Positions 1-64,000 of a stretch of DNA of 64,000 nucleotides are shown in pieces (the stretch's first letter is position 1; each line of letters opens with the position of its first letter). Under the pieces are notes generated by a model. It saw nothing but the letters and a program-made list of their open reading frames with translations, ran no database searches and had not been told where the DNA came from. A program made the position numbers and the translations under genes. Source of the stretch: the human T2T-CHM13v2.0 reference genome, Homo sapiens; NCBI RefSeq assembly GCF_009914755.1, contig NC_060933.1; one strand, written 5' to 3'.

Positions 1-12
1 AGACTCCGTCTC

Positions 13-43
<31 letters not shown>
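1..43 (+). mobile_element. Alu 3' end and A-rich tail (truncated by window edge)
   Basis: agactccgtctc followed by A/(GAAAA)n tail. Confidence 0.9.
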
Positions 44-44
<1 letters not shown>

Positions 45-52
45 CCTATTAG

Positions 53-497
<445 letters not shown>

Positions 498-815
498 TAG
501 GAGAAAAGAGGGGCCTGGGAAGGGAAGAAAACAGCAGGGAAGAGGAGGGCTGAAGACAGAGCAGGAGGAAGGCTGAGTGGCTTTAGCTCTTTGGCCTAAC
601 CCAGACCAGTCAGAGTTCACTCTGGGCACCTCCCAGTGGCAGCCACTTGATTTGCAGGCAAAGAGCTTGGAGACCGGCTCTGCAAATTCAGCCTTATCCA
701 TGTCCACATGGGTATGGCCCCGGAAAGCACTCAACAAATATGCACTAAATGGATGACTTCAGGCAGTGATCCAGATTATTCAGAGCAGAAAGCTGCTTGG
801 GCTCTGATTACAGAA

Positions 816-1149
816 AAGTACTCCCCGCTCATCCGGATGCAGGGATACCTTCCAAGACCCCCCGTGGAGGCCTGAAACTGTGGATTGTACCGAACTGTAG
901 AAATACAGTACTGTTTTTTTTTTCCTATACATACATACCTATGATAAAGCTAGGCACAGTAAGAGATTAACAGTAATTACTAATGATAAACAGAACGATT
1001 GCCACAATATACTGCTGTAATAAAGTTAGTGTGTGTGATCTCTCTTTCACAATATCCTAGTGTTCCATGCTCACCTAGTTTCCGGCCACTATTGACCGTG
1101 GGTACCTGAAATTGCAGAAAGCAGAAACTCAGATAAGCAGGGACTACTG
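816..1149 (-). mobile_element. MER44A-like TcMar-Tigger non-autonomous DNA transposon
   Basis: Terminal inverted repeats aagtactccccgctcatcc / gataagcagggactactg followed by TA; internal cctatacatacatacctatgataaag...ggcacagtaagagattaac matches the recalled MER44A consensus. Confidence 0.8.
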
Positions 1150-1154
1150 TACTC

Positions 1155-1341
<187 letters not shown>

Positions 1342-2173
1342 TAGGGAGACTGTATTTTCCAGAATGCTGATGACATTTCTGCTCCAGATCTGGGGAAGTG
1401 TTGGTGAGTCAGTACTCAGCAGGATAGAAGGCTGAGGACAGTTTGGGCCCCCACAGGTGGCCATTCTCCCTCCCCAGAAACCTGGCCATGTGGTGGGCCG
1501 AGGCTGCCCGCTCTTTCGAAACTCCAAGCTCTGGGCACCCACAAGGAAGGAAGGACGAAGCGAGGGTGGAGTGAGTGCAGTGAGAAGCGCTCCTCCCGGC
1601 CGCCAGCACCATCCTGCGGAGTTAGTGATGTGGCGGGATCAGAGTTCAGTCTTTACAGGGAATGTCTCCTGGAGACACATCTTACTGGCAGCATCTGTGG
1701 GCTGCCTGGGGTGGGGTGAGGCAGGAATGGGGTGGCCTGACCCCTGCCCTGCCCACCTCTCACGCACGCACCTCCACCCACCTGCTGGCTGGTCCCAGAG
1801 GCCTTCCTAGGTTCCCGGGAGGCTCTCCGCTGGGAGCCGGGGGAAGTGTCAGAGCCAGGGCGACATTCCCAGGAATAGCGAGAGGCCCCAAGGACTCATT
1901 CCCTTTCAGAACGGAAGGCCTCGGTGACCCAGGACCCTCCTGGGGCCGTCACAAGTCTTCGAGTAACCACTGGGGCCCAGCGGGTGAGCTTCAAGGCCAC
2001 TCCTAATGGCCACCACGCTGACCAGCAGCTTTTCGAATGGGCTGGTCCTTTGGAACTGCCCCTGGCTGGTGGGTGTCCCTGCCTGCCAGCCCCCGTCCTG
2101 CTGGCCTTGGCCTGGGTGGTGGGCTGGCCCCAGGGTGGGGTGTTCCTCCTACCCCTGCCTCCGCTTCCATCAC

Positions 2174-2465
2174 TTTTTTTTTTTTTTTGAGACAGCGTCT
2201 CTGTTGCTCAGGCTGGAGTGCAGTGGCGCCATCTCGACTGATTGCGACCTCTGCCTCCTGAGTTCAAACAATTCTCCTGCCTCAGTCTCCCGAGTAGCTG
2301 GGATTACAGGCGCCCACCACCGCTCCTGGCTACTTTTTGTATGTTAGTAGAGATAGGGTTTCACCATGTTACCCAGGGTGGTCTAGAACTCCAGACCTCA
2401 GGCAATCCATCTGCCTCAGCCTCCCAAAGTGCTGGGATTACAGGCTTGAGCCACACAGCCTGGCT
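2174..2465 (-). mobile_element. Alu (AluS-type)
   Basis: poly-T and both monomers recognisable. Confidence 0.95.
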
Positions 2466-2614
2466 GCTTTGGTCACTTTGGGAACAGTATTCCAGTGTCA
2501 GGCTGCTGGGCTCGGGAGCTTGGGTGTCTGCCCCAGTCAGTCGCCCCTCTTGGGGTGGGACACCCAACAGGCATGGAACACAGGGTACCTGTGTCTTTTA
2601 GGGTGCAGGGCTGG

Positions 2615-2644
2615 GCAGTTCCAGCAGTGTCCACCAGGGGGCGG
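2615..2644 (+). promoter_or_regulatory. CTCF site, core plus upstream (ZF9-11) motif
   Basis: GCAGTTCC-agcag-tgt-CCACCAGGGGGCGG: near-consensus core with the upstream GCAGTNCC motif at canonical spacing. Confidence 0.75.
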
Positions 2645-3121
2645 GGCCGCACCGCTCAGGGTGGAGCTGGAGCCACCAACCCGCATCCTGGCTGGGGCTC
2701 CCGGCTCTCACCACAGCCCTCTCCGCCTGGCTTCTCTGGGCTTGGGCAAGGCCCCTAACTGTTCTGTGCCTCAGTGTCTTTCCCCTTGAAGGGACTGATC
2801 TGCAGAGTGCCCGCCCTGGGGTTGAGCTTATGGTGAGGGCTCGGTGGCAGCCAGCCCTGACTGTCCTGTTTACCCCATGGAGAAACTGAGGCTGGAGTGT
2901 CCGCTGGACATCCGAGGTGACACCCTCAGGTGCAGCTGGCAGCGGGGCCCCAGGAGATGCTGGGAGATGCCTAGATTTGTGGGGTTCTTGGTATGTGCCC
3001 AGCACGCAACAGTTCCAGTTGCAGTCTGGACTCTCTCTGGCATTGTTTTTTTCAGAAGGTCATGTTTTCTGTGTGATACATAGAATACCTGCTCACTATA
3101 GAGACATTTAAAGCAACACTG

Positions 3122-3658
<537 letters not shown>

Positions 3659-5592
3659 TCAGTGATGTGCAGGGGGAGCAGGAGGGTCCAGATAAGGCCC
3701 TTTCAGTGCTGTGTATCGAAGGCCCCGAGGGTTTACAATGGGATGTTTCCCTGCATGCAGATGCCTTCCCCGTCACGTCCTGGGTTCCTGAGGACCAGGC
3801 ACTTTGCCCGAAGTACACAGTTACTGTGGTTTCTTTTTGCCGCCCCACCCCCCTGCCCCCAGCACTATTATGAAATGGATATTGGCCTTGAAGTAGATGG
3901 TGTCTTAGGAAGGAGAAAAAACATTTCCCTTCACAGTGCCTGTGGTGACCTCTGGGCAGAGTGGTAACCGCCCTGCCTGGCAGGCCCAGGACTCCCTGGA
4001 TTTCTCCGACTCTGCAGGGATGCCCCCATGGCCTCCCAGTCAAGCCTGCTCAAGGGGCTGCCGTTCCCTGCTTCCGTCTAGGGGGAGAAGACCTCTTCTC
4101 AGGGCTCAGGGGCCTCTATTAATAAAGTGACTGCTGACCCCGGACGTACGGGAGGGAGGAGGGGATGGAACGTTCCCAGGGTTGGCGTTTGGCCGGAGAC
4201 GCTTCTTGCCTGACCCAGTGCTGGCCTCCTGAGCATTCCGGTTCTGCCCTGGACCCCGAGGCTCCGATGGGCCGGAAGCCCTGCATGGACCAAGTGCTGG
4301 GGCTCCCCTTCCTCAGGGACATAAATCTCCCTGGACTGGCTCCCTGCGAGCGTCCTGAGGGCCTGAAAGAAGGAGGGACGGAGCCTCAGGCCTATGGGAC
4401 CAGGCGGGACTCAGACATAGGCCATCGACCCTCCAGGAGCTGGCTCACAGCTGTTCTGGAAACTTCTCAGGCTGCACATGATCCGGCTCTGCCTCTAGAC
4501 CCCAGAGGCAGCCCGCAAGAGGGCTCTTGCTGTAGTTCGCTCGCGTTCGGTTGTTTCCATGGGTGTTAGTGGGTGTGGGCTGGGGACAGGCAAGAGGACA
4601 AGTCCTCTCCACCATCAGAAGCCCGGCCTGTGCTGCAGAGACAGGAGGATGTGGTACAGGCCAGTGAGCCCAGCTCGTGTGTCTTAGTTTAGCCACTCAC
4701 AGACCCCCGTGCAGTTCTCTGGGGCTGAGGTCCTCGGTACCCCAGGAGGGGAGGCAGGCGATTTTAACAAGTCATTCTAAGGACAGCACGGCTGGCAAGA
4801 GGTGGCCACTGCTGTTGCCCGGACGGACAGATGAGAAACCCAGGGCACAGAGAGGCCACTTGCCGGCCCTACGCCACACAGGGAGTGCGGAATGACTTTG
4901 GGATAACTCCACACACACCGCGGCAGCCCCTACTTACGAGAACTTTGCGGCAACCTTGAGTGTGGGTTCTAAGCAGAAAGAGAGGCCAGGCTTCAGGGAC
5001 GGGTGGTGCCACCAGGAGGGGCTTTTCTGGTCTGACAGGCCGAGTGGGGCCGGGGCCTTCGGGAGGGAGGCCGGGGCCTGCGCGGTCACCGCTGTGCCAA
5101 GGAAGAAGGCACTCCAGGCAGGGATCTGGCCCAGGCAGAGGCCCCGGGAGGGCTGCTGGTGAGGCTGCGGGGTTGGGGCTGGAGTAGGAGGTAGAATCTT
5201 CTTGGGACTGGCCCAAAAGATGTCACAGCACCAAAGTGTGGGCCAGCCTCGGGGGTCCCTCCAGGTGACATTTCAGTGCCCCAGGAGAGACCACCTCGGA
5301 GACTTGGCCCCGCAAGGCCCTAGCGCACACTGGCGGGGAGAGGCTGCCTGTTCTCCCTGCGGTAAACGCCCCGGGCCGACAGACTGGGCCGAGTCCCGTG
5401 GGCCTGGGGTCGCTTTGGTGGGTGCCCTCCCCTGCCTCGGCATTTGGACCATCCCAGAGGCTGCAGGGATTTAACTCAGGGGTGGGTGCTGGTCCCTGTA
5501 GTTGGAGCCCCGAGACCCTCCGGCCAGAGGAAGAGCCCAGCATTCCCGGCACCCATGAGAGGACCCGAATAGCCCGTTTTGAATCATACCCG

Positions 5593-5669
5593 CTGCCTCC
5601 ACGCCCCTCGCCTGCCTCCTGCGCCCCTCGCCTGCCTCCTGCGCCCCTTGCCTGCCTCCCACGCCCTGC
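5593..5669. repeat. ~20-bp tandem repeat (ctgcctcctgcgcccctcgc), ~3.8 copies
   Basis: Direct reading. Confidence 0.85.
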
Positions 5670-6894
5670 ACCCCCATGTACCACGCCGTGTACTCTGGGG
5701 CTGGGGAGCCCTGGGGAGGCTGAAGCACTTACAGAAGCTTCCCTGGGGCACCAGAGCTCGGTGAGGGTGGAGATAAGTTAGTTTAAAAAATGCAGCCAGA
5801 CAGAGCACGTGGAGGCACGAGTGGTGCCAGCTTTGCCCTCTCTCGGGCCTGCCAGTCAAGACCCCTGCCCTCTGAGTGCTTGCTGCGCATGGGCTGGAAC
5901 CAGGTGCCCACGTGCATGATGTCTGGCCCCTGGGGGCTGCGCATTGCTTCCTCTTTGGGACTGCGGAGAAAGCAGAAGTTCAGAGAGGACCTCCAGCTAG
6001 TAGGGAAGAGAGAAGGAATTTGCAGGCAGCTCTGTGTAACTGCAGAGCCCAGGCTAGCCCCTGCCGTCTATCAGAGAAGCGGAGTGGTGACTGATGTCTG
6101 CTGGGAGCCACAGCTCCCTCATCCCCATTGCTGCAGATGTTTGGGAAATTCTGCTCGCAGCTCTCCCTGGGGGCCCACATGCACAGTGGCTAAAAACTCT
6201 GAGAAGTCCTGCATGGAAGAAATCTGCAGCCCCTTGCCCACCCAGTGCTTCCCAAACTTCCGCCACCACAGAGCGGCACCCATAACCCTCCACCCCTGGT
6301 CTAGGGCTCCGCAGACACACATTTTGAAAAGCGCTGCCCTTTAGAGAGCTGGGGGCAGGACGTGAGCTGATGGGAGTGGGAGGCGAACTCATGTCTCTCC
6401 TCTGCCTGCAGGGTCCATCCCAGGCAGGAGTGGATGGTCCCTGGGGGTCAGATGTGGCGCTGGGCTGCTGTGAGGGGCTGCAGTCAGGCTGTCCAGATGC
6501 CGGGGACCCCAGGGCCACCCTTTCCCTTCTCTGCCCCTGTTTTCTCCTCTGTAAATGGCAGGAGAAGCTGTGCCTGCTTGGTAGGGCTGTTGGGGGATGC
6601 CAGCACCTGGCGCAGGGAGACCCTTGACCATTGGCAGCTGTTGGGGCCCTGCAGGCGGGGGCTCAGGCTTGCTGGTCTGAGAGGTCTGAGTAGGGCGGGA
6701 TCCTTAGGGGAGGCAGGCCTTGTTGCTGCGGGGGTGTCCTGCCCTGCGCTAGGCCTGGTGAGAAGAGGTCCCCAACAGGCACGTGGCCTGGCCCTGTTGG
6801 AGCTTCGGGCTGGTTGGGTGGAAGAACCAGCTCTAAGCAGATGATTTCTGGATTTGAGCCATTCAGGTTCTGGGAGCTGGGGAAACTCATTTAG

Positions 6895-7150
6895 GGGTGG
6901 GCAGAGCTCGTTCCTGAGGAAACAGCGTGGAGGACGAGTTGGAGTTTGCCAGGGAAGAGGGGAAGGAGAGGGCTCTGGTAAGAAGAGACAGCTCTGCAAA
7001 GGCCCTGAGGCTGGGAAGAGCAGCCGCTCCCCAAGGACAGCTAGGCGGGGGCGGGGCCCGGGCGGGGGCGGGGCCCGGGCGGGGGCGGAGCCAGGGAGGA
7101 GGAAGGTGATGGGGTCAGATTCCACAGGACCCAGCTTCCTCCCTTCCCTG
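6895..7150 (-). mobile_element. L2 fragment interrupted by a GC-box array
   Basis: tgcaaaggccctgaggctgggaagag is the reverse complement of the L2 3'-region motif. Confidence 0.55.
7043..7090 (+). repeat. 17-bp GC-box tandem (gggcgggggcggggccc) ~2.6 copies; SP/KLF/EGR sites, G4-prone
   Basis: 5 GGGCGG motifs and 8 CpGs in 48 bp. Confidence 0.85.
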
Positions 7151-8230
7151 AGAGGTGGTTTGGGCAGAGGTGGGCAGCATGGAGGCGGTGGCCCAGGGAG
7201 TCCCTGTGGTTGCCCGGGTGGAGTGCGGGGCTGGCCTGCCCCGGTGGGGACATACGCGCTCCAGGCACCCAGCAGCCCTCACCCAGCCCATCCGTCTTGC
7301 CCCGGGCCCCCGGGTGCTGCCGTCTGGAGGGTGCTCTGTCTGGGCCTTGCCCTGGGGAGGTGGCCAGCCCAGATCCTCTACAAACAGCTCGCCCCTCCCA
7401 GCTGCCCCCATCCCCTGATGGCCCCCACTGTGGGAGATGCTGCTTTGGAGAGGGGCAGGAAGTGTCGCTGTGTTGGAAATCTGGGGGCGTGGGTCTGGAG
7501 GTGCACGCTCGATGCCCCTGCCCACACGGGGTCTGTCACGGTGCCGGGTTCTGAGGGGCTGGGGGGGCCCAGGGTGGGCTGAAGGACCCAGCGCAGTGGG
7601 TGACAGAGCAGGAGGTGCTCCCAGAGCTGTCCTTGGTGAGGGAGGTGTGGCGGTCACTGGTGGGGGCTTCTGTTGGTCCCTCCTGCTGTGAGGGGCGCTG
7701 CGTCCACTTGGGGGCAGCTCTGTCCCGGCTCCCACCTGGAGGCAGGGGAAGCACTTTGCCCAAGATCATGGGAGGGTCGGGTTGGGTGTCATCTTTCAGG
7801 CCACAGGCCCTGGCCCCAACGTCCCGGGGAACAGTGAGGACACTGCCCAGAGCGCCTGGACCCTGACCCAGGGACCCTGGCCTTGCCCCGTGGCCCTGGC
7901 AGCCTCTGCTATTTCTGGTCCTGCTGAGCTGGGGCTGCTCATGGCCGCCGCTCCCTGCAGGCGCCGCACGCGGTTGCTGGCCGCAGAGGGGACCCCTGCA
8001 TATGCTCCAGAAGTGCAGGGTGACCAAGCACCTCCTGTCAGCTGGCCTCGGGCTAGACGCTGGGGGTGCAGTGCGAACCCTAAATAAAGTCAGGAAGGGC
8101 CCTGGCGCTGCCCCATGGAGCTCTGAATCCAGTGTGGTCGGCACACAGCGGTGTCGGGGACACAGACACGGAGGTCCCGCTAACTAAGGCTGGGTCCCGC
8201 TTGGTCCCTGGGAAGCAAGGACAGCTCTCT

Positions 8231-9355
8231 CTGTGGGTGTCCAGCGGCTGCTGTGACGAATGAGCACATGCTGGGAGGCTTCCGACAACAGAGAATGATT
8301 CTCTCCTAGTGCTGGGGGCTGAAGAATCGGGGTGTCTCAGGGCTTGGCCCCCTCAGAGGCTCCAGGGGAGGGTTCTGCCTGCTGCTTCCAGCTTCTAGAG
8401 GCTCCAGGGGTTCCCTAGCTTGTGGCCACATGGTTCCCATCTCTACCTCTATCTTCACACAAGCCTCCACTTCCCCCATGTCGCTCCACTACTGCCTATG
8501 TCTCTCCTCTGCCCGGTGTCTCCTCTCCCTCCTGTGTCTCTCCTCCTCCCCCCGTGTCTCTCCTCCCATGTCTCTCCTCCTCCCCCATGTCTCTCCTTCC
8601 CCTCCATGTCTCTCCTCTCCCCACCGTGTCTTTCCTCCTCCCCCATGTCTCTCCCCCCGTCTCTCCTCCTCCCCCCATGTCTCTCCTCCCCCATGTCTCT
8701 CCCCGTCTCTCCTCCTCCCCCCATGTCTCTCCTCCCCCATGTCTCTCCCCGTCTCTCCTCCTCCCCCTGTGTCTCTCCTCCCATGTCTCTCCCCCCGTGT
8801 CCCTCCCCCCATGTCCCTCCTCTCCCCCGTGTCTCTCCTCTTCCCCCCGTGTCTCTCCTCCTCCCTGTGTCCCTCCTCTCCCCCGTGTCTCTCCTTTCCC
8901 CCATCATGTCTCTCCTCCTCTCCGTGTCCCTCCTCTCCCGCTGTGTCTCTCCTCTTCCCCCCGTGTCCCTCCTCTCCCCCCATGTCTTTCCTCCTCCCCG
9001 TGTCTCTCCTCTTCCCCCCGTGTCCCTCCTCCTCCCCGTGTCTCTCCTCTTCCCCCCGTGTCCCTCCTCCTCCCCGTGTCTCTCCTCTTCCCCCCGTGTC
9101 CCTCCTCCTCCCCGTGTCTCTCCTCTTCCCCCCGTGTCCCTCCTCTCCCCCGTGTCTCTCCTCCTCCCCGTGTCTCTCCTCCTCCCCCTGTGTCTCCCTT
9201 CTGTATGTCTCCTAAGGACAGTTGTCATTGGATTAAGGGTCACCTGGACAATCCTGACAGTCTTCTCCCCAGTAACTTAGCCACATGTGGGAAGACCCCC
9301 TTTCTAAAGAAGGTTCCAGCCACAGGCTCCGGGGGCCACGGTCAGCCCACGACGC
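8231..9355 (-). mobile_element. MLT1 (ERVL-MaLR, MLT1B/C-like) solo LTR split by a minisatellite
   Basis: ggctgctgtgacgaatgagcac...acaacagagaatgattctctc...ccagcttctagaggc on the left; taaggacagttgtcattggattaagggtcacc...aagacccc on the right, collinear with the recalled MLT1 reverse complement. Confidence 0.8.
8475..9205. repeat. C/T-rich minisatellite, ~18-20 bp unit (ccccgtgtctctcctc..), 38-bp dimer in the distal part
   Basis: Direct reading; gtgtctctcctcttcccccc recurs at 9000 and 9038. Confidence 0.95.
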
Positions 9356-11269
9356 TCTCCACGCTTCAGTTTCCACATCTGTAGAATGGGGATGCAGTGA
9401 AGCCTGTCGGGCTGGGCAGTGAGGTGTAGTAATGGCACCGTGACTTTTGTCAACCCCTCTCCTGTGCCAGCCCAGACCCTCCTCCTTTGCCACCCGAGGT
9501 GAAGCCGCCCCTCCCAGGACCCAGGACCGGGGTTTTAGCCCCTGCTGGGCAGCCTGTCCCTCCCGTGTGTGGGGAATGGGGAGATTCTTGCTGGGGATGG
9601 ACAGGGGCTGGGATCTTTAGCCCCGGATGGAGGTCTGCACTGTGACATGTGGAGCACGTGATTCCAGGGCCTCGTGGACCCAAGAAACTGGGCTTTTTAG
9701 TGCTTCCAATGCACCTTCTGTCAGCCCCGATGAAACGCACAGGTGACACGGCACCTGCCATCCACGCCAACCCCAGCTGCACCCCTCGGGCCCTCACCCG
9801 TCCTTTCCACCCCTCGAGCACCCCCAGTTCTTCCTGCTTCAGGGTCTCTGCCGCTGCCCCGTCTTCTCCAGCCTGCTGGGCTGGCTGTGCTGTCCCCACC
9901 GGGTGCCTGAGCTGGATGTGGTCGCCCCACCTTTTGCAGGGCCCTGAGGCGGCACCCACTGCTGAGGCCCCACTCCTGCGCTGGCCAGGCCTACCGTGCC
10001 ATCCAGAGGGCACAAGCAGGGGGCCTCATGGCAAAGGTGGCACCAAGGGGCTTCAAATTCACAGCTGAGGGATGTCAGGGGAGAAGGAGAGGGCTCCAAG
10101 TGGGGGCGACAGGAGTGAAGGTGAGAGAGGAGGCGTGCCCGGGCATGGCATGGATGCCCACCAGGCATGGGGGTTGCCGTGTGAGTGTGCTCTGCCCACC
10201 GGTGGGTAGGGGCAAAGCACACTTCTGTGCCAGGGCATCTCCATGGGCCGGCGGTGTGCCTGGCCTCTGGGGAGGCTGAAATGGCCCAGCCAGCCACAGC
10301 CGAGGGCCCTGCCAGGTGGGGCAACTGCCTGGACACTGACCCTCCCAATGCCCCTTTCAGTTTGGTGCCACTGGCCTCATTTCAGATGAAGCAACGTCTC
10401 CTTAGAGAGGCACATGCACCCCCAGTGTCTCCCAGCCAGGCCCTCCTCTCTGCATGGGGTCCGTGGTGAAGACGGGAATGGAGGGGGCTGGCGGCCAGGT
10501 CACAGCTGTCCACACACACAGTGCCTTGGCCCGGAAGATCCTGCCGTCGGCCCTTCTCGTTAGCAAACAGGCCCGCAGCCCTCTGCCACTGCCAGTCCGT
10601 GTGGCTGCCCGGCTCCCTGCAGGGCGCCCTCGCTGGCTGACGGATACCCGCGTGCTCTCATTTCTTCCTGCCCGGGTCTCCTATTTATTTAGCCTGGAGT
10701 AACCCCTGCTGTTGCCTCTGCTCAGCTGGGAGCTAGCATCCTCTGTGCTTGGCCCTGCAACCTTGGGATTCTAGTCCCCGTGTTCCTCTGTCTTTCCAGG
10801 CTCTTGTCCAGTGTGAGCCCAAGGGACCCATCATTCAGGCTGCGGTGTGGACTGAGCACCCGGGGCCAGTGCTGCTGAGTGTTGAGCTCTCTCCCCTGCT
10901 TCCTGTTTCCTCCCCTGCAAACTCGGGTGAGCCCACCTCTCTGGAGGGGCCAGGCTAGGAGCAGACAAGGCCCTGTGTGCACAGTTTGAATGACACCAGC
11001 ACACACCGTGGGCGCTGGAGAAGACCAGATGAGGTGATCCGCGGGTGTGGGCTCCTGGAGGGACCAGGTGCGTGCCGCGGACGGTTTTGTCTGAGCTGAG
11101 AGCGCATTTCAGGTTTCTAGGGAGGCCAGGAAGCCCTCAGGAGGGGCTGTCCGGATGTCCCACACTGGGAAGAGGTGGCATGGATGGGCATGGCTTCTAG
11201 AAGGAGGAGTCTGGGGGCGAGCATGTGAACAGGTTAGGAAACTGCAGAGCTCAGGAAGCAGCCTAGCAG

Positions 11270-11440
11270 GTGTCAGCCAGGAGTTCTGGGAAGTCTTTTT
11301 CAAAGAGGTGAGGCTCAGCTTTGATCTGAAGGACAAGAAGGAGCTGGTGACACGGAGATCTGGAGAAGGGGAATTCCAGATGCTGGGGCCAGCACGTGCA
11401 AAGGCCCTGGGGTGGGAATGAACCAGTCCTTGGAGGATGA
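11270..11440 (-). mobile_element. L2 fragment
   Basis: gaggtgaggctcagctttgatctgaagga...gcacgtgcaaaggccctggggtgggaa. Confidence 0.65.
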
Positions 11441-13665
11441 GCCTAGGAACAGGACGAAGCTGGTGGAGGGGGCTCTTTGGGAGCCCAGAGACGCCTCCTT
11501 GTGCAGACAGCTCCCCATCTCAGCCTCAAGGAAGCGGCCCCGCCAAGCCTGTCTTCCTCCGTGGTACTTGCGGGTGGTCCTTCCTATGCTGGCCTTGTCC
11601 TCTCCCTCAGCCGATGGCTCCCTCGTGCACTCGATCATTGTCGCCTTTGGCCCCTCACTCCCCCCAGTACCAAGCAAGTCCCCTGACCCTCACACTCCAG
11701 GCCTCTGATGTCTGCAATCCCACCTTAACCCCACACCCATCGACACCCCAACTTCCAGCACCTCTCACACCCTCTCACCTCACAACCCAAAACCCCCAGG
11801 GCCGGATGAGCCTCACCCCCGCGGTGTCCTCTCTGTGGCTGTCCCTCTTGGGAGCTGCCTCCTTTCACTGCATCCCTGTGCGGTGAGCTCCCATTCCACC
11901 CCGCGCCCCTCTGGCCGTCCTGCCATTCCCTGGCTCATCTCACAGAGAAACCTCAGCGGGGCACGATGCCCTCGCAGCCCCCACTCCCTCCCCATTCACC
12001 CACAGATCTCCTCCACTCCAGCCCGGCTCCCCCTCCCCTGGGGATCCTGTGACCTCCGCATGAGGGTGCGTCTCCTCCTGAGCGTGGCCTCCTCCTTTTA
12101 CCTTTCCTTCCCTCTGGAGGTCTCTGGGCACCCCCCTCCACCATCCCTTCTCCGTCCCCGCTGGGCTGCCCTGTTTTTTCCACCAGGGTGTCTGCAATTC
12201 AATGTGTCCAGTGCCCAAGTCCGAGGGCCCCTTGCCCACTGCCCAGGCCAGCTCCCCTGCTCCGTCCAAGGTGCTCAGGCCCCGAATCCCGGATCCTTGC
12301 TGGCTTCCTTTCGCTCACATCTGCCCGCATCCATGAGGAATCCCTGCTGCCTCCTCCCTGCAGGCCCAGGATCCATCTTCTTCCCCAGCATGCACCCACA
12401 TGCCAGGGTCTCTTCCTGGTCTCCTATCCACCAGGCAGCCAGCCCAGGTCAGAGCCTGGAGCTCCTCTGCCCCAGCCAGCCAGGGCTCACCAAACCCCGG
12501 ATCCTGCCTGGCTTCTGAGGCCCTGTGGGGCTGCCCGCCATCCCTTGGGCCTCCACTGCCTCCTGGCTCCTCCCTGGATGGCCGAGCTGGCTCCAGTCCG
12601 TGATGGCCCCTGCCCTCTTCAGCCTGGGCCATGCTAAGGGCATCACACACCCACTCCCGCCCTCACTTCTCTCTCCACACCTGCAAGGCCTTCCCTGGCC
12701 GCCTCAGCATCCCTGTGTCCCATTGGCCCCCTGTTCTTCACAGTGGGGACGGGTTCCCATGTGCACAGCTGTCTCTCTGCCCCGGTCTCCTCCTGGCATG
12801 CAGCCTCCTCGACGGCTTGCTATTCCATGGTGGAATTGCAGGGCTGCAGCAGGGCCTGGCTCAGGGCAGCAGCCCACGGGAGCGTGGGGACTGGGATTGG
12901 GAGGACGGGAGAAGGAGAGGAACCAAGGAGAGATGGAGACAGAGTCCCCCATCAGAGAGAGCAGGGAGAGGGGGTGAGGTGGCCTCCCTCTGCCCCTGGA
13001 CCGTGTAGGAGGGCAGGTCCCCCAGAGTGGCAGGTCCCCCGGAGTGGCAGGGACTTAGCAGTGTGCACTCCCCACTGTGCCGCCTGCAGGACCCACAGAG
13101 TTTGGGGGTCACTGGGCACACACGCCCAGGCAGCGCTGAGGGTGGACATCCTGTTGCTTTCAGGGGCCTCCTGGAGGTGGCCTGTCTTCACCTGTGAGGT
13201 GGGCATGGCATACGCACCAGCTGCCACCTGCCCACGGGTCCTGCTGCAGCTGGGCCCAGCTGGAGAGGTGTGCAGGATGTGGGATCCCTGTGCCAGGACC
13301 TGAAGGTTGAATAGCAGATCATCAGGTGACACAGGGTGGCCTTGATTTCAAAGGCCACTGCCTGGAACTGAGACGGTGACAGGGCACCGGCCTGGGATGG
13401 CCCGGTCACAGCCACGCTCCAATTTTGCCCTCTGAGGCAGTGGGTGGGGTCAGGTGTCGCCACCATGGTTCTAGGTGAGAGCTGCGGCCAGGGGTGGAGT
13501 CACTCATTCAGGAAACTGCCGTGGGGTTTGCAGACAGGACTCCCAGGCACCAGACCACAGCCCCCTTCCCAGCTCTGCAAGGAGTTGTTGAAAAGCAGTA
13601 ATGTTTAGTGTTTTATTGTCATCAGGAAAGTGAAACAGATTCGTTATTCAAAGTATAGAAGAATA

Positions 13666-13985
13666 GGCCAGGCGTGGTGGCTCATGCCTGTAATCTCAGC
13701 ACTTTCGGAGGCTGGGGTGGGCAAATCCCTTGAGCCCAGGAATTTGAGACCACCCTGGGCAACAGGATGAAACCCCATCTCTACTGAGAGAGAAAAAAAA
13801 AGGAGCCGGGTGTGGTGGTGCACGCCTGTGGCCCCGGGTACTCTGGAGGCTGAGGCAGGAGGGATGACTTGAGCCTGGGAGGTCGAGGCTGCAGTGAGCT
13901 GTGATTGTGCCACTGCACTCCAGCCTGGGTGGCAGAGTGACAGTGAGACTCTGTCTTTAAAAAAAAAGAGAAAAGAAAAGACAAA
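13666..13985 (+). mobile_element. Alu (AluJ-type)
   Basis: Both monomers; ggaggtcgaggctgcagtgagctgtgatt; A tail. Confidence 0.92.
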
Positions 13986-14076
13986 GGGACTTAGAGGTAT
14001 AGAAAAGTAAAAAAAGAAAATCAATTGGACTACCCCTGTCAATATTTTGTAGTAAATTTTTGCTGCTATTTTCCCC

Positions 14077-17000
14077 ATGTGCTGTGTGGTGTGTGGTGTG
14101 TGGTGTGTGGTGTGTGGTGTGTGGTGTGCTGTGTGTGGTGTATGTGTGGTGTGTGTGGCATGTGTGTAGTGTATGTGGTGTGGTGTGTGTGCTGTGGTGT
14201 GCTATGTGTGGTGTGTGATGTGTGTGGTGTGTGTGTATGACGTGCCTGTGGTGTGGTGTGCTGTGTGTGGTGTCAGTGTGTGTGGTGTATGTGTGATGTG
14301 CTGGTGTGTGTGGTATGTGGTGTGTGGTGTGTCTGTGGTATGTATTGTGTGTGGTGTGTAGTGTGTGTGGTGTGTGTGTGTGGCATGTGTGGTGTGTTTA
14401 GTGTTTGGTGTATTGTGATGTGTGTGGCGTGGTGTGTGTGGTGTGCATGTGGTGTGTGTGGCATATGTGGTGTTTGTGTGGTGTATGTGTGTGTGGTGCG
14501 TGTGTGTGGCATGTGTGGTATGTGTGGTGCGATGTGTGCTGCATGTGGTGTGTGTGGTGTTTGTGTGCTGCATGTGGTGTGTGGTGTGTGTGGTGTGTAT
14601 GATGAGGTGTGGTGTGTGTGGTGTATGTATGGCATGTGTGTGGTGTGTATGGTGAGGTGTGGTGTGTGTGGTGTGTATGGTGAGGTGTGTGTGTGGTGTG
14701 TATGGTGAGGTGTGGTGTGTGTGGTGTGTATGGTGAGGTGTGTGTGTGGTGTGTATGGTGAGGTGTGGTGTGTGTGGTGTGTATGGTGAGGTGTGGTATG
14801 TGTGGTGTGTGTGGTGTGCATGTGGCGTGTGTGGTGTGTATGATGAGGTGTGGCGTGTGTGGTGTGTGTGGTGTGTGTGGCATGTGTGTGGTGTGTATGG
14901 TGAGGTGTGGTATGTGTGGTGTGTGTGGTGTGTGTGTGGCATGTGTGTGGTGTGTATGGTGAGGTGTGGTATGTGTGGTGTGTGTGGTGTGTGTGTGGCG
15001 TGTGTGTGGTGTGTATGGTGAGGTGTGGTGTGTGTGTTGTGTGTGTGGCATGTGTGTTGTGTGTGTGGCATGTGTGTGGTGTGTATGGTGAGGTGTGGTG
15101 TGTGTGGTGTGTATGGTGAGGTGTGTGTGTGGTGTGTATGGTGAGGTGTGGTGTGTGTGGTGTGTATGGTGAGGTGTGTGTGTGGTGTGTATGGTGAGGT
15201 GTGGTGTGTGTGGTGTGTATGGTGAGGTGTGGTATGTGTGGTGTGTGTGGTGTGCATGTGGCGTGTGTGGTGTGTATGATGAGGTGTGGCGTGTGTGGTG
15301 TGTGTGGTGTGTGTGGCATGTGTGTGGTGTGTATGGTGAGGTGTGGTATGTGTGGTGTGTGTGGTGTGTGTGTGGCATGTGTGTGGTGTGTATGGTGAGG
15401 TGTGGTATGTGTGGTGTGTGTGGTGTGTGTGTGGCGTGTGTGTGGTGTGTATGGTGAGGTGTGGTGTGTGTGTTGTGTGTGTGGCGTGTGTGGTGTGTAT
15501 GATGAGGTGTGGCGTGTGTGGTGTGTGTGGTGTGTGTGGCATGTGTGTGGTGTGTATGGTGAGGTGTGGTATGTGTGGTGTGTATGGTGTGTGTGGCGTG
15601 TGTGTGGTGTGTATGGTGAGGTGTGATATGTGTGGTGTGTGTGGCATGTGTGTGGTGTGTATGGTGAGGTGTGGTGTGTGTGGTGTGTATGGTGAGGTGT
15701 GTGTGTGGTGTGTATGGTGAGGTGTGTGTGTGGTGTGTATGGTGAGGTGTGTGTGTGGTGTGTGTGGTGAGGTGTGGTGTGTGTGGTGTGTATGGTGAGG
15801 TGTGGTATGTGTGGTGTGTGTGGTGTGCATGTGGCGTGTGTGGTGTGTATGATGAGGTGTGGCGTGTGTGGTGTGTGTGGTGTGTGTGGCATGTGTGGTG
15901 TGTATGGTGAGGTGTGGTATGTGTGGTGTGTGTGGTGTGTGTGTGGCATGTGTGTGGTGTGTATGGTGAGGTGTGGTATGTGTGGTGTGTGTGGTGTGTG
16001 TGTGGCGTGTGTGTGGTGTGTATGGTGAGGTGTGGTGTGTGTGTTGAGTGTGTGGCGTGTGTGGTGTGTATGATGAGGTGTGGCGTGTGTGGTGTGTGTG
16101 GTGTGTGTGGCATGTGTGTGGTGTGTATGGTGAGGTGTGGTATGTGTGGTGTGTGTGGTGTGTGTGGCATGTGTGTGGTGTGTATGGTGAGGTGTGGTAT
16201 GTGTGGTGTGTGTGGCATGTGTGTGGTATGTGTGGTGTGTGTGGCATGTGTGTGGTGTGTATGGTGAGGTGTGGTGTGTGTGGTGTGTGTGGTGTGTGTG
16301 GTGTGTGTGTGGCGTGTGTGGTGTGTATGGTGAGGGGTGGTGTGTGTGGTGTGTGTGTGGCGTGTGTGGTGTGTATGGTGAGGTGTGGCGTGTGTGGTGT
16401 GTGTGGTGTGTGTGTGGCGTGTATGGTGAGGTGTGGTGTGTGTGGTGTGTGTGGTGTGTGTGTGGCGTGTGTGTGGTGTGTATGATGAGGTGTGGTGTGT
16501 GTGGTGTGTGTGTTGTGTGTGTGGCGTGTGTGGTGTGTATGATGAGGTGTGGCGTGTGTGGTGTGTGTGGTGTGTGTGGCATGTGTGTGGTGTGTATGGT
16601 GAGGTGTGGTGTGTGTGGTGTGTGTGTGGCGTGTGTGGTGTGTATGGTGAGGGGTGGTGTGTGTGGTGTGTGTGTGGCGTGTGTGGTGTGTATGGTGAGG
16701 TGTGGCGTGTGTGGTGTGTGTGGTGTGTGGCGTGTGTGTGGTGTGTATGGTGAGGTGTGGTGTGTGTGGTGTGTGTGGTGTGTGTGTGGCGTGTGTGTGG
16801 TGTGTATGATGAGGTGTGGTGTGTGTGGTGTGTGTGTGGCGTGTGTGTGGTGTGTATGATGAGGTGTGGTGTGTGTGGTGTGTGTGTGGCGTGTGTGGTG
16901 TGTATGGTGAAGTGTGGTGTGTGTGGTGTGTGTGTGGCATGTGTGTGGTGTGTATGGTGAGGGGTGGTGTGTGTGGTGTGTGTGGTGTGTGTGGCGTGTG

Positions 17001-17695
17001 TGTGGTGTGTATGGTGAGGGGTGGTGTGTGTGGTGTGTGTGTGGCGTGTGTGGTGTGTATGATGAGGTGTGGTATGTGTGGTGTGTGTGGTGTGTGTGTG
17101 GCGTGTGTGTGGTGTGTATGGTGAGGGGTGGTGTGTGTGGTGTGTGTGGTGTGTGTGTGGCGTGTGTGTGGTGTGTATGGTGAGGGGTGGTGTGTGTGGT
17201 GTGTGTGGTGTGTGTGTGGCGTGTGTGGCGTGTATGGTGAGGGGTGGTGTGTGTGGTGTGTGTGGTGTGTTGTGGCATGTGTGTGGTGTGTATGGCGAGG
17301 GGTGGTGTGTGTGGTGTGTGTGTGGCGTGTGTGGTGTGTATGATGAGGTGTGGTATGTGTGGTGTGTGTGGTGTGTGTGTGGCGTGTGTGTGGTGTGTAT
17401 GGTAAGGGGTGGTGTGTGTGGTGTGTGTGGTGTGTGTGGCGTGTGTGTGGTGTGTATGGTGAGGGGTGGTGTGTGTGGTGTGTGTGGTGTGTGTGTGGCG
17501 TGTGTGTGGTGTGTATGGTGAGGGGTGGTGTGTGTGGTGTGTGTGGTGTGTGTGTGGCGTGTGTGTGGTGTGTATGGTGAGGGGTGGTGTGTGTGGTGTG
17601 TGTGGTGTGTGTGTGGCGTGTGTGGTGTGTATGGTGAGGGGTGGTGTGTGTGGTGTGTGTGGTATGTGTGGTGTGTGTGGTGTGTGTGGCGTGTG
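14077..17695. repeat. 3.6-kb complex GT-rich tandem array: (GT)n/GGT backbone punctuated by gtgtatggtgagg variants
   Basis: Direct reading; identical ORF translations at 14740 and 15176 indicate a 436-bp higher-order duplication. Confidence 0.97.
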
Positions 17696-17830
17696 CACAC
17701 GTGTTCGAGGGCATGTGGGTGTTTCTGCCACTGGGCCCCCCCTCACTATTTTCTCCATCACACCCTTTCATGAGATCTTCTGCCATGTGACTCAGTGGTG
17801 TGTGGTTTGTGGTGTGTGTAGTGTGTCTTA

Positions 17831-18056
17831 GCCTGTGATCCCAGCACTTTGGGAGGCCTAGGCAGGAGGATCCCTCAGCCCAGGAGTTTGAGTACAGCCT
17901 GGGTCACACGGAGAGACCCCTGTCTCTACAAAACATTAAAAAAAAATGAGCTGGGCATGGTTGCTGGCGCCTGTGGTCCCAGCTACTCCCGAGGTTGGGA
18001 TGGGAGACTGAGCAATAGAGCTAGACCTCCCGTCCCTGAAAAAAGAGAAAAAAAGC
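17831..18056 (+). mobile_element. Alu (AluJ-type), 5'-truncated with internal deletion
   Basis: gcctgtgatcccagcactttgggagg...gcctgtggtcccagctac, A tail. Confidence 0.85.
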
Positions 18057-18069
18057 AGTAACCACGAAG

Positions 18070-18660
18070 TGTTACATTTTATAAAACAAGAGAAAGTGTG
18101 CAGACTGCACCTGGCTGTGCCCCTCCCACTGAAGAGTTGTTTGAAGGTCTCTGCCTTGGAAACCCCCACATTAGACAAACACCCTCGCCCATTCCTCTGA
18201 TCAGGGAGGCACGAAGTAAAATTCCTGGGCCGAGGGGCTGCCCATGTGTCAGATGTTTTGTGTGTGGGTAAAAATTGCTACTGTATTTCCTTCTAGAATG
18301 GTAGTGGGGAAACTGACGGCCTTTTCCCTCCGTGTCATTAACATAAAAATCATTGCCAATTTAGTAGGTGTAAAGAGATGTCTTCGTCCTTTTAATTGTT
18401 ACATTTGGAGCTTTGTGCAGTCACACATTTGACGGACTTGTTGGCTGCATTGTGTGAGTTGGTGATCCTGGCCATAGCCTGTTTTTTTTCCTAATGGGAT
18501 GGCCGTCTTTCTTAAACGCATTTGCAGGAGCTCTTTATATTAATAATATAAAATCTTTTTCAATTGCGTGGATTCCGAATGTTTTCCCAAGATCATCTTT
18601 GTCCTTTAGTTTTGTCTTGGGCTACATAATTTACATTTGCAGTTGAACTTTCACTTTTTC
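18070..18660 (-). mobile_element. Old L1M fragment
   Basis: T-rich antisense L1-like text (ttgcaggagctctttatattaataatata...gaatgttttcccaag). Confidence 0.6.
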
Positions 18661-19379
18661 CTTGGTGGTGGTCTTGAGGGTGTGTGTGTTGGGTGGTTTG
18701 AAGGGTGAGGCCTGGGAGGGGGGGCGCTGGGACAGTGGCCCCGGGCCAGGTGCGGTCATGGCGTGGCTGGGGCTGGGGGTTGGCTGCCCTTTGAGGCTCT
18801 GCTCTGCGCTCTTGGACGCTTTCCGGCTGCGGGTTGCGTGTTGGTCCGATGAACTCTTCCTGGAAGTGCGTTTCGTGGTAGGATGGTTCAGGGTCACCCC
18901 CGTTGGCTCCTGTCAGCCTAAACAGGACATTCTGTTGCAGTAACACAAATTATGCTTTGTTTGTTGGAAAATCGGCAAGATATGCAAGTGTGTGTGTGAG
19001 CTTGTGCAAGGAAATGGGGCAAGAGTCACCCAATTAGCAGTTTTAAAAAGCTCATCCTTAAAAATCCACTTCCTTTGGCGTCTGAGGGGCTGGGCGCCTC
19101 GCCCAGGGCTCAGCTCTCCGGTGTCATGGGAAGTCCTTCTGAGGGGGTCACAGTGAGCACGAGGGGAGCTAGCCCAGGGCAGCAGCCCACGAGCATCCAA
19201 GGCAGACAGGACCCTGGATCCCCATGCCTCTGTTCCCCCTGACCTAGCCCCCCTGCCCCCAAAAAAGCAGGCAAGCCAGGGGCTCCCTGAGCTTTTCCAG
19301 TGCATTCCATCAAGGGGCATGGAGGTCACGTTTGCTCTGGACAAGATCACACCTGAATGGTGCCAGAAACCTGCTTCCT

Positions 19380-19490
19380 AGCACAGTGTTCTGGGTGGTG
19401 GGCACTGCTGAGGCTTCTCTTCAGACCCATTTTACAGATGGGCATGCTGAGGTCAGGTAATGGGGCCAATGTGCCTGACACCCAGAGCAG
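19380..19490 (-). mobile_element. MIR fragment
   Basis: cccattttacagatgggcatgctgaggtc MIR core. Confidence 0.6.
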
Positions 19491-19690
19491 GCCTGGGAGC
19501 GAGAGGCCCAGGCAGGGCAGGAATCCCTTCTGCTTCTGCCCCAGTGCTTTCTGCCCCACCGTCACAGGACTGCGGGGAAAACAGCGAGATGCAGGTCCTG
19601 CCATCTATCGGCAGCCTAAGAAAAGGCCGGGGAGCCGACCTCTGCCTGTGGAGGAACCCCGACTTCCCACTACTGAAATGAGGTTGGTTT

Positions 19691-19984
<294 letters not shown>

Positions 19985-21324
19985 TGAAGTTAGTCCCTGT
20001 TCCCAGTTTCTGCCTCCGTGGGATGGGACAGAGCTTCTGGGATAGGGTCGCAGATACTGAGAACATAGTCACTGGCACCCAGCAGGTGTTTGGTTGGTGG
20101 TGACGATGCTGTAGGACAGGCAAGGGATGCATTTGTACATGTTGATTGTTCTAACGTGAATGCCTCCTGGAAGATGGCGCCGGGGCTCTCTGCCTGGAGA
20201 GGGAGGAGTGATTTGATGGTTTTCCTGATGCACCTATCCGGCAAGTGCCCTCGTTCCCAGATGTGCAAAGCTTCAGCCATCTGGAAAGTGGTCAGTTGGC
20301 CAGCCCCCTCAGGATGCGCTGGAGCCAGTCCACCTTGCACCTCCCAACCACCCCCCTGGGTGACGAGGATCGTGGCCAGGCCCAGGTCCTTGGACTCCTG
20401 AGGACCAGGAAACTTGGAACGGAGGACCTGCCCTGGGGTCCTGAGGCCTGGTAGCAAGTCCTGGCTCCATCTTTCTCCAGCTGGGCGATCCCTTGTCAGA
20501 GCCTCAGTGTTCCCATCCATAAAATGGGCCTGATGAACGCTGTCTGTTTGTCCCACCCCCCTTAATGAGAACCGTGAATGGCAGTGTCAGTTTCTGAGGT
20601 CACCTTTTAGGTGCCATCCAAATGCAGAGCCTTCTGACCCCGAGTGTTTGTCCTGTCCCTCCTGTGGGTCCACAGCTCCTTCTTGCCTGCTGCCTCCTGG
20701 TCCTCCCAGGTCCCCGGGGAGGTCACAGACGCTCCTCCAGCTGTCTGCAGAGTCTGGGTCTTGGATTATGGAAGCTTGGGGTGGCCGTCTGGGAGGACAC
20801 GCTGGCTCCCATACCCACGTGGCTGCCTCATTTCCACCGGCTGAGCCAGCAGACACGTGGCTCCAGGCCAGCGCCCAAAGACTTTCCATGGTGGGGGGCA
20901 GGGCGGAGGCTCAGGGAAGCCGACAAGGGGCTCTGAGCCCACATGCTGCTGCTCACGTCCAGAGCCCAAACTCGGGATACGCTGGGTGTGGGGGACACAG
21001 CGTCCTCAGGACGGAGGCCTGGAGCTTCTGACCTGCTGGGTGGGCAGTGGGAGGGGGCTAGAGGCAGGGTTGTCTCCAGCCTTTCCAGACAGGAGAGGGG
21101 TGACCCCAAAGTCCCCCTCGAGCCAGCCACAGCCGGCCTTGGAGCTGGAGTCCTGACCCCCGACCAGGTTTGAGGCTGAGCTAAGAGGACATTATGGGGG
21201 CTCAGAGCCCAGGGGACCCCCCACACCTCAGGCTGGGCAAGGGTTGGCAGGGCGCCTGACCTAGCTCCAAAGCTTCCAGGTACTTGGAGGGTTTGATTTT
21301 TCTTCCCATCCTCCCTGCCCGGAA

Positions 21325-21572
21325 TTCAATTAATCAATAGAAGAAATCCCTGCGTCACACCTCTCTGAGCCCCGCAGGCTCCTACAAGACCGATTAACAC
21401 AAACATCAATTTCTTGGGCTGCGCGCCTCCGAAAACACGGTACTTTTTCAGATTGAATTGCTACTGTGTGCCCGGTGTAAATAAAGGAGAGGGAGTAATA
21501 TGGAAGATTTGTGACTGTGTGCGGCGCGGCTCCGCTTCCCACTCCGCCGGTGCTATTAGGCGCTGCAGTGCG
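21325..21572. promoter_or_regulatory. Candidate enhancer / conserved non-coding element
   Basis: AT-rich non-repeat island: ATCAAT x2 (21333, 21405), TGCGTCA (21351), FOX-type TGTAAATAAA (21476), retained CpG cluster 21520-21572. Conservation not verified. Confidence 0.5.
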
Positions 21573-21574
21573 GG

Positions 21575-21940
21575 GTGGAGGGAGGGAGAGACAGAAGGAG
21601 AGTGGAGGGACAGAGAGGGGGCAGACCACTGGGCAGGGCGAGAGAGGACAGAGAGAGAGGGAGAGAGAGAGATGACAGGGAGGGAGACACATACACTCAG
21701 ACAGAGAGACAGACACAGAGGGAGATACAGAGACAGAGGGAGAGTGGAGAGGCAGAGAGGGCGGGAGACCATTGCGGGGATGAGAGAGGACAGAGAGAAA
21801 GCAACAGAGAGAGAGAGGCAGAAATTGAGAGTGGTGGAGGGAGGTTGGGAGCAAGAGAGAGAGAGAGAGAGGAAGAGGGAGAGAGAGAGGAAGAGGGAGA
21901 GAGAGGGAGGTGAAAAGAGAGCAAGGAGGTGCGGAAAGGC
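21575..21940. repeat. GA-rich low-complexity polypurine tract
   Basis: (GA)n/GACA/GAGG mixture. Confidence 0.9.
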
Positions 21941-22464
21941 AGGCGAGGGAGTGGGCGTCCGGCGCAGGGTGGCTGGGAGGGATAGCTAATTGCTTATTCA
22001 TTTTTCCTGGCAGTCTGAAGGGGGTGGCAGCTGAGAGGGGGGTGGCACTGCTGGTCTTGAAGCAGCTGCTGGTGGGGTGGCCGAGGTGGCCCTGCCATGG
22101 GAGGACGGGCTCTCCTGCTCCCTCCCTCCTTCCATCTGGTGCAAAGCAGGGCCTGATGGAGCAGGTCCAACCCAGGCGCGTGGTGGGAGTAAGGACCCGA
22201 AGGTCTTGCTCAGAGGCCGAGAAGGCCAAGTCCGGAGCAGGGAGACTTGGTGAGACCCCGGGTGAGGCCCAGGGCACTGAGCAGAGTGGGATAGGGGCTC
22301 CTCCTCGCAGCCACACGCCCCCCTGCTGGGCTCCCTGTGGCTAGTGCCCTCCCCAGTGTGTCCCCAAGGCCCTGGGCCTCTCCGTCCTACCATGCGCCTC
22401 TCCATCCCACCGTCCACCTCCCACCTCCCCGCAGCCGGGTTCCAGACCGGCGCTGTACAGGAAC

Positions 22465-22665
22465 CAGAATGCGTGTGAGCCACACAGCAAAGTTTCAATT
22501 TTGTAACAACCATCTACAAAGGGAAAACGGGACAGGTGCCATTAGTTTCAATAATGAGCTTTGAACTCAACGTACTCCAAATGCAGTCATCTCAACAGGT
22601 AATCAACACAGAACAATGCCTCCTGCAATCACTTTTCATGTTGAGTCTTTGGGACAGGGCTGTAT
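22465..22665. promoter_or_regulatory. Candidate enhancer / conserved non-coding element
   Basis: AT-rich island with TCF/LEF CTTTGAA (22559), SOX AACAATG (22612), ACAAAG (22516) and TAAT cores. Confidence 0.45.
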
Positions 22666-23413
22666 TTCATAGGCACATGGTCCCCTTAAGAGCCGGCCAC
22701 CTGCGAGCACTCCGGGGCCAGCGAGGCCAGCAGCCCCATGGTGGATGGTGCAGCTCTGGGCCCTGGTTCCAGCCCCTGTGTCCTGACGGTAAATGCTGAG
22801 GCCTCTCTGAGAGCGGATGCTGGGTCCTGGTGACAAAGCTGCCGGTGGCTCGTGGGTCTCCCCTTTACCCGTGAAGGGGCCGGCACAGTGCCCAGCATGG
22901 AGAAGCTCGTGGCAGAGAAAGAACTGCATGTTCCAGGGCAGAATTTCAGCCAGTTCAGCTCCGAGCCACCTGCTCTTGCCCCACTTCCCAACTGTGGAGG
23001 CCCCGGGAGCCTTCTGGGGGCTGAGCACGGGTCCCGGCAGGTCCCAGGCCTTGAGATTACTTCCATCCTTGCTGCCATCGGCTCTTGACCCTTGGTCCCT
23101 GCGTCGGCTCCTGTTGGGCGGCTTTGTGGGGCCGGGTTCTGGGTGTGGAGCGTGGCCTGGACTTCCCAGTCGTCCGAGTGGCTGGAAGCAGGGCCACTGC
23201 TCACAGCACTTCTCCCGCCTCTTCCCAAGGCTGACTCCTGTCCTTCTGTTCCCTCAGAATGGGGCTTGCAGCTTCGGGCAGGTGTTCACCAAGGACTCAA
23301 CAGGTGGGGCCCTGACCCTGGAGCTTGAAGGCTGACGGTCCTACCTTCCCTCTGGAGGTGTCCCCCAAAGGGGGTGGTGGGGTCTTCCGTTTATGTATAA
23401 CTTTTTAATTTAA

Positions 23414-23736
<323 letters not shown>

Positions 23737-24095
23737 AAAACACAGACTTTAGCAGAGTTTATAGGAATCAGCGCCATTGTGGTGGTTAGAGAGGTGATAA
23801 TGCCGCAGACCAGGCTCCCTTGGCAGAGAACTTGACTTTTACCACCTCCCTGCTATCCAGTGAGCCAGGAATTACTGTTTGCGGCCATCAGGAGAGGTCA
23901 CTATGGCTGAGAGAGGGCAGCAGTCACGGGTGGGAAAATACCATGCTGGGCTGATGCCAGTGTCTCTGGACTCTCATTCCAGTGCTCTTTGCACAGCAGC
24001 GCACCCTATCTGGGGTCCCTTCCCCAAGGAGCTTCCCAAGAAGCTGAAACCACCAGCCCCATGGCATGGAGCTTTGAGAGTGCTGTCAGCAGGCA

Positions 24096-24470
24096 CTCAT
24101 TCACTCACTCATTTAGTCACTCACACATTCATTCATTCACTCATTCATCCTTTCAGTCATTCATTCGCCCATTCATTCATTCATCCTTTCAGTCATTCAT
24201 CCACTCATTCATTCATCCTTTCAGTCATTCATTCACTCATTCACTCATCCTTTCAGTCATTCATTGACTCATTCATTCACTTATCCTTTCAGTCATTCAT
24301 TCACTCATTCACTCACTCACTCATTTTTCACTCACTCATTCACTCATTTTTCACTCACTTTCAGGATTACAGGCTTGAGTCACCATGCCTGGCCCACTCA
24401 TTCATTCTTTTGTTCAATTGTTCAACAGGTGTCCACAGACTTTGCTGCGTACCAAACACTGGGCCGATCT
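24096..24470 (-). repeat. (TCAT/TCAC)n microsatellite at an L2 3' tail, containing a ~33-bp Alu 5'-end stub
   Basis: (cattcatt)n followed by ttcaacag... L2-end-like text; ggattacaggcttgagtcaccatgcctggcc at ~24364-24394. Confidence 0.8.
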
Positions 24471-24489
24471 TTCAGATGCAGTGACGCAG

Positions 24490-24620
24490 GAATGATTATC
24501 CCCAGGTTTATATGAGAAAACCAAGGCTCAGAGAGGGTCAGAGACTTGCCTGAGGTCAGACAGCCAGAGAGCAGTGGGGTAGGAGGGACTGAACCCGGGC
24601 AGAGCTCATCTGAAAGCCCC
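24490..24620 (-). mobile_element. MIR fragment
   Basis: atgagaaaaccaaggctcagagagggtcagagacttgcctgaggtca. Confidence 0.7.
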
Positions 24621-24764
24621 TTGACCTGCCTTCTTAGAGTTTCACCCCCGCACTGGATTGGCCCCAACCAGCAGGCCTTCTGCTGCTCCGTCAGTGACAT
24701 TGGGGGTTCTTGGTGGGATAGGGACAGCACGGGTCTCAGCAGGAGCACCAGGAGGAGGTGTGGC

Positions 24765-24875
24765 GAGTCGGGTTGGTGGGGGACACACCGAGAGGTGGGC
24801 TGGTGGGGGACACAGCGGGAGGTGGGCTGGTGTGGCTGGTGGGGGACACACTGGGAGGTGGGCTGGTGGGGGAGA
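24765..24875. repeat. 27-bp G-rich minisatellite (gaggtgggctggtgggggacaca..), ~4 copies
   Basis: Direct reading; GCTGGTGG at 24799, 24835, 24862. Confidence 0.85.
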
Positions 24876-26608
24876 TGCAGCGGGGGTTCTCTGGGCTTCT
24901 GCATCTCTGCCCTGGGGTCAGTCCTGGTGGGGGCTCAGGGGAATGCAGAGACCTGGTTTACCATGAAACTCAGTCTCCTGGAGGAGCAGGTGACTGCCCA
25001 AGGCGTTCAGCAGCTACACCAAGCCAGGGCTTTGCGGGCTGTACCCTGGGACCTGGAGCCCCTCTGTTTCCCCCAGGACTTGAGCCCCCTGGGTTCACCT
25101 TGCTCAAGCCACCCAGAGAGGCCAACGGGAGGACTCAGGAGGAAGACTCTGAGGCTTCCTCTCTCCTGGGGCCTGATTTGGACAGCCTGAGGTTTAGATC
25201 TGCTGCTGTCTCCTCTTGCACAGGGCTGCTCTTACGGCAGATGACTGAGCTGCCCCCGCAGAGCTGCAGCGAAGCTGCGGGCACAGCTGCCTCCTTAAAT
25301 GGCTGGAGCCCCCACTCTCTGCCCCTAGCCCCTTAAAATGAGCTCCTGCTGAAGTCAGGCCCTCGGCAGAGCCTTGGGTGGAAGGCGAGGGCTTCCGGGG
25401 AACTGTGCATTTCGAGTGGCCTCAAGTGAGTGAGTCAGCTTCTGCAGGGGGCTCAGGCAGCGGGCACTTAAGTGTGGCTAATTTGGTACAAGAACACGAT
25501 GCCACTAGCAGGTTCTGCATCTTGGAGAAGCTTGGGGGCCATCAGCACAAAGGGGCTGGGGGAGGACGCTGCATCAGGGGCCTAGTGTGCGGGGGTGGTG
25601 AGTGCGACAGAGGCACTTGGGCTGGGGCCCTGCCAGCCACTGCCTCCTGCCAGGGCCTGGGCTGGGCACCTGTGGCCAGTGGGGACTCGTGGAAAAGGCA
25701 CCCTCCCGCAGGGCAGGGCAGAGCCTCCTGGGAGCGGCACCCTGGGCGAGCTCAGTGTCCAAGGCAGGTCCCACACACCTGCCCACTGCCCTCACTCTCT
25801 CCCTCGCTTCCCTTTTTCGTCCCAGGAGTAACAGGAGGGGTCCAAGGTGAGCACGGTGAGGCAGGGGCTCTGGGTCATCCTCTGCCCGCCTTGCCCCATG
25901 AGCAGAGCCAGCAGCCATGCCAGGGTCACAGCTGGCTGTGAGGTGAAGCTGTGGTTCAGGACTTGGCATTTCTTCTCAAACATGTCCTTGCCTCTTGGTT
26001 CAGAAACACAGATGCCCCCTCAGGTTCCATAAGGAAAGTGAGAGTGAGAGCAGCGGGGTGATGCTGGCGCCACACACCAGACCCTGGCTCCCTATAGCAC
26101 TGCTTCCTGCAGTAAGCCTTCCCGAGTCCTGGGGACACCTCCGGAAGTCTCCTGTCCCACTTCTGCTCTGACACCAGACCCTCCTGGCTGGGTGACCTTG
26201 GATAAGGAATCTTAATGCTCCCTACTCCAAAATGAGTGCCGTGCGCTCAGGGACATCAAGACTAGGAGGTGCTAACCCACTCTCCCTGGCCAGCAGTGAG
26301 GCCAGTAGACACAGAGCTACCCAGGGAAGGACCCGTCCCCCTTGGAGCATGGGTGAAGTGGGCCCTGGGTGCTAAGAGGGGCCCAGCATCAGGAAGACTG
26401 CAGCCCTAATGCCACCCCAGGCGGGATGGCCTGAGAGAGTCTGTGCTGGGAAGGCATTCAGGAAGGCCTGGGAACTCTGATACAGCCTCTCTCCTTCGAG
26501 GCGCTCTCTGGGGATTGGCCTGGGGCAGTGCAGAATCCCAGAGTCCCCGCCTATGTGTCCCCCAGCCCCTGCTTGTCTTGTCTGCCCAGGGCCACAGGGG
26601 AATGGTTA

Positions 26609-27432
<824 letters not shown>

Positions 27433-28136
27433 CCATTTTTTTTTTTTTCAATCCTAAAAATTAGTTCTGACTTTAGAATAGAGATTCTGAATATTTTTAA
27501 GGCATTATTATATAGTTGAAAAATAAGGTCAAGATCAGATTAAGCTTTGATAGTCCAAGTTAGCAAAAATACTAATAATGCCTCTACATGGATTTCCTTG
27601 AATCTTGTCCTGTGTTTTACTGATATTGAAAGTGTTTTTTATGTTGCTGTGCTTAATTTTATTTAAAACGTTTTTTCTCTGTTTTTTTAATTTAAGGAAA
27701 GCCATGCTATTAAACAAACAAACAAACCTATGAGCTAAGCTCTCGGGTTATATTTGAAAATAAAAAGTGTTTCCTGGACTGAAAGAGCTCATAAGCTAAT
27801 TGAGGAAATACACATATAAATAACTCGAATGAAGGAATTAGGTAAAAAAAATGAGATTCTTCCTGTTTGCACATCTTCATGCCTTAACAACAACCAAAAA
27901 AATCTGCACACACACAACCACAGGAAAAAGGAAGTCCTCTTGCAGTCTTCTTATCTCATCATGTACTTGATTACACAAACTAGAAATCTAACGTTCCTCA
28001 ACCCTCGCCCCCAAATCTAGTCTGCCCCATGATAGTTGATGTGACCACTTTACACTGGTTTTTCCATCGACTTTCCTAGAGCAGCTGCCATCACCACCAA
28101 CACCAGTGCCAGCTTCTTAATCCACATCATTGCTTA

Positions 28137-28906
<770 letters not shown>

Positions 28907-28949
28907 TCAAATATTGCCTATTGTTCTTTGTATTAATACTAACTTTCTT

Positions 28950-29260
28950 TTTTATCCTTATCATTATTTTTTCTTTTGAGACAGGGTCTTGCTCTGTCAC
29001 TCAAGCTGGAGTGCAGTGGCGCAATCACATCTCACCGCTGCCTCGAGCTCCAGGGCTCCAGTGATCCTCCTGCCTTAGCCTCCCGAGTAGCCAGGAGCAC
29101 AGGTGTGTGCCACCATGCCTGGCTAATTTTTGTATTTCTCAGTAGAGATGGGGTCTTGCTGTGTTGCCCAGGCTGGTCTCTAACTCCTGGCCCCAAGTGA
29201 TCCTCCTGCCTCGGCCTCTCAAAGTGCTGGGATTACAGGTGTGAGCCACTGCACCTGGCC
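28950..29260 (-). mobile_element. Alu (AluJ-type), probable donor of the 30.5-31.2 kb inverted copy
   Basis: Both monomers; degenerate TSD tactaactttct / tatcaacttttc. Confidence 0.9.
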
Positions 29261-29655
29261 GGTATCAACTTTTCCTACCTGACTTGCAGAAACCTGCACA
29301 GCTTGGCCACTGCTGACCCCTCCAGCTTCATCACAGGCCAGAAGGCCCCTCCTCTTCCTCATGCAACCCCTTGAAGGTCCTGCTTCTGTCAAGGGCTCTA
29401 CGCTTGCCAGTCCCACTGCCGTGCTGGTGCTCTGCACTGCGCTAGCTCTTCCTCAGCCTCCAGAGGCTGACCCATGCTGCATCCTCCTTAACCTCTGCCT
29501 CACAGCATCGTATATTTATTTATGTGATAGTTTGATGAATAGCCATCTCTCTGACCAGACTAGCATAGTGCTTTATATACACTAAGCATCACAATGTTTG
29601 TCAAATGGATCAATAGATGACTAAAAAATTAAACTGGGATTGTAAAGTGGGATTC

Positions 29656-29775
29656 TGGGGGTCTTTGACAACTTCATGGAAAATGCCTATTATGAATAAG
29701 CTACATAGGAATTTCAAAGTTTTTTGCCCAAAATAAACTATACTGACTTCTTATAACATGTCTGAACAGAACATA
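29656..29775 (+). mobile_element. HSMAR2 mariner 5'-end fragment
   Basis: ggggtctttgacaacttcatggaaaatgcctattatgaa...ccaaaataaact...ttataacatgtctgaacag matches the recalled HSMAR2 5' TIR/leader. Confidence 0.7.
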
Positions 29776-29913
29776 TTGACTTTGTGTGATATAGCTAAAG
29801 CAATGTTTAAGGGAAAATTTATAGCATTAAATGCTTATATTAATAAAAGGAAATCAATGATCTATGCTTCCATCTTTAGAAACTAGAAAAAGAAACAAAT
29901 TAAACTTAAAGCA

Positions 29914-30246
<333 letters not shown>

Positions 30247-30469
30247 CTAAAGACAAGAGCAGAAGTCCATGAAATAGAAAATGGAAAAGCAATAGGAAAA
30301 CATAATCAAGGAAACCAAAGTTGCTTCTATGAAAAGATTAATATAATTGACAAGGCTCTGATCAGACTGATCAAGAAAAAAAGAGACACAAATTACCAAT
30401 ATCAGAAATGAAAGAGGGGATATCATTACAGATCCTACAGATATTTAAAGGTTAATACAGAACATTATA

Positions 30470-31402
<933 letters not shown>

Positions 31403-31864
31403 TTAGAAAAAATGGGCAAATTCCTTGAAAGACAGTTACCAAAGCTCATTCAAGAAAAAATAGATGGTACCATATAAATTAAAGAAATTAAATTTGTTGT
31501 TAAAAACCTAACAACAATACAAACTCTGGGCCTAGACGACTTTCCTTGTGAATTCTACCAATACTTAAGAAAGAATTAATGCCAACTCTACACTATCTCT
31601 TCCAGAAAATGGAAGAGGAGGGAACAATTACCAACCCTTTTTATGAGGCCAACATTACATTGATATCAAAACCAGACATTGCAAAAAAAAAAAAAAAAAA
31701 GAAAAAGAAAGCTATAGAGCAATATTCCCCATGAGCAAAGACACGTAAATCCTCAATAAAATACCAGCAAATCAAATCCAGCAATATATGAAAAGGATAA
31801 CACATCTGACCAATGAGGTTTATGCAAGGATGCAAGTCTGGTTCAACATTCAAAAAACAATCAG

Positions 31865-32479
<615 letters not shown>

Positions 32480-32887
32480 TCATCATACCAACAGATTAAA
32501 AAAGAAAAACCATATGATCATCTTAATAGATATTGAAAAAAGCATTTGACAAAATTCAACATCTACTCATGAAAAAAACCTCTCAGCAAACCAGTAAGAG
32601 AAAGGAGTTTCTTCAACCTCATAAAAGGCATCTACAAAAAACCTGCAGCTAATATCTAATTAATAATGAAATACTAAATATTTTCCAAGATCAGAAAGAA
32701 AGCAAAGGTATGCAGTGTCATTATTGTACTGGAAAGCCTAGCCAGTGGAATAAGGCCAGAAAAAGAAATAAAAGATATACAAATTGGAGAGGAAGAAATG
32801 AAACAGCTTCTATTTCCATTCAATATGATTATCTATATAGAAAATCTCAAAAAATCTATGAAAAAGTTATTAGAACTAATATTAGTG

Positions 32888-33260
32888 TGCCAGGCATGGT
32901 GGTGTGCACCTGTAGTCTCAGCTACTCAACAGGCTGGTGTGGGAAGATCATTTGAGCTCAGGTGTTTGAGACCAGTCTGGGCAATAAAGTAAGACCCTTT
33001 CTCTAATAATAATAATAAAAGTAGCACACTGTTTCTGGTCACCTTTGAGACTGGCTTACTCTGGGTCTGTTGCTCCAGACTCAGCTTTCTTAGACAGAGC
33101 TCATTTTGTCAAGTGCAGTGGCTCATGCCTGTAATACCAGCTACTTGAGAGACTGAAGTGGGAACTCCAGGAGTTTGAGGCTGCAGTGAGCTATGATTGC
33201 ACCACTGTACTCCAGCCTGGGCAACAGTGACCCCATCTCTAAAAAACCCAAAAAACCAAG
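32888..33260 (+). mobile_element. FLAM-like monomer + ~90 bp non-repeat insert + second Alu monomer
   Basis: Alu text at 32888-33020 and 33110-33260; L1 resumes collinearly afterwards. Confidence 0.75.
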
Positions 33261-33961
33261 TGTAGTGATGTCATAAGATACAAGGTCAATATAAAAAGAA
33301 GTAATTATAATTTTGTGGACCAGAAATGAATCCTTTGAAATTGAAATTAGAAAGGAAACAATACCATTTACCATAGCACCAAAACCTGTAAAATGCTTAG
33401 GTATAAATTTAACAAAACATGTACAATGTCATTATGCTGAAACTGAAAAACACCAATGAAAGAAATCAAAGAAGACCTGAATGGAGAGATATACTATGTT
33501 CATGAATTGAAAGACTCAATATGGTTAAATTGTCAATTATTCTGAAATTTGGGATTTAATACAATCTCGATCAAAATCTCAGCAGGAGTGTTTATAGAAA
33601 TCAACAAGCTGATTCTAAAATGTATATGGAAAGGCAATAGACTAGAAGAGCCAAAATATCTTTGAAAAAAGAACAAAACTTGGAGGGTTCTCACTGTCTG
33701 ATTTGAAGAGTTACTTTAAAGCTATGATAATCAAGACAGTGCAGTGTTGGCAAAGGGTATACAAATAGATCAGTGGAACCAAAATACACTACCATGTATA
33801 TATACTTAATTTATTTTCATCAAAGTTACAATATAACTCAATATAGGACCATCTTTTAAACAAATGATTCTGGAACAATTGGACATTTGTATGCAAAAAA
33901 AAAAATGAAATTTGACTCACACATTGCACCACATACAAAAATGAACTCAAAACACAACCTA

Positions 33962-34255
33962 GGCCGGGCACAGTGGCTCCCGCCTGTAATCCCAGCACTT
34001 TGGGAGGATCACCTGAGGTCAGGAGTTTGAGACCAGCCTGGCCAACATGAAGAAACCTTGTTTCTACTGAAAATATAAATATTAGCTGGGCATGGTGGCC
34101 CACGTCTGTAGTCTCAGCTACTTGGGAGGCTGAGGCAGCAGAATTGCTTGAACCCAGGAAGCGGAGGTTGCAGTGAGCCAATATCGTGCCACTGCACTAC
34201 AACCTGGGCAACAGAGCAAGACTGTCTCAAAAAACAAGCAAACAAACAAAAAACA
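33962..34255 (+). mobile_element. Alu (AluS-type) inside L1
   Basis: Both monomers with a small left-arm deletion. Confidence 0.93.
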
Positions 34256-35053
34256 GAACGTAAACTAACTTTTAAATCTGAAACTATAAAACTTTTAGAA
34301 GAAAACAGAAAAAAATTTGTGGTTTTGGTTTTGGCAAAGATTTCTTATATCTGACAACTAAAACACAACCTGCTTAAAATTTGATAAATTAGACCTTATC
34401 AAAATTAAAAAAATTAATGAAAAGACAATTCGCAGATTTGGTGGAAACATTTCCAAAACACAATTCTGATAAAGAGTTTATAGCCAGGATATATGAAACA
34501 CTCTCAAAACTCAATAATAAGTAAGCAACCAAAATAAAAAGTGGACAAAAGATATGGACACTTCATCAAAAGAATATTTATGGATACCAAATAAGGCCAT
34601 AAAAATATGCTCAATGTAATTAGTCATTATGTAAATGCTGAGATATCACTATACAGCTGTTACAATGGCTTTTTTAAAACCTGACAATGACAAGTGTTGG
34701 TGAGAATGCAGAGCGACTGCAACTCTTGTACATTATTGATGCAAACACAAAATGGCATGGCTACTATGGAAACAGTTTGGCAGTTTCTCATAAAGTTAAA
34801 CATATACTTATGATATAACCCGGCAATCCCACTCCTAGATATTTATTCAAGATAAATCACATGAAAATCTGTGGATGAATGTTTATAGCAGCATGATTTG
34901 TAATAGTCCCAAACTGGAAAAACAATTCAAATATTCTTTAAACCATGGTATGTCCATATAATAAAATACTACTCAGCAAGAAAATTGAATGAGCTATAGA
35001 TAAATGCAAAACACAAGTGAATTTCAAGTGAATTATGCTAAGTAAAAGAAGCC

Positions 35054-35185
35054 AGGCCAGGTGTGGTGGCTCACTCCTGTAATCCTAGCACTTTGAGAGG
35101 TCAAGGCACGAGGATTGCTTGAGCCCAGGAGTTTGAGACCAGCCTGGGCAACATAGCGAGACCCTGTCTCTATTTTAATAGAAAT
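35054..35185 (+). mobile_element. FLAM_C-like monomer
   Basis: Left-monomer only; flanking aaaagaagcca duplicated. Confidence 0.85.
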
Positions 35186-35499
35186 AAATGATTTTTCAAA
35201 AAAGAAGCCAGACTCAAAAAGGCTGCATAGTTATAATTCCACTAAAATTACTTTCTAGAAAAGGCAAAACTATGGAACAGACAACAGATCAATGGCTGGG
35301 GGAATAAATTTACTGGGCTGGGGGAGTGAATTTATTACAAAAGGGTCTGGGGAATTTTGGGGAGCAATGGAAGTGTTCTATAGCTTGATTACAGTGGTGG
35401 TCACATGACTATTTCAGTTTGTTAAAACGTACAGAACTATACACTAAAAAAAGGTAAGTTATACTCTAGATAATTATACCTCAATAAAACTGACTTTAA

Positions 35500-36180
35500 A
35501 ACAAGAATTTGGGAGAATTAACATCTTCATAATGTTGAGTTTTCTAAATTATGAACATGATATATGCTGCCCATTTATTTAGGTCTTAGTTTTCTCATAG
35601 TTTTGGTGAGGTTTGATTTTAAGTTTATGCTATCCTTGCAAAATAATTGAGGAGTATATCCTCTTTATTTTCTGGTAAAGTTTATGCAGGATTGGAATTA
35701 CTGTAACTTGTACTTAAACATTTGGTACCGGTGAAGTCATCTAGACCTGAGGTTCTCTACTTAGGAAGTTTTTTTCTTTTAAAATTACTGATTAAATTCA
35801 TGGAATGGTTATAGGACTACTTAGTTTTTCTATTTCTATTAGTTTTCTATTCCTTCTTGAGCTTGTGTCAATGAGTTATGTATTTGTTCTTAAGAATTTG
35901 CCCATTTTGTCCAATTTCATACAATTTTTGGATATATTGATATATTATTCATTTTTCAATAGATGTGAGACTTTATGTCATTATGGAACACAATGTTATT
36001 TTGAAGTGTTTGTCAGATTGCCATACAAAATCAGTTTCTTCCTCTACCATTTCTTCTTGTGTTTTAAAATGTTAGTTTGCTCATTTCGATTGGGAGGAGT
36101 TGAGGTTTTTCTTCATCTGGTTTTATATCGTTTGCTCCCTTTCTCTCCCTGATTAGTCTAGAATCAGGTATTAAGGTGGT
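35500..36180 (-). mobile_element. Antisense L1M fragments
   Basis: ttgggagaattaacatcttcataatgttgagt...ccatttatttaggtctt; gtgaagtcatctagacctg. Confidence 0.7.
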
Positions 36181-37859
36181 GTTTCTGCAGTGCTGTGACA
36201 TGGAGCACAAAGCAGATACGGTCCTGGAGGCAGAAGGCATCTTGGTGAGGCTTCTCATTTTGAGGTTGTGGCATCAGCCCTTCCCTGCTAACCCCACCAC
36301 CTGCCTCCTCCATAGACTGCAGTGTCCCTAAACTATAACTTCAGCACCAAGGCTGCTGGGCTGTTTTCTTGCCCTCTTTCCCAAGCCTGTGTCCTGGCCC
36401 GCACTGGACTCCAGTCCCTGTTGCCCTTTGGGAGTGCTGAGTCCAGATCCTGCCACTCCCAACCTGGAGCCCTGTGGGCTGTGGTGCTCACCCTGCTCCT
36501 TCTGTTTCTGATTTGTGAGAGGCTTGTCTTGTTTTCAGCCCAGGCATATGTTCTGGGCCCCCTTGTTTATATTGCACTGATGGCTGCCTTGTGGTGGGGC
36601 AGTGGGTGTGAGCAGCTGTGCACCTGCAAGTGTTTTGATCAAAAATCCCTTTGTTTTGAAATGCAATTTGTTCTCTTTGTTGGTCTCAGACTCTCCAATC
36701 CAGAGTAGAGAGGTGGCCTTACCTTGACAAGCAAAGGCGCTTAAGAGGGTTTTCTGAGTAACAAAGCATCTTGCTTGCCCTGTAATGAATTCTGCCCCTG
36801 CCACCCTGGAATGCAGACATGGCTGTGGGTTTTTAAGCCACGTTTTTCTTTCCTTCTCCTAGATTTCTGTACTTACGCATTTCCACACATGTGACATTTC
36901 AAGATGGTGGTGCAGTGGAGTGGCCTCTCTTAGTCACAGGGCTTTTTGCTGGCCCTTCCCTGACTGCTAGTGTCCTCCTCAGCCCTCCTTCCCTGCAGCC
37001 TCCTTCCCTGCAACCTCCTTCCCTGCGACCTCCCTCACCCTTCCAGTTTCAGCTTAAATACGGCTCCCTCAGAGAAACCCCGAGCAGCCGGACCCTCTTT
37101 ATACTCCTCTGCACTCTGTCTTTGCCTTCTAGGAGTTCGATGCCCATGTGGGCACCCTGGCCCATCATCCCAGATGGGCTGAATGAAGGACTTGACGTTT
37201 CTTTCCCACCTCCCCAGGCCTGCTTCCGTCCCAACACTGCTCCTGTCACAGAGAAAGGACCAGAATAAGACTGACTCTATCCCCTGTCCCCATCGCTGGG
37301 CATCTGATCTTCTCCGCGCCCAGTCCAAGGATCGTCTGCATGCCTTCCCTTCTCCCTCTCCCTCTCTGAAGGGAGCGAAGCAGCTCAAATTCGGTATGTG
37401 CCCTGTCTCTTTGAGAGGTCCAGTGTGACTTCCTGTTTGAAGATCTTCTAAGTTTATGGAATTTTAGAAACGCTCTGCTAATAAGGCAGAAGTGACCTTT
37501 GACCTCCCCTCCCCGCTTCCATCCTGTAACAGGAAGCCAGTGATTCCTTTCTGCCCCACCTACCAGAGGGGCAAGAAAACATCCCTGGGAGGAAGGCCGC
37601 TGCCTTTTGCTCTTCATCTTCTATCTGGAAAGTTCCGTGCCCTCTTCCCTGGGGGGATGAGTAAGACGGCACACAGGGCTTGGGAATTTTTAATAAGGGC
37701 CAGAGCTCTGCAGGGATGCTTGATGGGGGTGCTCGTTTTCGAGGTGGGGAGGCTGGAGGAGAGGCAGATGCTTCCAGGAGTAACTGTCTGGTTACCAGAC
37801 TGCAAGACCCACGAAGCCCAATTCTCCACCCAGGGAGGGGCGGTGGGGAAGAGGCCATC

Positions 37860-38460
37860 AATTTAAGACTTTTATTTACCTTGAACTACTCAGCCAAGCA
37901 GACACATTATTTAGGAACTAGAATAAAAAGCCATTCACTTTACTTCAATTGACCATTTAGTTCAATTTGTGTGTTACTGCAGGTAATTACTCCAGTAATA
38001 ACACGCGGTAATCGGCGCTGATTGGGAGCCGGCCCCGGCTCTGTATTAATACCGCGTGCCATATATACTAATTATCCGTGTGTTACCATGGTTATTTGCA
38101 TGGACGCCGTGTTAACGACACCCTGGAAACACAAAGCAATAGCGAGTTTTGAATTAAATCTTTGTGTTCTCTTAGAGCTAAAAGTGCATTTCACATAAAA
38201 TAATCATGAATAAAATGAGATCATCTTGGCGGAGTTGCCAGGAAGCTGATTAACTGAACTGCGTAAATGTGACTTTATCCCACTCAAGAATTAGAGCCTC
38301 CCAAACGTTGTCGGGGTTGCTAGGCAACCCCCCGAGATGACATCACTCACACAAGCCACGCTGCGGCGATGTCATCTCTACATATTTATAGCGCCTCTGC
38401 AGAGAGGGTGTGCATTATGGAAATGACATGATTTTTCTCCCGGTTGATGGGTATGAATGG
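37860..38460. promoter_or_regulatory. Candidate deeply conserved enhancer/structured element with RFX X-box, octamer and nested palindromes
   Basis: GTTGCTAGGCAAC 38316-38328; ATTTGCAT 38094-38101; many TAAT cores; CpGs retained in an AT-rich island. Conservation not verified. Confidence 0.65.
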
Positions 38461-39510
38461 CCGTCAGACCTCTGAGGGCTGTGGAGAAAGAGAATTTGGG
38501 AATACCTGTGTGACACTTTCCTGGGGTGTGACAGATGCTTTATTTCCACCAGGTTACCCTAATGGGTCCAAATGAAAAGGCGTGTGTCACAGCTGATGAG
38601 TCGTCTGAGAGCTTGGTCAGTGGAGGCCGCCATCTTCCTGCCTGTGCACAGCAGCTGCACATGTGCCCAGGTCTCCCAGGAGACCTGGGACGCTCCCCCA
38701 GCTGGGGAGAGCCCCCACCCCTGCACTACGATGGGCCCCGGCTCCCTGCTCTGGCCCTGAACTCATACCAGGGGAAAACCCAAAGCAGGGACACAGCTGG
38801 CTTGAGTGATGCTGAGCACCCCGTCATGGGAGACATTCGAGAAGAAGCTGGATGACTAGAGCAGAGAGGAAGGGGAGGGTGGGAGGTCGAAGGTTAGGGC
38901 TCTGCATTCGTGTCTCAGTGCCCACCCTGAGCCAGGCTGGACACACAGCTGAGGCCTCTGAAGAGTTTGGGACCATGAGGAGTGAGGCTTACCAGGGGCA
39001 TGTGGAGAAGGCCTACGCAGTGCCTGAGGATGAGGCAGTGCTTCCTACAGGGGCTTGAGAAAGGGCATGGCTGGAGCTCAGGCCTCCTGAGCCGGAGAGG
39101 GACTCGGGATTTGCTGGGGAGCTGCAGCTCGGTCTTCCCTGAACCCCAGCCTCCTCTGGCTGCAGCATGAAGAGGGATTAGGGGTAGGGATAAGAATCAA
39201 AAGGCAGCCGGGGGGAAATCTAAGTTTGGGGTCAGGATGGCTTCAGAGCAGCTCTCATCCGCCCTGTCAACTTCCCTGTGTGCGGGCTCATTCCTGGCCA
39301 CCCCCAGCCAAGCTGGCCCGCCAACCCCACAACACCCCACAGCTATTTCTCTTTATAGACTCCTCTTCCTCAGTCCCTGTAGAAACGAATCTGGCATAAA
39401 AGAAGTCTCGCCAAGGTCTCCAGCAACCTCTGTGTTGCCAAACCTACTCTATTCTCCAGCAGCCCTGTACTGCTTTCTTCTGGTGCCTTCTGGGGGCCCC
39501 CACCCCATCA

Positions 39511-40182
39511 GTCCTCCCCACGTGTCCTCCCCACCTGTCCTCTCCACCCGTCTCCCCCTCCGTCCTCCCCACCTGTCCTCCTCACCTGTCCTCCCTACTG
39601 GTCCTCCCCCCATCCTCCCCACCTGTCCTCCCCACCTGTCCTCCCCATCGGTCCTCCGTACCAGTCCTCCCCCATCCTCTCCAGCTGTCCTCCCCACGTG
39701 TCCTCCCCACCTGTCCTCTCCACCCGTCTCCCCCTCCGTCCTCCCCACCTGTCCTCCTCACCTGTCCTCCCTACTGGTCCTCCCCCCATCCTCCCCACCT
39801 GTCCTCCCCACCTGTCCTCCCCACCGGTCCTCCGTACCAGTCCTCCCCCATCCTCTCCAGCTGTCCTCCCCACGTGTCCTCCCCACCTGTCCTCTCCACC
39901 CGTCTCCCCCTCCGTCCTCCCCACCTGTCCTCCTCACCTGTCCTCCCTACTGGTCCTCCCCCCATCCTCTCCACCTGTCCTCCCCACCTGTCCTCCCCAC
40001 CTGTCCTCCCCACCGGTCCTCCGTACCGGTCCTCCCCCCATCCTCTCCAGCTGTCCTCCCCACCTGTCCTCTCCACCTGTCCTCCCCACCTGTCCTCCCT
40101 ACCTACCTGTCTTCTCCACCGATCCTCCCCACCATCCTCCCCACCTGTCCTCCCCACTGGTCCTCCCTACCGGTCCTCCCAC
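39511..40182. repeat. 13-bp minisatellite (gtcctccccacct) with 176-bp higher-order repeat
   Basis: Marker gtcctccccacgtg at 39511, 39687, 39863 (period 176). Confidence 0.95.
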
Positions 40183-40189
40183 TACATAA

Positions 40190-40623
<434 letters not shown>

Positions 40624-41239
40624 GACAGTCCAGTCCCTTTAAATGCCATTCCTATGGTGATAGCCCCACATGCGTCTACCCAGCTCTGACCTCTCTGATC
40701 TCCATCCTGCGATCCTCTGACCTCCACCCTGCGATCCAGATGTTTGTCCGCCCACTCAGCACCTCAGCGTCTCAACAGCTTACAGGCTGAATCGGACAAT
40801 TGCCAACAGCTCACAGCAGCACGTCCATGCCGGAAACCTGACCTCCCCCGTCTTCCCATTCCTTAAATAGCCCCCATTCTCCATCTGGCTCTGCCAACCC
40901 CGTGACACCCTCCTGGGCACCCTGCCACACTGTGTTCTGCCAGGTTCCCTGGGTCCAGCGTGTAGCTCATTCCCACCCCAGGGCCTTTGTACTCGCCATT
41001 CCCTAACCTGTAATGCCCGCCCTGCACCGAGCTATTCTCAGGGTCCCCACCCTCACTGTATTCAGCCTCAGCTCATGTGTCCCCTCCTCAGGGTCCTGCC
41101 CTCCCCCACACCTGCTCCCCACTGTTCCCAGTCCCTTACTTGTTCGATTTGCTGTGTAGAAACTATATTCATGTTCACTAATGAGTTGTCAGTTTCCCTT
41201 CCTGGAATTGGAAGCTCCACTAAACCAGTGGAGCATTGA

Positions 41240-41408
41240 GCATCAAAAGAGGTCTCACCAAGGTCTCCAGTGACCTCTGTGTTGCCAAACCCACTCCATT
41301 CTCGAGGGGCACTGTACTGCCTTCTCCTCATCCCTTCCGGGAGCAACCCCTCCCCACCACCACTGCCGTCCTCCCAACCTGTCTTCCCAACACACCAGGG
41401 GCCGCACG
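41240..41408 (+). repeat. Local direct duplicate of 39394-40199 without the minisatellite expansion
   Basis: ~83% identity by hand over the first ~105 bp; both flanks of the VNTR are present. Confidence 0.85.
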
Positions 41409-42573
41409 ATGAACAAGATGGTGCTCCATCTTGTTTACGTCTAGGTTCAAGGTGAGTTGTTGAATGAGTGAGAAACTGGAGCTGGTGGACACAGGTGAGA
41501 CATCCAGCGTGGCTTGGGGACATTTGGGGGACGGCAACGTGTTGGGACATTGTCTCCTGAAGCAGGACAAAGACCCTTTGTCCCCAGCTTTGGTGAGATG
41601 ATTCGAGTGCTTAGTGACTCAGTGACTTACCTGAGAGTTGGCGGGTCAGGGGGTGGCGCTGTCACTGGCACAGGAAAGGAGGACGGTGTAGGGCATGAGG
41701 AGTGGCCTCTGCGTCCACGGAGCCTGTGCTTTCCGACTGCAGGAAGAGCGACGCAGAGCTGAGGCGTGGGCAAGAGCTCCTGAGGCTGGGCTGGGTGGGC
41801 ATTCCCTGGGAAAGAACTTTCTGAGCTGGGGATGTGAAGGATGCACCACAAGGGGTGGGTCCTGGGCCCTGGAAGCCTCCAGGGGAAACGTCCCTGTCCC
41901 TGTCCCTGAGCTGAGGCCCAGCTGCCTGGGAGCTCAGGGAGACTGGCTACCCAGCATGCTGCCTGGAGGAGGAGTGGCAGGGCTGCCTTGTGGGGCTGGG
42001 GGCTCAGCCAAGCATGCGTGATGGCTGCAGAGAATTTCTACTGGTCCCCTTCCAGGATTGGGTCTCCCGGCGTGGGTTTTGAGAAAAACGAATCTGACTC
42101 TGGGGCTCAGGCCCAAGGTGTCAGGGCTCACGGCCCCGTACAGCGGGGCGCCCGGGGCTGAGGATTGTTTGGTGGGGGGTGCACTGATCAGTTCTTGTCC
42201 CCTGGTGACTGTGCCCCTGGCCAGCGACCTGGCCTCCCTGAGCCCTGGAGTAGGGTCTCACTTCAAATGCTGGCCGGAGCCTGCTGCCACTGAGTGCTTT
42301 AAGCAGCAGTCAGAGAGGTGGGGGCGGGGCACAGAGGCAGGGAAGACCCCCACTCGATGTATGCCAGGGTGCACACTAATGGGCCTAGAGACGAGGATCC
42401 CAGGTTCCCATGGACAAAATGGTGGCCATCTCCTGGCGCCCCTGAGCTGCCGGCAGTGGAGACGGTGGGTGGCCCCTACACCAGCCTTTCTTCATGAGGC
42501 ATTTCCAGTCTCTCCTGCCCTTGAGCAAGTTCCAGTGAACACGTGTTGCTTGCTAGGACCTGGATCCCCTGGT

Positions 42574-42607
42574 CCTAACTCTAACCCTAACCCTAACCCT
42601 AACCCTA
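42574..42607 (-). repeat. Short interstitial telomeric repeat (CCCTAA)~5.5
   Basis: cctaactctaaccctaaccctaaccctaacccta. Confidence 0.85.
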
Positions 42608-43849
42608 CAGCAAGTCCAGCCCAAGTCTAGTCCAAGCCCAGGGAGCCATCTGAGGACTAACAGAGTGGCCAATTCTTACAGACACTCAAGGAAACCAACC
42701 ACATCTCCAGATGCCGACTGCAATCGCCAGGACTGCCTAAAATGAAGGACATTTACACACTCGGAGAGGGGCAGCTGCGTGGACTCAGGGTGCAGAACTG
42801 CTCATCAAACTTATTGTTTGAGCATCGGCGGGGGAAGACTTTGTCATCAACAGAGCCCAGGCTGGGGAGGGGGCTTGTGAGTCCCTGGTACAAACCTCAT
42901 CTCCGAGAGGCCCCGGGAATGGAGGCTGGTGGCTGGGGTTCCAGGCTGTCCGCTGTGACCATGGCCCTGGCGCTGAAGGGCCACAGCCCCCAGGGTGGCC
43001 CCAGTTGCTGCCTCCGCCGCAGAGGCTCCCCAGCAGCCAGAATGAGCACCCCCAGTGGATTTGGAAACCGAGTCTCAGTGCCCTCCCAGTTTCTTCATCA
43101 TGTCACCCATGAACACATTGCAATCATCATTCATGGGGCCAAAATGCTCTGCTGGGGTCAAAGCAGCCCCAGCAAATGCTGACTCTCCGCTTTCCTTTGT
43201 CTCCTTTAGACACAGCCAGAACACTCTCTGCCAACTCTCTTCTGAAAACCTGTTTGGGAAATTATTTGGCAAGGGAAGTCTTGGCACACACTGGGGGACA
43301 AGCAGGGCGAAGAGCTCAGAACCTCGGCTCCCAGGTCCACAGCAACTGGGTGTGTTACTCGGGCCCTGGACCTCCCACACCAGTGTGGCAGGGTCTCTAC
43401 GCACTAGAGGGGCCCCCGAGGGACCTCTCCTGGCCACGTTGGAGCCAGTTCGTCCCGCTGGTTGGAGATTTCCAGTTCCCCTCTGAGTTCTGGCCCATCA
43501 GCCTTTCTGCCACAAACCAACCCAACCACGTGGACGGTGTGTGGCCAACTAGGCCGCAGCTCCACGGAGGCCTCCCTTGCTGGGGGTGCTGGGGCTGGAG
43601 CTGCCTGAACTTGGCAGGGCTAGGCCCATGGGGCCCTATGGATTAGCAGAAGTGAGCCAGAGCCGCTGCCCAGCGGCCTCCAAGGCTGCAGGGGGTGGGG
43701 GGCTGAGACTCGGGTTGGTGGCTGGAGAGAAGTCCAGGCGGTGGAGCCGGGAGCCAGGGGCTCACCCTTCTCCTCAGGAGGAGAGCTCGGGTGGCTTGTG
43801 CCGAGAGGTGGGGTGCTGGGGCATTCCCTGAGCTCCATGCCACTGCCTT

Positions 43850-43990
43850 ACTTATTGTGCCTCACTGAAAACATACCACATCCTCGTAGCATAGGCACCC
43901 ATTTTACAGATGGGGAAACTGAGGCCAAGAGATGCCATCACTTATGAGCTGCTCATCAGCAGAGTCTGGCCTCCAGATCTAACGCCTCCT
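43850..43990 (-). mobile_element. MIR fragment
   Basis: cccattttacagatggggaaactgaggcc MIR core. Confidence 0.75.
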
Positions 43991-45464
43991 CCCTGGCCTT
44001 TTAGCTGCTGTGGAGAAAGAAGGCAGAGGGTAGCCCACAGGGGAGGCCCCAAGAGAGGAGTGATGGCGACTCAGGGCTGGGAGATGGGGCTGCCATTGGA
44101 GGCACCCTGGAGTGGAAAGGAGGGTTGAGGTCAGAACGGGGAGGGTGTAAGTCTCTCCCACCCTCCCTGCCCCCCTGCACCTGAGGCTTGCTCTTCCCTG
44201 CTCCTACCCCCAAGAGCTTCACCCAAGCCTTGCACTCCTGCCCTCACTGGCTTCATACCCCAAGTCCACCTGGCTGGGGTTGTGGAGGAGGCCACATGGC
44301 ACGGCCACTGTGGGCAGCAATGTCATTGTCCTTCCAGGACCCTTAGAAGCCACAATCCCACTGCCCTCTGGCCTGGCAAGGGTGTGACTGCCCCCAGCCC
44401 CTGCAAAGGGGATGACATGTCTCATTTGTTGCTGTTGGCACCATGGCAGGAATTGTCAAGGGTGACTTATTCAGGACCAAATGCACAGCCCAGTGGATGC
44501 TGCCAAGACCTTGCATTCATCTGCTGATTGGAGGCGGTGGCGTTTAAGACCCACTTTATAAATCACGCCTGTGTGCACATGGGGGATGATTAAAAACCCC
44601 ACAGGGCTTTGAACAACCATGAATACATAGGGCAAGGGCAGCTGGTGCCCTTGCAGATTGGTGGAGGATGTGCCCTCTGGGGTGGGCGAGGGGCAGTGTT
44701 TGCAGCTGTAATAGTCTTCAGGGGCTTTCTGTCCTATGACCTTTGTTGAGCACCTACTATGTGTCAGGTATCACGAGAGCCAGTGTGGGGTGGTGTCAAA
44801 ACCTGGGGCTCAAACTCCAGGGCTGCCTCTAGCTCCCAAGTAATCAAACTCAAGTAATTTCACCTGTTTGGGCCTCATTCTCCTAACCAAGGGAGACCAT
44901 CTGACTCACCAGTAGGAGTTATGAGGGGAGGTGTAGATAGAGCAGCCGGCTCAGCCAGGCCCTGGGGAGCATGTGGTAAAGGGAATTCCCTCACCTCCTG
45001 GCCCCCATTTCCTCCCTTCTTGGGCCAGTGGAGCATGTGAGAACCTGGTCTCTGCCTCAACTACAGGGTGGTCCCTCTGCAACTCCAGGAGTGGCCTGGT
45101 AGGTCAGCATTTTTCACTACCTACTGCATGCAGGTTGTGTGCAACATGCTGGGAACAAGAACGAGGAGGATACACAGATAAGGGTTCTAGGGCTCATCGT
45201 CTCTGGGGACAGGGATTGAACCATCCAAGCCTTCTTGTAGAAGTGAGGGTGTCTGTGGTACTGAGTGAGGGGCCCCTGAGGGGATAAGGAGGGACATGGG
45301 ATGTGAGTAGTGGTAGACAGGGCCAGGTGGGGTGCCAATTTAACCCTTCATGCCTCAATATTCCCATCATGGAAAAGGGACCTTTCGTCACTTTCTAAAA
45401 AGGAACAGGAAGTAGTAGGAAAACCAGAAAGTGGAAGGTGGGACCTGTCTGACTTCAGGTCAGA

Positions 45465-45600
45465 CAGTAGCTCGGCTGCCTCTGCCTCCCCTAGTGGCAT
45501 CTGAGGGCGTCAGTGGAGTGCTGCTGTGTGTCCTCTGTCCACATGGCCCCTGCTGCTGGGCTGTCACTTGGCCCCTGCTGCTGGGCTGTCACTCAGCCCC
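45465..45600 (+). repeat. Left arm of inverted repeat (partner 46741-46851), with an internal 25-bp tandem duplication
   Basis: 92/103 identity to the reverse complement of the partner, 29-bp perfect core. Confidence 0.92.
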
Positions 45601-45706
45601 TGCTGAGTGGGGTTGCTGTGAGAATTACAATATTGAAAAGCTTGTCCTCTGGGAAGAGCATTGTGCCCACTGGCTATTACCAGTGTGCATTTTGTTTTCC
45701 CTCATC

Positions 45707-45756
45707 CTGACCTCAGAGTGGGGCTGCCTGTTCTGACCTCAGAGTGGGGCTGCCTG
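45707..45756. repeat. 24-bp perfect direct repeat (ctgacctcagagtggggctgcctg) x2
   Basis: 45707-45730 and 45733-45756. Confidence 0.9.
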
Positions 45757-46740
45757 CTCCTGCCTGCCCAGGATGCTGATAAGGGGACACTCGGCTCAGG
45801 GAGTGGAAGCTTGGCCTGGAGGTTCCCAAGACTGGGACAAGAGGGTCTGATCCATCTGGGGAGGGGCCCTTCCTTCCAGAATCCCAGGGGAGGTCCAGGA
45901 GGGGCCAGTGGAGAACAGAGCAGAGCCAAGAGAGAGCAAAGGTTCCCAGGCAGTTTCCCTCAGGGAGCCCACCTGGTTTCCAGCTGGCTCCATCCACTGG
46001 TTCTGGACTATGTGGGCGGGAGGAGCCCAACAGAAGGGGCTCAGGCTGGGAGAAGACTCAGCCCCGGGACAGAATCCTAGGCCTGGGGGAGGGGAAGCAG
46101 TGACAGGGCCATCCTATCTGAATTCTCCCCACCCTCATCTCCTAGGTCTGCTGGGCAATGCCTCCTGCACCTCTGGGGAGGGGTGGGGCAGTACAGGAAG
46201 ACCCCTCTCCCAACTTGGGAGAGTGATGGGCAGCCCCCAGCCCCGCCCCATATCCGTCAGCTCTTGGTTCAAGGCTGGGGTCAGCCTGAGGTCGCAATGC
46301 CTTTGTGTGTGTCTGTGAGGGGGTGGCCCCTCTGTGGGCCTTTCACGTGGCTGTAGACCCTGCTGGCTTTTCAGCCAGGGCCCTGGAGGGAAGGAGGGCT
46401 GTGAGCCCCCAGATGCTCCGACACGGCCCAGGCACTATTCATCAGAGCCGATTTGTCAAACGGGTTTGGAGGCAGCTGCAGACAGTGAGGGGAGGGCTGG
46501 CCTCATGGGCTCTGCCTGGGCAGGTGCTGGCCGAGAAGTGCCAGCCCCAGGAGCTGAGCAGGGTTTTGGGGTGGACAAGGTTTCTTGACTTTGGACTTGG
46601 GACACGTGGGAGAAGGGTCCTGGCCTGGCTGTCTTTACACAAGAGCCTGGGGCTTGAGTAGCAGAGGGGAGGCCCGCCAGGGGCTGTCCCATCCTGTGCA
46701 GTGTGGCCTGGGGTGAGTCACCTCGGTTTCCATTGGAAGA

Positions 46741-46851
46741 GGGGCTGCGTGATAGCCCAACAGCAGGGGCCTTGTGGACAGGGGACACACAGCAGTGCTC
46801 CATTGACGCCCTCAGATGCCACTAGGGGAGGCGGAGGTGGCTGAGCTACTG
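46741..46851 (-). repeat. Right arm of inverted repeat (partner 45465-45600)
   Basis: Manual reverse complement and alignment. Confidence 0.92.
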
Positions 46852-47929
46852 GAGATGGGGAGACTGAGGCCCCAGTGGGAGCTCAGGTGGGGGGGGTCCC
46901 TTTGTCCTGTGAGAGCCCCTCCCCTCCCCAGCTGAGGCCCCAGCCTCCTTATCACAGGTTGTACCCAGGGTCACCTGGGGTGGGGATTTCTTTGTCCCTT
47001 TGGGGTCCTCAGGCTCTGTTGTCAGGGAGCCAGCATGGACGGATGGCCCGTCGTAGGGGGCAGGTGGCCTGAAGCCAGTGAGGACAGACAGACGGACAGC
47101 AGCACACCAGAGCTCCTGCCCAGCCACCCTGCCCTCGTGCCAGCCTCCCTCACTTCCCTAACTCCTGATTTTTCATCAAAACAGCACACAGGCTTTCAGC
47201 CTGTCCAAGGTCACGGGGCTGCAAGGGGAGCTGAATGAGGCCATTACATTGGCTTCTAATGTCCCTGTGGCCGCAGCTCAAAAGCTGCCTCGATCAAGCA
47301 CCCGGGACATTCCAATTTCCGCCTGTCCCGAAGCGATCGTATCAGGGCCTGAGTGATCTCCTCGCTGGCGGGCAGCGGAGATGCAAGGGCAGGCAGTCGG
47401 CCAGGAGCCCCCACCCACAAGGCCACCCCTGAGCCCAGCCATCCCCTCCCTCGGGAACAAAGGGAGTCTCGGGCCATGGCCGACAGGGCTGAGAAACAGC
47501 TGCATGCTGCCCGTAATCGTCTCCCTGAGTCCCACTCAGGCCCTGTGCTGGGGTTGGGCTCAGCTCATCACTAGCTGGCACCCTGTCATTCCATTCTTTT
47601 TCCCCTGGAGGGGCTGGGGGAAGGCAGGAGCAGCCCTCACATGCCACCCATGTGGGGAGGCGAGGGGGCTCAACGGCTCAGGGGCTCAGAGGGGCAGCAG
47701 CCCTCCTCGGGCGTCCTCAAGACCGCAGGCCTCTGTCACTCCCTTATAAACGGCCCAGGGTTCTAGGGAGTTGGCTGCAGCTGGGCCTCATAGCAGCCCC
47801 CAGCCTGCCAACTTTGGGCAGGAGCTTGGAGCCAGATGGCCTGGGGTTGAGAATGTGCTGGTGCCTGGGGGTCCCTGAGCCTCACCCCCGGGGATCTCCA
47901 TGATCGCCCGGATGTCAGCGCACAGCCGC

Positions 47930-48340
47930 TCATTTGTAAAGATCTTTGTTCCCGAGCTGGTGGCTGTGGGATGAGAAACCAGTTTTTAGAACCTGACTAA
48001 GCAAAAACAGGAAACAACCCAGATGTCCCTCAGCTGGGGCTGAATAAACAGGCTGAGGCCCACCCCTGCAATGGAATACTACTCGGTGACAAAAAGGCGT
48101 GCATCGCCGGAGCTGCCCCGCTGATGCTGCCTCCCGAGGCTGTGCTAGTCGGGTTCTGCTGTCGGCACAGAGCTCAGGCTGCTGTTGCCAGGGCCGTGGG
48201 GCTCCTTGTGGGGATGGAGTGTGCTATATCTTGATTATGGTCACAGTTACGTGACCGCATGCATTGGTCAAACCTCCCAGAGCTGTGGATGAAGAAGCGG
48301 CGTTTTCCTGTATGTAATGTGCTGTATGTAAATAAAACAC
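47930..48340 (+). mobile_element. L1M 3'-end relic
   Basis: ggaaacaacccagatgtccctcagc...caatggaatactactcgg...ctatatcttgattatggt...aataaaa. Confidence 0.7.
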
Positions 48341-50862
48341 TGGAAAGGGCTCTTTCTTTGCACGCGACACAGACAGCAGCCTGCAACGGGCCCAGCTGGG
48401 CTCTGCTGAGAAAGCAGAGGCGGCTCCACGCTCACCGTGACAGCCGGGAGAGGACCTCACGCCGTTTGTCCCTTCATCCCTCGCTGGGCCTGGAGCCCAG
48501 GAAGGGCTCTCAGGATGGGGGTCTTCTCTCACAGGCCTGGCTGCCCGTGGACAACAGTGGGGCCCTCCCCAGCACTTGCCTGGCCTGGGGGAGAGTGGCC
48601 AGCGGGGCGGGCCTCGAGGGGGGACTGGGAGGTGTCCTTGGGCTGAAAGGCAGGACTCTTGTCAGGAGGAGCCCTGCTTCCATTGACATAACAGCTGGGG
48701 AAGTGTCACCAAACTCACAAACAAGCCAACACCAAAAAGGTTAAGCCATGTGGGGGAGGGCGAACAGAGGGCGAGGAGTGGCACCTCAGAGCCGCTCAGC
48801 CCCTCGGCTTCTCTCTCGTTCTAGCCAGATGCCTTCAAAGGTCGTTGGCTAAGTAAGCATTGGGACTCCCATTTCCTCCTGCACGGCAGCAACAGAGATT
48901 CCAGGACTGCTCCGGAGAAGGGCCGGCTCCCTCCTTTCCTGCAGACTGGCTCCCAGCCTCTCCCCCAGGGCCTCCCACAGCCCTCTGCGGGAATTACCTG
49001 CAGGTAAAGCAGCCTCTATGTGTCCTCTCCTCCCTGAGAATCTCGGGCCTTTGCCATGGCCCTGGTAACACACAACTACTACGTACGCTGGGGCCCTATT
49101 ATCCTATTGGCCAATTATCCTATCGGCCACATTAGATTGGCCACCTGTAACTGAGTTACTTTCCCTGACAACGGAGGAATGGGGAGCCCCGGGTAGGCTG
49201 TCCCAAGGAGGCGCAGGCTTTCAGCTCCTATACCCTTCAGGTCAGGAGAACTGGAGGGAGAATGAAGGAATGAAGGCAGCCATTCCCAATGTCTGTGGAT
49301 GGCTTTGGGCCGTCTCATCATTCCCATTTCGCTGATGAGAAAACGGAGGCTGAGAGCGCCCAGATAACCTCCTTGATGGGACTGAATGCATCCGGCCCGG
49401 GGACTCCTAACCTCAGCTGCTCTGGAGAATGCCCCCAGCCCAACCCAGGCTGCTCCTGGACCACATATATCAGTATCCTGGGGTGCAGCCTGGGCACCAG
49501 CATTTTGTAATGCTCCCAGGTGAGGGGCATCCTGGGCCACTGACGACCCCTCATCCTCACCCTCCTCAGGCCAGGGGCACTCCCTGTACCATCTGAAAAG
49601 AAAATCATAGCTGAGAGATAACTCACCTCACACACAATTTTGCAAGAGTCAATATAACGCCCTGTTATATGGAGGAGGAATTAAAGGGAAATTGTATGAT
49701 AAAATCATATGTTTTTCAATATGTAAAGGCCTGGCTCTGTCTCCAAGGGGAGCCCAGAAGCCCCCCCGAGGCATGCCTGTGTCATCTTATCCCCGTGCCA
49801 GCCCCCATGGCTGATGCGGACGGGCCAGGCCTGGCGTTCCAGACTCCAGCAGCTGAGCATGTACCTGTGATGTGACTTTCCCAGGTGGTCAAGTTCCAAA
49901 CGCAGCAACGTGTCCTCCCTTCAATGGACACAGGAGATGCTTTCCTGGAAAAGCCAGCGAGGATTAACTGTGCAGCAAAGATCCCCAGGATATATTTTCT
50001 AAGGTTCTAGCTCAGGTAATTATAAGCAGCCTCTTTGCTTACCTGAACGTCTGGCAAGACCAGGGACAGAGTTACCTGCAGGGCTGGCCTGTGTATTTAC
50101 TGAAGGTCATTGTGACAACTCAAAACAGCCCTTCCTGAAGTTCCAAAATGCCCCTTGGGAGGGGAGCCACCTAGTGTTCAGCCATTTTGATGTGTCCTGG
50201 TGACAACAGACACTCTGGGGACAGGAGGAGCTTGCAGGAGGGTTACTTGCTGCAGGGCCTGGTGGGCCACCCATGTAAAGCTTGCAGCCATCAGTGTCTG
50301 GAGGGCTGGAGAGGGGTCAGGGTGGCAGGGACATCCCACAGAGAGGCCAGGGTGGGACCAGTGTGAGGAGAGAGGCAGAAATGATGTTTTAATGCAATGT
50401 TTTAAATAAAGTTAATGCAAAATGAATGCAAGATATCTATGAGGAAGGAAATATTGAAGTTTTGGAGGAAAAGGGTCGGTGGTCCTGACGTTCCCTTTTG
50501 CCCCAGGCTCTGGGGCCAGGCAGGGCGCTGCCGGACACTGGTCTCTGATGGCCTCTCTCCATGGTAGAGGCCTCCTTGGCTCAGGGTGGTGGAAACCCGG
50601 TCTTCTGTGCATCTGCAAGATCACATCTGGGTGATCAGTAGCTCCCCACAGATGGCTGCAGGGCTGTGGGGCTTGGGCAGAGCCCTCACAAGGTGGCTGT
50701 GCTAGGCTGGGTGTGGCTGACCCACTTGGGGTGCTTTGCAGCCTTGAGGCCCCTTCAGGCAGGCACAGAGGTGGGAGCCACTGGAGGGTGCCCTGTGGGG
50801 CACAGGTGTCAGGCGGTCTGGGCTGGCAGTTCTCAGCCCAGCCGGACACATGAGGCTGGTTC

Positions 50863-51155
50863 TTTTTTTTTTTTTGAGACAGAGTCTCACTCTGTCGCCC
50901 AGGCTGGAGTGCAGTGGTGCAATCTCCACTCACTGCAAGCTCGGCTCCTGGGTTCACGCCATTCTCCTGCCTCAGCCTCCCGAGTAGCTGGGACTGCAGG
51001 CGCCCACCACCACACCTGGCTAATTTGTTGTATTTTTAGTAGAGACGGGGTTTCACCGTGTTAGCTGGGATCGTCTCGATCTCCTGACCTCGTGATCCGC
51101 CCGCCTCGGCCTCCCAAAGTGCTGGGATTACAGGCGTGAGCCACGGCGCCCGGCC
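50863..51155 (-). mobile_element. AluY
   Basis: Diagnostic tgcaagctc, ttcacgccattctcc, caccgtgttag, tcgatctcctgacctcgtga; CpG-rich. Confidence 0.9.
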
Positions 51156-52139
51156 CACTGGGATTGGTTCTAAGCATCCTCTGCCCGGGCCACACTCAGG
51201 CCAGTAAAATCCCAGTCTCTGGGGGTGGTGTCTGGGCAGGAATGTTTTAGAGTCTCTCCCCAGGTGACTCTACCATTCAGCAAGGATTGAGAGCCCTTGG
51301 GACCCACCTGACCTGCCTGCCTGAGTTTGGGTGACCATGCTTCTGTGTGGGCGGTGCCACTGCTGCCTGTCCCTTTCTCGGAGAGGCCTCACGGCCGAGG
51401 CGTGCGTTCTTTTTTCCCGGCACCGTCACCACCCGTGTTGTCCTCACTTGAAAGGTGGCCATTTGAGATCTACAGGACCGTGCCTAGTTCACAGATGGGG
51501 CGGCCACTAACATTCTTACGGTCTTCACCTTGCGCTAGAACTTTCCAGGTGTGTTCTTAAAGCTCTCAGGGGAGCCCTGGGCTGTCAGCACTCTCCTATT
51601 GCCCCATTTGACAGACCTGGAAGCCGAGGGGCAGAGGGCCCAAGTCTCTCGGCCCAGTCCCTGGCAGGACGAGGAGAGAGGGAGCTGGAACCCGGGTCTC
51701 CACACTCGCTCCAGCCCCTGCCCCACGTTCTCTCCCTTCAGGGTGAGACCTTTCTGTGCCCTTTCTACGTCACCTGGAGCCCGTGACGCCCGCTCATCTG
51801 TCTGGCTGGAATCGCCGCCTGGCCCCTCACCACGGTTATTGCCTTTCGTGCCGAGTTGCCCGGGTTTGCTGTGTTATTGGCTCGTTTTTCATTCTGCATC
51901 TGCAGTAGCCAGACTTGGAGATGAAAAGCATGTGGCGCCTAACCATGATGAAAGAGGGGCGCCTGCGAGTGCCTGAGCGTCTGAAAAGGACCTTTTAGAG
52001 GCGGAGGAGCAGAGGAGGAGAGTGACTGCGGGCTCAGCTGGCCCCGTGGCCCCGTGGCCCCGTGGTCTGGATGGCGTGGCTGGAGTCTGGCCTCTCAGAG
52101 CCGAGGCTTCCCGAGCTGTGAGGCGAGAGAGAGAGAGAG

Positions 52140-52480
52140 ATTCACCTTGCAGAGTTCTACGGCGCGGCACGGAGCGGCCATTCCATAAGCATCGTTGCCG
52201 TAGCTGTAATATGTTATCACTATAACGTATATCTATGAGTCATAAAATAATAGAACTATTTTATTTTGGAGATCTCTTAGAAAACATAAACAGGAGAAAG
52301 AACCATGAAATGGGTGACTTGAGAATAGCTTCCGCTCCGATATTCAATTACCCTTCCCGCTCTCTCCCCCTCTCTCTCCTTCTGCAATTTGATTATTTCG
52401 GGGCCCACAATGCACCTGTGCCAACATCCCTGGGCCTCTCCTGAGGGCGCACACGAGTGAAATAAACAGGCCTTGTCTGC
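52140..52480. promoter_or_regulatory. Candidate enhancer with AP-1, CDX/HOX and FOX motifs and serial hairpins
   Basis: TATGAGTCATA 52234-52244 overlapping GTCATAAAA; ATAAACA; CpG-rich left part. Confidence 0.55.
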
Positions 52481-53626
52481 GCCCTCTCTCTTTGGGAGTG
52501 TCGTGGGTATGGAGACCCCCTACAAAGTCATTTTATCTCTCAGGTTCGTGGGTGAGCAGGAGCGTTGGGGACACAGTGCCAGTCTGTGTACCCTGGTGGT
52601 GTTTTCCTCGTTCCGAGAGATTAAGTAACACGCACCAGGTTACAGAACAACCGAGGGGCAGGGCTAGGCTTCTAACTCAGGTGTCTGGAACACAGTGTTT
52701 TCCATTTCAATATTCAGTCGTCATTCAACAAACAGTGATCACATGGGTTCCAGGGCGCTATGCGTGGGGGGCTGGGTGAGTAAGAACCCGGTCCCATGGC
52801 AGCCGCATTGTGGTGGGAGAGTGAGAAAATAAACATAGGCCAGGCAAAGGCCCAGGATAACTTCAACGCCACCGAGGGCTTTGGGAAGAGGCCCCAAGGG
52901 GATGTGTCAATGGCGATGGGGTCTGATACGCAGGGTGGGCAGCAGAGGGCTCCGGGGGAAGGCAGGGCCGCAGACACCTGCTGCTGTCTCGACAGCTTGT
53001 GAAGTTTCCATGTGGGCTCATGATTTGGGGAAATTTGTCCCTTGTTGTAGCTACAGATGAGAATAGGATGAGGGTGCCAGCTATTGGTCAGTTTGCCACT
53101 GGCCACCGTCTAGCCCTGCCCTTCAGTGGCTAGACCCTCACCAGAGACTTGGGTGCCAGGGACCCATGAGACCTGCCCCTTGCGGTATATGGGAATTCTG
53201 TACCTTCCTCCCAGTTTTGCTGTAAACCTAAACAGTTCTTAAAAAATAGAAAAAAAAAAAACAAACAACCCCACAGAACTCCACCCCACTAACTGGCCCC
53301 TTGGAGAAAATGGTGAGCCCACCCTGAGAAAAGGCCAGTGCTCTGGAAATCTCTCTTGTTCTGTTCATGAGGCATCATCATGGGTGGGAAAGAAATGCAT
53401 AGATTTTCTGTGATATTTCTCTGCTTTTCCGGGGGGTAAGTACACCCCAAAGGGTATGTGTGCATTTGGAAGGTTTGCAGGTTCTGTGGCAGGCCTATTT
53501 CCTGCCAGTCAAGCAAGGTTCCCAATACTGGAGGCTTCCTCCAACCTGGTCCGAAACAAACGTGGTGAGTCCGTCACAGCGCAGCTCCTGGAGCCTCGGA
53601 ACCCCCACAGCCCCGGCAGCCACTGA

Positions 53627-54059
<433 letters not shown>

Positions 54060-54785
54060 AACATCTTTTTATCCTGTTACCGAGGTGGGCAAAAGCCCAG
54101 GAGGCCGGGACGGGGTGCAGCTGGTCAGCAGGGATGCTAATGGCTGAGAGGGATCCTGAGATCCACCTCACTGGTGGTCATGTGTGTCTGGGACCCTCCT
54201 CTGTGGCCCTGGGCCATGGCAGACCTTCTCTCTGGACAAGTTGCTATGTACTGTGCAGCTCTGACTCACCGGGGGAAATTTGGAGTGGGAAGTTTGGGAG
54301 GGATCTGGAGAAGTCAGGAGGGGACAGCATAGCTGGAGGACAATGGGGAGAGGAGTAGGCCCCCTGCAAGCCTGGGCAGGTGGCAGCTCTGCCCCAGCCC
54401 CTGCAGGTTGGATCCCATGGCAGTCACTGTCTGGCATCCACGGCCAGCATACCTGAGAGCTTGTTCGAGCCGCCCTTAGCCGTTTATAACACATCCCCCC
54501 ATCGATGATCTCCAGCTTAATTTAGCTCTTCCTGCAGCCCCAGGAGGCAGGCTTCGCCACTGCACTTCACAGATGCTCCAACCTGACCCCCCATCCTCCC
54601 GCCGGCCATAACCACTGGGCACTGGCCTGCCAGCCTCTGTGCTGCCACTGTCAGCTGGAGAGAGAGCCGATGGCTCCTGGCACAGCCTGGAGGGTTAAAG
54701 GAGGCACGGTGTCTGGGGCTGGCCCAGTGGGCATTCCGTGTATCATGCTTGTGTGTCTGAATTTCCTTCATTAAAGCATTTGTTT

Positions 54786-55945
<1,160 letters not shown>

Positions 55946-56609
55946 AATCTCTCTCTTTTTGGTAACATGTCTCAAGTTCCAGCTACCGGCTGTTTTCCAT
56001 ACTTTATTTTATCCTCACGCTGACCCTACGATGTAGGCGCCAGTGTGGTTCTCATTTGAAAGACAAGGACGCTGAGGCTCTCCAAGGTCAGGGACTTGCT
56101 GGTGAGCATGGCAGGCAGAACCCCAGGCTCCGTTACTTCCATGTGCCTGCATTTTACACACCCCTGGGGCCCCGGCCTCTTCCCGGAGCCCTCGTCCCTT
56201 TGCTTCTGAAGTTTTAGCTTCCGAGGGTAAGTTCCTCAGGAGCTGGTGAGCTTGTGTCCTATTTCTTTGCACCCCTCCCCACCCCCGACCATGCACACAG
56301 TAGGTGCTTCATAAATTACCAGGGCATGACTGTTAATGGACTCTACCAGATTCTGGCTGATCCCCGGACATGGCCTTGGCCTGGATAGACTCAAATCTCT
56401 CAGCAGCCACCATGGGGGACCGGCGCCTGCTGTGGAGTTCGGTGAACTCTGGGTCAGCCCCAGTTTACTGAACCTTTTTCTGACTTAAAGGAAAACCATG
56501 TGCTTGGGAGAGGATGCTGCCAGGAGAGCCCGAATCTCTTACCTTTCTTCTGGAAAAAATAGATCATGTTTTTTCCTTCCTCCCGACCCCCCTCGCCCCG
56601 ACCATAGCA

Positions 56610-56875
56610 GAGCAGATGTTAACTTTCCAATAAATGAGGGAAAAAAATAGATGAGAGGCATTTAGTAAACGACAGCTCTATCGCTGAGCAGGCTGGAGTT
56701 AGCACTCTGATTTCAACTGGGACTATAAAATTTTATGAGCTATTAAATTGTCCTAAACCTCCTTTACCACACAAACTCGAGTGTCTGAGATTACCCATTA
56801 AGAAAAAGTGGGTTACATCAGGAGAACTTTTACTACTTACACTCGTGTTCAATCAATAAAACTTTTAACTTGCCT
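56610..56875. promoter_or_regulatory. Candidate enhancer with clustered posterior-HOX/CDX-type sites
   Basis: CCAATAAA 56627, ATAAAATTTTAT 56725-56736, TCAATCAATAAAA 56849-56861. Confidence 0.45.
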
Positions 56876-57547
56876 TGGTGCTCCATGCAGAGCGAGGGCC
56901 CCAAGGTGGACGGGTGTCCTGGACAGGCCCCTGAACTTGGTGGAGCTGGACAGCAGGGCTTTCTGATGGGGTGGCTCACCTTTGAACTTCTGGAAGGTTC
57001 TGGCTTCTGCTTGGGGTCCCACGGTCATGACATGAATTGAGTAGCAGGTGCGGGCCCAGAGACCGGCATTGCCCACCCAGAACCCGGCAGGGAGCCCAGC
57101 AGCCAGGCTGAGGCCCGAGTGAACATGGGGACCTGAGCCCTCCCGAGAGGACAGTGCTGTCACCATCAATGCACTGAGAACCCAGTCACACACCAGCTTC
57201 TTAGGCCCCTCTCCTGTTTACAAGGCACTGAGGCCCAGGGAGGGCTCTGGCTGTCCAGGGCACGTGACTGATGAGCCATCAGCCTGACCCACCCCTGGGC
57301 ACCAGTCTGGGGTGTTCCTGCCTCCCCATGTGAGGTGGGGGGCTTGGTGAGCCTGAGGCTGAGCGGGGCCCAGGAAAATCTGATTCTGAGGTGGAAGGCC
57401 CAGGGGAAGCCCCTGGATGGCGGACCCCTCACCAGGGCAGTGAGTGAGGAACTGGGGGTCCCTTAGGGGTGGGGGCCACCTCTGAGGTTGACCCTGCAGC
57501 CAAAGGACTGTTACAGGGAAGCAGCCCTCCCTAGACAGCTGTCCTGA

Positions 57548-57713
57548 GCCCTTGCAGAACGACACCTGCAGAAGTGCCTCCACCTGCAGAACCACATCTG
57601 CACAAGAGCCTCCCCCTGCAGAACCACACCTGCAGAAGCGCCTCCCCCTGCAGAACCACACCTGCAGAAGCGCCTCCCCCTGCAGAACCACACCTGCATA
57701 AGCGCCTCCCCCT
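57548..57713. repeat. 32-bp minisatellite (cacctgcagaagcgcctccccctgcagaacca), ~5 copies
   Basis: Units start at 57563, 57595, 57627, 57659, 57691. Confidence 0.93.
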
Positions 57714-57994
57714 TTTGAAGAGGCACAGGGAGGCTCAGGCCACAGTGAGTCTGTCTGACGGGGTGCTCTGCCCCCAGGGGTTGTTTGCCTGTGCCGGGTC
57801 CACTGCCCACTGGAACCAGGTGATCCGGGCTGGCCAGTCAGAAGGAGTCTGAGGCAGGAGATGCTGCTCTGCTGGGCAGTGGGAGGTGGGCAGGGGCAGA
57901 GCCTGGCTCTCCCTCAGAGCAAGGCAGATGGGTGCTCACAGGAGCAAACGCTGCGGCTCTGGGCTGTGGTCCTGGCCATGTCCTGTCACCTCCC

Positions 57995-58105
57995 CCAGCC
58001 TCAGTTTCCTCACCTGTAAGATGTGGTGATGACACTTGTTTCATGGTGGGTTCCTGGAGACGAGATGGGGTCATATCTAATGGTGCTTTATAAAGCGCTC
58101 AGTCA
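57995..58105 (+). mobile_element. MIR fragment
   Basis: agcctcagtttcctcacctgtaagatg MIR core. Confidence 0.7.
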
Positions 58106-61100
58106 TGGTGGGAAGACTAGGGAAAAATAGATTCTGTAGACAAAAGGAAAGACTGGTAAGTGACAGAGAGAGGAGTGGGGTTGGTTTTGCCCTTTGTTCG
58201 AGAGAGGAAAGTGGGGAAGTGGTGTTTAATGGTGGCCTGTCTGCATTGTGACCCGGAGGAGAAGCTAGGGTGTTTGAGACCGGAAGAGGATCATGAGCTT
58301 GGGGGCTTCCTGAGGTCGGAGCTGCATTGGTGGGAGCAGGTTTAAGACCTGTCCTGCTCCCCAAGGGCCCACCAAGCTGTGAGGAAGAGGGGGGTCCCCG
58401 CTCATGGCCCGACCCTGTGGGAGGGCTGCCAGGCCGCAAGCCACCCAGGAGTCTTTCCTGCTTCCTGGGGTCAAGCAGATGACCTTCCTGGGACCCTTCT
58501 GGAAACGAGAAATGGTCCAGCCCTGAGTCCAAAGCTCCATTCTGCCCCATGGCCCAGAGGAACCTGACATTTCAGCCCCTGCTCTGGGGCCATAGTCTCC
58601 CAAACCTTGGCAGCTCCAGGGGGGCTGGGAGGCAGGGGGCTGGGGAGTCGGTTCCACTGGGAGGCCTGGCCCCAGCAGCATCTGGAGGGCCGGTGGCGCG
58701 GGAATTTGAAACCGTTGCGACAGACCCGTTAGGCGATTCCTGTGGGGGAGACGTTGTCTGCTGGGAGCTGGGCTTTCACATCCACTGTTTGGATAAGCGC
58801 AGCCACGGCTCACTGTCACTGTTTATGTGGCCAGCCCCCATCTCCTCCTGAGCCCCTGGAGCGTGCGTGTCTCTTGGCCGCCCAGCCCCCTGCCTGTTGT
58901 GACATCCCGGGGTGGGAAGCTCCCAGACACCCTGGTGCCTCCTGGCTGGGAAAGGGCCGGGCTCAGAGGCCTCCTGGGGCAGCCCAGGTGGGATGGAGCT
59001 GGGTCAATTTGGATTTTGGGGTGTGTGTCGTGGCGGGGGAGGTCAGCATGCAGGGCTACACATCCAGGCCTGCTGTCTGAGAGTGCACTCTGCCAGACCC
59101 CAATTAGCCTGGTATGCAGGACAGTGACCTCCCGCCCGCCTGGTGATAGACCCTTGGGATCCACTCCCAGACCCCTCTCTGCCCTCGCCAGACAACTGCT
59201 GGAGTCCCACGACCCAGGAACGCTTCTGGGGGTCAGAGGGTGCTCAGCTCCCCAGTCGTAGCCCCTCACGGGGGAGGGGAGCAGAGACTTGCCTGCCGTC
59301 CAGACCCCAGGGATCTCAAACGAGTCCTGCCACCAACTCTCTAAGGGGCTGGTGGGGTCACTGTCCCCCTGAAGGCCTTGGTTCTGAGAAGGGAGGGGAG
59401 ACTGGGGGAACTTGGAGGTGACATGGCAAGTGGGGCAGTGGAGGTTCACTCGGCTGACCCAAAGTCCAGAAGTCTTCCTTGGCCTGAAACTCCATGCCTT
59501 CAGCTACGGGGTGACTTCTAAGAGCCCCATATACATACTGATATGTGACCGAGAAAATTCACCCAGACCATCTTGGACATAGCTGCAGTGGGCAGGGGGA
59601 TGGTGCTGGGGGGGTGAGTCATTGGAGGGGCAGGCACAGACTGGGGGGTACCTTGTGGTAAAGCTGAACGTCTTGGGGGTCTTTGGGAAGGGGCCCTGGG
59701 AGGAGGAGCTGTGACATCTGTTTTGGGAGCTGAGTTGGGAAAGGGTCAGCGCTGGGTGGTGGAGCCTGTGGATGGTGAGCTGAGATGCCTCAAAACCTTC
59801 ACTGGGGTAAGTGGGGGCCCAGGAATGTTGTCAGGCAAGGGGATCGTGGGTTAGCCCCTGTCTTTTAGGAGTCTGTGATGAACTGGGGTAGGAGAGATGG
59901 GCATAGGGCCCTGAGCACTTAAATGACCACTCACCCTGTGAAAAAAGTCTTGGAGTCTTCCTCGGCCTCTGGGGAGTGGCGTCTCCTCTGGGTCACCTGT
60001 GGCGCTGCTCTCTGCCTTTTAGCTGGGTGGCTGTTTGATGGCTAAGAGGTCCTGCCCGCGTGCAGCCACATCAAACCTTAAGCCCAGGGGCACCCTGAAG
60101 CACCACACTCTGGGGCAGTGGAAGGCATTCGGTTGCCCAGAGCGTTGGAAGCTGCTCCTGGAGCACCAGCCCTGCGGAGGGAGCTCTGTCAGAGCTTCCC
60201 GAGGAAAGGGCCCTGGGGTCCGAGGTCTCAGGAATCCTGGTTCAGGTCCAACCCCATCTTTACCGAGAGACTTCCTGAGCCTTGATTTCGCACCTGCCTG
60301 GCCTCCTGCCAAGCCTGCTCAATATGCCTTGTTCTTCAAAATTTTGCCACTCCAGGACTTGTGCCACTCTGCCACTTGGGCAGGGACCCCCTTTGGGTGG
60401 GGTTAGCCTATGCCTGCCTTCACCTCCTGCGGGAGAGCAGGCAGGGAGGCCCCGGCTGTCTGGATGGGGGCTGGGAGGGAGAGTCTGGCTGTCCAGCGCT
60501 CCGAGGCTCAGCACCGAGACTACACAGCCTGCCTGAGCCTCCCAGCAGCCTGCGAGGTCCGTGCTGCAAGGGTGGGGGCTATACAGAGCAGGACACTGAG
60601 GCACACAGAGGTTCCCCCATCCAGGCGACTGCAGCCTCTCCCCAGCCTGGCCCTTCGCAGCCTTACTTACGGCCGCGGGCTGGAAGAGGGACAAACATGT
60701 ACTTCCCACTCCCGCCCCCGGGTCTTGCGGCCTCTCTGGTGGCCTCTTTCCTTGATGGCCTGGGTCACCCCACCCCCTGCCCTTGGCTGCTCTGTCTTTG
60801 GGATGCCACTGGGTCCTGGGAGGGCCGTTCTGTTGTCGCCTCCCACCTCGCCCCTCTGGCTCAGCGCTCTCATTCTCCTCTCTCTCCCTCAGCAGCCCCC
60901 TGGGGGTCTTTGCCTAGAGAAATTTCCCCAGGATCCATCCACGCGTCAGTGTTCATTCTCATAGGCCCTGGCATCTGAGCACCCTACCCTTCTCCCCGCG
61001 GGTCCACCGCCTGAGCAAGGCCCGCCTTCTATAAGGCAAGGGTTCTGCTGGGTATTTGAGGCAAGGGGTGGGGGTTGCTGGAGTCCCACCCCGGGATGCT

Positions 61101-64000
61101 GGGGCCCCCTCCCCAAAGGGAGCACCTTCTCCTCCCTCTGCAGGGCGAATGCATGGCTTTGGGGAGGGACGCCAGCCTCACAAAGTCCTTCATGTCCAGT
61201 GTAATGGCTGAGGAGTTGACCACCCTGCCGGGGCCTTCTGAGGACGGGTGGGGCAGGACCTGGGGCTGTGCCCTGAGGCAGAAGGAACCCCTCTCACAGG
61301 TGCAGAGGGAGGAGCTCAGGTGCCGGCTGGGCCTGGCCAATGCCCACCCTGCCTCCTGTGCATGCCCAAGCACACCCCTGGCTCTCTGGCCGAACCCACC
61401 TCCCCTCTCCCTGCCACTCCACGCTGGGTCCCTGTCCCCCTTCCTCCTTTCTCCCCTTTTGTGGGGGGTTTAGCTGAGTCTTTGTCCCTGAGATTTAGCT
61501 CTTGGGACCCTGGGTTCAAAGCCCTGTCCCTTTACTGACTGTGTGACCTTGGATGAGTTTAGGTGACCTCACCTGGTGTCGTGGGGCCCAGCTCCTGGGC
61601 GATGGGGTCTGTGGCACCCAGCGACGGTAGGTCTAGGGTGCTGTGCAAGCACTGTGGGCTGAGGGACGGAGGGACAGCCAGTCCTGTCCTGTGAACACCT
61701 GGTCTGTGGGAGGAAGATGGTGTGGGCCAGGGGTTGGGTCCTACTGCTGTCTGGTTGGCATGGCTGTGCCACTTTCTCATCTCGTGGCTTCAGCCCACCC
61801 CCCACCGGCTGGAACAAGGCTCTCGTTGCCTTTTGGGAAGAGAGGTGCCCAGGTGTTAGGCCTCTGAGGGCCAGGACAGCGCTGGACACATGAAAGGGTC
61901 CTTACTGCATTCCTACCACCCGCAGTCCACCCAAGGCTTAGGACTTGGGGACAGGTCAGGGCACACCCCCCAACCCCAGGCCTTTTGGTGCTTTAAGTGG
62001 GCTGGGGCTGCTAGAACCCAAACCGCAGTGCCTCCCTCTCTCACTGGCCACTTTAGAAAGTGGATTTATTGGCCTTGTGGTTTCTGAGCGGTTTTGGCTC
62101 ACAGGTGCCCAGAGCTCAGCCCGGCTGTGGAGTCCCCCGCCAGTCGCTGGGAGCCAGAGGGGTGGACAGCCTGGCAATCCTAACACTGGCTGGCCCTGGC
62201 TCGACACCCAGTTCCCAGCTGGGCCTCTGACTGGGCCGTGTCCCGCTGCAGCCAGGTGGGAGGATGCTCCTGTGCCCCCAGGGGCTGCCCCCGACGGTTC
62301 GGCTGGGGTCCTGGGGTTGGCTGTTCCAGTGCCCTCTGGCTCGCGGCAGCCCCAAAGCCAGAGCCCGCTACTGGTTATAAGCTCAGACGTGGGGAGGCGT
62401 CTACCCCATGTAGGGAGCGGCGGGCCGTTGGGGGCCAGGGCTCTGCCCTTCCCAGCTAGATCCGCCTCTTCCCAACCACGAAGGCAGGGCAGGGCCTAGG
62501 TCAGGACAGGCAAAAATGGGGGCATCCTGCTCTGCAGCTTCCCACCTGCCACCTTGGAGGGACACCCTCTCTCTAGGGTTCGGTCTTCTCCTGCCTCATA
62601 GGGTCCATTCGGTCACTCACCAGGCATTAACTGGGCACCTACTGTGTGCTTGGTGCAGCTCCAGTCCCAGTTCTTGTTGGTCCAGTCCCCACTCCACCTC
62701 TCACTTTACCTCCTGCCATGCTTCTCCCTCTGGGGAGCCTTCCTGTCCTCCCCACCCCGAGTCGGGCCCAATGTTCTGCTGTGGCTCCCTGGTCATGCGT
62801 GTGTTTCTCCCCGCAGCTCGACACCTCCCAGGTGTCTAGGCAGGTCCTGGTCTGCCCGTCCCTGGGCGAGGGCCATTTCCACGCGGGGTGCTGCCTCCGA
62901 GGCTCATGGGTGTTGCTGGGTGAATGATGGTGGGCTTAGGGCCAGGGGGACTCGAGGAGGTTGGCAGGGTGAACCTGATGCCCCTGCTGATGCCATAGAT
63001 GCGGGCAGTGCCAGGCACCTTGCCTGGCGGCACAGACTCTGGGAGGGGAGGCCACCCAACAGCTGGCGACACTGGGCCTTGGAGGGTAGAGCCACTCGCC
63101 AGATCGACAGAGGGTGCCGGGGCTGATCTGGCCTCGGGACTGGTCCCTGTCACTAAGGCTGGCCTTGGCATCTGTGCTGCATGGAGGCCACACCTCCCCA
63201 GTGCCTGGCCGATCCCCAGGGGAGCTCCGTGTGCCCTCAGCACCATCATTACGGGGTGGAGTGGTCCTAGAGGAGCTAAGGACCGCCCCGTGATGAGGTT
63301 CTGCCCTCAAAGCGTGCTGCTCGCCAGGCTCCGTGCAGCTGTGTAGATGAGGGTCCCATTCTCCACTGACCCTTTGGTAGCTCTCTGCAGAGCTGGGCTC
63401 CCGGCTCCTTCCTATCCTTGGGGGTGCTCGGCAGCCCCGGCTGAGAATGACGTTAATCAGGGTTTCCTCCTGGCTGGTTCCAGGAAGATTCAGGGTGAGG
63501 AGGGAGGGGCTGTATCCGCACTCAGGAGCCCTGCGTCTGTGCAGACAACCTGCAGACACAGGCGGACCTGGGGCCCTTCCACAGCGTGCACACACGTGCG
63601 CCCGCAGACACCACATCTGCCCATGGAGGCCATGGTATGGGGCACACATGCCGGTGGGGCTGTGGGCAGCCTGCGTGCCCCCTGTTGCCGCCCCCCACCC
63701 TGGCAGCTGGGAGCCTCCTTTTGCAACTCTCACATTTATTTTACAGTGCTCTGCATCGGCAGAAGCTTTCAAAACACTTTCTGCTTGTTTACCGAGCTGT
63801 GCAAGAACATTTTGTCTCCACTCCAACTTAGCCTTCCTTCCAGAAGGATCAGGAACGTGCCCATCTCCAAGCGGCGCCAGCAGTGGCCCCAGCTTCTTAA
63901 AGGGCCAGCTGGGCTCACCTCAGAGGGGGCAGTGGGGGCTTGGACAGAGGCCAACAGGCCGGTCTCTTGCCACCCTCAGGGACTGCCGGCCGCTGACACT

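What the first reader, a model, noticed from the sequence alone, without database searches (positions are those of the whole stretch)
41214..45609. Recurrent architecture: hairpin - locally templated copy - hairpin (cluster of fossil break-repair scars)
Seen: two separate inserts within 4.4 kb, each copied from DNA 1-2 kb away and each bracketed at both junctions by a perfect short stem-loop. Insert 1 (41240-41408) has left gctccact-aaacc-agtggagc (41214-41234, 8-bp stem) and right aacaagatgg-tgct-ccatcttgtt (41412-41435, 10 bp). Insert 2 (45465-45600) has left ctgtctgac-ttcag-gtcagacag (45445-45467, 9 bp) and right cactcagc-ccct-gctgagtg (45590-45609, 8 bp). Short iterated copies sit in or beside them (gagcat x2, a 25-bp tandem, a 24-bp tandem at 45707). 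Roughly, a perfect 8-bp stem with a short loop is expected once per several kb, so four of four junctions is unlikely by chance. Established: fold-back priming, iterative synthesis and templated insertions are signatures of polymerase theta-mediated end joining / synthesis-dependent MMEJ. Inference: these are fixed germline repair scars, and the double-hairpin bracket may be a genome-wide searchable class.
Basis: partly seen in the sequence, partly recalled or inferred. Interest (0 to 1): 0.8.

Follow-up and report, generated by a model that had tools for sequence, protein, structure and literature searches.

The report
Two hairpin-bracketed templated insertion scars
Two old insertions in a non-coding stretch of human chromosome 9 are each a copy of DNA 1-2 kb away with a short perfect stem-loop at both edges, which is best read as the scar of error-prone break or replication repair of a known kind, not a new mechanism.

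Summary
All four perfect stem-loops sit at the stated coordinates. Only 14 such hairpins (stem >=8, loop 3-6) occur in the 64 kb, and four of them lie at the four edges of the two derived copies (chance about 1e-7 window-wide, 1e-5 at local density). None lies at the source ends.

Both inserts are true local duplicates: in the whole genome each matches only itself and its neighbour. Insert 1 (41240-41407) is a direct copy of 39394-39547 plus 40136-40199. It interrupts the tail of an L2-like LINE, and some L2 sequence is lost there. Insert 2 (45465-45600) is an inverted copy of 46740-46851 with an iterated 25-nt unit. The new hairpin arms are reverse complements of the adjacent DNA and are absent from the sources. 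At the one junction that could be checked (hairpin 1L), the new arm is also absent from related L2 tails.

The best reading is two independent, ancient events (K 0.21 and 0.14) of serial template switching: snap-back copying, then a 110-170 nt copy from a distant template.

Attribution to polymerase theta is not supported. The copies are far longer, and their templates far more distant, than published theta inserts. A small pilot (314 kb) found no further example, so a genome-wide class is untested. No outgroup genomes were available.

The parts
39394..39547 (+). Source of Insert 1, left part; it runs into the first units of the 13-nt minisatellite
   Evidence: (D5), 3, 8, 17: 122 of 149 aligned columns identical to 41240-41391
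39500..40190 (+). 13-nt-unit minisatellite with a 176-nt higher-order period, inside the source. The insert holds only a few units, so the array expanded after the copy was made (or the copy contracted)
   Evidence: D1-D4; D2 copies 97% and 91% alike
40136..40199 (+). Source of Insert 1, right end (last minisatellite units plus unique sequence)
   Evidence: 47 of 57 aligned columns identical to 41349-41407; weak on its own (E 0.94)
40957..41230 (+). Host of Insert 1: 3' tail of an L2-like LINE, left flank
   Evidence: L010, E 2.9e-8; profile, 40959-41066, E 2e-6; L023: 41154-41223 maps to L2 positions -150..-79
41214..41234 (.). Hairpin 1L: GCTCCACT-AAACC-AGTGGAGC. The outer arm is L2-derived; the inner arm is a new reverse complement of it
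   Evidence: -9.8 kcal/mol, 0 of 200 shuffles as stable. In the L2 tails, 'gctcca' is followed by g/a-rich sequence, not by the reverse complement
41235..41242 (+). Short iterated filler (second 'gagcat') between the hairpin and the copy
   Evidence: no other template found within +/-13 kb above the null
41240..41407 (+). Insert 1: direct copy of 39394-39547 plus 40136-40199
   Evidence: only 2 places in the genome
41406..41440 (.). Hairpin 1R: perfect core AACAAGATGG-TGCT-CCATCTTGTT (41412-41435), extending to 15 pairs with one G-T pair and one bulge
   Evidence: -10.8 kcal/mol, 0 of 200 shuffles as stable
41457..41471 (+). L2 terminal motif TTGTTGAATGAGTGA: the host element resumes to the right of the insert
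   Evidence: 14 of 15 to the profile; collinear with the left flank; the 24-nt form of the motif has 180 exact genome copies against 0 for the control
45445..45467 (.). Hairpin 2L: CTGTCTGAC-TTCAG-GTCAGACAG. Its last 3 nt (CAG) are the first 3 nt of the copy
   Evidence: -11.1 kcal/mol, 2 of 200 shuffles as stable
45465..45600 (+). Insert 2: inverted copy of 46740-46851. A 25-nt unit is iterated (45540-45564, 45565-45589) and a third partial start follows (45590-45601)
   Evidence: (I1, I2, D10)
45590..45609 (.). Hairpin 2R: CACTCAGC-CCCT-GCTGAGTG. The left arm is part of the copy; the right arm is a new reverse complement of it
   Evidence: not unusual thermodynamically (30 of 200 shuffles as stable)
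46740..46851 (-). Source of Insert 2
   Evidence: no hairpin at its ends
45707..45758 (+). 26-nt tandem duplication 100 nt to the right of Insert 2; a link to the event is not shown
   Evidence: D9, 96%

Best explanation
These are two independent, ancient germline scars of one known kind of event. A broken end or a stalled nascent strand was repaired by serial template switching of a 3' end.

Proposed steps in each event:
1. The 3' end first folded back on the DNA next to it and copied 8-16 nt. This snap-back step makes the stem-loop.
2. [quoted passage not shown]
3. It copied 110-170 nt there. In Insert 2 it slipped back twice by 25 nt.
4. It made or met a second short fold-back copy and rejoined the other side.

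At Insert 1 about 16-58 nt of the host L2 tail was lost.

Shown: the copies, their uniqueness in the genome, the interruption of L2, the non-random position of the hairpins, and the absence of the new arms from the sources. At hairpin 1L the new arm is also absent from related L2 tails.

Inferred: that the hairpins were made in the same event as the copies, the order of the steps, and the pathway. The pathway is MMBIR/FoSTeS-like or synthesis-dependent MMEJ. The long tract was more likely made by a processive polymerase such as Pol delta than by Pol theta alone.
For: Local duplicates. Each insert has 2 genome matches only.

Insert 1 splits an L2-like tail. The left flank matches at E 2.9e-8 and 2e-6, and the terminal motif lies to the right. 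The mapping to L023 leaves L2 positions -78..-21 unaccounted for.

Hairpin positions. Hairpins lie at 4 of 4 edges of the derived copies, 0 of 5 source-end positions and 0 of 20 ends of other local pairs. The background is 1.8%.

Origin of the arms. The arms are not in the sources, and the source junctions are unstructured (z -0.7 to +0.2). At 1L the outer arm matches L2 tails while the inner arm does not. Hairpin 1R extends to 15 imperfect pairs, as expected for an old, longer inverted copy that has decayed.

Switch points. The CAG overlap at the 2L/copy switch and the 25-nt iterations fit re-priming.

Literature passages read. Snap-back synthesis gives reverse-complement inserts that become part of longer inverted repeats (PMC5728401, PMC5068794 S7 legend, PMC4912351). 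Germline templated insertions can copy from up to five templates in forward and reverse direction (PMC8421209). Localized non-tandem duplications occur in both orientations, some with a target deletion: 26 same-strand, 21 opposite-strand and 6+6 with deletion, out of 166 (PMC5829575).
Against: No outgroup allele was seen, so it is not shown that the hairpins arose together with the inserts.

If the stems are as old as the copies and were never longer, all four staying perfect has a joint probability of only about 0.002.

Microhomology at the switches cannot be judged at 12-19% divergence.

For Insert 2 the host context (a MIR-like SINE) is not significant (E 0.1-3.2). Which copy is derived therefore rests on the iterations and hairpins alone.

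Hairpin 2R is not more stable than shuffles. Part of its new arm could also be read as a third start of the iterated unit.

There are only two cases, and the pilot found no third.
Confidence: 0.6

Rival explanations
1. Polymerase-theta-mediated end joining made the whole of each insert. Theta did the snap-back copying, the iterations and the long copy.
For: Snap-back copying, templated extension in trans and switching between modes are documented for Pol theta (PMC4912351 passages). Reiterated priming and template switching, with a deletion at the site, are typical of theta scars (PMC5068794 passages). Insert 1 shows loss of L2 sequence.
Against: Published theta inserts are short (average about 10 bp, median 7 bp in vitro, typically up to about 30 nt), and about 85% are primed within 10 bp of the break (PMC5068794, PMC4912351, PMC11724301 passages). 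Here the tracts are 112-168 nt, copied from 1.2-1.8 kb away. In C. elegans snap-back is a minor part of such inserts (PMC5068794, S7 legend; the figure itself was not seen). Fold-back inserts of 5-34 bp arise in yeast, which lacks POLQ, through Pol delta plus end joining (PMC11724301).
Confidence: 0.12
2. The hairpins are unrelated to the insertion events. They arose later by short-range template-switch mutation or correction of near-palindromes, or by chance.
For: Short template switches create perfect inverted repeats and can keep them perfect without selection (PMC5453318 passages; PMC8794818 abstract). Four perfect stems are unexpectedly well kept for their presumed age (joint 0.002). Perfect hairpins are in excess in this window generally (14 against 3.7 expected).
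Against: Later events have no reason to fall exactly on the four junctions (P 1e-5 to 1e-7). No source end has one. With the four removed, the other ten hairpins do not cluster significantly (P 0.12). Hairpin 1R shows decay beyond its core.
Confidence: 0.15
3. The hairpin-forming sequences existed first and caused the breaks, as fragile secondary structures. The insertions landed there for that reason.
For: Inverted repeats stall forks and attract breaks (general knowledge). Secondary-structure-forming sequences steer repair outcomes (PMC5728401).
Against: A break in one palindrome would leave one arm on each side, not two complete hairpins. The inner arm of 1L is absent from related L2 tails. 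The template arm of 2R lies inside the newly copied DNA, so it cannot predate the insert.
Confidence: 0.05
4. The inserts are independent copies of a dispersed repeat, or free DNA fragments captured at a break by ordinary end joining.
For: The source of Insert 1 seems to lie in the same old LINE (from recall only). Insert 2 and its source carry weak MIR-like stretches. Capture of fragments at breaks is known (PMC11724301 introduction).
Against: Only two genome places match each insert, at 78-88% identity. Independent copies of these old families scarcely align here. Fragment capture does not explain reverse-complement arms at the junctions or the 25-nt iterations.
Confidence: 0.05

Closest known systems
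Snap-back synthesis-dependent MMEJ (SD-MMEJ; Yu & McVey 2010 PMC2943611, listing and abstract start only; Khodaverdian et al. 2017 PMC5728401, passages)
   Same: A resected 3' end folds back on a short inverted repeat and copies its own strand. The insert becomes part of a longer inverted repeat at the junction. The nascent end then pairs elsewhere to finish the repair.
   Different: Described for inserts of a few to tens of nt at induced breaks in Drosophila. Here snap-back arms stand on both sides of a further 110-170-nt copy from a template 1-2 kb away.
Polymerase-theta templated insertions (van Schendel et al. 2016 PMC5068794; Kent et al. 2016 PMC4912351; passages)
   Same: Deletion plus templated insert, reiterated priming, template switching, and copying both in cis (snap-back) and in trans.
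   Different: Those inserts average about 10 bp, and their templates mostly lie within 10 bp of the break. The main tracts here are more than ten times longer and far more distant.
MMBIR-type templated insertions in the human germline (Osia et al. 2021 PMC8421209, passages)
   Same: Fixed or polymorphic germline insertions copied from nearby templates in forward and reverse direction, from up to five templates per event.
   Different: That catalogue used inserts >=25 bp, so the 8-16-nt arms here would fall below its threshold. The word 'hairpin' does not occur in its main text.
Localized non-tandem duplications in human DNA (Frith & Khan 2018 PMC5829575, passages)
   Same: A duplicated segment inserted nearby in either orientation, sometimes with a deletion at the target. 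This was the second most frequent local rearrangement in that survey.
   Different: Junction fine structure is not described there: 'hairpin' and 'palindrom' each have 0 occurrences in its main text. Its supplements were not read.
Short-range template-switch mutations, four-point model (Loytynoja & Goldman 2017 PMC5453318, passages)
   Same: A short fragment copied in reverse complement from adjacent sequence makes a new perfect inverted repeat or hairpin in one step.
   Different: That model covers a single there-and-back switch within tens of bp. Here such copies flank a long copy from a distant site.
Fold-back inverted insertions at yeast breaks (PMC11724301, abstract and passages)
   Same: Inverted copies of 5-34 bp of break-adjacent DNA, made by fold-back priming and then joined to the other end.
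   Different: In yeast one end only is involved, using Pol delta plus NHEJ. Those inserts are not combined with a distant templated tract in one product, as far as the passages read show.

Membership tests
Snap-back SD-MMEJ / TMEJ templated insertion | Junctional insert is the reverse complement of DNA immediately next to it | tested here: met
   All 4 hairpins are perfect inverted copies with 4-5 nt loops. The new arms are absent from the sources, and for 1L from L2 tails.
Snap-back SD-MMEJ / TMEJ templated insertion | Insert short (about <=30-35 nt) and templated within tens of bp of the break | tested here: not met
   Met by the 8-16-nt arms only. The main tracts are 112-168 nt, copied from 1.2-1.8 kb away, against the values in PMC5068794 and PMC11724301.
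Snap-back SD-MMEJ / TMEJ templated insertion | Deletion at the repaired site | tested here: met
   Insert 1: L2 positions between about -78 and -21 are missing by the L023 mapping, or at least about 16 nt by eye. Insert 2: not testable, because the host is not established.
Snap-back SD-MMEJ / TMEJ templated insertion | Microhomology at each switch point | tested here: inconclusive
   A 3-nt CAG overlap lies at the 2L/copy switch, and 'gcat' at the left switch of Insert 1. With 12-19% divergence since the events this cannot be scored.
Snap-back SD-MMEJ / TMEJ templated insertion | Dependence on POLQ | not testable with these tools
   Needs genetics.
MMBIR/FoSTeS-type complex templated insertion | Insert copied from nearby sequence, either orientation | tested here: met
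   Insert 1 is direct and Insert 2 inverted; the sources lie 1.2-1.8 kb away.
MMBIR/FoSTeS-type complex templated insertion | Several template switches within one event | tested here: inconclusive
   Each insert is made of 3 or more differently templated pieces (arm, copy, iteration, arm). That they arose in one event is inferred from their position, not shown.
Short-range template-switch mutation (four-point model) | Change explained by a reverse-complement copy of adjacent sequence relative to the ancestral state | not testable with these tools
   The pattern is present, but no sister or outgroup genome is held here.
Dispersed repeat / transposon insertion | Many genomic copies; family-typical ends | tested here: not met
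   Only 2 genome places per insert. No Rfam family lies at the hairpins; the only sizeable hits in 38-48 kb are the Alu at 40340-40622. The search tool skips very common words, so old diverged relatives can be missed.

The most novel reading that the evidence does not exclude
A 'double snap-back bracket' may be a distinct, recurrent germline signature. Both sides of a break would self-prime on adjacent DNA before a long tract is copied from a template kilobases away. The resulting stems would then stay perfect for tens of millions of years because near-palindromes are continually re-corrected by short template switches. That would make such scars self-maintaining and searchable genome-wide.
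Probability: 0.1. Interest if true: 0.6.

Novelty: new member of a known kind. Interest (0 to 1): 0.35.

Why it matters
The two sites are clean natural examples in which fold-back copying and long-range templated copying are joined in one fixed human germline product. If many more exist, junction hairpins would offer a simple mark for telling the derived copy from the source. They would also help separate template-switch repair from other routes to small dispersed duplications, and help measure how long perfect inverted repeats last. As it stands this is two cases of known mechanisms in non-coding DNA, with no sign of function.

Tried and rejected
L2 profile attempts. MAFFT with local pairs timed out. 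The first profiles were contaminated by Alu insertions in the fetched loci and hit Alus instead. A cleaned profile reached only 40959-41066.

MIR host for Insert 2. A profile from 26 genomic MIR cores found 8 window hits, none in 45-47 kb. A first sub-search returned nothing. Relaxed searches and local alignments gave only weak, collinear matches. I leave this as a lead.

Whole-genome search with the L2 flank found only itself.

Other templates for the filler pieces (45380-45464, 41222-41245, 41400-41425, 45595-45615) within 30-56 kb: nothing above the shuffled null. This includes the 'ccagtggagcattgag' match at 45025-45041, which scored 26 against a null maximum of 28.

PRDM9-type motif CCNCCNTNNCCNC (recalled): 24 window matches against 7.4 expected, but none in the minisatellite or at the junctions, and several lie in Alus.

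Close hairpin pair at 31494/31597: it lies in what looks like an old L1 coding fragment (recalled) and has no local copy between the hairpins.

P-nucleotide-type palindromes from opened hairpin ends were rejected because those have no loop.

Helitron-type or TIR transposon ends were rejected because the inserts are local copies.

The self-BLAST without dust masking timed out.

The wider pilot scan was limited to 314 kb because no more genome sequence could be fetched.


Full report
**1. What is there**

The four perfect stem-loops are:
- 41214-41234: GCTCCACT/AAACC/AGTGGAGC
- 41412-41435: AACAAGATGG/TGCT/CCATCTTGTT
- 45445-45467: CTGTCTGAC/TTCAG/GTCAGACAG
- 45590-45609: CACTCAGC/CCCT/GCTGAGTG

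Between the first two lies a direct copy of DNA about 1.8 kb upstream. Region 41240-41391 aligns to 39394-39547 with 122 of 149 aligned columns identical. The tail 41349-41407 aligns to 40136-40199 with 47 of 57 identical (also D5).

Between the last two lies an inverted copy of DNA 1.16 kb downstream. Region 45465-45576 aligns to 46851-46740 with 98 of 112 identical (I1, 5, 17).

The 25-nt tandem (45540-45589, 96%) and the doubled 'gagcat' are present. The tandem at 45707-45758 has a 26-nt unit, not 24 (D9, D10).

The source of Insert 1 now contains a 13-nt-unit minisatellite of about 690 nt with a 176-nt higher-order period (D1-D4). The insert holds only a few units. So the array grew after the copy was made, or the copy shrank.

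**2. Are the copies local duplicates or members of a dispersed family?**

Searching the whole assembly with each insert gave two places only, the insert and its neighbour: 78% identity for Insert 1 and 88% for Insert 2. The tool skips very common words and misses old diverged repeats. Even so, independent copies of the old families present here barely align to one another. Identity of 78-88% therefore marks real local duplication.

**3. Which copy is derived, and what was there before?**

No outgroup genome is available, so I used related repeat copies as a stand-in for the ancestral sequence.

A 24-nt tail motif (recalled as the L2 LINE 3' end) has 180 exact genome copies against 0 for the reversed control. 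I fetched 30 of these loci.
- One of them (L010) aligns to window 40957-41230 at E 2.9e-8.
- A profile built from them hits 40959-41066 at E 2e-6.
- To the right of the insert, the terminal motif TTGTTGAATGAGTGA lies at 41457-41471, 14 of 15 to the profile and collinear with the left flank.
- Against the best single relative (L023), the left flank 41154-41223 maps to tail positions -150..-79 and the right flank 41430-41471 to -20..+23 (z 3.8 and 2.9).

Insert 1 therefore interrupts an L2-like tail, and roughly 16-58 nt of that tail is missing.

In the tails printed, the copies that keep 'gctcc(a/t)' continue with g/a-rich sequence. None continues with the reverse complement. So the outer arm of hairpin 1L is ancestral and the inner arm is new. 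For hairpin 1R the origin of the outer arm is not settled.

A 6-nt direct repeat, GCTCCA, stands at 41214-41219 and at 41423-41428. It may mark the return point to the original template. This is suggestive only.

For Insert 2 I suspected a MIR-like SINE as host. The matches are weak. The left flank scored 28 against shuffles of 20.0 +/- 3.1. The right flank scored 32 against 18.7 +/- 2.5. By nhmmer the E-values were 0.1-3.2. Its polarity therefore rests on the iterated unit and the hairpins.

**4. Is the position of the hairpins more than chance?**

- The 64 kb holds 14 perfect hairpins with stem >=8 and loop 3-6. Sixty shuffles that keep local composition give 3.7 +/- 1.8, with a maximum of 8.
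- Only 1.8% of window positions lie within 30 nt of one, and 5.6% in 36-49 kb. I took the junctions from BLAST endpoints, not from the hairpins.
- With those junctions, 4 of 4 edges of the derived copies are within 30 nt. This gives P about 1e-7 at window density and 1e-5 at local density.
- At a 10-nt limit, 2 of 4 BLAST edges and 4 of 4 extended-alignment edges qualify.
- Looser hairpin definitions give 1e-4 to 1e-6.
- None of the 5 source-end positions tested is near a hairpin. The source junctions fold no better than shuffles.
- Nine of the 14 hairpins lie in 38.3-46.3 kb. Once the four are removed, the remainder do not cluster significantly (P 0.12).

**5. Fine structure**

Hairpin 1R extends beyond its perfect 10 bp to 15 pairs with one G-T pair and one bulge. 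This fits an originally longer inverted copy that has since decayed.

In Insert 2 the copy begins with the CAG that ends hairpin 2L.

The source itself contains two similar stretches, cacaaggcccct and cacgcagcccct. The insert reads cacatggcccct...cacttggcccct...cactcagcccct. This is the pattern of a nascent end slipping back and re-priming.

In hairpin 2R the template arm lies inside the new copy. That hairpin was therefore made after the copy. A single strand growing left to right explains all of Insert 2: fold-back, distant copy, two slips, fold-back, rejoin. Insert 1 needs a fold-back on each side of the break.

These orders are inference. No alternative nearby template for any filler piece rose above the null.

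**6. Age**

Jukes-Cantor distances between the copies are 0.207 for Insert 1 and 0.137 for Insert 2. At 1.0-2.2e-9 substitutions per site per year (rates from general knowledge), this is roughly 47-104 Myr and 31-68 Myr. These are upper bounds if the copying itself was error-prone.

The two events are therefore separate, not one cluster.

One point counts against a simple story. If the stems are that old and were never longer, the chance that all four stayed perfect is about 0.002. The last is a published process (PMC5453318 passages; PMC8794818 abstract).

**7. How general is it?**

Only 80 kb more of the genome could be fetched. Together with the 56 three-kb loci this gave 313,526 nt.

In that sample, 7 low-copy non-tandem local pairs were found. 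The two pairs of this finding have hairpins at all 4 derived edges. The other 5 pairs have 0 of 20 ends within 30 nt of a hairpin. No stem of 6 or more lies within 40 nt of the 15 junction positions inspected.

Those five are a poor control set:
- one has a third copy on another chromosome;
- one looks like two SINE copies;
- one flanks an Alu.

The claim of a genome-wide class is therefore untested, not refuted.

**8. Comparison with what is known**

For all papers below I read passages found by term search, or the abstract where stated.
- Snap-back synthesis at break ends gives reverse-complement inserts that become part of longer inverted repeats (PMC5728401). Pol theta does this in vitro and in cells and alternates with copying in trans (PMC4912351).
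- Theta-type inserts average about 10 bp, about 85% are primed within 10 bp of the break, and snap-back is a minor share (PMC5068794).
- Theta alone typically gives up to about 30 nt, and it is reported to be dispensable for templated insertions at Cas9 breaks. In yeast, fold-back inserts of 5-34 bp need Pol delta and end joining (PMC11724301).
- Human germline templated insertions can copy from up to five templates in both directions (PMC8421209).
- Localized non-tandem duplications in either orientation, with or without a target deletion, are the second most common local rearrangement (PMC5829575).
- Short template switches create hairpins in one step (PMC5453318).

Every component here is therefore known.

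I did not find a description of fold-back arms on both sides of a long, distantly templated tract. In one search, 10 papers holding at least 4 of 5 terms were listed (of 11 found), and none says this in its title or abstract start. 'Hairpin' has 0 occurrences in the main texts of PMC5829575 and PMC8421209. Supplements were not read, and subscription journals are not covered.

**9. Verdict**

The best explanation is two independent fossil scars of serial template switching with fold-back copying at the junctions (confidence 0.6). This is a new instance of a known kind.

Attribution to polymerase theta alone is unlikely, given the tract length and the template distance.

There is no sign of function. 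Rfam finds only Alu-related matches in 38-48 kb and nothing at the hairpins. The decisive test is the outgroup alignment.

Noticed in passing
window 39500-40190: A C-rich 13-nt-unit minisatellite (about 53 units) with a 176-nt higher-order repeat whose copies are 91-97% alike. The old copy of this region in Insert 1 holds only a few units, which implies a much later expansion of the array.
   Followed up: partly
window 41214-41219 and 41423-41428: The same 6-mer, GCTCCA, stands at the left edge of hairpin 1L and just inside hairpin 1R, so it brackets the whole 200-nt insertion as a direct repeat. [quoted passage not shown]
   Followed up: no
window 38313-38331, 38666-38689, 41565-41583, 44632-44654, 46205-46223: Five further perfect 8-10-bp hairpins in the same 8 kb. 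The window as a whole has 14 against 3.7 expected from shuffles. Without the four junction hairpins the local clustering is not significant (P 0.12).
   Followed up: partly
window 27929-28155 and 30939-31173: An inverted pair, 237 nt at 83% identity and 2.8 kb apart, abutting Alu elements. A third copy lies on another chromosome (75%). No junction hairpins. Probably a low-copy repeat or part of a larger inverted segment.
   Followed up: partly
L059:558-628 and 960-1032: A 71-73-nt direct duplication (89%) lies immediately on either side of an Alu with its A-rich tail. That is far longer than a usual target-site duplication.
   Followed up: no
L067 (G000:C9:146496001-146506000), about 6242-6492: An 84-nt copy (94%) of DNA 3 kb upstream is directly followed by a 164-nt inverted match (76%) to DNA 1.5 kb downstream. 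The second match has a SINE-core-like sequence, so it may be two independent SINE copies and not a double templated insert.
   Followed up: partly
window 42575-42606: A short run of telomere-like repeats (ctaaccctaaccctaaccctaaccctaaccct) stands in the middle of unique sequence, about 4 Mb from the chromosome end.
   Followed up: no
window 46819-46882: The right part of the source of Insert 2 gives weak matches (E 0.03-0.5) to several Alu elements of the window. This may be chance or an old monomer fragment.
   Followed up: no
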